From contig CP008936.1 in NCBI GenBank assembly GCA_000743035.1, forward strand, positions 330,001 to 362,000: DNA of 32,000 nt. Direction: 5' to 3'. Of this stretch, positions 1 to 32,000 are shown piece after piece. The translations under genes were made by a program, and so were the position numbers. The number at the start of each line of letters is the position of its first letter. Positions within the stretch are counted from its first letter, which is position 1. The notes below the pieces were generated by a model, which saw only the letters and a list, made by a program, of their open reading frames with translations, did no database searches and was not told where the DNA came from. The stretch comes from Candidatus Paracaedimonas acanthamoebae (GTDB taxonomy: Bacteria; Pseudomonadota; Alphaproteobacteria; Caedimonadales; Caedimonadaceae).

Positions 1-1
1 T

Positions 2-634
2 TTTAAAAATAAGAAGCTTCTTGAACAAGCTCTAACTCATTCAAGCTTGTCTTCAATACAAGAAAACAATGAGCGCCTTGAATTCTTAGGAGATCGCGTT
101 TTAGGTCTAATTGTTGCTCAACTGTTATTCCAACGGTTTTCTTTAGCTCCAGAAGGAGAACTATCATTACGCCATACTCAGCTTGTGAATAAAGAAACAC
201 TTTCTCAGGTCGGCCTTAGCTTAACCCTTGGCCAATATTTGCGCATGGCCAGGGGTGAAAGAGCTTCTGGAGGGCACCTTAAAAAATCATTGCTTGCAGA
301 TGCGTGTGAAGCTTTGATTGCAGCAATATATCTTGATGGAGGCCTATCCGCTGCTCAAGAGTTTATTGTGAAGTATTGGGAGGAGCTTTTAAGCGAAAAA
401 GGTCAATTTATAAAAGATGCAAAATCAAAGTTGCAAGAGAGAGTCCAAGCGCAGGGGAAAAATGCCCCTCGTTATGAGATTGTTGGCCGAGTTGGGCCCC
501 ATCATGCGCCTGTTTTTACAGTGGCTATTTTTGTTGAAGGTCTTCCTTCTGTGGAGGGATCTGGGGCTTCACGGAGAGAAGCTGAACAACAGGCAGCGCA
601 TCGTTTACTCGAGTATTTAGATAAAAATGGATAA
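2..634 (+). CDS. rnc: Ribonuclease III, 5' end cut by window edge
   Basis: The frame is open from base 2, so the TTG at 47 in the ORF track is internal. Translation FKNKKLLEQALTHSSL..NNERLEFLGDRVLGL carries the RNase III signature. A dsRBD-like C-terminus is present (PRYEIVGRVGPHHAPVFTV). It overlaps era by 8 nt, as in the classic rnc-era operon. Confidence 0.93.
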   Translation, partial: FKNKKLLEQALTHSSLSSIQENNERLEFLGDRVLGLIVAQLLFQRFSLAPEGELSLRHTQLVNKETLSQVGLSLTLGQYLRMARGERASGGHLKKSLLADACEALIAAIYLDGGLSAAQEFIVKYWEELLSEKGQFIKDAKSKLQERVQAQGKNAPRYEIVGRVGPHHAPVFTVAIFVEGLPSVEGSGASRREAEQQAAHRLLEYLDKNG

Positions 635-1532
635 AGGAATGAAGTGCGGTTTTGTAACAATTGTTGGGGTGCCTAATGCGGGAAAATCAACCCTTGTGAA
701 TCAGCTTGTAGGCTCGAAAGTGAGCATTGTTTCTTCAAAAGTTCAAACTACACGGCGACGCATTTTAGGCGTGGTTATGCAAGATGAGAGCCAAGTTATT
801 TTAGTTGATACACCAGGAATTTTTGAGCCCAAGAAACGGCTTGAACGTGCGATGGTTGCAGCAGCTTGGAGCGCGATTGAAGGCACAGACCTTATTCTTG
901 TGATTGCGGATGCAACAGCACCTTCCCAAGAGCCAACCCTTGTTCTCATTGACAAGCTTAAAGAGTCAAACATTCCTATCTGGTTGGTCATCAATAAGAT
1001 TGATAAGTGTCCTCGAGCACAGCTTTTGCCATTGATTGCTGAATTAACTCAAGAGAAACCTATTCAAAAGACCTATCTTATCTCAGCGTTAACGCGCGAT
1101 GGTATTGAGTCTTTGTTGAATGATCTTGCGGGCAAGATGCCCTCAGCACCATGGCATTTTCCTGAAGATCAGCTTTCTGACTTGCCGCAAAGGCTTCTTG
1201 CGGCCGAGATTACACGGGAGAAAATCTTTCAGTTTCTTCATCAAGAATTACCGTATGCTGTGACGGTTGAAGGTGAAAAATGGGAGAATTTTGCAAATGG
1301 TGATATTAAGATCTCCCAGATTGTCTTTGTCATGCGGGAGAGCCAGCGTCGGATTTTATTAGGAAAAGGAGGGCAGCAAATTCGAAAAATTGGCGAAGCG
1401 GCTCGCCGAGAGCTGCAGGATATTTTAGGGGCTCGCGTTCATCTGTTCCTGCATGTACGGGTTGCAAAAGACTGGGCTGAAAAACGACAACATTATGAAG
1501 AAATGGGCCTTGAGTTTAAGGTAAGTAAGTGA
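627..1532 (+). CDS. era: GTPase Era
   Basis: G1 P-loop GVPNAGKST, DTPG and NKID motifs, and a C-terminal KH-like domain. It sits immediately downstream of rnc. An alternative ATG lies at 639. Confidence 0.95.
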   Translation: MDKGMKCGFVTIVGVPNAGKSTLVNQLVGSKVSIVSSKVQTTRRRILGVVMQDESQVILVDTPGIFEPKKRLERAMVAAAWSAIEGTDLILVIADATAPSQEPTLVLIDKLKESNIPIWLVINKIDKCPRAQLLPLIAELTQEKPIQKTYLISALTRDGIESLLNDLAGKMPSAPWHFPEDQLSDLPQRLLAAEITREKIFQFLHQELPYAVTVEGEKWENFANGDIKISQIVFVMRESQRRILLGKGGQQIRKIGEAARRELQDILGARVHLFLHVRVAKDWAEKRQHYEEMGLEFKVSK

Positions 1533-1554
1533 AGTTTTCTGAAGCTTTTTATAC

Positions 1555-1584
1555 CTGCTACCAACTTTGTTAAGTCGGTAGCAG
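1555..1584. terminator. Candidate hairpin terminator between convergent era and the peptidase gene
   Basis: ctgctacc (1555-1562) pairs with ggtagcag (1577-1584), giving an 8-bp stem with a 14-nt loop and an A/T-rich tail. The loop is large for a canonical intrinsic terminator. Confidence 0.35.
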
Positions 1585-1597
1585 AAGTTATTATTAT

Positions 1598-2696
1598 TTA
1601 CTGTCTCATAGCTTTTTCATAGGCAACCCAAGCTTCGTTTGCGTACTGTTGAATGTACTTAAACGAGATTGTTCCCCGACCATTTCTGCCCCAATCGCGT
1701 CCCCAGCTGTTCTTAAAGAAGAAAACCCCTACATCATCATTATATCCATAGAGGGTAATGGCGTGGCTTCCCACGATGTTTTTTAAGGTGCTAGATATGT
1801 TACCAGACTGTGACCATTCTGCATTCCATTCGACAGGAACACCAATCACAACGGGGACCTTATAACGTGTCATAGCTTTTTTAATGACATCACTTTTATC
1901 AAAAGTACATTTTCCTCCTGTGCAAACTTGTCGTGAGCTTGCAAATAAATTCATAATATTATTGGCACCAAATTTGATCAGTTCGTCTTCTTGTTTGACA
2001 GTGCTTTGGGGAATAACGGCACAGACATTCCACGTTTCTTCATCAGAAACACCTTTATTCATCTTTTTGACGGTCGTGACATATTCATCATAGGGCCACC
2101 ATTTTTGCCCACATAGCACTTCCTATTGTAAGACCATCATTTAAGCAATTCTCGCGCGCTTCAGCTTTTACAATAAGATATGGCTGAGATAACATCCGGT
2201 TATGAAGAAATTTAAGTGCCTCAACAACAGCAAAGCTTGCACAAGTCCCAAGCTCACCTTGATTTTCAACAGAAAGATCCCAGCTAATACCATTTTTCCC
2301 GACAATACTCGCAAGCTTTAATTTTGCTCCTGTGTAAGTCTCAGGTGGTGCCCCAGTATATTTTGTTGCGATATGTGCTGGGGTTTCAGTCAGCCATAAA
2401 GCACATCTTGCAGGATAATAGGGGATTGAATAAGGGACTTCAGTATATTGTGTCGCAGTGTAGTGGTTTTTGGGTTTAAAAGGGCTTTTTGTCACAGGTT
2501 GTGTTTTTGATATGCTCAACCCCTGGAATTGGCGATGATAGTTCTCGTCGGGATATTCCTCATCATAGTAACTACCATAGCGACTACTATGGGCAGAATA
2601 AAAACTGATTAAAGCTAAAACAGCCGTTAAACTTCCTATCTTAAAGAAGTTAAAGCTCTTATGCTTCCATCTATAAAAAGTGTTATTCATGATCAT
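1598..2696 (-). pseudogene. Papain-family (C1) cysteine peptidase with an N-terminal membrane anchor, split by a frameshift
   Basis: ORF 2088-2696 has a good SD (aggagaggg), a TM segment IGSLTAVLALISFY and the Gln/Cys block NQGELGTCASFA. ORF 1598-2119 has the His block GSHAITLYGY and the Asn block KNSWGRDWG. The two frames meet at a T5 run at 2102-2106 (A5 on the coding strand). Removing one A gives the continuous reading ..SAMWAKWWPYDEY.. Confidence 0.8.
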
Positions 2697-3162
2697 TTTC
2701 CCTCTCCTAAAAAGGTTGTTAAAAATGGATGGCTACGAAAAGTAGGGATCCATTCCAGAAGCTAATAAGAAATTTAAATGAGAGGCTATGCGTAAAATTT
2801 TCTTAAGTATCTTGTTTGAGTAAAAATTACCTAAAGACCAAGCACAAAATAGACGTAATTTTTAATTTTTGTTACAAAATATATTGATATTTGTAACTTT
2901 TTGTGATAGTCTATTAATAGATGGTCAGAGATGATTTTTCCTTACTGATGACCCGAGATAAGTCAGTAATCCTTTTACGAAGTCTCTATTCCCATTCAAT
3001 AAAATAATAATAAAGGAATGTAAAAACCTAAATTATTAAATAAATAAGTCCTTTAACGCTCTTTTTGAGCGAATACCCTCTCTTTGTCTGATGAGAAGGG
3101 CAGGAAGAGGCAGGGGATAGGAAGGACTCAGAGGTTTTGGTTTGTCATTCTCTCTTCTCGTT

Positions 3163-3274
3163 TGACATCCTCGGCCTTGTGCCGAGGATGTCAGACAACC
3201 AAAAAGCGCTAAAAGGTGCCAGAAGGTCCTCACTTGTGTAGGAGAGCACGGGCCAGGGTGGAGAGAATGGAATG
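3163..3274 (+). repeat. Module copy X1: 13-bp perfect hairpin plus a short purine-rich leader ending in ATG
   Basis: tgacatcctcggc (3163-3175), loop cttgt, gccgaggatgtca (3181-3193). The following tcagacaaccaaaaagcgctaaaag resembles tcaggcaaccagaggatgctgaaag of X2. It ends in ggtggagagaatggaATG. Confidence 0.6.
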
Positions 3275-3377
3275 ATTTTGGAGTGTGAGGACATAGTTTT
3301 AAGTTTTCTGGGGCAACAAGAGAAGCAACGATTGGTGATAGGGAAGATCCTCAGGTTACTTGAATCTCTTTCTTGTT

Positions 3378-3545
3378 ATTCCCGCGCAGGCGGGGATCCA
3401 GGAAATACTGGAGGATATCGAATGACGATGGGAAAGATCTTTAGGTCGCTCGAGATCCTAGGCACAGGGCCTAGGATGACGAGAGTTGAAGGATTTGTAA
3501 GTCACAGGTGAGGGCTGAGAGAAATGAAAATAAACAAAGAAAGGA
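3378..3545 (+). repeat. Repeat unit A, carrying two hairpins
   Basis: attcccgc-gcag-gcggggat hairpin at 3378-3397. atcctaggc-acagg-gcctaggat hairpin at 3455-3477, followed by gatgac, caggtgagg and gaaaataaa blocks. It aligns with unit B. Confidence 0.75.
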
Positions 3546-3610
3546 GAGGAAAAATGTTGGGAAACAAAAGAATTAAAACTGATGAACTGCAGGGCTCATC
3601 CACCACATGG

Positions 3611-3784
3611 TCATCCTTGGGCTTGTCCCAAGGATCTCAGGCAACCAGAGGATGCTGAAAGTCGCTAGACGATTCCTAACCGGACATGAGAGGCAAGGGG
3701 CAGGGCGAGGAAAGAAGACACAAAGAAATAGATGAAAGTATGAATAACAATGATTAACGATAGAAACAACAGGAGGCAAAAATG
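3611..3784 (+). repeat. Module copy X2: hairpin, leader of about 150 nt, then consensus SD plus ATG
   Basis: atccttggg-cttgt-cccaaggat hairpin at 3614-3636, then ctcaggcaaccagaggatgctgaaa, and an ending aaacaacaggaggcaaaaATG (ATG at 3782-3784). The end blocks are nearly identical to the inverted copy at 31850-32000. Confidence 0.75.
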
Positions 3785-3984
3785 TCAAAAGAACAGGAAC
3801 AAAGAAAAAAGAGTGAGAAACATAGTTACATGCATGAGGGGCGCAGAATCTCAGGGGAAAGCACGAGAGAAGATGTTGATTATCGGAACTTCTTGAATCG
3901 CTGGTAGGACCTGATCTTTAGGAAAGAAGGAAGGCAGAAAAATTGGTAGAAGGCATCGTATATGGTGGTCACCTTCTCTTCTGT

Positions 3985-4150
3985 CACCCCCGAGAAGGCG
4001 GGGATCCAGGGGATAATGGAGGGCATTGAATAGTGACAGAAGAAATCTTGAGGTTTCTTGAGATTCTCGGCACAAGCCTTAGGATGACGCAAACAAAGGA
4101 ACTTGGAACTCACAGGTGAGGTCTGAATGGAACTGAAAATAAATTAAGAA
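3985..4150 (+). repeat. Repeat unit B, a degenerate copy of unit A
   Basis: Shares with unit A the blocks ggcggggatccagg, gagattctcggcacaagccttaggatgacg (a decayed hairpin), cacaggtgaggtctga and gaaaataaa, in the same order and spacing. Confidence 0.75.
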
Positions 4151-4495
4151 AAGAAGAACAAATGAGGAGAAACAAAAGGTTAGAAAACAATAAAAGGGGC
4201 GTGTCATGGGCAAGCATCGTTGGTAAGAAGTGAAGGTTTTCAATAGAGAAAAGCAAGGTGATGAAATAATGATAAAAATTAACAAAGAAAACTGGCTTTA
4301 AAAATGCTCAAACAAGGCATGAAAATTTTGATAATTTTGCATTTTAGACAAATTTTCGTAGGAAATTATTAAATGGAAAATATAATTTATGGACTAGTGA
4401 AAAGCACGCTTTCATTTCTTTGCAAGAAAATATTTTCTTAAATGGCAAAATGTGTTATGGGTGAGTTCGTTTGGTATTGTTCAAAGGAATAGTTT

Positions 4496-5764
4496 ATGAA
4501 GATGTTTTTACATTTTGTTATTTTAGTCCTTTCATTCATATGTGCGAGTGGTTTTAAGGGCCACGCTTCTGCGTTTAGACCTGCCATCATTGAAGAGCGT
4601 GATGATGAGGGATATTTTAAAATGTTTCGAGAAAAACCAGAAGAGTTTACAGGTAGTGCGTTAAAAGCGTTCTTAAAGAGAATAATGGATTTATACCCAA
4701 CAGTAATTGCTTATGATAAAAAAGGACAAAATTTTACTGATACTATTTATAAGCGTTTTTTTAAGGCCGGCGATTATTATTTTACCTTCTTAACCAGACA
4801 TAATTTAATTAATGAGACATTTTTTAATTTAGAAAATGTAACAGTCGAATTTATAGCGAGCTCAAGTTCTGGGCTCCAAACAAAATTACATTATAATATT
4901 TTGTTAGGAGATAATGCGGTTCCCTTCAGCTTTAGGATTCTTTATGTCAGCGAATTTAATAAAAAAATTGCAAGCACCCCTTTGATCCATACTTATCAAA
5001 AAAGTAGAACAATCGAACTTGCGAAGAAGGTTATCTACCATAACTCCACGGTTTCCGGAGATTGGAACAATGCTGTTAAGAAGCAAGCTCAGATAGAGAA
5101 AAAGCGCGCAGAGACGTCTAAAGAAAAAAGTGAAGAAGCTAAAAAAGCAATAGAAGGATATTTCCGCGGTCTTTCAGATTCAACTACGCCGTTATCCTCT
5201 AGTGAATCACAAGTGTCGGCGTCTTCCTCAGCCAGCCCGATTGAGGGACGGCCTTCGATGGTACGTAAGTTTTCAACGCATGACTGGCCCAGGCCAATTG
5301 CTAAAAGCCCGCCTAAAAAGGTTGTTTTTCATACAGCCCCTCAAGCAAAAGAAGGGATAGAGCAACAATATATTCTGCCAAATCTTCCAAATAGTAAAAC
5401 TCTGCAACGAAAGCCCTCAAGAGCTATATTAGAAGAAAAAAAACAGCATGAGAAAAAGTTTAAAACAAAAAAAGATAAAGAAGAGCGTGTTGATTCCATC
5501 GAAAGACGCGCTTCAATAACTGGAAAAAGCATAAGCTCAGGCCTATCTTCTCCTTGGTTAAGCCCAAAAAGAGCCGAGAAGAATCTAAGCCTTAAAAGTG
5601 AGACACTTGCCTTTTTACCTCCGTCGAATACGAATCAAGAATTGGTTCCAGTGGTAGAGAAAGAATCGCTTGAAACTTCATCTAATTCTACGGAAGAAGA
5701 ACCTTATGACATAAGCCAAGCAGACATAGAGGAATTGTTTGAAGATATGCCAGAAAGCGAGTAA
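4496..5764 (+). CDS. Hypothetical secreted protein with a Ser/Lys/Glu-rich low-complexity C-terminal half
   Basis: SD aaggaa lies 8 nt upstream of the ATG. The N-terminus looks like a signal peptide (MKMFLHFVILVLSFICASGFKGHASA). There is no recognisable family motif. A basic cluster KKQHEKKFKTKKDKEER and an acidic tail are present. Confidence 0.7.
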   Translation: MKMFLHFVILVLSFICASGFKGHASAFRPAIIEERDDEGYFKMFREKPEEFTGSALKAFLKRIMDLYPTVIAYDKKGQNFTDTIYKRFFKAGDYYFTFLTRHNLINETFFNLENVTVEFIASSSSGLQTKLHYNILLGDNAVPFSFRILYVSEFNKKIASTPLIHTYQKSRTIELAKKVIYHNSTVSGDWNNAVKKQAQIEKKRAETSKEKSEEAKKAIEGYFRGLSDSTTPLSSSESQVSASSSASPIEGRPSMVRKFSTHDWPRPIAKSPPKKVVFHTAPQAKEGIEQQYILPNLPNSKTLQRKPSRAILEEKKQHEKKFKTKKDKEERVDSIERRASITGKSISSGLSSPWLSPKRAEKNLSLKSETLAFLPPSNTNQELVPVVEKESLETSSNSTEEEPYDISQADIEELFEDMPESE

Positions 5765-5815
5765 TGATTATAATTTTGGTTGGGCAAAGTCAGCATTTGA
5801 AAGGGTTATGACAAC

Positions 5816-6451
5816 ATGAAAGCTTTATTTTTAGCTTATCTTCCCTCTATTCTCTCTGTCACAGCCATGCAAATTGTGGCTTTGGTAAGTCCCGGACCTG
5901 ATTTTGCGATCGTTGTCCGAAATAGCCTCATTCACTCACGCAGACTTGCTTTGTTAACAGCTCTTGGGATTGCGTGTGGCATCATGATGCATGTGACGTA
6001 TATCTTAATGGGATTAGGGACAATTGTTGCACAAACAGAGTGGCTTCTTACCCTCCTAAAAGTGGTGGGAGCAGGCTATTTAACTTATTTAGGGATTTGT
6101 GGTCTTAGAGCTTCTGCGGCTTTTAAAAACATACAGCAAAAGCCTATAGATTTGAAGCTAAGTCCTATAGGTGCTTTAAGAAGTGGTTTTTTAACCAATG
6201 CCCTTAACCCCAAAGCGATGCTTTTTGTCTTAAGTCTTCTTTCACTGAATGTAAATGAGCAGACACCAAAAGTTATTTTAATTTATTATGCCTCAATGAT
6301 CTTTATATCAACACTTGTATGGTTCACGATTGTCGCGTTCTGTTTTTCAAATGAGCGTGCTCGTGTCTTTTTTAGCCATTATCGTCATTGGATCGATCGA
6401 ACGACAGGCGCCTTTTTATTGTTGATGGCTTTAAAATTATTTCTCGTTTAA
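5816..6451 (+). CDS. LysE/RhtB-family amino-acid exporter
   Basis: About 210 aa with about 6 TM segments. The N-terminal motif VSPGPDF is typical of LysE/RhtB translocators. Confidence 0.8.
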   Translation: MKALFLAYLPSILSVTAMQIVALVSPGPDFAIVVRNSLIHSRRLALLTALGIACGIMMHVTYILMGLGTIVAQTEWLLTLLKVVGAGYLTYLGICGLRASAAFKNIQQKPIDLKLSPIGALRSGFLTNALNPKAMLFVLSLLSLNVNEQTPKVILIYYASMIFISTLVWFTIVAFCFSNERARVFFSHYRHWIDRTTGAFLLLMALKLFLV

Positions 6452-6518
6452 TCGCATTTTTAAACAAAAGATTGCTTAAAATCCGATTATAGACTACATA
6501 CCTTACGCACAAGAACCC

Positions 6519-6546
6519 TTGGCTAAATTTTTTAATTCATTATAAT
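6519..6546 (+). promoter_or_regulatory. Candidate sigma70 promoter for the infA operon
   Basis: ttggct (6519-6524), a 16-nt spacer, then tataat (6541-6546). This lies about 50 nt upstream of the infA ATG. Confidence 0.45.
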
Positions 6547-6598
6547 AAAATACTTTTGGGTCTTGGGAAATTTATGATTAACGTAAAATGGAGTTTGA

Positions 6599-6817
6599 AT
6601 GTCAAAAGAAGATCTCATTGAGTTTAGTGGGACAGTGGTTGAAATCCTACCAAATGCCATGTTTCGAGTAAAATTAGATAACGAGCATGTTATTCTTGCC
6701 CATACTTCTGGGCGGATGCGCAAAAATAGAATTAGGGTCCTTGCCGGAGATCGTGTTGTTGTTGAAATGACGCCATATGATCTTACCAAAGGGCGCGTGA
6801 TTTTTAGAGAGAAATAA
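6599..6817 (+). CDS. infA: Translation initiation factor IF-1
   Basis: 72 aa with an S1-like fold. The sequence [53 protein letters not shown] is near-canonical IF-1. Confidence 0.97.
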
Positions 6818-6826
6818 TGCCAGGGA

Positions 6827-7408
6827 ATGGCTATTAAAATTTATACGCTCGCCTCAGATACGCTTTTAAATTTATGGTTGAATAATTTAGGTTATAATTC
6901 GTTTGCTTTATCAGACACATATTCTGCTTTGAAGCCTCTGGCCAAAGAGCACCCTCTTGATTTTGCTTATCGCCTTTCTTCTGAAAAAATGACGGTCTTA
7001 GCGTCAAAAGCACCAATAGACAGCCTTCTTATCACAACGGTAAAAGTTGTTGCTTGCGGGCGAAGGATCTTGGATAGCCCGAAAAACTTTGACGAGGCTC
7101 GACAAATACTTTCCCTGCTTTCAGGACGTCGTCATCAAGTCCTGACGATCATTTCTTTAAAATATCAAGATACACTGAAACAACGAGAAGTTGTAACGCG
7201 AGTTTCTTTTAAAAGGCTTTCTCAAGAAGAAATGGAAGATTATCTTCAAACAAAAGCTTGGTATGATCAGTCAGGTGGGTACGATATTTTAGGCAGCGCC
7301 GCATCGTTTGTGAAGGCCATTAATGGGTCAATAGGAAGCTTGTGGGGGGTACCCGCCTATGAATTAACTTCCTTGCTAGAAGGCTTGAAGAATGACCAAA
7401 GAAGATGA
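6827..7408 (+). CDS. maf: Maf-like protein, divergent, with catalytic motifs not conserved
   Basis: Length and core blocks match Maf (LSGRRHQVLT, FVKAINGS..GVP). It occupies the conserved alphaproteobacterial infA-maf position. The SPRR, GADT and GIQ motifs are replaced (see findings). Confidence 0.75.
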   Translation: MAIKIYTLASDTLLNLWLNNLGYNSFALSDTYSALKPLAKEHPLDFAYRLSSEKMTVLASKAPIDSLLITTVKVVACGRRILDSPKNFDEARQILSLLSGRRHQVLTIISLKYQDTLKQREVVTRVSFKRLSQEEMEDYLQTKAWYDQSGGYDILGSAASFVKAINGSIGSLWGVPAYELTSLLEGLKNDQRR

Positions 7409-8327
7409 TTATCAGATCTTTATTTTAAAAGAATCAAGAGGAGTATTTTTAACCTCTTTTGGTAGTGACAAAGTTGTTCATTGCAGTTTAGATCTTTTTG
7501 AAAATAAACCTAAAGTCGGCGATATTTACGTGGCACGTGTGCTACGAACCGATAAAGCAAGAGCGTGGCTTGATTTGGGTGAGAATAAGCCGGCTCTTTG
7601 CTTTCCTCGTTCCTCTTTTGTTGAAGGCGAATGCCAAGTTGTTTGTGTCTTAAAAGAGTCCACAACAACTTCTTATGCACAAAAGGGAGCTCTTGTAACG
7701 GATAAGGTTCCAGGAAAAGAAAAGTACCTCAAAGAAACTGATAAGCTGCCTCAATGCATTGTGGCTGCTGATCCATCGTGGAAAAAATATTTAAGAAATC
7801 AAAAAGAGAGAAGCCCTATTGTTGTCAATGATATTGAGCTTTATCATGAAATGAGCGACTTAGGGCAGGCTGCAGTAACTCTCAAGTCGGATTTAGGCTG
7901 GCCCTATGAAATTGAAAGCATATGGAAGTCATTTTTAGAATCTATTGTGCCAATTCCTGGAGGGGGATGGATTTTATTCGAAGAGGGTGAGACATTGACG
8001 GCTGTTGATATTAATACCTCCGGTTATGATCAAAAAGGTGTTAATCTTAAAGGAGATAGTGATCTTTATGAGTTTAATAGGCGCGCCGGTGTAATTTGTA
8101 TTGAGCAGATTAAATTAAGAAATTATGGAGGGCGAATTGTAATTGATTTTCCAGCCTTTAAAAATAAGAACTTTTATTTTAAACTATGGTCTGAGCTTAA
8201 AGATTTGTTTCAGGAAAAAGAAACATTTGTCCCGGGGTTTACGCGGACAGGTCTCTTTGAATTAACACGTTATCGCCCAGGCCTTTCCACTCCTCAAAAA
8301 CTAAAGAAAATTAATTTTATGTCATGA
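7392..8327 (+). CDS. rng: Ribonuclease E/G-family protein, short form
   Basis: S1-like block KVGDIYVARVLRTDKARAWLDLGENKPALCF, plus the catalytic-domain blocks TAVDINTSG and GGRIVIDF. It overlaps maf by 17 nt and overlaps yacG via ATGA. Confidence 0.75.
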   Translation: MTKEDDYQIFILKESRGVFLTSFGSDKVVHCSLDLFENKPKVGDIYVARVLRTDKARAWLDLGENKPALCFPRSSFVEGECQVVCVLKESTTTSYAQKGALVTDKVPGKEKYLKETDKLPQCIVAADPSWKKYLRNQKERSPIVVNDIELYHEMSDLGQAAVTLKSDLGWPYEIESIWKSFLESIVPIPGGGWILFEEGETLTAVDINTSGYDQKGVNLKGDSDLYEFNRRAGVICIEQIKLRNYGGRIVIDFPAFKNKNFYFKLWSELKDLFQEKETFVPGFTRTGLFELTRYRPGLSTPQKLKKINFMS

Positions 8328-8515
8328 CTCAAAACACTTCTTCAAAAATACTTCGCTGTCCTGTTTGTAAATCACCTCGACAGCATGAATTCAGGCCTTT
8401 TTGTTCAGCACGCTGTAAACAAATTGATTTAAATCGATGGCTTTCTGAAGTGTATTCATTTCCTGTTGAGGAAGAGCAAAACCCAATAGAGAGTCAAGAA
8501 GAAGGCCTTAAATAA
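8324..8515 (+). CDS. yacG: DNA gyrase inhibitor YacG (zinc finger)
   Basis: 63 aa with CPVC..(N)..FCSARCKQIDLNRWL, the canonical YacG zinc-binding and Trp motif. Confidence 0.9.
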   Translation: MTQNTSSKILRCPVCKSPRQHEFRPFCSARCKQIDLNRWLSEVYSFPVEEEQNPIESQEEGLK

Positions 8516-8546
8516 AGAGGACTTCAAGCTTCTTAAATCACAAGTA

Positions 8547-8575
8547 TTGATTAACGGTAGTCTTGCCGTTAATAT
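8547..8575 (+). promoter_or_regulatory. Candidate sigma70 promoter for fabI with an embedded 7-bp inverted repeat
   Basis: ttgatt (8547-8552), a 17-nt spacer, then taatat (8570-8575). ttaacgg (8551-8557) and ccgttaa (8566-8572) form an inverted repeat spanning the spacer. Confidence 0.4.
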
Positions 8576-8619
8576 CTTCTTTCTATTATGGTATAAGGCG
8601 ATATTACAAGGAGCTTTTA

Positions 8620-9444
8620 ATGACGCAGCAAGGATTAATGGTAGGTAAAAAAGGTCTTATTATGGGCGTTGCCAACGATCATTCTCTCGCATGGGGAATT
8701 GCGAAAACGCTGGCCTCTCAAGGTGCATCATTAGCATTTACCTATCAAGGAGAAGTATTGAAGAAAAGAGTCGTTCCATTGGCGGAATCCCTCAAGTCAA
8801 ATATTTTACTTGAATGTGATGTGACAGATGAAGGGAAATTAGCGGAAACCTTTCAAGCATTAAAAGCCCAATGGGGAACGCTTGATTTTGTTGTGCATGC
8901 AATTGCTTTCTCCGATAAAGAAGAATTAAAAGGAAAGTATGTTGAAACGACACGTGCCAACTTCTTAAACACGCTTGATATTTCCTGTTATTCTTTTACA
9001 GCTGTTGCGCGTCATGCAGCGCCTCTTATGTCTCAAGGAGGTAGTTTACTGACGTTATCTTATTATGGAGCTGAAAAAGTGATGCCTCATTATAACGTGA
9101 TGGGCGTGGCAAAAGCCGCTCTAGAAGCAAGTGTACGCTATTTAGCTGCAGATCTTGGAGGTGATAACATTCGAGTCAATGCAATTTCAGCAGGCCCTGT
9201 AAAAACGTTAGCTGCCTCAGGAATCGGAGATTTTCGCTATATCTTAAAGTGGAATCAATATAATGCCCCCTTACGCCGCAATACAACGTTAGAAGATGTT
9301 GGGGGAGCAGGACTATATTTATTAAGTAACCTGTCGTCTGGTGTTACAGGAGAAGTTCACCATGTCGATAGTGGGTATCATGTGGTAGGAATGAAAGCAA
9401 TTGATGCGCCTGATATCTCAACAATTAAAGAAGAACGGTCATAA
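8620..9444 (+). CDS. fabI: Enoyl-[acyl-carrier-protein] reductase (NADH), FabI
   Basis: GKKGLIMGVANDHSLAWGIAK dinucleotide-binding motif, and Y..MGVAKAALE containing the catalytic Tyr/Lys. The start is placed at ATG 8620, after SD caaggag. The first 19 codons in the ORF track are upstream read-through. Confidence 0.93.
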   Translation: MTQQGLMVGKKGLIMGVANDHSLAWGIAKTLASQGASLAFTYQGEVLKKRVVPLAESLKSNILLECDVTDEGKLAETFQALKAQWGTLDFVVHAIAFSDKEELKGKYVETTRANFLNTLDISCYSFTAVARHAAPLMSQGGSLLTLSYYGAEKVMPHYNVMGVAKAALEASVRYLAADLGGDNIRVNAISAGPVKTLAASGIGDFRYILKWNQYNAPLRRNTTLEDVGGAGLYLLSNLSSGVTGEVHHVDSGYHVVGMKAIDAPDISTIKEERS

Positions 9445-9455
9445 AGTTAAAGAGC

Positions 9456-11207
9456 ATGCGCCATATCTTTAGGAAATTTTTAGTGTTTTTGGGAGGAATC
9501 ACTCTCTTTAGCATCGTTATATCGTTAGCTGGGATCATCTTTGTTTCATTTAAAGCTTTAAAAGTAAAAGAAAACAGTTACTTAGAGTTATCACTTGATG
9601 GCCCTTTAGAGGAAAAAACAATAGATGGGGTTCAATCCTTCTTAAATCCGCGTCCTTCTTTACGTTTGATGATAGAAACTCTTGACCATGCAAGCCAAGA
9701 TCCTAAAATTTTGGGTGTTCTTCTAAGGTTGAATCAACAATCACCCATGGGATTTGGGCAGGTACAAGAGCTTCGCAATGCTTTGAAAAGATTTTCCAAG
9801 AAAGGTAAGCATATCGTTGTACATTGCGATACATTTGGAGAGAATACATCAGGAATGACAGCCTATTATCTTGCCTCTGCTGGGCAAGAAATTTGGATGC
9901 AACCTATTGGATCGCTGAATATTACGGGTTTAGGCATTGAGATACCCTTCCTTCGGAAGTTTTTAGATGATTATGGGATTACAGCACGTATTTTAAGACG
10001 CGAAGAATATAAAACGGCCATGGATTTTTTAACTCATGAAGGTCTTTCTTCTCAAAATCGTGAAGATTTAGAGAAAATTTTAACAACAAGACTGAAACAA
10101 ATGATTAAGGATGTTTCGCAAGATAGACAGTTAAGCCCTTCTCAAGTGCGAGAATATATAGATCGTGCTCCTATTGTTAAGGCGCAATCTGCAAAGGAAA
10201 TGAGGTTAATTGATCAAATTGGCTATATTGAGGAGCTATACGCTTACCTTCAAAGAAAAATAAAGGCCCCTGTTCAATTTGTGCAGTTTAAGCAATATTC
10301 TCGCGTCCTTCCAAAATTAAAAAGAGGGAATAAGATAGCAATTATTTATGCTGTAGGACCCATTATGAGAACTTCTGAAAGAGTCAATCCATTGACCCTT
10401 GAATCGGTTGTGAGTGCAGAAGAGGTTCGCAAAGCTTTTGAAGATGCTCTTAAGGATCCTCAGGTAAAAGCAATTGTCTTTAGAATTAATAGTCCAGGAG
10501 GCTCTGCTGTTGCTTCTGATACAATCTGGGGCGCTGTTGAGCAGGCAAAAACAAAAGGAATTCCTGTGATTGCTTCTATGGGGGATGTCGCAGCTTCAGG
10601 TGGGTATATGGTCGCTCTTCCTGCAAAAAAAATTATTGCTAATCCAGCCACCATTACGGGCTCTATAGGCGTTTATGGCGGAAAACTTGTGACAGATGCT
10701 TTTTGGGAAAAGTTAAAAATTCATTGGCAGAGTGTTCAGGTGGGGCAGAAGGCGCTTATATGGAATAGTGTAAAGGAATATTCAAAAGAAGAGTTGGAAG
10801 CAATCAATGAAACATTAGACCAGATCTATGAGGTTTTTATGCAACGTGTTTCATTGGCACGTAAACTCCCTTTAAGTGATGTTCGTAACATAGCTCAAGG
10901 CCATGTATGGACAGGAGATGAGGCCCTTAATAAAGGGTTGATTGATGCTTTAGGAGATATGGAACTTGCTATTAGTATAGCTAAGAAAGAAGCAGGTTTT
11001 AAAGAGGGCGAAGTGATGAGGCTTGAAACGTTCCCTCGCGAAACCGCTTTTATAGAAAAGTTAAAATTATTTTTAACAGGAAATTCTTCTGTACTTTCTT
11101 TAAATGGTGGAGTTTATGAGTTTTTTAAAGTGGTTAGAAGTGCCTTTAAATCTACGATTATTGATTCTTTATATTCTCCACTTGCGGCTTATTTTGAGAG
11201 TAACTAA
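9456..11207 (+). CDS. sppA: Signal peptide peptidase SppA, 67K type (protease IV)
   Basis: 583 aa with an N-terminal TM and two tandem S49 domains. Motifs include INSPGGSAVASD and GDVAASGGYMVA (catalytic Ser block). Confidence 0.9.
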   Translation: MRHIFRKFLVFLGGITLFSIVISLAGIIFVSFKALKVKENSYLELSLDGPLEEKTIDGVQSFLNPRPSLRLMIETLDHASQDPKILGVLLRLNQQSPMGFGQVQELRNALKRFSKKGKHIVVHCDTFGENTSGMTAYYLASAGQEIWMQPIGSLNITGLGIEIPFLRKFLDDYGITARILRREEYKTAMDFLTHEGLSSQNREDLEKILTTRLKQMIKDVSQDRQLSPSQVREYIDRAPIVKAQSAKEMRLIDQIGYIEELYAYLQRKIKAPVQFVQFKQYSRVLPKLKRGNKIAIIYAVGPIMRTSERVNPLTLESVVSAEEVRKAFEDALKDPQVKAIVFRINSPGGSAVASDTIWGAVEQAKTKGIPVIASMGDVAASGGYMVALPAKKIIANPATITGSIGVYGGKLVTDAFWEKLKIHWQSVQVGQKALIWNSVKEYSKEELEAINETLDQIYEVFMQRVSLARKLPLSDVRNIAQGHVWTGDEALNKGLIDALGDMELAISIAKKEAGFKEGEVMRLETFPRETAFIEKLKLFLTGNSSVLSLNGGVYEFFKVVRSAFKSTIIDSLYSPLAAYFESN

Positions 11208-11216
11208 AGGGATGTC

Positions 11217-12656
11217 ATGAGAAAACATATCGTAACATTCATTGCTGGTGATGGCGTGGGGCCTGAAGTAACCAACGCTGCTCGTAGAATCATTGAGGCT
11301 GCTGGTGTTAATATTGAGTGGGAAGAATGTTTAGCCGGTGCGGTCGTTTTTAAGCAAGGACTTGCATCGGGTGTTCCTGAAGAAACCATTAATTCTATTA
11401 AACGAAATAGGGTTGTGCTTAAGGGGCCGCTTGAGACACCTGTTGGTTATGGTGAAAAAAGTGCCAATGTAACCTTAAGAAAATTGTTTGAAACTTATGC
11501 CAATATTCGACCTATTCGCGAGTTTCCGAGTGTGCCAACGCCTTATCAGGGACGAGGAATTGACTTCGTTATTGTGCGTGAAAATGTCGAAGACCTCTAT
11601 GCGGGCATTGAATATATGCAAACACCTGGCACAGCACAGACTCTCAAATTAATCACGCGCAAAGGATGTGAGAAGATTGTGCGAGTTGCTTTTGAATTTG
11701 CGCTCGCAGAAGGGCGTAAGAAAGTACATTGCGCAACGAAAGCAAACATTATGAAATTTTCTGAAGGAATGCTAAAGCAAACCTTTGAGGATATTTCTAA
11801 AGAGTATCCAAGCATTGAAGCTCAACACATTATTGTTGATAATTGTGCGCATCAATTGGTGAAAATTCCAGAAATGTTTGATGTAATTGTCACAACGAAC
11901 ATGAATGGGGATATTTTAAGTGATTTAGGTTCTGGCTTAATTGGAGGGTTGGGGTTTGCACCTGGTGCGAATTTAGGCAATGATATTGCTATTTTTGAAG
12001 CTGTCCATGGTTCAGCTCCTAAATACGCAGGACAGAATACAATTAATCCTACGGCAGTCATCTTCTCAAGTCTGATGATGCTAAGGTATTTAGGTGAATT
12101 TGAAGCTGCCAACACCATTGAACAAGCTGTTTTGGTCACACTCCAAGAACGTCGTACATTAACAAAAGATGTGGTAGGAAAACAAAATGCGACTTCTACA
12201 ACAGCTTATTGTGACGAGATTATAAAAAACTTAGGAAAGAGTTCTAATTTTTGGAAGTTAAGAGATTATAAACCTCTTCAGATGCCATTAATTTCACGAG
12301 AACCCATGTTTGTGAAGGCAACTTCTAAAGTTGTGGGCATGGATATTTTTATTCAATCAAATCTTACGGCAGAAGAGCTGGGGAAAAGTCTTGAACAGCT
12401 AGTATTTAATTCGCCTGTTCAGCTTAAAATGATTTCAAACAGAGGCGTGAAAGTATACCCTCTTACTGGCACCTCCACGGATGTAGTTGATCTTTGGAGT
12501 TGTCGTTTGATGACAAAAGATCAGAGTGAACTTAGTGATCACTTAATTTGTACCTTGATAGGGAAAATAGGGCGCTCTCATGCCTGGATGCATCTTGAAA
12601 AGTTAACTTATTTTGGTGATCGTATAGGCTTCACAAAAGCCCAAGGTGAAGACTAA
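11217..12656 (+). CDS. icd: Isocitrate dehydrogenase (isocitrate/isopropylmalate dehydrogenase fold) with a C-terminal extension of about 135 aa
   Basis: Motifs LRKLFETYANIRP, VRENVEDLYAG and NMNGDILSD, with G.APGAN further on. At 479 aa it is longer than the core fold, as I recall for the roughly 480-aa rickettsial icd. Confidence 0.88.
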   Translation: MRKHIVTFIAGDGVGPEVTNAARRIIEAAGVNIEWEECLAGAVVFKQGLASGVPEETINSIKRNRVVLKGPLETPVGYGEKSANVTLRKLFETYANIRPIREFPSVPTPYQGRGIDFVIVRENVEDLYAGIEYMQTPGTAQTLKLITRKGCEKIVRVAFEFALAEGRKKVHCATKANIMKFSEGMLKQTFEDISKEYPSIEAQHIIVDNCAHQLVKIPEMFDVIVTTNMNGDILSDLGSGLIGGLGFAPGANLGNDIAIFEAVHGSAPKYAGQNTINPTAVIFSSLMMLRYLGEFEAANTIEQAVLVTLQERRTLTKDVVGKQNATSTTAYCDEIIKNLGKSSNFWKLRDYKPLQMPLISREPMFVKATSKVVGMDIFIQSNLTAEELGKSLEQLVFNSPVQLKMISNRGVKVYPLTGTSTDVVDLWSCRLMTKDQSELSDHLICTLIGKIGRSHAWMHLEKLTYFGDRIGFTKAQGED

Positions 12657-12902
12657 GGGATAACAAGTTTTCTAAGTGACTCAGAACTTTGTTGAATAAG
12701 TTGGAGTCTTGGGGAAGCGGTTCCTTAGTTTCTGAAAATACTCATTTCTATAAGGCCACTGTTACTAGATTTTAAAAAACTTGGTTATTAATAGTCTAAG
12801 TTGTATTTAATGGGGAATTACTATTAAAAGGTTACTTGATAATTTATGTTCACTTAAGTATGTTTGTAAGTAACTGTCTAGAATACTTAAAAGAGGGGAA
12901 AA

Positions 12903-13415
12903 ATGAATAAATTGTCTCAATTGTGTAGCTTTGTGATAATGATGGCATTATTTGAGTCGACTTGTGTAGGAACCAATCTAGAAGTTGACGATACGCATCC
13001 ACACCGTGGAATGACTCTAATATTCGAGACGAATAATCAATCGGGGATCTCAGATCTAAATGAAGAGATAACCTCTCTCCGTAATCAGATAACTTCTCTC
13101 ATAGGTATTATATCTTCTAGAGAAATCGACGACATGCTTACTATTGTGCATAGATCATATAGGAGACAGCAGGAAGATCGAGGCCAAAATTACTTCTTAA
13201 TGGGCCTGTTTTCGATGGCTGGAGGATATTTAGTCAAAGAAGTGGTGAAGAAAATGACTGAATCCGGGCCGATACGATGGGGGTTTGGCATTGTTACAAC
13301 CATATGGATAGCTTCAAATACAAATGAGATTATCAAGATGTACTATACTGCGGAGCGAAAACGGATGTTGCGAGAGTATCTTCAAGGACTACAACAAATC
13401 CGATCTATGAGCTGA
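12903..13415 (+). CDS. Hypothetical membrane or secreted protein
   Basis: Strong SD (agaggggaaaaATG), a hydrophobic N-terminus, a heptad-like NEEITSLRNQITSLIG segment and two hydrophobic segments. No known motif was recognised. Confidence 0.55.
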   Translation: MNKLSQLCSFVIMMALFESTCVGTNLEVDDTHPHRGMTLIFETNNQSGISDLNEEITSLRNQITSLIGIISSREIDDMLTIVHRSYRRQQEDRGQNYFLMGLFSMAGGYLVKEVVKKMTESGPIRWGFGIVTTIWIASNTNEIIKMYYTAERKRMLREYLQGLQQIRSMS

Positions 13416-13475
13416 GATGAGTGTATTGCATACCTCGAAAGAGAACAAAGATTAGGAAATTAGTCTGAAAAGAGT

Positions 13476-13693
13476 GATGCATTCAACGAAGCATGGCCAA
13501 TTCAGAATTCTTATATAAAGGGGTTTATGTACTTATCGAGAAGATTTTATATCTTTAAAAATCTCAAAGAAGTTCGTGAGACTATTGAAAAATGGATGAC
13601 TCAGTATAGCAAAGAAAGACCTCATCAATATTAACACCTATTGAGTATAGTTTATTCACAAAAAAACTGGACTATAATTCTTCTTGGTCCTAG
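13476..13693 (+). mobile_element. Remnant of the C-terminal end of an rve-type (IS3-like) transposase, frameshifted
   Basis: Translation DAFNEAW...FKNLKEVRETIEKWMTQYSKERPHQ stops at 13632. The +2 frame continues with TPIEY. Together these recreate the integrase-core C-terminal pattern NAF.E.F...W...YN..RPH..L...TP.EY. No catalytic core or terminal inverted repeats are visible. Confidence 0.55.
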
Positions 13694-13785
13694 ATATGAT
13701 AACTTTACAGGGGGCATCCATAAAAAATCAAAGATAAATGCCATATACACAAAAAAATTATTTGTGGGATAATTTTCTGCCTTTA

Positions 13786-13801
13786 TTAATAAAATATTAA
13801 C
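13786..13801 (+). promoter_or_regulatory. Perfect CtrA-box consensus (TTAA-N7-TTAAC) upstream of fliF
   Basis: ttaa taaaata ttaac lies 51 nt upstream of the fliF GTG. It is the only match I found in the intergenic regions that I scanned by eye. Confidence 0.4.
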
Positions 13802-13851
13802 CTTTACAGTTTAAAGCTAATCGCCAATTTTAACGCCGAGGAGATATTGTT

Positions 13852-15390
13852 GTGGAGCGGATAGCGCAAACTTTAAGTAGTTGGGGGGCTCCACGACGGA
13901 CTCTTTTTGGAATTGTGATAATAATAATAACGTTTTTAAGCATCTATTATTTATTCATAAAAGCTTCACCTCTGCCTATGGCTCTTTTGTACTCAGATTT
14001 AGAACTTGCAGATGCAAGTCGTATTGTTGCGCGGCTAGGAAAACAAGGGGTCCCCGTTGACCTTAAAGCCGAAGGGACGCAAATTTATGTACCTGCTGAG
14101 AAAGTTGCTCGTTTGCGTATGGAGATGGCAGAAGTAGGTATTCCTAAAGGAAGAATTGTAGGATACGAGATCTTTGATCAAAATGCGGCCAATACAAGTT
14201 CTAACTTTATGCATGATATAAAACATTTACGCGCATTAGAAGGTGAGCTTGCGCGGACAATTTCTTCTTTAGAGGCTGTTATATCAGCAAGAGTGCATCT
14301 AGTTCTTCCCAGACGAGAATTATTTATAAAAGAGCAACAACAGCCAAGTGCCTCAATAGTTCTCCATATACGTGATTCTAAAAAGTTAAAGCAATCTAAA
14401 GTGTTGGCTATCCAACATCTTGTAGCCTCAGCCGTGCCAGGACTTGTGCCTGATGCAGTTGCAATTATTGATGATAAAGGAAATCTGTTGGCAAAGAGTG
14501 ATGCTGAAACAGATTCACAACATCAAACAAATATTGAAGAAATTCGTATGGCTTATGAAACAAGAACAGCCCAGATGATTGAGGGTTTAGTAGGCAAGTA
14601 TGTGGGGCCTGATAAGGTGCGAGCTGAAGTGACAGCTGAAGTAGATATTGATCGTTTTTCACAAGAAGAAGAGCGTTATGATCCTCAAGGACAAGTTGAA
14701 AGGTCGCGTCAAATTATTCGAAAATCTAACGAACCCCATGATTTGACAGAAGAGAATATTAAGTATGAGGTTACAAAGTTAGTTCAAAAGCAATCACGTG
14801 AATCTGGTAGTATAAGGCGGCTTTCTGTTGCCGTCGTTATTGATGGGCATTATCTTCATGATGACAAGGGCAAAGAGCTTTACCAACCAAGATCTCCAGA
14901 AGAGATGGAACAATTAAAAAAACTTATATCCTCAGCAATTGGATTCAATGCTGAGCGAAAGGATCAGCTTGAAGTCATCAATATGCCTTTTGCAAAGGTT
15001 GGAGACCATAGAACACGTCCCATTGATTATTCTGAACCTATTATTGCCTTTAAGCATTCGGAATTATTAAGATTTGCAGAACTCTTAATTTTCATTATCG
15101 CAACTTTGTTAGGAATTATGATTGTCATAAAACCACTTGGATTTAGTTTCTCGTTAAAAAAACAAAGAGCAAGCACAAACCAGGATCCAACTCAACCGTC
15201 TCTTTCTCAAATGGATTTAAATCCTTCGCAAGAAGTAAATTTTGTTACAAAGCCACTACAACTTCAATTTTCTCAGCAGGTTAAGGAGAATGTAAGTGAA
15301 TTGTCACAACAAAGAATTAAATATATTCTTGATCATCACCTTGAAGAAGCGGTAAGCGTACTTCGAGATTGGATTCAGGAAGGAAAATAG
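13852..15390 (+). CDS. fliF: Flagellar M-ring protein FliF
   Basis: GTG start 7 nt after SD gaggag. N-terminal TM, then a YscJ/FliF-type periplasmic ring region (LYSDLELADASRIVARLGKQGVPV, SARVHLVLP, PSASIVL), a second TM near the C-terminus and a FliG-binding tail. Confidence 0.92.
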   Translation: MERIAQTLSSWGAPRRTLFGIVIIIITFLSIYYLFIKASPLPMALLYSDLELADASRIVARLGKQGVPVDLKAEGTQIYVPAEKVARLRMEMAEVGIPKGRIVGYEIFDQNAANTSSNFMHDIKHLRALEGELARTISSLEAVISARVHLVLPRRELFIKEQQQPSASIVLHIRDSKKLKQSKVLAIQHLVASAVPGLVPDAVAIIDDKGNLLAKSDAETDSQHQTNIEEIRMAYETRTAQMIEGLVGKYVGPDKVRAEVTAEVDIDRFSQEEERYDPQGQVERSRQIIRKSNEPHDLTEENIKYEVTKLVQKQSRESGSIRRLSVAVVIDGHYLHDDKGKELYQPRSPEEMEQLKKLISSAIGFNAERKDQLEVINMPFAKVGDHRTRPIDYSEPIIAFKHSELLRFAELLIFIIATLLGIMIVIKPLGFSFSLKKQRASTNQDPTQPSLSQMDLNPSQEVNFVTKPLQLQFSQQVKENVSELSQQRIKYILDHHLEEAVSVLRDWIQEGK

Positions 15391-15394
15391 GAAG

Positions 15395-16420
15395 ATGCCT
15401 ACTCAGGAGACTGTAAGGCCGGTAACAAATTCTAAGTTTTCATTATTTGATAAGCTCGCTATTTTTTTGCTTTCGCTACCACAAAATGAAGTAAAGAAGA
15501 TTTTTTCGAAGTTTAATGCTCATGAAGTCAAAAGTATATTGCAAAGAATGGCGGCTGTTGGCTCTCTTGACGTAACACAAGTTGAAGATCTATATTTAGA
15601 ATTTTCAGAAGCAGTGGAAAAGCTAATGGATAAATCAGAGTCTTCTGAAGGTGCCGAGAGAGTCTTAAGGAAGCTGTTCCATCCTTTTGATCTGAACGAG
15701 AGTATGATCGAGCCGCAAAAGATTAAGGTAGACGAACTATCAGAAACACTAAAAAACATTACTTCTTCAAGTCTTGCAAAATTCCTTAAAAATGAACATC
15801 CTCAAATAATTTCACTTATCTTAAGTAGGATTGATCCACAGAAAGCAGCCTCAATTTTTATTGAATTTCCTGAGGCGCTATCCATCGATATTATGAATAG
15901 GATGCTTACAATGGAGCAAGTTCAACAAGAAGTTGTCAACGAGGTTGAAAATACACTTAAAGCTGAATTTAAAGATATTCTCACGCCGGCAATTCAGCAA
16001 GATGCTTGTGCGCATATGGCGGATATTTTTAACGCTTTTAATCCAAAAGACGAAGTGAAATTTATGCAAGGGCTTGAATCAAAGAATAGTGAGGCGGCCA
16101 AACATATTAAAGATCTTATTTTAACGATTGAAGACTTAAAGTATGTTGAAGGGACAGGAATTAAAACAATTCTTAGTATTGCTGATAAAAGTAAGCTTGT
16201 GATTGCTTTGAAAGGAGCAAGCGAATCTTTAAAAGAGATTTTCTTCTCTCACATGTCCGAGCGGTCGGCTAAACTTTTAAAAGAGGAAATAACGGCTTTG
16301 GGTATGGTTAAAATTCGTACTGTCTATGAAGCTCAACAGGAGATTGTTAGCCAAGCAAAAGAATTTATTAGAAAAGGTGAAATTCATCTAAATAAATCGC
16401 TCTTCAGTAAGCGAGTTTAA
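15395..16420 (+). CDS. fliG: Flagellar motor switch protein FliG
   Basis: 341 aa with the EHPQIISLILSRIDPQKAASIF block and a C-terminal domain containing MSERSAKLLKEEI. It starts 4 nt after fliF ends. Confidence 0.92.
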   Translation: MPTQETVRPVTNSKFSLFDKLAIFLLSLPQNEVKKIFSKFNAHEVKSILQRMAAVGSLDVTQVEDLYLEFSEAVEKLMDKSESSEGAERVLRKLFHPFDLNESMIEPQKIKVDELSETLKNITSSSLAKFLKNEHPQIISLILSRIDPQKAASIFIEFPEALSIDIMNRMLTMEQVQQEVVNEVENTLKAEFKDILTPAIQQDACAHMADIFNAFNPKDEVKFMQGLESKNSEAAKHIKDLILTIEDLKYVEGTGIKTILSIADKSKLVIALKGASESLKEIFFSHMSERSAKLLKEEITALGMVKIRTVYEAQQEIVSQAKEFIRKGEIHLNKSLFSKRV

Positions 16421-16550
16421 GAGTATAATTCATCTCAATTAAAAAATTTGTAAATCTTCTCTTTGAGACTCAAAATTTATAAGAGAAGTTTTATAGGGCC
16501 TAATTTGGGGGACATTTTATAGAGGGGAAGCATCCTAGAAGGGGGAATGG

Positions 16551-16922
16551 ATGAGCAGTAATGATCAAAAAAAAATAATAAAAGACAATCGGGATTTTAT
16601 AAGTAATACTGAATTCACACCATTAAATGATATTTTTTTTAACAGTAGTTCTCAGTCTGAAAAAAGTTTACAGTCACCTGTTGATTTGAAAGCTATATAT
16701 GAAGTGCCTGTTCAGGTTTCAGCCATTCTAGGACGAGCAAATATTCCCATTAAGCAACTTTTAAAACTTGTGCCAGGAAGTATTATTGAGTTAGATCGAA
16801 AAGTTGGGGACCCAATAGATATTTATGTTAATAATCATTTACTGGCTCGTGGCAATCTCGTCTTAATGGATAAGCATCTTGGAATTACTATTACTGAAAT
16901 TATTAAAATTGAAAGAAGTTAG
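16551..16922 (+). CDS. fliN: Flagellar motor switch protein FliN
   Basis: SpoA/FliN domain: VPVQVSAILGRANIPIKQLLKLVPGSIIELDRKVGDPIDIYVNNHLLARGNLVLMDKHLGITITEI. SD agggggaa precedes the start. Confidence 0.9.
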   Translation: MSSNDQKKIIKDNRDFISNTEFTPLNDIFFNSSSQSEKSLQSPVDLKAIYEVPVQVSAILGRANIPIKQLLKLVPGSIIELDRKVGDPIDIYVNNHLLARGNLVLMDKHLGITITEIIKIERS

Positions 16923-17317
16923 TAATACTTAAAGAGGGTTAGTTTATGGTTTTTAATGAGGGACTAAGTGTACATATTTATTAGTTCTTGTTACGTGAAA
17001 TTTTAAAACTGTAGCAATTAAGCCACAGCGTGCATTGTTTAGAGAAGATAGTCTTATGAATTTAGCTCGACAATTATGGTACCCAAAGGCTAACTAAGAA
17101 AGCATATTATTTGGGATGATCTAAGAGGGGGAGACAAGTGTATAATTTATTCATCAGAAAAAGCGATATTATCAGCGGCTCAGCTCATAAAATTTTAAAG
17201 CTATTCAGCCAAGAAAATTAAATTTCTAGCTTTCTTTATCACCTAATAGAATTGATCTCGAAGGTGGTTAATAAAAAGACTGTTTATGGCATATGGTAAT
17301 CAAGGAGGAGCAAAAGG

Positions 17318-18319
17318 ATGCGCCTTAAAACGTTCAGAGCATCGACAATGACAGAGGCTCTGCAGGAAATCAAAAAAGAATTTGGTCCAGAAGCAGTTAT
17401 TTTATCTACGCTTGAGAGAAAAAATGAAGTTTCCGTAACGGCAGCTTTAGAACATAGGAATGAATTAAACTTCAATGAAGTTGCTGCTAATGAACCACTT
17501 GGCTTTTTAAATGATTTTTGTCGTATTCTAGAACACCATCGTGTGCCAGCTGCTATTCAGGAGAGGCTTATTTGGTCCCTTTCATCTTCACAAGAAGAAA
17601 TGACAGGTAAGAGTTTTGAAGATGTACTTAATACAATCTTTAGTTTCAAACCTATTATTAACTCTAAAGGTAAATTCCTTCCGCCTGCGCGTTTAGCTCT
17701 TCTTGGGCCGCCCGGGGCTGGTAAGAGTGTAACGATTGCAAAGCTTGCATCAGAGTATGTTATGGCAGGATTTGAACCTTTTGTAATTACGCTTGATTGC
17801 TTGAAAGCGGGAGCTATTACACAACTTGAAGTTTATATGAAAGCAATTGGACTTCCTCTTCATGCAGTTGAGAATGTTAAGCAGTTTAAAAAAGTGTTAA
17901 ATGAGTCTCCCGTTAATACTTATATTTTGGTAGATACGCCAGGAATTAACCCTTACAGTAAAGATGAAGTTCAATTTTTAGAGGAAGTTGTAGATTGCTT
18001 GAATGGTGAGGTCATTCTTACGTTTCCTGCTGGTCTTGATTCTTGGGAAATTAGTGATTATTTAGGGTTATATAAAGGTTTAGGTATAAAAAGAGTTATT
18101 TTGACGAGAGCAGATATCACGCACCGATATGGAGCTTTAATAACCTCTCTTTATGAAGGCCAATTTTCCCTTGCACAAGTGAGTGCAGGACCAGAATTAG
18201 GATCACGCTTAAAAATTGGAGATTCTAAATTGCTTGCAGAACTTTTAAGGAAATTTCAAGATATTAATGCAATCCCGCATTTTTCTTTAGAAGAAGTGGC
18301 AAAGGAGCTAAGAGGGTGA
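17318..18319 (+). CDS. flhF: Flagellar biosynthesis SRP-type GTPase FlhF, short form
   Basis: N-terminal B-domain start MRLKTFRASTMTEALQEIKKEFGPEAVILS. NG domain motifs GPPGAGKSVTIAKLA, DTPG and LTRADIT. Consensus SD aaggagg. Confidence 0.88.
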   Translation: MRLKTFRASTMTEALQEIKKEFGPEAVILSTLERKNEVSVTAALEHRNELNFNEVAANEPLGFLNDFCRILEHHRVPAAIQERLIWSLSSSQEEMTGKSFEDVLNTIFSFKPIINSKGKFLPPARLALLGPPGAGKSVTIAKLASEYVMAGFEPFVITLDCLKAGAITQLEVYMKAIGLPLHAVENVKQFKKVLNESPVNTYILVDTPGINPYSKDEVQFLEEVVDCLNGEVILTFPAGLDSWEISDYLGLYKGLGIKRVILTRADITHRYGALITSLYEGQFSLAQVSAGPELGSRLKIGDSKLLAELLRKFQDINAIPHFSLEEVAKELRG

Positions 18320-19107
18320 GTATGTTAAAAATGGGCTTAAAAAATCTTAGGTTAGATCAGCAAGAAGCGCCGGAGAATATTTACTTTATTGCGTCAGGAA
18401 AAGGAGGGGTAGGAAAAACATGGTTTTCAATTACTTTTTCTCAAGCTCTTGGGCAACAAGATAAAAAAATACTTTTGTGTGATGGTGATCTTGGGCTTGC
18501 CAATATAGATATCCAATTGGGTTTAACCGCAGAGAAAGACCTTACCAGTAGTCTCATGAATTACATTGAGCTTAAAGATGTAATCATACCTTATCCTCAA
18601 GGAGGATTTGATGTAATTGCAGGTCGCTCAGGCAGCGGTACTTTGGCAACCCTTCCACCTCAAAGTTTAATATACTTAAGAGAACAACTTAAAAAATTAT
18701 CCTCTGTTTATGATATCATTTTGGTTGATTTAGGCGCAGGCGTAGGAACAACCATCCAAAATCTAATGCAAATCGCTGGGCAGTGTATCGTGGTTATTAC
18801 AGATGAACCAACTTCTTTAATGGATGCCTATGCTTTCATAAAAGTGATGCATGGACGTCGCCAAGTGCTTCCTATGAATATCATTATTAATCAAGCAGAA
18901 ACCCTAGAAGCTGGCAAAAGAACGTATGAGATCATTCAACAAGTATGTGAAAAGTTTTTAAATATGACACCTCATCTATTGGGCATCATAAGAAGAGATC
19001 CTTATGTGCGAGATACAATCTGTGCACAAACACCTATCCTAACACGTTACCCTACTGCTCCTGCGGCAGAGGATGTTAAGGGAATTGTACAGATGATTAC
19101 CAGTTAA
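18316..19107 (+). CDS. flhG: MinD/ParA-type ATPase FlhG (FleN/YlxH)
   Basis: Deviant Walker A SGKGGVGKTW, and CDGDLGLANIDIQLGL. It overlaps the flhF stop by 4 nt. Alternative ATG starts lie at 18322 and 18334. Confidence 0.85.
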   Translation: MSMLKMGLKNLRLDQQEAPENIYFIASGKGGVGKTWFSITFSQALGQQDKKILLCDGDLGLANIDIQLGLTAEKDLTSSLMNYIELKDVIIPYPQGGFDVIAGRSGSGTLATLPPQSLIYLREQLKKLSSVYDIILVDLGAGVGTTIQNLMQIAGQCIVVITDEPTSLMDAYAFIKVMHGRRQVLPMNIIINQAETLEAGKRTYEIIQQVCEKFLNMTPHLLGIIRRDPYVRDTICAQTPILTRYPTAPAAEDVKGIVQMITS

Positions 19108-19167
19108 TGAAAGTCGAAGTCATTAATGTTCTTATGTTTGAGTGTAAAACTCGCCAAAACATAAAGA

Positions 19168-20529
19168 TCATGTACTTTTTATATTTGCATCCCGTTTATA
19201 AATAACCTCTGAGAGGCTATTAATGACTTCATGAAGTGTTTGCTCATTGTCACCTTGGGCCATCAAACGAACAAGAGATTCAGTACCTGATTTCCGAACT
19301 AAAAGCCTTCCAGTTGTGCCAAGTTTTTTTTCAGCGCTATTAATCGCTTCTATAATTTTGTTATCCTCTAAAAGAGAAGAATTATTAATTTTAAAACTTT
19401 TTAGAAGTTGTGGAACAGGTTCAAACACTCGCATGATTTCACTTGCGGGCTTATTCGAAGCAATAATCATCGAAAGAGCTTGTAGAGCCGCAACAAGACC
19501 ATCTCCTGTGCGCGCATAATCACTTAAAATAATGTGTCCAGACTGTTCGCCGCCAACATTGCATGATTTTGCTCGCATATATTCAGAAACATAGCGATCG
19601 CCAACAGGCGTACGAATTAATTTTAATCCCTTATTTTCAAGGAACCATTCAAATCCTAAGTTTGTCATCACGGTACCAACAACAGCTCCACCCTTTAAAA
19701 GACCTTCGGCACTCCAAGTATTTGCAATAAGTGCTAAAAGTTGATCACCATCGATAATGCCGCCTTTCTCGTCAATCATGACAACACGGTCAGCATCACC
19801 ATCAAGCGCGATGCCTAAATCCGCCCTATATTCAAGAACAGCTTGTTTTGCAGCCTCTACGGACGTTGCCCCCACATCTTTATTGATGTTCGTTCCATCT
19901 GGGTAAACGCCAATCGGAATGATTTCTGCGCCAAGCTCCCATAAAACCGTTGGGGCCACCTTGTAAGCAGCACCATGAGCACAGTCAATAACAATGCGAA
20001 GGCCGTCAAGTCGTCTGTTCTTTGGAAAAGTATTTTTAACAAATTCGATATAGCGTCCGGTGGCATCTTCTAGACGTTTTGCGCGTCCTAAATCAGCAGG
20101 CTGGACGAGACCTTCAAGAGATTTTGAAAAAACACGTGCCTCAATTTGTTTTTCTACCGCATCGCTAAGCTTATAGCCTTCTCGGTCAAATAGTTTAATG
20201 CCATTATCATGATAAGGATTGTGAGAAGCTGAGATCACGACACCAAGATCTGCTCGAAAGGAGCGAACTAGCATAGAAATGGCGGGGGTTGGAATTGGTC
20301 CTACGAGGGTTACATCCATGCCTACAGCAATAAAGCCCGAGGTTAGAGCAGGCTCAACCATATAACCTGAAAGACGAGTGTCTTTTCCAATAACAACTTT
20401 GGGGTGGGGAGCACCTTTTTTAAAATATCGTCCGGCAGCAATGGCTAGACGCATGATTGTCTCAGGTGTCATGGGTTCTGTATTTGCCGTTCCTCGCACA
20501 CCATCAGTTCCAAAAAGCTTTCGTGACAC
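19168..20529 (-). CDS. glmM: Phosphoglucosamine mutase
   Basis: FGTDGVRG N-terminus, active-site [13 protein letters not shown], and DGDADR metal loop. GTG start follows SD aagga. Confidence 0.96.
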
Positions 20530-20658
20530 ACTATTTTCCTTATTTAGATATTTTTCTTCTATAGGCGGCTTTAGATTAAAAAATCAAGAGTACAAATATA
20601 TATTCGAATAATGTAAGTTAAAAATAATTCGGTTAATTAATGAGAAAGGATAATGTAG

Positions 20659-21723
20659 ATGTTTGTTAACCCTCATGTTTTTTTCTTTCTTAAAGATGGC
20701 GAGATTATTGCTTGGGATTATAAAAATCATCAACAATTTGCCTTAGAAAAATTGTATTTTGAGCGTCTCGTGGATTGGTCAAAGGAAGCAGTGTTAGAGC
20801 CAGCCCCTCTTGATAAGGAGCTTGCTGAAGGAGCATTGTTATGCGCGCAACAACCCCCAAATAAGGAATGGGGCTGGGACGTCCTTGCACAAATTTATCA
20901 TATCGGAACGCGTGATATTGCAACGAACTTAGGTGAGCTTGATCCTCAGCAATGGACTAAGGAGTATCTTGAATATTGCCAAGGAATTTCTCAAGAAGCT
21001 CCTGAATTTCATACCAAACGAGAAGGGGAAGTCATAGAGCTCCCAAGCCCTAATCTTGGTTTACTGAAAAATCAAAATTTTTTAGATGTTGTGAAAGCCC
21101 GAAAGACGTGTCGGTCTTTTACAGGGGCACCTGTGCCACTTGAATATTTATCAACCTTACTCTATGTCAGTTTAGGACCATTACATGATAGATGGCAGGA
21201 TTTGGAAGACAATAATTTAATGGTACTGGGTGTTCGTAAAGCATCCCCTTCAGGTGGTGGAATTCATCCTGAAGAAGCATATATCATTGCTTTCAATGTG
21301 GAAGGATTAGAGCCAGGAGTTTATCATTATGATGCTCAACAACATTATCTGACATTGATTAAAAAAGGAGAATTTGAAAAGCAAGTTATTGAGTTGTTAT
21401 TAGGACAATTCTTTGCAAAAGGGCTTGCTTTTGGAATTTTTTTAACTTCTCGATTTGATAAGATTTGGTGGAAGTATCCTCACTCAAGAGCCTATAGAGT
21501 TGCTTTACTAGATATTGGACATGCTTCTCAAACGACACTTTTGACAGCGACAGCATTAGGGCTTCAAACTTGGCTTACAGGTGCCTTCTATGATTCAAAG
21601 GTGGAGGAATTCTTAGAAATAAAAACATCAACTGAATCTTCAATTTTCTTTATCGGTGCAGGGTATGGTGATAACCAATCGATTCCTCCTGAAATTCTTA
21701 AAATTCTGCAAGAAGAATCATGA
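20659..21723 (+). CDS. SagB/ThcOx-type dehydrogenase (nitroreductase superfamily) with an N-terminal extension of about 140 aa
   Basis: Motifs ARKTCRSFTG, ASPSGGGIHPEEAYI, GVYHYD, and a C-terminal LLDIGHASQ. These are the typical SagB-type nitroreductase blocks. Confidence 0.8.
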   Translation: MFVNPHVFFFLKDGEIIAWDYKNHQQFALEKLYFERLVDWSKEAVLEPAPLDKELAEGALLCAQQPPNKEWGWDVLAQIYHIGTRDIATNLGELDPQQWTKEYLEYCQGISQEAPEFHTKREGEVIELPSPNLGLLKNQNFLDVVKARKTCRSFTGAPVPLEYLSTLLYVSLGPLHDRWQDLEDNNLMVLGVRKASPSGGGIHPEEAYIIAFNVEGLEPGVYHYDAQQHYLTLIKKGEFEKQVIELLLGQFFAKGLAFGIFLTSRFDKIWWKYPHSRAYRVALLDIGHASQTTLLTATALGLQTWLTGAFYDSKVEEFLEIKTSTESSIFFIGAGYGDNQSIPPEILKILQEES

Positions 21724-22042
21724 ATAAATAAAGCCTTATTAAGTTTTGCTATATTGAGCAAATTCATTAGAAGCGTTTGCAAGCAATTACGGCTCAATTT
21801 TTTGGGAGAGAGTGGCATCCTGAAGCTTATACAAGAGCAGATTCTAAAGAAATGGCGCCTGAGAAACGTCTTGATATCCTTAAGTATATGGCTGAAGCAG
21901 GTCAAGATTATCAGTATAAAAGTTAATGTTAAAAGAGCTAGATGAGATGGTTTTGAAGGGCTAAAGAGATATTATCTCCTATTCCGTTGGGTAATGTATC
22001 AGCTTAATTTTGGTTATAGTCTAAATTTAAATGAGCTTAAAA

Positions 22043-22964
22043 TTATCTAACTTTTTTTAGTGAGGTCATTTTTCTGCCAAGAATGATGAGATTGCCAAGG
22101 CTGATGAGCCCAACTCCCCAGATAACGTGCGGTTCCCATTCAAACTGTTCCAAAAAAGTTGAAATTGTAAGTGCAACGATGGGTGTTATAAGCATAATAT
22201 AGGAAGCTTTCACAGGCCCAATCTGGCCAACGAGGGTTAGGTAACATCCAAAAGCAATGACCGATCCTATGATGCTTAAATAAACGAGGCTCACAACATA
22301 AGGAAATGTGCAGTCAAAGGTAAAAGGATGTCCCTCAATGCAGGCTAAGAGGATTGTCAGGATTGCACCATATCCCATCGCGTAGGCATTTGTTTGCATA
22401 ACAGGAAGATAATGCTTCTGGTTGCGCATGGAGATCATGGTACCCCATGAGGCGATGGCTGCCCCTAATAAACTAAAAAGCATTCCTCTTAGATTGTAGT
22501 TAGAAAGATGAAGGGCGCTAATTTGAGGCCAGAAAATAAAGCATATACCTATAATTCCTAATATTGCTCCACTAATAAGTTGGAAGTTAATAGGAAGGCG
22601 ATAAAAGAAAAATGAGTTTAGCATATTAAAAATTAAGACAACTGAAAAAATAACTGCGTTAACGCCACTTGAAATATGCATTGCGGCTTCGTAAGCAAAA
22701 ATAATAATTGAGTGAAAAGAGGAAAATTCCTTGAAGCACGAAGAAAAAATGGCTTCTTCTAGAAAAATTTAAATTAACTTTCTTAAAAACACACCACCCA
22801 AACAGGAGCAGAGAGGCAACTGCAAATCGATATCCAATGGAAAGAGCAGGAGCAACATTCCCAAACTGAAATTTGATCGCATACCAAGTTGAGCCCCAAG
22901 CGAGCGTCGTAATTATATAAAAAAGAGTATTTTGAAGAAAAGCAGGATTTGAGGACATATGCAA
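22043..22964 (-). pseudogene. EamA/DMT-family transporter split by a frameshift
   Basis: ORFs 22659-22964 and 22043-22681 together give a 10-TM DMT protein. The frames meet at an A5 run at 22697-22701 (T5 on the coding strand). Removing one T reads ..FSLNYYFAYEAAMHISSGVNAVIFS.., a typical EamA TM3-TM4 junction. Confidence 0.75.
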
Positions 22965-23077
22965 ACCATTAGTAATAAGCAGCTTTTATAGCACAAATGT
23001 GTAAACAAGAAACAGCAAAATTAAGAGGGCTGTATCGTATTATGGATAGGCTGAGTAGGTTTTTTTTAAGTTATTTC

Positions 23078-24154
23078 TTATCTTAAACAAGGCAAAATTT
23101 GATGCACAATATTTTGAAAAATTTTTGAAATATTGTGATGTGGTTGCTTCAACACAAAGGGTTCGCCTGTATCGCAAGCCTGGCTTAATTCATAGATAAA
23201 AGGGATCTGACCTAAGAAAGGAATTTCTTTGCGTTCTGCTTCTTGATGTGTATCTCCAAGATGAAAAAGAGGCGATGTTTCACCACAATGAGGACATTGG
23301 AAGGAACTCATGTTTTCAATGATGCCAAGCACAGGGATTTCAAGCCTTTTAAACATACTGATGGTTTTACGCGCTTCTATGAGAGCAATATCTTGGGGGG
23401 TCGTGACAATAATTGCACCTGATAAAGGCACTCTTTGGATCATCGTGAGCTGAGCATCCCCTGTGCCGGGTGGGAGGTCAACGATGAGAACATCTAGATC
23501 TTGCCAATGCACATCTTTAAAGAGCTGTTGAATCGTGGTTTGGACCATTAAACCGCGCCAAATGAGAGGTTCATCTTCATTCACAAATAAGCCAATTGAC
23601 ACGCATTGAATTCCATACTGAGTATGGGGCGTAATTTTTTTATTTTCATCGATAATTGGTTTTCCTTTAAGATTCATCATGCGAGGTAATGAGGGACCAT
23701 AAACATCGGCGTCGACAATGCCAACCTTTAATCCTTGTTGATGAAAAGTACAGGCTAAGTTAACAGCTGTTGTTGATTTTCCGACACCTCCTTTACACGA
23801 AGAAACAGCAATAATATGTCTAACGGTTGGAAGTTCATATTTACCCCGAAATTTAGGATTCGTTTTCATACTCTGTTGTGTGTTTTCTTTATGAGCAGTA
23901 AGTACGACCATTATTTTATTAACATTGGGCAATAATTTAACTTTATGTTCGATCTCTTGACGTAAGGGTTCGTAGTCCTCTGCTTTTTCTGGTGGAATGT
24001 TGATAGAGATTGTCAGATTATTTTGATCAATGTTAAGACCTGAAACCCAATCCAAAGAAACAATATTTTCCCCTGTATAAGGATCAATAATTTCTTGAAG
24101 AATGTCCATGACATCCTGAACACGGAGAGGAGATAAAGACTTAATTGGGTTCAT
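23078..24154 (-). CDS. apbC: Fe-S cluster carrier ATPase Mrp/ApbC (NBP35 family) with an N-terminal DUF59-like domain
   Basis: Motifs VSSCKGGVGKSTTAVNLA, VDLPPGTGD and CPHCGE (CxxC). Confidence 0.92.
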   Translation of the reverse strand: MNPIKSLSPLRVQDVMDILQEIIDPYTGENIVSLDWVSGLNIDQNNLTISINIPPEKAEDYEPLRQEIEHKVKLLPNVNKIMVVLTAHKENTQQSMKTNPKFRGKYELPTVRHIIAVSSCKGGVGKSTTAVNLACTFHQQGLKVGIVDADVYGPSLPRMMNLKGKPIIDENKKITPHTQYGIQCVSIGLFVNEDEPLIWRGLMVQTTIQQLFKDVHWQDLDVLIVDLPPGTGDAQLTMIQRVPLSGAIIVTTPQDIALIEARKTISMFKRLEIPVLGIIENMSSFQCPHCGETSPLFHLGDTHQEAERKEIPFLGQIPFIYELSQACDTGEPFVLKQPHHNISKIFQNIVHQILPCLR

Positions 24155-24254
24155 AAGGCTCTCTATTTGTTAGCTAAAAGGTGTAATTTAGTTTCTTATA
24201 TTCATCATTAACATTTGTCTGATTCTTTGCACAAATATTTTTCGATTTTCTTTT

Positions 24255-24283
24255 TTAGAAGAATATCTTTTGTATTCTTCTAA
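24255..24283. promoter_or_regulatory. Perfect 11-bp inverted repeat in the apbC/hydrolase divergent intergenic region
   Basis: ttagaagaata (24255-24265), loop tcttttg, tattcttctaa (24273-24283). Confidence 0.4.
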
Positions 24284-24286
24284 AAC

Positions 24287-24321
24287 ATTGTAAATTAATA
24301 AAATATAGTAAAATTTACAAT
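24287..24321. promoter_or_regulatory. Perfect 10-bp inverted repeat with a 15-nt spacer, adjacent to the previous palindrome
   Basis: attgtaaatt (24287-24296), a 15-nt A/T spacer, aatttacaat (24312-24321). It ends 20 nt before the GTG start at 24341. Confidence 0.4.
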
Positions 24322-24340
24322 AATATCTGGTGGAAGATAA

Positions 24341-25381
24341 GTGGAAATCTCATCTAAAGTTACTCATCATCTTGGTTTTATTACTCTTGAGCGTCCCCAG
24401 AGTTTAAACGCATTAAATCTCGCTATGATTACAGCTTTACATGAGATTTTAAAAGAGTGGCGCCATGACTCAAATGTTCATGCCATCATTGTCCAAGGAC
24501 AGGGAGAGCGCGCTTTTTGTGCAGGCGGTGACTTGCGGGCTGTTTATAACGCCCACCAGCGAAAAGATGTCCAGTTCCATGATGAGCTTTTTCGCAAAGA
24601 ATACACGCTTAACTTAGAAATAGCCAGATTTTCTAAGCCATATATGAGCTTTATTCATGGCTTTGCAATGGGGGGAGGTTTGGGTCTTTCAGTTCATGGT
24701 TCACATCGTATTGTCGCGGAAAATGTTCAGCTGGCGATGCCGGAGACTAAAATAGGTTATTTTCCCGATGTGGGCGCTAGTCATTTTTTAAATAATGCGC
24801 CAGGATCTTTGGGAATGTACCTTGCACTTACTGGGAATAGTATTGGGGCAAGCAATAGTCTTTATGCTGGATTGGCAACGCATTTTGTACCCCAGGAACG
24901 GCATTCTCAAGTGATCGAAGCTTTGTTTGAAATCGATGCCTCGCAGCCTGGAAATATTGATAAAATACTTGAAAAATACTCAGAAAAATTGCCTGAGGCA
25001 CCTTTGCAGGCTCAACAAGCTAAGATTGATGCCTTATTTCATCACCCAACATTAGAGAAAATTTTCCAAGCTTTAGAAAATGATCGATCTTCATTTTCTC
25101 AGGAGAGTCTCAGAATTTTAAAAATGCGCTCACCCACAAGCTTAAAAATCACCTTTGAGCTTTTAAAGAGAAATAAGGGAAAAAGTCTGGAAGACGCGAT
25201 TGAAACCGAATTTCAGCTTAGCCAAGTGTTTATAAAGAATCATGATTTTTTTGAGGGCATCCGAGCTTTATTAATTGATAAAGATCAAAAACCTGCGTGG
25301 TCCCCTGCCAAGATTGAAGAAATCAATTTTTCTATCGTAGACAAATATTTCAACCACAAAATAAAATCATTGGAAAAATAA
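24341..25381 (+). CDS. Enoyl-CoA hydratase/isomerase family protein, 3-hydroxyisobutyryl-CoA hydrolase-like
   Basis: Crotonase-fold blocks RAFCAGGDLRA, GFAMGGGLGLS and MPETKIGYFPDVG. A C-terminal helical domain is typical of HIBCH-type hydrolases. GTG start follows SD ggtggaag. Confidence 0.85.
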   Translation: MEISSKVTHHLGFITLERPQSLNALNLAMITALHEILKEWRHDSNVHAIIVQGQGERAFCAGGDLRAVYNAHQRKDVQFHDELFRKEYTLNLEIARFSKPYMSFIHGFAMGGGLGLSVHGSHRIVAENVQLAMPETKIGYFPDVGASHFLNNAPGSLGMYLALTGNSIGASNSLYAGLATHFVPQERHSQVIEALFEIDASQPGNIDKILEKYSEKLPEAPLQAQQAKIDALFHHPTLEKIFQALENDRSSFSQESLRILKMRSPTSLKITFELLKRNKGKSLEDAIETEFQLSQVFIKNHDFFEGIRALLIDKDQKPAWSPAKIEEINFSIVDKYFNHKIKSLEK

Positions 25382-25447
25382 AAAGCTGGCCTGTTGGCTT
25401 AGAGAGTGGTTAAAGTCATCTAATTTCATGAATTAAAGTCGTTTAGA

Positions 25448-28400
25448 ATGCAAATATTAAAACTAGACCATTTGATTAAAGAGTCTTCTCAGGTAACTTT
25501 GGAGGGGATTCCGGAAGAGGCAGAAGCTTTTTTGTTAAAAGAGATGCTTGCGCAGAAATTAGGCACTTCCTTTATCTATATTTGTCATCATGAAACTCAT
25601 ATTAATGAACTGGAAGCCACGCTGAGGTTTTTGTGTCCTGATCTCGATATATTAATATTCCCTCCGTGGGATTGTTTGCCTTACGATCGGATGTCTCCTA
25701 GGCAGGATATCACTGGTGACCGAGTGACCACGTTGCTTAAACTCAATAAAGGTTTTGATAAACCAATACTTATTATTACAACAATTCAAGCTTTTCTCCA
25801 GCGCGTGGCACCTCAAGAGATATTTAAAAATGCTGAACTTTATTTAAAAGCAGGAGCTCATTTTAATCTTAAAGATTTTGAGAACTACTGTCATAAATAT
25901 GGGTTCACGCGCGTCTCAACGGTTAGAGAACCATCTGAATATGCTGTGCGAGGGGGTATTATTGATCTCTTTCCGCCGAGTTCCGATCAACCTTATCGAT
26001 TAGATCTTTTTGGGGATGAGATTGATAATATTAAACTATTTGATCCTTTCTCTCAGAGAAGCTTAGAAAGTGTTAAAGAAATCAATCTAACGCCCAGTTG
26101 TGAAGTGTTGCTTGATGAGAAATCTATCGAAGCTTTTCGGACTTCCTATCGGAAAGTCTTTGGGCATACGGGAGAAAAGGATCCTCTCTATCAAGCAATT
26201 AGCGCCGGTCAAAGTTATGCTGGGATGGAGCATTGGCTCCCTTTATTTTATCCTCATCTTGAAACGCTCCTAGACTATGTTCCGGAGGCAACTTTAGTCT
26301 TTGATACCAAAGCATTTGAAACAGCAAAAGCTCAGCTTGAACTTATTCAGGAAAATTACCACGCTAGACAAGAGTTTGTGAATATCAGAGCTGATAATAG
26401 ACCGCCTTATTATCCTTTGCCACCAGAGCTATTGTATCTCTCTCTTGAAGATATAGAGAGAAATATTAGCGGCAAAACAGTCGTGCATTTTTCGCCGTTT
26501 TCTAAAGAAGGAAGCGCTCAATTGGAAGGGCGTATAATGCAAGATTTTAGTGCTGCCAGAGTTCAACAAAATATCAACCTTATTGACGCGCTTAAGGAAA
26601 GAAGTGAAGGTTATATAAAAGCGCAAAAAAAAGTTCTTCTCTCTTGTATGACAATAGGGTCGCGCTTAAGACTACAAGGCTTATTACAAGACCATGGTTG
26701 CCAAGCAAGCTTAGTTGAAACATGGGCTGATTTTACAGCTCTACCAGCGTCAGTTATTGGAATTGCATTAATTCCGATTGAACAAGGTTTTGAGTTTAAA
26801 CATTTTGTTTTGATCACTGAGCAAAATATTTTTGGCGAACGTCAAAGTCAGCCTCTTAAAAGAAAGCGACGTTCCGATCTTTTTATTGGAGAAGCTTCAG
26901 CCCTCAATGAAGGCGATTATGTGGTACACCAAGAGCATGGGATTGGGCAATTTCAAGGTTTGCAGACATTGCACGTCGGCAACATTCCTCATGATTGTGT
27001 CAGTCTCATTTATGAAGGGGGTGATAAGCTTTTTGTTCCTGTTGAGAATTTAGAGATACTTTCTCGATACGGGGGCGAAGACAGTATTGTGTCGCTCGAT
27101 AAGCTCGGGAGTTCTGCGTGGCAGCAACGAAAGGCGCGCGTTAAGAAAAGGCTTGAAGATATTGCTGAGCATCTGATTGCACTTGCGGCTGAGCGGGCTT
27201 TGCGCGTAGGAGAAATTTACCAACCTTCAGAAGGCCTGTATAACGAATTTTCTGCCCGTTTCCCTTATCATGAAACAGAAGATCAAGAGCGTGCGATTTT
27301 AGAAGTTTTACAAGATCTTGAATCTGGTAAGCCAATGGATCGCTTAATATGCGGCGATGTTGGATTTGGAAAGACAGAGGTGGCTTTACGTGCAGCTTTT
27401 GTCGTAGCAACGGCAGGGAAGCAAGTCGCAATCATTACACCAACGACCTTATTGTGCCGCCAACATTACCAAAATTTCCAAAAGCGCTTTGAAGGATTTG
27501 GTCTTAAGGTTGCGCAATTATCCCGTTTAGTTTCGGCAAGGGAAGCTTCAGAAATTAAAGAAGGCCTAGAAAAAGGGCATATTGATTTGGTCGTGGGAAC
27601 GCATGCGCTCTTTGCACAATCCACCCATTTTAAAAATCTAGGGCTTGTTATCGTTGATGAAGAGCAACATTTTGGCGTCAAACAAAAAGAAAAACTAAAG
27701 GATCTGCAAAAGGATGTTCATGTCTTAACGTTGACGGCAACGCCGATTCCGCGAACATTGCAGATGTCTTTAAGTGGTGTGAGAGACATGAGTATTATTG
27801 CAACGCCTCCTGTCGACCGTCTTGCTGTAAGAACATTTGTGATGCCTTTTGATGAGATTGTGATACGAGAGGCATTGACACGCGAGTTCAATCGCGGAGG
27901 ACAAGTTTTTTATGTTTGTCCGCGCATTGAGGATCTTGAGAGCATTCGAGAGAAATTAAAAATCTTGATGCCTGAGGCAAAAGTTGCAGTGGCTCATGGT
28001 CAGTTGGCCCCCACCATTCTGGAGAAGATCATGAATGATTTTTATGATCGTCATTATTCAATCCTTCTCTCAACCAATATTATTGAATCAGGCCTTGATA
28101 TTCCGGCGGTCAATACAATTATTATTCATCGATCAGATCTTTTTGGGTTAGCTCAATTGTATCAATTAAGGGGCCGTGTTGGGCGTTCTAAGACAAGAGG
28201 TTATGCTTATTTAACAATTCCGGATGTGATCACCCCAACGGCACAGAAGCGTTTAGAAGTCATGCAAACGCTTGATACGCTGGGGGCTGGGTTTCAGTTA
28301 GCAAGCCATGATATGGATATCAGAGGCGCAGGAAATCTTCTTGGCCAGCAGCAATCAGGGCATATTCGAGAAGTGGGGGTTGAGCTTTACCAACAAATGT

Positions 28401-28915
28401 TGCAAGACGCGGTTGACACAGTGCGTCATAAATCAACAGGTGTAGTGCCTCAGCAAACAGCGGTATGGACGCCGCAAATTCATCTTGGTTTGCCGATCCT
28501 GATTCCTGAAGAATATGTTGTCGATCTTTCAACGCGTTTGACGTTATATCGTCGTCTTTCAAATTTAGAAAATGAAGAAGAAATAGAAGGTTTTATCTTA
28601 GAGTTATTAGATCGATTTGGCCCTTTACCTGAAGAAGTTAAAAACCTCTTAAGCGTCCTTAAACTAAAACAATTATGTCGTCAGGTAGGTGTTGAAAAGA
28701 TTGAGACCGGTGAGAAGGGGGCCATTTTTACCTTGTATAATAATACGTTTCCAAATCCTGCTGCGCTCATTCAATTTATTCAAACACAACCAGGAACCGT
28801 GAAACTCAGGCCAGATCATAAGCTTGTCTTTTTACGGGTTTGGAAAGAAGCAAAAGAACGAGTAGAGGGGTGTGAGGGTATCCTGAAAGAATTGAAAATG
28901 TTGATATCGCACTAA
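25448..28915 (+). CDS. mfd: Transcription-repair coupling factor Mfd
   Basis: 1155 aa. UvrB-homology N-terminus, CarD/RID block (GDYVVHQEHGIGQFQGL), superfamily-2 helicase motifs GDVGFGKTEVA and DEEQHFG, and a TRG/TRCF C-terminal domain. Confidence 0.97.
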   Translation: MQILKLDHLIKESSQVTLEGIPEEAEAFLLKEMLAQKLGTSFIYICHHETHINELEATLRFLCPDLDILIFPPWDCLPYDRMSPRQDITGDRVTTLLKLNKGFDKPILIITTIQAFLQRVAPQEIFKNAELYLKAGAHFNLKDFENYCHKYGFTRVSTVREPSEYAVRGGIIDLFPPSSDQPYRLDLFGDEIDNIKLFDPFSQRSLESVKEINLTPSCEVLLDEKSIEAFRTSYRKVFGHTGEKDPLYQAISAGQSYAGMEHWLPLFYPHLETLLDYVPEATLVFDTKAFETAKAQLELIQENYHARQEFVNIRADNRPPYYPLPPELLYLSLEDIERNISGKTVVHFSPFSKEGSAQLEGRIMQDFSAARVQQNINLIDALKERSEGYIKAQKKVLLSCMTIGSRLRLQGLLQDHGCQASLVETWADFTALPASVIGIALIPIEQGFEFKHFVLITEQNIFGERQSQPLKRKRRSDLFIGEASALNEGDYVVHQEHGIGQFQGLQTLHVGNIPHDCVSLIYEGGDKLFVPVENLEILSRYGGEDSIVSLDKLGSSAWQQRKARVKKRLEDIAEHLIALAAERALRVGEIYQPSEGLYNEFSARFPYHETEDQERAILEVLQDLESGKPMDRLICGDVGFGKTEVALRAAFVVATAGKQVAIITPTTLLCRQHYQNFQKRFEGFGLKVAQLSRLVSAREASEIKEGLEKGHIDLVVGTHALFAQSTHFKNLGLVIVDEEQHFGVKQKEKLKDLQKDVHVLTLTATPIPRTLQMSLSGVRDMSIIATPPVDRLAVRTFVMPFDEIVIREALTREFNRGGQVFYVCPRIEDLESIREKLKILMPEAKVAVAHGQLAPTILEKIMNDFYDRHYSILLSTNIIESGLDIPAVNTIIIHRSDLFGLAQLYQLRGRVGRSKTRGYAYLTIPDVITPTAQKRLEVMQTLDTLGAGFQLASHDMDIRGAGNLLGQQQSGHIREVGVELYQQMLQDAVDTVRHKSTGVVPQQTAVWTPQIHLGLPILIPEEYVVDLSTRLTLYRRLSNLENEEEIEGFILELLDRFGPLPEEVKNLLSVLKLKQLCRQVGVEKIETGEKGAIFTLYNNTFPNPAALIQFIQTQPGTVKLRPDHKLVFLRVWKEAKERVEGCEGILKELKMLISH

Positions 28916-28942
28916 AGTGTAAATACTTTATGAGAATAATTT

Positions 28943-29251
28943 ATGAATGAGAGAAAAATGAAAGAAGAATATACTGTTCTTGCAATTGTCGAAGCAAAGG
29001 TTGGCCAAGAAGAGCTTCTTAAGCAGGCTTTAGGGAAGGTGGCTGAGTTGAGCCGCACAGAGAATACATGCCTAGCATATCGTCTTCATCAAGATTTAAA
29101 TAATCCTACTCAATTTTTCTTTTATGAAACCTGGGAAAGCAAGGAAGCACATCAAGCGCAATTTGGAAAGCCCTACATACAAGAGCTTGCAACTCAACTT
29201 GAATCTTTATTAACAAAGCCATACCAGGTAATTTTTGCGCAAGAAATTTAG
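28943..29251 (+). CDS. ABM-domain (antibiotic biosynthesis monooxygenase-like) protein
   Basis: About 100 aa with a ferredoxin-like pattern: AIVEAKVGQEE.., C..Y.L.QD..NP..F.FYE.WES.EA...H.... Confidence 0.75.
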   Translation: MNERKMKEEYTVLAIVEAKVGQEELLKQALGKVAELSRTENTCLAYRLHQDLNNPTQFFFYETWESKEAHQAQFGKPYIQELATQLESLLTKPYQVIFAQEI

Positions 29252-29328
29252 TCTATAGGTATAAGAAAAAATCTATATAGTTCAAAGGCTTTTTCAAAAG
29301 ATTTAGGAGCACGGGCATTTATAAAGGA

Positions 29329-30240
29329 ATGTTTTTAATATCGCTTTTTACAAAGTTGACCTCTTTATTAGATCCGCAACGTGATTCTTCTAAAGTTGTC
29401 CTCAGCATCTGTCTGATGATCCTCTGGGCCTTGAGCTTTACGGTGGCCATGTCTTTTGCCAAAATTGTTCGTGGTGAGATCCCCAGCCTTATGATTCTTT
29501 TCTTAAGGTGTTTCTTTGGTTTCCTTTTCTTTTCTCCTTTTGTGATCAAAGAAGGAATAAGTGGCTTACGCACAAGGCGCCCGTTTCTTCATGGAATTCG
29601 CGTCATATTAACGTGTACAGCAATGTTTTGTACTTATTATGCCTATCGCCATTTACCCCTAGCAACTGCTTCTGCGATTGGATTTACAAGCCCTTTATTT
29701 ACAACAATATTTTCCTTTTTATTTTTTAAGGAGAAAATATCCTATAAGAAATGGATGACAATCTTCGCAGGGTACCTTGGAGTTCTCATTATCCTCCGAC
29801 CCTTTTCCTTGCACTTTGACAAAGCTATGTACGTTGCTCTTTTGGCTAACGCTGTAGCAAGCGGGTCTATCATTGCAGCTAAGAGACTTTCATCAACAGA
29901 ATCGACGATTACAATCCTATTTTATACCAATGTCGCCACGTTTCTTCTATCATCTTTTTCTGTCATATGGGTCTGGCAAGCACCTGAAATGAGAGAGATT
30001 TTGATCCTCGCGTGTGTTGGCCTTGCAGGCATCTTATCGCAATTTTTTTATATTAAAGCCTTGAAGCTTGGAAAGCCTTCCTTTTTATCTCCATTTGAAT
30101 ATACGCGCCTTCTGTTTGCGATTCTTGTGGGATCGTTATTTTTTCATGAGACTCTTGATCTATGGTCCTTGATGGGTGCTCTTGTTATTATTCTTGCGAC
30201 ATTTTTTCTAAGTCGTATGGAAATAAATTCACAAAAATAA
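29329..30240 (+). CDS. EamA/DMT-family transporter (intact)
   Basis: 303 aa with 10 predicted TM segments in two EamA-like halves. SD aaagga lies immediately upstream of the ATG. Confidence 0.82.
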   Translation: MFLISLFTKLTSLLDPQRDSSKVVLSICLMILWALSFTVAMSFAKIVRGEIPSLMILFLRCFFGFLFFSPFVIKEGISGLRTRRPFLHGIRVILTCTAMFCTYYAYRHLPLATASAIGFTSPLFTTIFSFLFFKEKISYKKWMTIFAGYLGVLIILRPFSLHFDKAMYVALLANAVASGSIIAAKRLSSTESTITILFYTNVATFLLSSFSVIWVWQAPEMREILILACVGLAGILSQFFYIKALKLGKPSFLSPFEYTRLLFAILVGSLFFHETLDLWSLMGALVIILATFFLSRMEINSQK

Positions 30241-30329
30241 TGCTTATTTTTCTTGATGATCTTGATAAATGTGAGCCTCTTAAAGCCTCCTCATTATTAT
30301 AAATCTCCTGTTTGGCGTCATTCAAGAAA

Positions 30330-30354
30330 AAGGCCTCAGGTTTTCTGAGGCCTT
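30330..30354. terminator. Bidirectional rho-independent terminator
   Basis: aaggcctcag (30330-30339), 5-nt loop, ctgaggcctt (30345-30354). It is flanked by an A-run upstream and a T-run downstream, between convergent genes. Confidence 0.75.
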
Positions 30355-30367
30355 AGATTTTTAAGAA

Positions 30368-30646
30368 TTAAAATGTTTGTTCAACAATTGAAAGGATGTC
30401 ATTCTTCTTAATCCCGCTCGCCTTAGCATTCAAAAGCGCATATACTGAAAGATCACGGATGCCTTCTACGGTAAAACGAAACTCTTCAGATGTTTCTTTT
30501 TGTTGTCTTAATAAACTCACCTCAGCTTTAAGGATGGTTGGTGCTGTATATTGGCCTTGTTTATTGCTAATGAGGGTAACAATTTCACCGTTAATTGTTT
30601 TTAAAAGGATGCCTTTTAAAATAATATTATTAGAAAAGAAATCCAA
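30368..30646 (-). CDS. Hypothetical small protein (doubtful)
   Basis: 92 codons with protein-like composition, ending just before the terminator. Only a TTG start is available and there is no visible SD. Confidence 0.35.
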   Translation of the reverse strand: MDFFSNNIILKGILLKTINGEIVTLISNKQGQYTAPTILKAEVSLLRQQKETSEEFRFTVEGIRDLSVYALLNAKASGIKKNDILSIVEQTF

Positions 30647-30742
30647 AACTTGTTTTTTTCGAGGAAAGCTTACTGCAGACTAAAGTTTTTTTGCGTTTTC
30701 AAAAGCTAATTGTTCTTTATCAGAAACATCGATCTTTAGCAC

Positions 30743-31852
30743 TTAAGCAAAAGAAGGAGTTGAAGCATCAATGGTCTTTCTTTCTTCTTCCTTTTTTACA
30801 TCTGCTTCTAAAGTGTCATAAGTCGTTTGATACTCTGGGCTTAAGACAACAACCTTTTGTTTAGACACAGAACTCTGTGCAGGCCCAGACCCTGGAGGAG
30901 GAGGTGGTGGTGGTGGCGCAAAGCTAGATGATGGTATAGCTGCTGAGCTAGCGTTCGTCACACTTTGAAGAAGTTGGGAATTTTCTTCTGTTAATTTTTT
31001 AATAACAGCTTCGAGCTTTTGCATTTCCTCATTAGGTTGAGCTTTAATAGTGGAGATTAATTTTTTAAGTTGAGTGGAGTCAGCTGGTTCTAAGATGGCT
31101 TCAATGTTAAAAGTGTAGCTTTGTGCTAAAGGATTGTCACTAGTGAGCCACTTTTTGGCCTGAGTAATAAGTGCTTCATCATACTGAAAAGTAATAACGA
31201 CGCTGTTTTTTTTTAGGTCTGGAAAAGCATCAAGCACATTGAGAATTTGTTTTTTATTCGAGAAAACAGCATATGAGGAAGGGAGCATTGCTTTAAAGGC
31301 TTCTTTTATAGCTTGATCATTTTCCTCTGATTCACCAGGAACCCAAAAACGATAGCTTATACCATTAACAGTCACATGATTTTCTGTTTTTAATCCATTA
31401 AAAGCATTGCAAGCTAAATTATAAGGAGCATACTTTTTGATAATTGCTTGAATCTCTAATTGAGAGTCCACTTGAAGCTGAGAGGCGCTAGAGGAGGGAC
31501 TTTGCTTTTCCTCTTGATCATCACTCGCATACGAAATGCTGGCAAGACTGAGAAAAGCCTTGGTTAAGAGTAGATATTTCTTCATGGTTAAGTGTCCTGC
31601 TAAAGTTAGGGGAATGGACTCTACACATTTTATATTTAGGAAACATTTTTGAACTTTTAAGTGCAATTTTTGACTGTAAGGGTTTGCAGAAAGGCATAAG
31701 TCGTTTATGAGATTCTTCTCATGATTTTCTCCGGAATAGCTTTTTGCACTTGATAATTCTCTTTCTTGTCGCTTTTTAAGTATTAGGTTTTTTCCTGTAA
31801 AAGAACTTCTAATGGCCCCTTTAATTTTCTGATAAATATTCTTATGTAGCAT
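30743..31852 (-). CDS. Hypothetical exported or membrane-anchored protein with a coiled-coil and a polyproline (P8) tract
   Basis: ATG 31852 follows a consensus SD (acaggaggtaaaaATG). The frame stays open for 89 codons before an internal Met at 31585 that begins a classical signal peptide (MKKYLLLTKAFLSLASISYA). It is unresolved whether the product is 369 aa with a signal anchor or 280 aa with a cleaved signal peptide. FAPPPPPPPPGSGP lies near the C-terminus. Confidence 0.7.
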   Translation of the reverse strand: MLHKNIYQKIKGAIRSSFTGKNLILKKRQERELSSAKSYSGENHEKNLINDLCLSANPYSQKLHLKVQKCFLNIKCVESIPLTLAGHLTMKKYLLLTKAFLSLASISYASDDQEEKQSPSSSASQLQVDSQLEIQAIIKKYAPYNLACNAFNGLKTENHVTVNGISYRFWVPGESEENDQAIKEAFKAMLPSSYAVFSNKKQILNVLDAFPDLKKNSVVITFQYDEALITQAKKWLTSDNPLAQSYTFNIEAILEPADSTQLKKLISTIKAQPNEEMQKLEAVIKKLTEENSQLLQSVTNASSAAIPSSSFAPPPPPPPPGSGPAQSSVSKQKVVVLSPEYQTTYDTLEADVKKEEERKTIDASTPSFA

Positions 31853-32000
31853 TTTTACCTCCTGTTGTTTTTTATCTTTGTTCCTTGTTATCCAAACCCT
31901 CATTTACCTCATCATGCTTTCCTTCCTTTCCCCCCATTTGCGCCTCTCACGTACGAGTGATGACTTTTTGGTACTTTTCAGCATCCCTTTGTTGCCTGAG
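31850..32000 (-). repeat. Module copy X3, an inverted copy of X2, running off the window edge
   Basis: The reverse complement reads ctcaggcaacaaagggatgctgaaaag...gtgagaggcg...aaacaacaggaggtaaaaATG, against X2 ctcaggcaaccagaggatgctgaaagt...atgagaggca...aaacaacaggaggcaaaaATG. Both are the same length, about 150 nt, from ctcagg to ATG. The hairpin would lie beyond base 32000. Confidence 0.7.

Follow-up and report, generated by a model that had tools for sequence, protein, structure and literature searches.

The question raised by this locus is what occupies positions 2697-4495 of the window, the 32,000-nt stretch of Candidatus Paracaedimonas acanthamoebae contig CP008936.1 that was analysed. These 1799 nt form the longest run in the window that lacks an ORF of 100 aa or more, the runner-up being 502 nt, as the initial annotation of the sequence had said. 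That annotation had also described the plus strand as A/G-rich, and this was borne out: purines make up 64% of the strand over the whole interval, 64% at 3080-4290 and 68% at 3500-4290, against 52.5 +/- 4.7% in 300-nt windows across the whole window, and the 15 most purine-rich 300-nt windows all lie inside the interval.

Self-alignment found a direct repeat in which 3367-3570 aligns with 3975-4178 over 205 columns, 72.7% of them identical (E=3e-33, offset 608), so the earlier observation that blocks about 605 nt apart align was sound. The further claim of at least two decayed copies of a unit of about 600 bp did not hold: Tandem Repeats Finder reported no array in the region, which led to rejection of a ~600-bp tandem unit, and the spacing of the modules is unequal (447 and 608 nt). 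The layout is instead an L/R/L/R alternation of two modules, L (3162-3250), R (3367-3570), L (3609-3695) and R (3975-4178), and in this form the proposal that hairpin modules are repeated stands (Table 1). Module L copy 1 can be aligned with 24 other copies. Module R copy A contains a dRS3-like REP, H2 (the attccc..ggggat hairpin at 3378-3397), an inverted REP, H1 (9-bp stem, 3455-3477), the sequence TCACAGGTGAGG, and a purine-rich stretch in which an RBS-like GGAGAGG is followed by ATG. The tail of module L copy 2 ends with a mimic, AGGAGG (3771-3776) plus ATG (3782-3784), and 3636-3793 is 71% identical over 166 columns (E=6e-17) to the 5' UTR of the minus-strand gene at 30743-31852. The perfect stems are one of 13 bp (3163-3193) and two of 9 bp in opposite orientation (3455-3477 and 3613-3635). 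The hairpin consensus has six matches in the window compared with 0.00 expected from shuffles, and all six fall inside 2697-4495, in line with the remark that GC-rich stem-loops stand out here; the second set of hairpins, at 3988-4010 and 4062-4088, is decayed, also as described. A closing helix around the L hairpin (6 nt 5' of GTCAT with GAnGAT) was dropped because only 57.5% of cells were paired, and RNAalifold gave no structure for the L flank beyond the hairpin. A CRISPR array was rejected as well, since the hairpins point either way and are irregularly spaced, the sequences in the place of spacers are repeated as well and Tandem Repeats Finder was negative.

Table 1. Features of the non-coding interval and its surroundings, in window coordinates.
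Feature	Position	Strand	Basis or remark
Putative sigma-70-type promoter	2884-2912	+	Conservation
Element X, candidate ~210-nt structured leader RNA	2918-3124	+	Covariance model 185.8 bits, E=3e-44
X helix P0	2928-2932 with 2982-2986	+	RNAalifold and pair counts
X helix P1	2942-2949 with 2962-2969	+	RNAalifold and pair counts
X helix P2	3006-3010 with 3033-3037, 3014-3016 with 3027-3029	+	RNAalifold and pair counts
X helix P3	3057-3061 with 3067-3071	+	RNAalifold and pair counts
CU-rich motif of X, nearly invariant	3074-3088	+	
Possible P4 of X	3085-3089 with 3098-3102	+	
Module L copy 1	3162-3250	+	CGTC-type REP hairpin (13-bp stem, 3163-3193) and conserved 3' flank; nhmmer 65 bits
Module R copy A	3367-3570	+	First copy of direct repeat
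Module L copy 2 and purine-rich tail	3609-3793	+	Hairpin 3613-3635; nhmmer 65 bits
Module R copy B	3975-4178	+	Second copy of direct repeat, decayed; H2 ~3988-4010, H1 4062-4088
Purine-rich tail	4179-4290	+	A-rich blocks resembling 3522-3548 and 3787-3813
Downstream gene p422 (422 aa)	4496-5764	+	Hydrophobic N-terminus; no Pfam match above curated cut-off
Second unit, cut by window end	31839-32000	-	L-module 3' flank, purine-rich tail, AGGAGG, ATG (31852) of IM40_01905

The purine richness, the several RBS-plus-ATG-like modules, short ORFs such as 3782-3907 and the decay seen in neighbouring genes would all suit a reading of the interval as a relic of at least one protein-coding gene; a Lys/Glu-rich product, for instance, would account for the purine bias. 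However, the differences between copies A and B of the direct repeat are spread evenly over the codon positions (12/13/17) and copy B contains an in-frame stop. Additionally, tblastx against the orthologous non-coding interval gave matches in all six frames and on both strands, all of them short and REP-based, and the RBS/ATG module belongs to a repeated 5' UTR segment and not to a coding region. Decayed genes are therefore a very improbable source, and the earlier statement that the repeat is not protein-coding was right, albeit not for the reason offered: the ORFs do not change frame between the copies, as they keep the same relative frame and are interrupted by a stop. A CsrA-type sponge with many GGA motifs was rejected, GGA occurring at 33.0 per kb compared with 29.6 +/- 3.8 in composition-matched shuffles. 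An Rfam search of the window gave no matches at the gathering threshold and only chance-level ones at E<=10.

The hairpins fit the known CGTC-tagged REP superfamily of Alphaproteobacteria and do not constitute a new class; the host is itself an alphaproteobacterium. The text of the survey describing this superfamily, on which the sub-family assignment of the hairpins rests, includes Neisseria dRS3 and Rickettsia RPE-4 and RPE-6, with CGTC-1 made up of dRS3 and RPE-6 and CGTC-4 corresponding to RPE-4 (Di Nocera, De Gregorio & Rocco 2013, PMC3733652). The same text gives a stem of 8 or 9 bp starting A-T, T-A, a loop of 4 or 5 nt and a short unpaired tail with the consensus CCA (PMC3733652). H1, ATCCTCGGG-CTTGT-CCCGAGGAT, has a 9-bp stem and a 5-nt loop, H2, ATTCCCGC-GAAA-GCGGGAAT, has an 8-bp stem and a 4-nt loop, and stems starting AT are common to the published elements and these. 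The tail reads GGGGAT-CCAGG in H2 and GGAT-CTCAGG or GGAT-CCCAGG in H1, the latter being CCA-like with one extra base. The terminal CGTC or TGTC tag is also present: most L copies carry ..CGTCATCC.. and the remainder TGTCATCC or GGTCATCC, and the window has TGACATCC at 3163, GGTCATCC at 3609 and TGTCACCCCCG as H2 of copy B. Further likenesses are that the elements occur mainly in Alphaproteobacteria, some of them intracellular, that they form head-to-head dimers and that in some hosts they are clustered. Unlike the published elements, those of module L have a conserved flank of ~70 nt that belongs to this lineage only. The location also differs, although location is a distribution trait of CGTC REPs and not a structural criterion: in the survey's text they lie mostly 3' of coding regions, where the neighbouring genes are unidirectional or convergent (PMC3733652), whereas here 50/50 sampled hairpins are 5' of genes in X/X2 units, every one between X and the next gene start. 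The GTAG tag of REPIN/RAYT systems is absent, the tag here being CGTC. The initial annotation had proposed a widespread but uncharacterised repeat class; these are indeed widespread proteobacterial palindromes, but ones already described as CGTC-tagged REPs, and they do yield spurious peptides (e.g. ILGTSPRMT, IPAxAGI) as it had proposed. A Legionella or Coxiella origin, suggested by the peptide strings, was rejected, as the closest genomes are those of Caedibacter/Paracaedimonas. A text search of the literature with the hairpin sequence returned unrelated primers only.

The region originally delimited as 3080-4290 does contain the repeats but starts too late, as the putative promoter and element X (2884-3124) lie mostly upstream of 3080. 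The promoter is made up of a -35 TTGATA (2884-2889), a 17-nt spacer, an extended -10 TGA (2904-2906) and a -10 TAGTCT (2907-2912), and the arrangement TTGAwA-N14-TGn-TAGnnT is kept in every X and X2 copy, which suggests that 2884-2912 acts as a promoter. The -10 hexamer is weak, with 3/6 positions matching the E. coli consensus TATAAT, and this is why a generic promoter scan missed the site. In a MAFFT alignment of 16 copies of X, 92.5% of cells were paired compared with 84.0% in shuffles and 32-44% with slid partners. The same alignment contained 44 double-change cells compared with 15.7 in shuffles, a value reached by 0/500 shuffles, though this control inflates the significance because the X copies are kin, and it is the slid-partner control that supports the structure. 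When 19 distinct copies were aligned with the covariance model, 94.7% of cells were paired, with 13 covarying pairs and 56 double-change cells (18.6 in shuffles). Folded on its own, the window's X is unexceptional in stability (z = -1.29), so the support for structure is covariation and not the stability of this copy alone. The four helices of X appear to be under selection for pairing, through both purifying and compensatory evolution. G-U pairs outnumber A-C pairs (30 versus 9), which points to X being made as RNA from the plus strand, and the long structured transcript suggested earlier as a possible role is plausible in this light. The CU-rich motif, AAUGCCCUCUCUUUGCC, is nearly invariant among X copies; most copies, when folded singly, show an extended P4 in which the motif pairs with a GA-rich stretch further 3', but this helix receives no support in the alignment fold of X and remains a hint. 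Rfam had no family for X, X2, L or R at the gathering or E<=10 thresholds.

A metagenome scan for the L hairpin and its flank returned 25 loci of 36-44% GC, and 19 distinct copies of X (20 hits) were found in the Ca. Paracaedimonas/Caedibacter lineage (Caedimonadaceae, Holosporales). By blastn, nhmmer and the covariance model, X stands upstream of L in the same orientation wherever the locus sequence reaches far enough. Locus L173 has two X copies, and loci L156 and L165, L160 and L161, and L176 and L177 share contigs. The units precede unrelated genes, among them TolB, malic enzyme, rpsL, H+-PPase, glutamate dehydrogenase and several without a Pfam match, and because these genes encode unrelated proteins, the idea of a leader common to a single gene family was rejected. 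The next real gene is co-directional in 13/15 arrangements (binomial p ~0.004). On the X strand the purine fraction is 0.54-0.64 in 17/17 units and C is the rarest base. In 242 kb of the lineage, 50/50 strict-pattern REP hairpins lie within 2.3 kb downstream of an X/X2 promoter and none in the remaining 199 kb; most loci were retrieved for containing the L hairpin, which biases these association counts, and among loci not picked for hairpins the confinement was 10/10. Rfam searches of 8 related loci found tRNAs only.

These loci also bear on whether X belongs to the gene that follows it. With a promoter of its own, a covarying structure and the nearly invariant AAUGCCCUCUCUUUGCC, X could be an independent small or long ncRNA family, possibly acting in trans through this anti-Shine-Dalgarno-like motif, with REPs defining or protecting the 3' end and read-through being incidental. 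E. coli REPs protect upstream mRNA. Loci L166 and L161 face a convergent gene and end at terminator-like sites, from which it follows that a unit can stand alone, and rpsL in L176 has its own promoter-like site 3' of the unit, which means that X need not be the sole promoter. On the other hand, co-directional units have no terminator after X or the first REP, and no sense-strand terminator was found between X and the gene in 9/10 co-directional array-containing units, though this lack is partly a composition effect as purine richness cuts T-runs; the tenth unit, L157, has a single weak candidate. In L178 and L180, X leads straight to the ribosome-binding site of the gene within 45-230 nt and with no intervening hairpin, and the pairing of the CU-rich motif with the neighbouring GA-rich stretch in single-sequence folds would mean that the motif is not free. 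Taken with the orientation bias of the downstream genes, this makes an independent ncRNA unlikely.

X is kept at orthologous positions across the four genomes compared. Comparison of the window with Caedibacter sp. 38-128 gave 70% identity for X and 60-72% for the L modules, and the rest of the array, at ~45%, is effectively unalignable. Orthologues of IM40_01905 (30743-31852, minus strand) in three relatives have X upstream in 3/3 cases (168, 111 and 182 bits), so the prediction of an X before this window gene passed, the support for an X beyond position 32000 coming through the orthologues. The array between X and the gene lacks REPs in two of these and is 1.3 kb long in the third. X appears to be the stable, selected part of the unit and the REP array the dynamic part. 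The protein p422 has 30% amino acid identity to its positional counterpart compared with 84-96% for neighbouring genes, and by this comparison appears hypervariable between species. The peptidase flanking the array is 72-77% identical, and 28% in a third species; in L166 (third species) an unrelated gene takes the p422 position, and both window genes adjoining units are damaged.

NIME arrays of Neisseria consist of dRS3 and RS elements and were stated not to be seen outside that genus (Bentley et al. 2007, PMC1797815). The mosaic arrangement of REP hairpins here resembles them. In both, ATTCCC-N8-GGGAAT palindromes stand in arrays, spaced by families of 50-200-nt repeat segments (here L, R and tail), and syntenic arrays differ in length between genomes and adjoin unusually divergent genes (here two loci in four genomes, the flanking divergence coming from one locus). 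The dRS3 repeat, ATTCCCNNNNNNNNGGGAAT, which in NIME arrays flanks segments of 50-150 bp, is exact in L161, L162, L164, L167, L169, L173 and others, and the window copy at 3378-3397 has one mismatch to it. A DNA-level account would make the dRS3-like REPs substrates for homologous recombination or a site-specific recombinase, hastening replacement of the flanking genes and rendering transcription irrelevant; the syntenic arrays of differing length and content, the divergent or replaced flanking genes and the damage to both window genes would fit. However, it leaves unexplained the conserved promoter, the covarying X, the excess of G-U over A-C, the sense-strand purine bias of every unit and the co-orientation with genes. 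Also, some adjoining genes are conserved housekeeping ones (rpsL, H+-PPase, glutamate dehydrogenase), and the divergence was seen at one locus in few genomes. NIMEs have no known promoter or structured-RNA leader and no reported polarity or strand bias, and unlike in Neisseria two REP types (H1 and H2) alternate and all L modules are oriented as X. This account seems unlikely; a recombination role and a leader can coexist.

Dispersed copies and variable, decaying arrays would also be compatible with selfish MITE- or REPIN-like mobile DNA that has no host function, repeatedly inserts into a permissive intergenic site and then decays. The hairpin occurs as inverted pairs in other Alphaproteobacteria, like REP doublets, and the text of the published survey proposes mobility for REP classes but states that CGTC REPs lack a dedicated transposase (PMC3733652). 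Neither X nor L nor the unit as a whole was found to be flanked by terminal inverted repeats or target-site duplications, which speaks against the MITE-like element suggested by the initial annotation; inverted matches at the unit edges are limited to 12-nt AT-rich pairs at chance level, the homology of L copies tapers off at both ends, and the 5' edge of X is the promoter. The REPs are confined to X units and not scattered, and X appears to evolve under purifying and compensatory selection. X and L had no match in plasmid and phage collections, and in viral contigs the L-flank pattern gave chance matches only and the X pattern none. A purely mobile origin is distinctly unlikely.

The reading preferred here, which we regard as fairly probable, is that 2697-4495 is one unit of a lineage-specific multi-copy family, a long 5' leader, headed by a promoter, in which REPs accumulate. 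The putative sigma-70-type promoter (2884-2912) would initiate a plus-strand RNA whose first ~210 nt would fold into X with helices P0-P3, and this RNA would continue for ~1.2 kb through untranslated, purine-rich, C-poor sequence with CGTC-type REP hairpins. With no intrinsic terminator on the sense strand, it would go on into 4496-5764, which would make the unit a long promoter-bearing 5' leader. The C-poor composition may serve to avoid Rho termination, and the REP hairpins may act on RNA stability or processing. The array would grow, shrink and be reshuffled by duplication and inter-unit recombination.

Several known systems share parts of this arrangement. E. coli BIMEs are transcribed mosaics known to stabilise upstream RNA, and like the arrays described here they combine palindromic units whose orientation alternates and which conserved linker motifs join. 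However, their REPs are of the GTAG type and tied to RAYT transposases whereas the tag here is CGTC, and they lie at gene 3' ends or within operons, not in 5' leaders, and no leader RNA accompanies them. Neisseria Correia elements (CREE) can provide promoters, and the RNA hairpins that they form can influence how transcripts are processed; they too are dispersed, non-coding and often upstream of genes, and the analogy is one of function, a promoter and a hairpin in portable form. CREE measure 100-156 bp, have inverted repeats at their ends and are considered mobilisable, whereas X has no terminal inverted repeats, no sequence similarity to CREE and a conserved position in the four genomes. Riboswitches, T-boxes and ROSE and fourU thermometers are, like X, conserved covarying structures with which several unrelated transcripts begin, and an anti-SD-like CU-rich segment beside a GA-rich partner is likewise common to leader RNA classes and X. 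Unlike known classes, X has no Rfam match and the promoter itself is inside the conserved unit; the X-linked genes have no obvious common pathway, and X can be up to 1.5 kb from the start codon.

REP-type palindromes are among the commonest and least understood bacterial repeats, and X units offer a natural system for studying the origin and spread of REP arrays in the absence of a transposase and the effect of such arrays on transcripts. They also account for a class of spurious 'hypothetical proteins' and for the long gaps left unannotated in these genomes, and X is a candidate new structured RNA family in little-studied amoeba symbionts. Tentatively, X may be a new promoter-linked class of structured leader RNA that marks perhaps dozens of Caedimonadaceae genes, both housekeeping ones and lineage-specific ones of no known family, for common control by a signal or RNA-binding factor, and that is also the sole site of CGTC REP accumulation in these genomes. 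If true, the link between REPs and X would imply a mechanism, for example transfer of arrays by recombination through X homology or targeting of REPs to the transcript, and this would be the first REP family tied to a specific RNA leader.

The longest stretch of the window without an open reading frame of at least 100 aa is the 1799-nt region called the desert here (the runner-up is 502 nt), as the initial annotation had reported. This region is non-coding. The differences between the two copies of its direct repeat are spread evenly over the codon positions (12/13/17), the reading frame of copy B is broken by a stop, and a tblastx comparison of the desert with its orthologue in a relative gave matches in all six frames, confined to the hairpins. 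A change of frame between copies, also claimed, was not found; the two R copies have ORFs in the same relative frame, interrupted by the stop. The direct repeat was recovered by self-comparison (72.7% identity, 205 columns, E=3e-33), and in place of a regular tandem unit of ~600 bp there are two modules, L and R, in the order L-R-L-R. The reported purine bias holds as well: purines make up 64% of the + strand in 3080-4290, compared with 52.5 +/- 4.7% for 300-nt windows window-wide, and the 15 purine-richest of those windows all lie inside the desert.

Positions of the features discussed (window coordinates unless a related locus is named)
Feature	Locus	Position	Strand	Remark
Papain-like cysteine peptidase (PF00112)	window	1598-2119, 2088-2696	-	overlapping ORFs, together 1598-2696
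Peptidase counterpart	L068	10954-12054		single intact 366-aa gene
Desert	window	2697-4495		
X, putative promoter	window	2884-2912		TTGAwA-N14-TGn-TAGnnT
X, predicted transcribed part	window	2918-3124		~210 nt
Module L, copy 1	window	3162-3250		
13-bp perfect stem	window	3163-3193		
Module R, copy A	window	3367-3570		first copy of direct repeat
attccc..ggggat hairpin	window	3378-3397		
9-bp stems	window	3455-3477, 3613-3635		opposite orientation
Module L, copy 2	window	3609-3695		
Paralogue of IM40_01905 5' UTR	window	3636-3793		RBS and ATG included
RBS-plus-start module	window	3767-3784		in desert
RBS-plus-start module	window	31867-31850	-	
RBS-plus-start module	L178	5985-6033		tandem duplicate
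Module R, copy B	window	3975-4178		second copy of direct repeat
p422, 422-aa gene	window	4496-5764	+	hypervariable
p422 positional counterpart	L068	13754-15082		
Unrelated 229-aa gene	L166	2390-3079		convergent, in p422's place
Perfect palindrome	window	30330-30354		10-bp stem, AAGGCCTCAGGTTTTCTGAGGCCTT
IM40_01905	window	30371-31852	-	gene itself 30743-31852, 369 aa; same-frame homology on to 30371
L flank and purine-rich tail	window	32000-31839	-	
X copies	L173	4914-5125, 11157-11368	-	6 kb apart
X2	L153	2170-3127		
X2	L159	1263-284	-	
HipBA-type module	L178	3070-4567		HTH_3, Couple_hipA, HipA_C
Upstream region of peptidase gene	L169	659-794		window 2697-2833, reverse complement

All of the hairpins named in the initial annotation are present. 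The main-hairpin consensus has 6 matches in the window (0.00 expected from shuffles), 6/6 within the desert, and it was also found in 67 IMG/VR contigs, most of them GC-rich; many of these copies form inverted pairs, and substitutions in the stem are compensated. By sequence, both hairpin types of the desert fit the definition of CGTC-tagged REPs given by Di Nocera et al. 2013 (PMC3733652): a CGTC or TGTC tag at the terminus, an 8-bp stem with a 4-nt loop or a 9-bp stem with a 5-nt loop, AT at the stem start, a CCA-like tail, head-to-head dimers, and occurrence mainly in Alphaproteobacteria. That paper unites the 8-bp type in one family with Neisseria dRS3 and Rickettsia RPE-6, and the dRS3 pattern ATTCCC-N8-GGGAAT is matched exactly in related loci. 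The hairpins thus do belong to a widespread class of palindromic repeats, as the initial annotation suggested, but not to an uncharacterised one, since the class has already been named. The desert hairpins are thus known CGTC REPs in a mosaic, NIME/BIME-like array.

A metagenome scan using hairpin plus 3' flank as the query recovered 25 low-GC loci, all of which keep module L (the hairpin, then CTCAGGCAACCTGAnGATG..TAGGTGCCAGAAGGTCC, ~100 nt in total). Window 2845-3125, directly 5' of the first hairpin, has a counterpart of 65-74% identity at nearly every locus, and this counterpart is always upstream of L and shares its orientation. This is the region of X, a putative promoter and leader element that together with the downstream REP array makes up a unit. 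X had no match in Rfam or in the plasmid and phage collections searched. With 16 copies as its basis, a covariance model gave 20 hits (111-202 bits), all in the Ca. Paracaedimonas/Caedibacter lineage. It had no hit in viral contigs, at Caedibacter sp. 37-49's own era locus (L069), or in the 1.37 Mb of 78 further alphaproteobacterial era loci. Several contigs carry two units each, so a single genome can hold more than one member of the family. The two X copies on contig L173 have equal scores (200.3 bits each) and look nearly identical, as would follow from gene conversion between units or a recent duplication. A variant leader, X2, in which X's promoter region precedes a different transcribed part, occurs at L153 and L159, both from one metagenome; ~900 nt are nearly identical between them, REP arrays resembling those of X units follow, and Rfam gave no match.

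RNAalifold predicted helices P0-P3 in X. In a MAFFT alignment of 16 copies 92.5% of cells were paired, compared with 84.0% in shuffles and 32-44% with slid partners; the CM alignment of 19 distinct copies gave 94.7%, 85.0% and 31-44%. Pairs changed on both sides numbered 11 (MAFFT) and 13 (CM), with 44 double-change cells vs 15.7 shuffled and 56 vs 18.6, counts that 0/500 shuffles attained in either alignment. P1 differs nearly wholly in sequence among copies, even when the window is set against its orthologue, and its complementarity is intact in every copy. There are 30 G-U and 9 A-C pairs, an excess to be expected only of an RNA with the + strand sequence. The window X alone shows no unusual stability (z = -1.29). 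A near-invariant CU-rich segment, AAUGCCCUCUCUUUGCC, could pair with the GA-rich stretch directly downstream in most copies, and the alignment supports no common register for this pairing. Judged by its covariation, X appears to be a structured RNA under selection.

The units are polar. All full L modules are oriented as X, and the next real gene is co-directional with the unit in 13/15 arrangements (p ~0.004). These genes are unrelated to one another (TolB, malic enzyme, S12, H+-pyrophosphatase, glutamate dehydrogenase and several of no known family). No sense-strand intrinsic terminator lies between X and the gene in 9/10 co-directional array-bearing units; locus L157 has one weak candidate there, and both convergent units have terminator-like sites. 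The X strand is purine-rich and C-poor in 17/17 units, which we infer to be the mark of a long untranslated transcript avoiding Rho. At the window end, the AGGAGG and ATG of IM40_01905 directly follow an L flank and its purine-rich tail, and this 5' UTR has a paralogue in the desert. An RBS-plus-start module (AACAGGAGG, then 7-9 nt and ATG), duplicated before the gene of L178, recurs in the window; therefore pieces of 5' UTR, start codon included, have been copied between units.

If arrays always start with X, one should lie upstream of the IM40_01905 orthologues. It was found in 3/3 relatives: Caedibacter sp. 38-128 (L178, 168 bits) and MAG GCA_017307065.1 (L180, 111 bits), both without REPs between X and the gene, and Caedibacter sp. 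37-49 (L181, 182 bits), with a 1.3-kb array there. X is therefore a conserved promoter-leader, and the REP array an optional, fast-changing insert before the gene. A HipBA-type toxin-antitoxin module lies near the Caedibacter sp. 38-128 unit. Across 242 kb of the lineage, 50/50 strict-pattern REP hairpins have an X or X2 promoter no more than 2.3 kb upstream, and the remaining 199 kb of lineage DNA has none; among the 50 are 10/10 REP hairpins from loci not picked for hairpins. Within the sampled DNA, REPs of this lineage occur only in X/X2 units, whereas published CGTC REPs are mostly 3' of genes (PMC3733652).

The host, identified through a protein of 100% identity as Candidatus Paracaedimonas acanthamoebae, is an Acanthamoeba endosymbiont (Holosporales, Caedimonadaceae). 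By Era and the other flanking genes the window is close to Caedibacter sp. 38-128 (L068), with which this locus is syntenic. Amino acid identity between them is 95% for era, 90% for lysE, 87% for rnc, 85% for maf and 84% for rng, falling to 72-77% for the peptidase ORFs on one array flank and 30% for p422 on the other; genes two or three positions from p422 are 84-96% identical. In a third species (L166/L177) the peptidase is 28% identical. Within the unit, X is 70% and the L modules 60-72% identical to Caedibacter sp. 38-128, and the rest of the array is effectively unalignable (~45%); the third species keeps X and one L, with a bidirectional terminator at the end. This parallels the Neisseria NIME arrays, which vary in length at syntenic positions and have divergent genes on their flanks (PMC1797815). 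The split peptidase gene adjoining the array is probably a frameshift pseudogene. IM40_01905 is short compared with its orthologues (601-637 aa), and same-frame homology to P0003, interrupted by a gap of ~97 aa, continues beyond its stop codon to 30371. A second gene beside a unit thus seems to have decayed or acquired a premature stop. The palindrome between its decayed 3' part and the EamA gene has no relation to the REP family and probably serves as a terminator in both directions. At L169 the sequence that precedes the peptidase gene in the window appears in reverse complement downstream of an L module, and therefore the unit of that genome faces the peptidase gene, which suggests inversion or reshuffling.

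A 2025 review of the Holosporales makes no mention of such repeats or RNAs. What is new here is that the array lies inside a multi-copy, promoter-led leader starting with X, a predicted structured RNA that was previously undescribed. The unit would most likely be a long 5' leader transcribed through into the downstream gene, in which X is the part under selection. The REP array would be a dynamic passenger that probably acts on the stability or processing of the RNA and favours recombination nearby.

Follow-up and report, generated by a model that had tools for sequence, protein, structure and literature searches.

CGTC-tagged REP hairpins in a probable polar mosaic of repeat units upstream of genes in Candidatus Paracaedimonas acanthamoebae and related Holosporales

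The stretch of DNA analysed here, referred to as the window, comprises 32,000 nucleotides of the Candidatus Paracaedimonas acanthamoebae genome (contig CP008936.1, positions 330,001 to 362,000). On its forward strand lies a multicopy, promoter-like structured leader element, the P-region (2880..3088), recognised by nhmmer, alignments and hairpin covariation. The P-region heads an array of repeat units at 3.1-4.3 kb, and the first gene behind both, IM40_01775 (4496..5764, forward strand), encodes a signal-peptide protein. At the other end of the window, on the reverse strand, is the annotated open reading frame of a polyproline protein, AIL12554.1 / IM40_01905 (30743..31852), a gene that is truncated in this genome and that starts within a further repeat unit.

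The units are of two types, A and inverted B. Unit A2 (3608..3907, forward strand) begins with a CGTC/SRM hairpin at 3610-3636 (tag GGTC, stem ATCCTTGGG / CCCAAGGAT), followed by a conserved A-head to 3692, a purine-rich tract, AGGAGG at 3771-3776 and an ATG at 3782. Unit A1 (3162..3268, forward strand; hairpin 3166-3192, tag TGAC) is a diverged relative; this third copy, at 3164-3268, is more diverged than the other two and carries no Shine-Dalgarno (SD)-ATG block. B1 (3421..3481, reverse strand) is a B-type head with the inverted CGTC/SRM hairpin CGTCATCCTAGGCCCTGTGCCTAGGATCTCG, one substitution off the published SRM pattern, and B2 (4029..4089, reverse strand) is a second one; the wider B2 segment 3989-4178 is 74% identical to 3381-3570. 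An NTS-type hairpin, TGTTATTCCCGCGCAGGCGGGGATCCAG, lies in unit B1 on the forward strand (3374..3401), with a second copy at 3982-4009. The window therefore contains a mosaic array in the sense of tandem units whose REP hairpins alternate in orientation, at 3166(+), 3452(-), 3612(+) and 4060(-), with hairpins in the mosaic spaced 160-450 nt apart. Unit A3 (31850..32000, reverse strand), recognised by blastn, alignment to 3636-3784, nhmmer and annotation, is cut by the window end and consists of an A-head (32000-31944; nhmmer match 31944-32000), a purine-rich tract, AGGAGG at 31863-31858 and an ATG at 31852-31850. Its hairpin would fall past position 32000, and the orthologous locus L151 has one about 150 nt upstream of the ATG.

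According to the original prediction, the reverse complement of 31850-32000 matches 3637-3784 or thereabouts from end to end, and both copies finish in an SD sequence and an ATG. Both points hold. Within the window blastn returned a single alignment of the reverse complement of 31850-32000 to 3636-3784 (71.6% over 155 columns, E 1.7e-12), and a repeat search recovered the inverted arms 3636-3660 / 31976-32000 (25 nt, 22/25 = 88%) and 3764-3784 / 31850-31870 (21 nt, 20/21 = 95%). Each copy ends in AGGAGG-N5-ATG, while ordinary genes of the window have weak SDs that differ from that of the module. The possibility that two purine-rich ribosome-binding regions simply look alike by chance draws on the fact that both ends of the alignment are purine-rich and of low complexity, and that repeated AACAAGGAACAAAGA-like strings within the leader leave the alignment partly ambiguous. 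However, the local alignment of the two copies scores 70, whereas 1000 shuffles that preserve dinucleotides gave 18.3 +/- 2.7 (z 19.5), and the middle segment by itself scores 30, above all 1000 shuffles, so the likeness exceeds a mere resemblance of purine-rich SD regions. Furthermore, AACAGGAGG occurs at only two sites in 32 kb, which are the two module copies, and a hidden Markov model built mainly on other genomes detects 31944-32000. Chance resemblance can accordingly be regarded as refuted with near certainty, and the two segments appear to be paralogs that represent a single building block, the A unit.

The hairpin of these units is a known element, a CGTC-tagged REP, of the same class as the NTS and SRM hairpins. 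CGTC-tagged REPs were described by Di Nocera, De Gregorio and Rocco in 2013 (PMC3733652), and the NTS, NTSvar and Ssn-related motifs (SRM) of Chenal et al. 2025 (PMC11893778), equivalent to them, are targets of the Ssn GIY-YIG single-strand DNA nucleases. The expectation that no described element has this architecture was thus wrong as regards the hairpin, and hairpin-bounded mosaic arrays are themselves known from Neisseria and E. coli. The hairpin shows the tag, the 9-bp stem with AT at its beginning and the 5-nt loop that define CGTC REPs, and it ends in a tail of 3 nt. The stem arms, ATCCTNGGN / NCCNAGGAT around a 5-nt loop, fall within the definition of 8-9 bp with A-T then T-A as first pairs and a loop of 4-5 nt; across 32 distinct copies, pairing at stem positions 1-9 reaches 97%, and the pair that closes the loop covaries between GC, CG and UA. 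The unpaired terminal tag, for which CGTC is standard and TGTC or CCTC are allowed, reads CGTC at 3481-3478 and 4089-4086 on the minus strand, GGTC in A2 and TGAC in A1; among 130 hairpin copies from metagenomes, where the hairpin was found in 119 stretches, most are tagged CGTC, TGTC or GGTC. Two forms occur in the window, NTSvar-like (CGTCATCCTNGG..CCNAGGATC) and NTS-like (ATTCCCGCGCAGGCGGGGATCCAG), with the tails CTC and CCA, respectively, the REP definition being mostly CCA. The TGTTATTCCCGCGCAGGCGGGGATCCAG hairpin is at most one substitution from the SRM pattern and near-identical to the NTS consensus CGTCATTCCCGCGMAVGCGGGAATCYRG quoted by Chenal et al. (PMC11893778).

No exact match to the published SRM pattern, HGTCWYN(0-2)YYVSBRHN(0-5)WNVSBRGN(0-2)RNCYNB, occurs in the window. 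Tolerating one substitution gives four, compared with a mean of 2.4 in shuffled sequence, three of them in the array (3374-3401, 3982-4009 and 3451-3481) and one elsewhere (29450-29482). This pattern is hand-made, and the window misses it at single positions such as the base following CTC. A scan of viral contigs with the hairpin pattern and a blastn search of plasmids with 2860-4300 gave no match, and the leader pattern TCAGRCAACNARRRRNNGCTRAAA, scanned over genome contigs, gave only 25 chance matches in unrelated taxa.

The units extend well beyond this genome. In related low-GC Holosporales contigs, across which A-head and B-head are conserved, nhmmer identified 66 A heads, 47 inverted B heads and 32 P-regions; the sample consisted of relatives and metagenome contigs picked for carrying the hairpin, and the source genome was not among them. 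Judged by sequence comparison, the module of about 150 nt belongs, as its A unit, to a mosaic specific to the lineage of Paracaedimonas and related Holosporales. Its order is constant, a P-region followed by (B-/A+) units and then a gene. In every array with a P-region, all A units lie on the strand of the P-region and all B units on the opposite one, and the alternation of hairpins recurs in L084, L100, L108, L126 and others (nhmmer). In 17 of 20 distinct cases the first long open reading frame past the array runs in the same direction, as read from nhmmer hits (binomial p about 0.003), so the suggestion that the array points toward its downstream gene is well founded. This polarity follows the gene and not replication, since the two window copies lie on opposite strands under a GC skew of one sign throughout the window. 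Outside the hairpin, structure in the A-head is modestly supported (67-88% paired, little covariation).

The P-region carries TTGATA (2884-2889), a 17-nt spacer with a TGn motif and TAGTCT (2907-2912), followed by four conserved hairpins. In the family it is about 220 nt long and its hairpins covary, and from its conservation we infer a promoter function. A simple consensus promoter scan of the window did not flag it because the -10 hexamer TAGTCT is weak. Of the structures, RNAalifold on MAFFT alignments picked up no more than the REP hairpin and a single hairpin of the P-region, with stems thrown out of register by loop indels, and anchored pair counts were used in its place. The P-region also precedes orthologs of the polyproline gene in L145 and L148. 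A conserved, promoter-like element ahead of the array lends support to one option of the original prediction, that of a shared 5' regulatory leader.

The P-region and array could constitute a stand-alone non-coding RNA gene, for example a GGA-rich protein-sponge RNA, and not a leader of the gene that follows. The forward strand at 3001-4000 is indeed strongly purine-rich (GC skew 0.26, AT skew 0.23) with many GGA motifs, the P-region is conserved and structured, and the array stops about 400 nt short of ATG 4496, the intervening DNA being ordinary and AT-rich. Nevertheless, no terminator-like site was found on the forward strand between the P-region and 4496, including the end of the array, and in L145 the polyproline gene starts within about 80 nt of the P-region, without any array. 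Rfam gave 0 matches at gathering score over the window and only noise over 2600-4600 (at most 24 bits, E at least 0.56). We consider a stand-alone RNA improbable.

A bolder reading sees in the P-region a cis-acting RNA, multicopy and undescribed, that brings its own promoter; it might, for instance, be a signal-sensing leader or one that keeps long untranslated transcripts from being terminated. P-region and polar mosaic would then make up a portable promoter-leader cassette, placed before at least 15 unrelated Holosporales genes, with the SD-ATG occasionally captured as a start codon, as at the polyproline gene. We regard this reading as tentative and rather unlikely in its full form. If it were true, the outcome would be a repeat-borne, genome-wide rewiring of gene 5' ends; a functional leader RNA would represent a new regulatory RNA class for a poorly studied group of intracellular bacteria and would illustrate how repeats spread regulatory 5' ends. 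Should the P-region not be a functional leader RNA, the repeat is still explained by the result.

Our preferred and, we think, probable explanation is that the locus is an A-unit mosaic of CGTC-REP hairpins, arrayed behind a P-region and before genes in one polarity. An A unit consists of a CGTC-tagged REP hairpin, a conserved inner flank of 50-90 nt and a purine-rich tract, in which a strong AGGAGG-ATG may be present. Inverted B units alternate with the A units, in arrays that lie in one polarity between the P-region and the first gene and that are presumably transcribed from the P-region as long 5' leaders. Units would multiply and reshuffle through duplication and recombination between repeats, and may derive from a hairpin-ssn-hairpin cassette from which the gene was lost. 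The SD-ATG would move with its unit, opening only short unconserved reading frames in arrays (as at 3782), and the copy at the annotated start of the polyproline gene would have been retained across orthologs. The mosaic upstream of orthologous genes varies among relatives while the SD-ATG stays (L145, L147, L148, L150, L151 and L152), as expected of a recombination substrate, another option that had been put forward. Past position 32000, a hairpin of the form (N)GTCATCCTNGG-N5-CCNAGGAT would be expected directly 5' of CTCAGGCAAC.

The mosaic is connected to the Ssn nucleases through its relatives. In L084 (Caedibacter sp. 37-49) an A-type hairpin stands on one side of a GIY-YIG ssn gene and an inverted B-type hairpin on the other, and both share their inner flanks with the gene-less A and B units. 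Hairpins flanking ssn, which encodes a single-domain GIY-YIG protein of about 95 aa, were seen in the relatives L084, L104 and L103, and in plasmid and chromid records, inverted CGTC hairpins of a species-specific kind stand on both sides of all eight ssn homologs inspected. Such inverted bracketing of GIY-YIG genes is not new, as it was published in 2025 for the Ssn family, where it is the rule (PMC11893778). These observations are the basis for an alternative in which the units are non-autonomous mobile elements (REPIN/MITE-like), the A and inverted B ends of an ssn element without its gene. An Ssn-type GIY-YIG nuclease that acts on single-stranded DNA would move them in trans, and a bias in target or tolerance would have placed them in leaders as a by-product. 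The insertion-sequence look of the ssn architecture has been noted in published work (PMC11893778), and the number of units varies among orthologous loci, with a single A...B pair in L152 and two in the window. Yet what Ssn is shown to do is to cut single-stranded DNA, not to move an element (PMC11893778). We found neither target-site duplications nor pairs of empty and filled sites, the ssn gene of L104 has only a downstream hairpin nearby, and transposition alone does not explain the strict polarity to P-region and gene. Moreover, no Ssn homolog named from P. acanthamoebae was among the best 120 matches, for which reason the nuclease link may be historical in this genome. Mobility in trans is therefore a somewhat unlikely alternative to the mosaic of REP-bounded units that we favour.

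That mosaic shares with CGTC REPs and NTS the unpaired CGTC/TGTC-type tag, the 9-bp AT-first stem, the 5-nt loop and the short tail. As in that class, the elements are multicopy, mainly alphaproteobacterial, often in inverted pairs and enriched in symbionts, and close relatives have ssn genes flanked by such hairpins. It differs in that the Holosporales hairpins carry a conserved inner flank of 50-200 nt (A or B type), that the NTSvar-like tail is CTC and not CCA, with deviant tags (GGTC, TGAC) in two of the four NTSvar-like window copies, and that the elements occupy 5' leaders and obey a strict polarity; CGTC REPs in the 2013 survey were mostly downstream of coding regions (PMC3733652). What is known is thus the hairpin class, and what appears to be new is its polar mosaic organisation in Holosporales 5' leaders, comparable to NIMEs and BIMEs.

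The intergenic mosaic elements of N. meningitidis genomes are arrays of RS repeat units bounded by inverted dRS3 hairpins. The dRS3 repeat corresponds to CGTC-1, clustered in mosaic intergenic regions, and both systems have units of 100-300 nt bounded by inverted CGTC-class hairpins that adjoin genes with strain-variable flanks, an arrangement thought in Neisseria to favour recombination. The unit sequences are probably unrelated, and since the organisms are unrelated too, we treat the Neisseria mosaic, like the BIMEs of E. coli, as an analogue and not as a family to which the units belong. In contrast to it, the arrays of Holosporales have a conserved promoter-like structured element at their head, are polar to the downstream gene and lie before housekeeping genes as well as surface or secreted ones. 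The Rickettsia palindromic elements RPE-4 and RPE-6 contain CGTC REPs, and RPEs are known for in-frame insertion within genes. Like the present units they are repeats of 100-150 nt around a CGTC hairpin in an intracellular alphaproteobacterium, at times abutting or entering coding sequence, whereas the Holosporales unit lies upstream and gives at most an SD and an ATG; the comparison is one of descriptions. Correia elements and 'mobile promoters' are small repeats that bear promoters, and as with them one near-identical promoter-like segment lies upstream of many non-homologous genes. Unlike them, the P-region has no visible terminal inverted repeats and has about 200 nt of conserved, covarying RNA-like structure past its putative start site. 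E. coli BIMEs and REPIN/RAYT systems (PMC2817692, PMC3116915) likewise show alternating REPs with conserved linkers and a nuclease or transposase gene bracketed by its own hairpins, but BIME linkers measure tens of nucleotides, far from the hairpin spacing seen here. REPIN/RAYT systems combine pairs of GTAG-tagged REPs with a Y1 HUH transposase, in contrast to the CGTC tag of the present hairpins and the GIY-YIG nuclease gene (PF01541) that accompanies them in relatives. Other candidates, namely IS200/IS605 ends, IS110 bridge-RNA leaders, retron msr/msd, integron attC arrays and boxA-type antitermination sites, were rejected on the grounds of no cognate gene, hairpins inverted and not direct, or ill-fitting motifs. 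An unexplained repeat of an amoeba symbiont is thereby placed among the CGTC-REP / Ssn motifs, a class that was given an enzyme only in 2025, and its organisation differs from described cases in its long conserved flanks, position in 5' leaders, strict polarity and shared upstream P-region.

The module had also been proposed to be a portable 5' leader and initiation cassette that provides secreted, effector-like genes with hairpin, leader, SD and ATG. Genes for signal-peptide proteins do follow both window copies, a 552-aa signal-peptide protein is encoded downstream in L058, and the SD and ATG at 31852, the annotated start of AIL12554.1, are conserved in six of six orthologous loci. However, most genes behind the same architecture are housekeeping or unrelated: rpsL-rpsG-fusA, malic enzyme, NAD-glutamate dehydrogenase, H+-pyrophosphatase, MerR/CopA, a lipoate-ligase-like protein, PBP1A, the GIY-YIG nuclease gene ssn and proteins without assigned function. 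Because of this diversity, an effector-specific cassette, or any specificity of the A/B/P family for secreted proteins, is not supported. The 4496 gene is separated from the array by the AT-rich stretch described above and has its own, weak SD; P, A and B- also stand before its ortholog in L152, but in L154 P and A aim at maeB, away from the ortholog there. The 4496 and polyproline proteins were rejected as paralogs (BLASTP E = 3.7).

Nor does the module end at its ATG, as had been thought. The ATG at 3782 opens the predicted frame of 41 codons (stop TAG at 3905-3907), which is not conserved, its counterpart in L076 having 4 codons, and homology of 3636-3784 to L104 and L076 extends about 65 nt beyond, with indels that destroy the frame. 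Mosaic zones contain 23 strong SD-ATG sites, and behind 18 of them the reading frame is shorter than 100 codons; annotators should be wary of such sites, which mostly open spurious short reading frames in these mosaics. The effector cassette is on this evidence largely refuted and very unlikely.

At the polyproline gene the situation is ambiguous. The ATG at 31852 is the annotated start, as proposed, but the true start may be internal, and the module copy may provide either the true start or an upstream open reading frame ahead of the signal-peptide start. Codons 1-89 (31852-31586) form a weakly constrained extension, interrupted in one ortholog, ahead of the internal ATG at 31585, which begins the signal peptide MKKYLLLTKAFLSLASISYA. 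Upstream of this internal ATG lie TTAAAA (31660-31655), 16 nt, the TAATA-type hexamer TAAATA (31638-31633) and an AGGA.

The two module copies, A2 (whose SD-ATG lies at 3782) and A3 (31850-32000 on the reverse strand, with ATG 31852), are similar from end to end, as the original prediction had proposed. A repeat search within the window found inverted arms identical at 22 of 25 positions (3636-3660 and 31976-32000) and at 20 of 21 (3764-3784 and 31850-31870), and blastn placed both pairs in one alignment of 155 columns (71.6% identity, E 1.7e-12). This is not the chance likeness of purine-rich SD regions, as the local alignment score of the copies was 70, against 18.3 ± 2.7 for 1000 dinucleotide shuffles, and the central part alone scored above every shuffle. 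The SD block, AACAGGAGG, occurs twice in the 32 kb, both times at the module copies, and the SDs of ordinary window genes are weak and dissimilar, so the block is not generic.

The ~150-nt module is part of a larger mosaic, of which it forms one unit. The source organism, Candidatus Paracaedimonas acanthamoebae, is a Holosporales endosymbiont of Acanthamoeba, and its 1.8 kb intergenic region at 2696-4496 is strongly purine-rich on the plus strand. A pattern scan of this region found four hairpins fitting CATCCTNNGNNNTGTNCCNAGRATNTC in alternating orientation (3166+, 3452-, 3612+ and 4060-); a second hairpin type, ATTCCCGC..GCGGGGATCCAG, occurs twice, at 3374-3401 and 3982-4009. An A flank comes after each forward hairpin (units A1 and A2), and each reverse hairpin is part of a B unit; the stretches 3381-3570 and 3989-4178 are 74% identical. 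The sub-motif TTCAAYCGCTGGTRGGAYCTGATCTT (3890-3925) is also found within B units of two related loci, L067 and L130, and makes spurious ORFs at several loci end in similar peptides (..NRWWDLIF). Profile searches of low-GC loci found 66 A-heads (the conserved inner flank of an A unit), 47 B-heads and 32 copies of a structured element, the P-region, over 58 loci (382 kb, some contigs redundant) from relatives chosen for carrying the hairpin.

In the hairpin itself a CGTC/TGTC tag is left unpaired, the 9-bp stem starts with AT, and the loop and tail measure 5 and 3 nt, an anatomy which places it in the CGTC-tagged REP superfamily. The stem is 97% paired over 32 distinct A-type copies, and the loop-closing pair varies between GC, CG and UA. 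This superfamily occurs mainly in Alphaproteobacteria, counts Neisseria dRS3 and Rickettsia RPE-4 and RPE-6 among its members, and was described as having no dedicated enzyme at that time (PMC3733652). Chenal et al. (2025) have since described a nuclease family, Ssn, that acts on single-stranded DNA at specific sites and targets NTS, NTSvar and SRM hairpins, together with a hairpin-ssn-hairpin architecture and an enrichment among symbionts, for example Rickettsia and Wolbachia (PMC11893778). The window hairpins closely resemble NTSvar and NTS; the published, hand-made SRM search pattern had no exact match in the window, the misses being single positions, and three array hairpins matched when one substitution was allowed. 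We assign the hairpin to a known class, CGTC REP or Ssn-related motif, and the view that no such element had been described does not hold for it. Small GIY-YIG genes adjoin CGTC hairpins at three related loci (L084, 2589-2870; L104, 11661-11942; L103, 58-336), and inverted, species-specific CGTC hairpins bracket all eight GIY-YIG homologs inspected in plasmid or chromid records (L155-L162: S. meliloti, A. lipoferum, N. gonorrhoeae, N. aromaticivorans, Rhizobium, Sphingobium, Aeromonas and Shinella), an arrangement already known from the Ssn/SRM system (PMC11893778).

A single scan of metagenomes for the hairpin pattern gave 119 stretches, in two groups by GC. In the low-GC group (0.36-0.45), in part assignable to Caedibacter sp. 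37-49, Caedibacter sp. 38-128 and P. acanthamoebae MAGs, the hairpin precedes the same A or B flanks that it has in the window. In the high-GC group (0.57-0.71; L030, L034, L056, L059, L115 and others) it forms inverted dimers whose two halves flank a conserved spacer of ~60-65 nt (GGTT...AACC), a different REPIN-like family of other alphaproteobacteria.

The P-region (~220 nt; 2880-3088) heads the hairpin arrays, and was found by profile search also in L145 (5704-5919), L148 (5537-5739), L152 (3610-3811) and about 25 other loci. Many unrelated genes lie behind it, in line with the proposed shared 5' region. It carries a near-invariant TTCTTGAWWTTTGTATC segment and a sigma-70-like TTGATA (2884-2889) separated by 17 nt from TGnTAGTCT (TAGTCT at 2907-2912), followed by GTAGATGGTCAGAGATGA and four conserved hairpins. 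Hairpin 1 clearly covaries: its position is fixed, its stem sequence varies, pairs 4-8 show 2-5 pair types each, and it is 92.9% paired, versus 73.6 ± 2.0% with partners shuffled and 29-46% with partners slid. GC/AU covariation was also seen in 8 of 24 copies of the CGCTC/GAGCG hairpin, and Rfam gave no match to the P-region. We regard the P-region as a putative promoter with a weak -10 hexamer; a consensus promoter scan did not list it, and a terminator scan found no terminator-like site on the plus strand from the P-region to 4496.

The module was predicted to be polar, and in arrays with a P-region every A unit lies on the P-region strand and every B unit is inverted. Among the low-GC relatives, chosen by hairpin, the first long ORF past the array was co-oriented in 17 of 20 distinct cases by our reading of the profile-search loci. 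The two window copies are on opposite strands despite a GC skew of constant sign across the window, so polarity tracks the gene, not replication. The genes behind arrays include the signal-peptide protein at 4496-5764 (AIL12535.1) and its L152 ortholog, polyproline orthologs (L145, L148), a 552-aa signal-peptide protein, rpsL-rpsG-fusA, malic enzyme, NAD-glutamate dehydrogenase, H+-pyrophosphatase, MerR with a CopA-like ATPase, a lipoate-ligase-like protein, ssn, and a 173-aa protein without assigned function preceding PBP1A. Protein comparison showed the 4496 and polyproline proteins to be unrelated, and in L154 the P and A elements face maeB, away from the 4496 ortholog. Given this diversity, the tabulation of downstream genes does not support the suggested specificity for secreted or effector genes.

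The cassette had also been thought to end at its ATG. L104 and L076 share the A2 tail together with its SD-ATG; the homology runs ~65 nt past ATG 3782 through frame-breaking indels, and the L076 ORF has four codons. Strong SD-ATG sites are 3.4 times denser inside mosaic zones than outside, and 18 of the 23 inside open fewer than 100 codons. ATG 3782 thus starts no conserved protein.

For ATG 31852, whose product is AIL12554.1 (IM40_01905), the evidence points both ways. The block ACAGGAGGTAAnAATG is kept in all six orthologous loci, and five of the six have an uninterrupted 89-codon extension, with one in-frame 9-nt indel. Against this start, a canonical signal peptide, MKKYLLLTKAFLSLASISYA, comes after the extension, which is weakly constrained (dN/dS 0.47-0.82 versus 0.16-0.35 for the mature part) and interrupted in L150 by an in-frame TAA after 27 codons. 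Moreover, the ~80 nt leading up to the internal ATG (31660-31583, reverse strand) hardly vary in nucleotide sequence in L145, L147, L148, L150 and L151, although the proteins of these loci share only 44-77% identity with the window polyproline protein. This stretch reads as a near-consensus candidate promoter (TTGAAA, 16 nt, TAAATA; TTAAAA replaces TTGAAA in the window) followed by AAGGA. Most likely 31585 is where the secreted protein proper begins; the module ATG, 31852, is probably translated as well, either as a long N-terminal extension or as an upstream ORF. The polyproline gene is degraded in the window (30250-30760, reverse strand), with in-frame stops (TPSFA*..KKL*) at ortholog Q and W and ~100 aa internally absent relative to orthologs; the 92-aa ORF 30368-30646 is a remnant of its C-terminus (77% identity to P0025 residues 529-624).

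As expected of a recombination substrate, the mosaic preceding the polyproline gene varies from relative to relative: a P-region then ~80 nt (L145), a P-region then a decayed A unit (L148), a forward hairpin with A-head ~150 nt from the ATG, the layout predicted for the window (L151), or a reverse hairpin, B-type tail and second SD-ATG (L147, L150). Upstream of the 4496 ortholog, L152 has a P-region, one A and one B, half the two A and two B of the window. These differences in unit makeup and number fit duplication and recombination among units. In L084 an ssn gene lies between an A-type end and an inverted B-type end, from which gene-less units could derive, and Ssn-type activity may move units beyond duplication and recombination; however, we found neither target duplications nor empty sites among the loci compared, and for Ssn cutting of ssDNA, not transposition, has been demonstrated (PMC11893778).

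By sequence the array belongs neither to the Neisseria mosaic intergenic elements nor to the E. coli BIMEs; it is analogous to both. Three of its features have no precedent in the literature that could be searched: A and B flanks that are long and conserved, the 5'-leader placement with strict polarity, and a conserved structured P-region common to many unrelated Holosporales genes; promoter, leader and uORF roles are suggested by sequence. Next to the array lie the overlapping reverse-strand ORFs 1598-2119 and 2088-2696 (173 and 202 aa, the first matching Peptidase_C1); syntenic L152 has one Peptidase_C1 gene of 387 aa in their place, and the window gene is probably frameshifted. A flagellar cluster (FliF, FliG, a FliN-domain protein, FlhF- and FleN/MinD-like ATPases) lies at 13852-19107 in this obligate amoeba symbiont.
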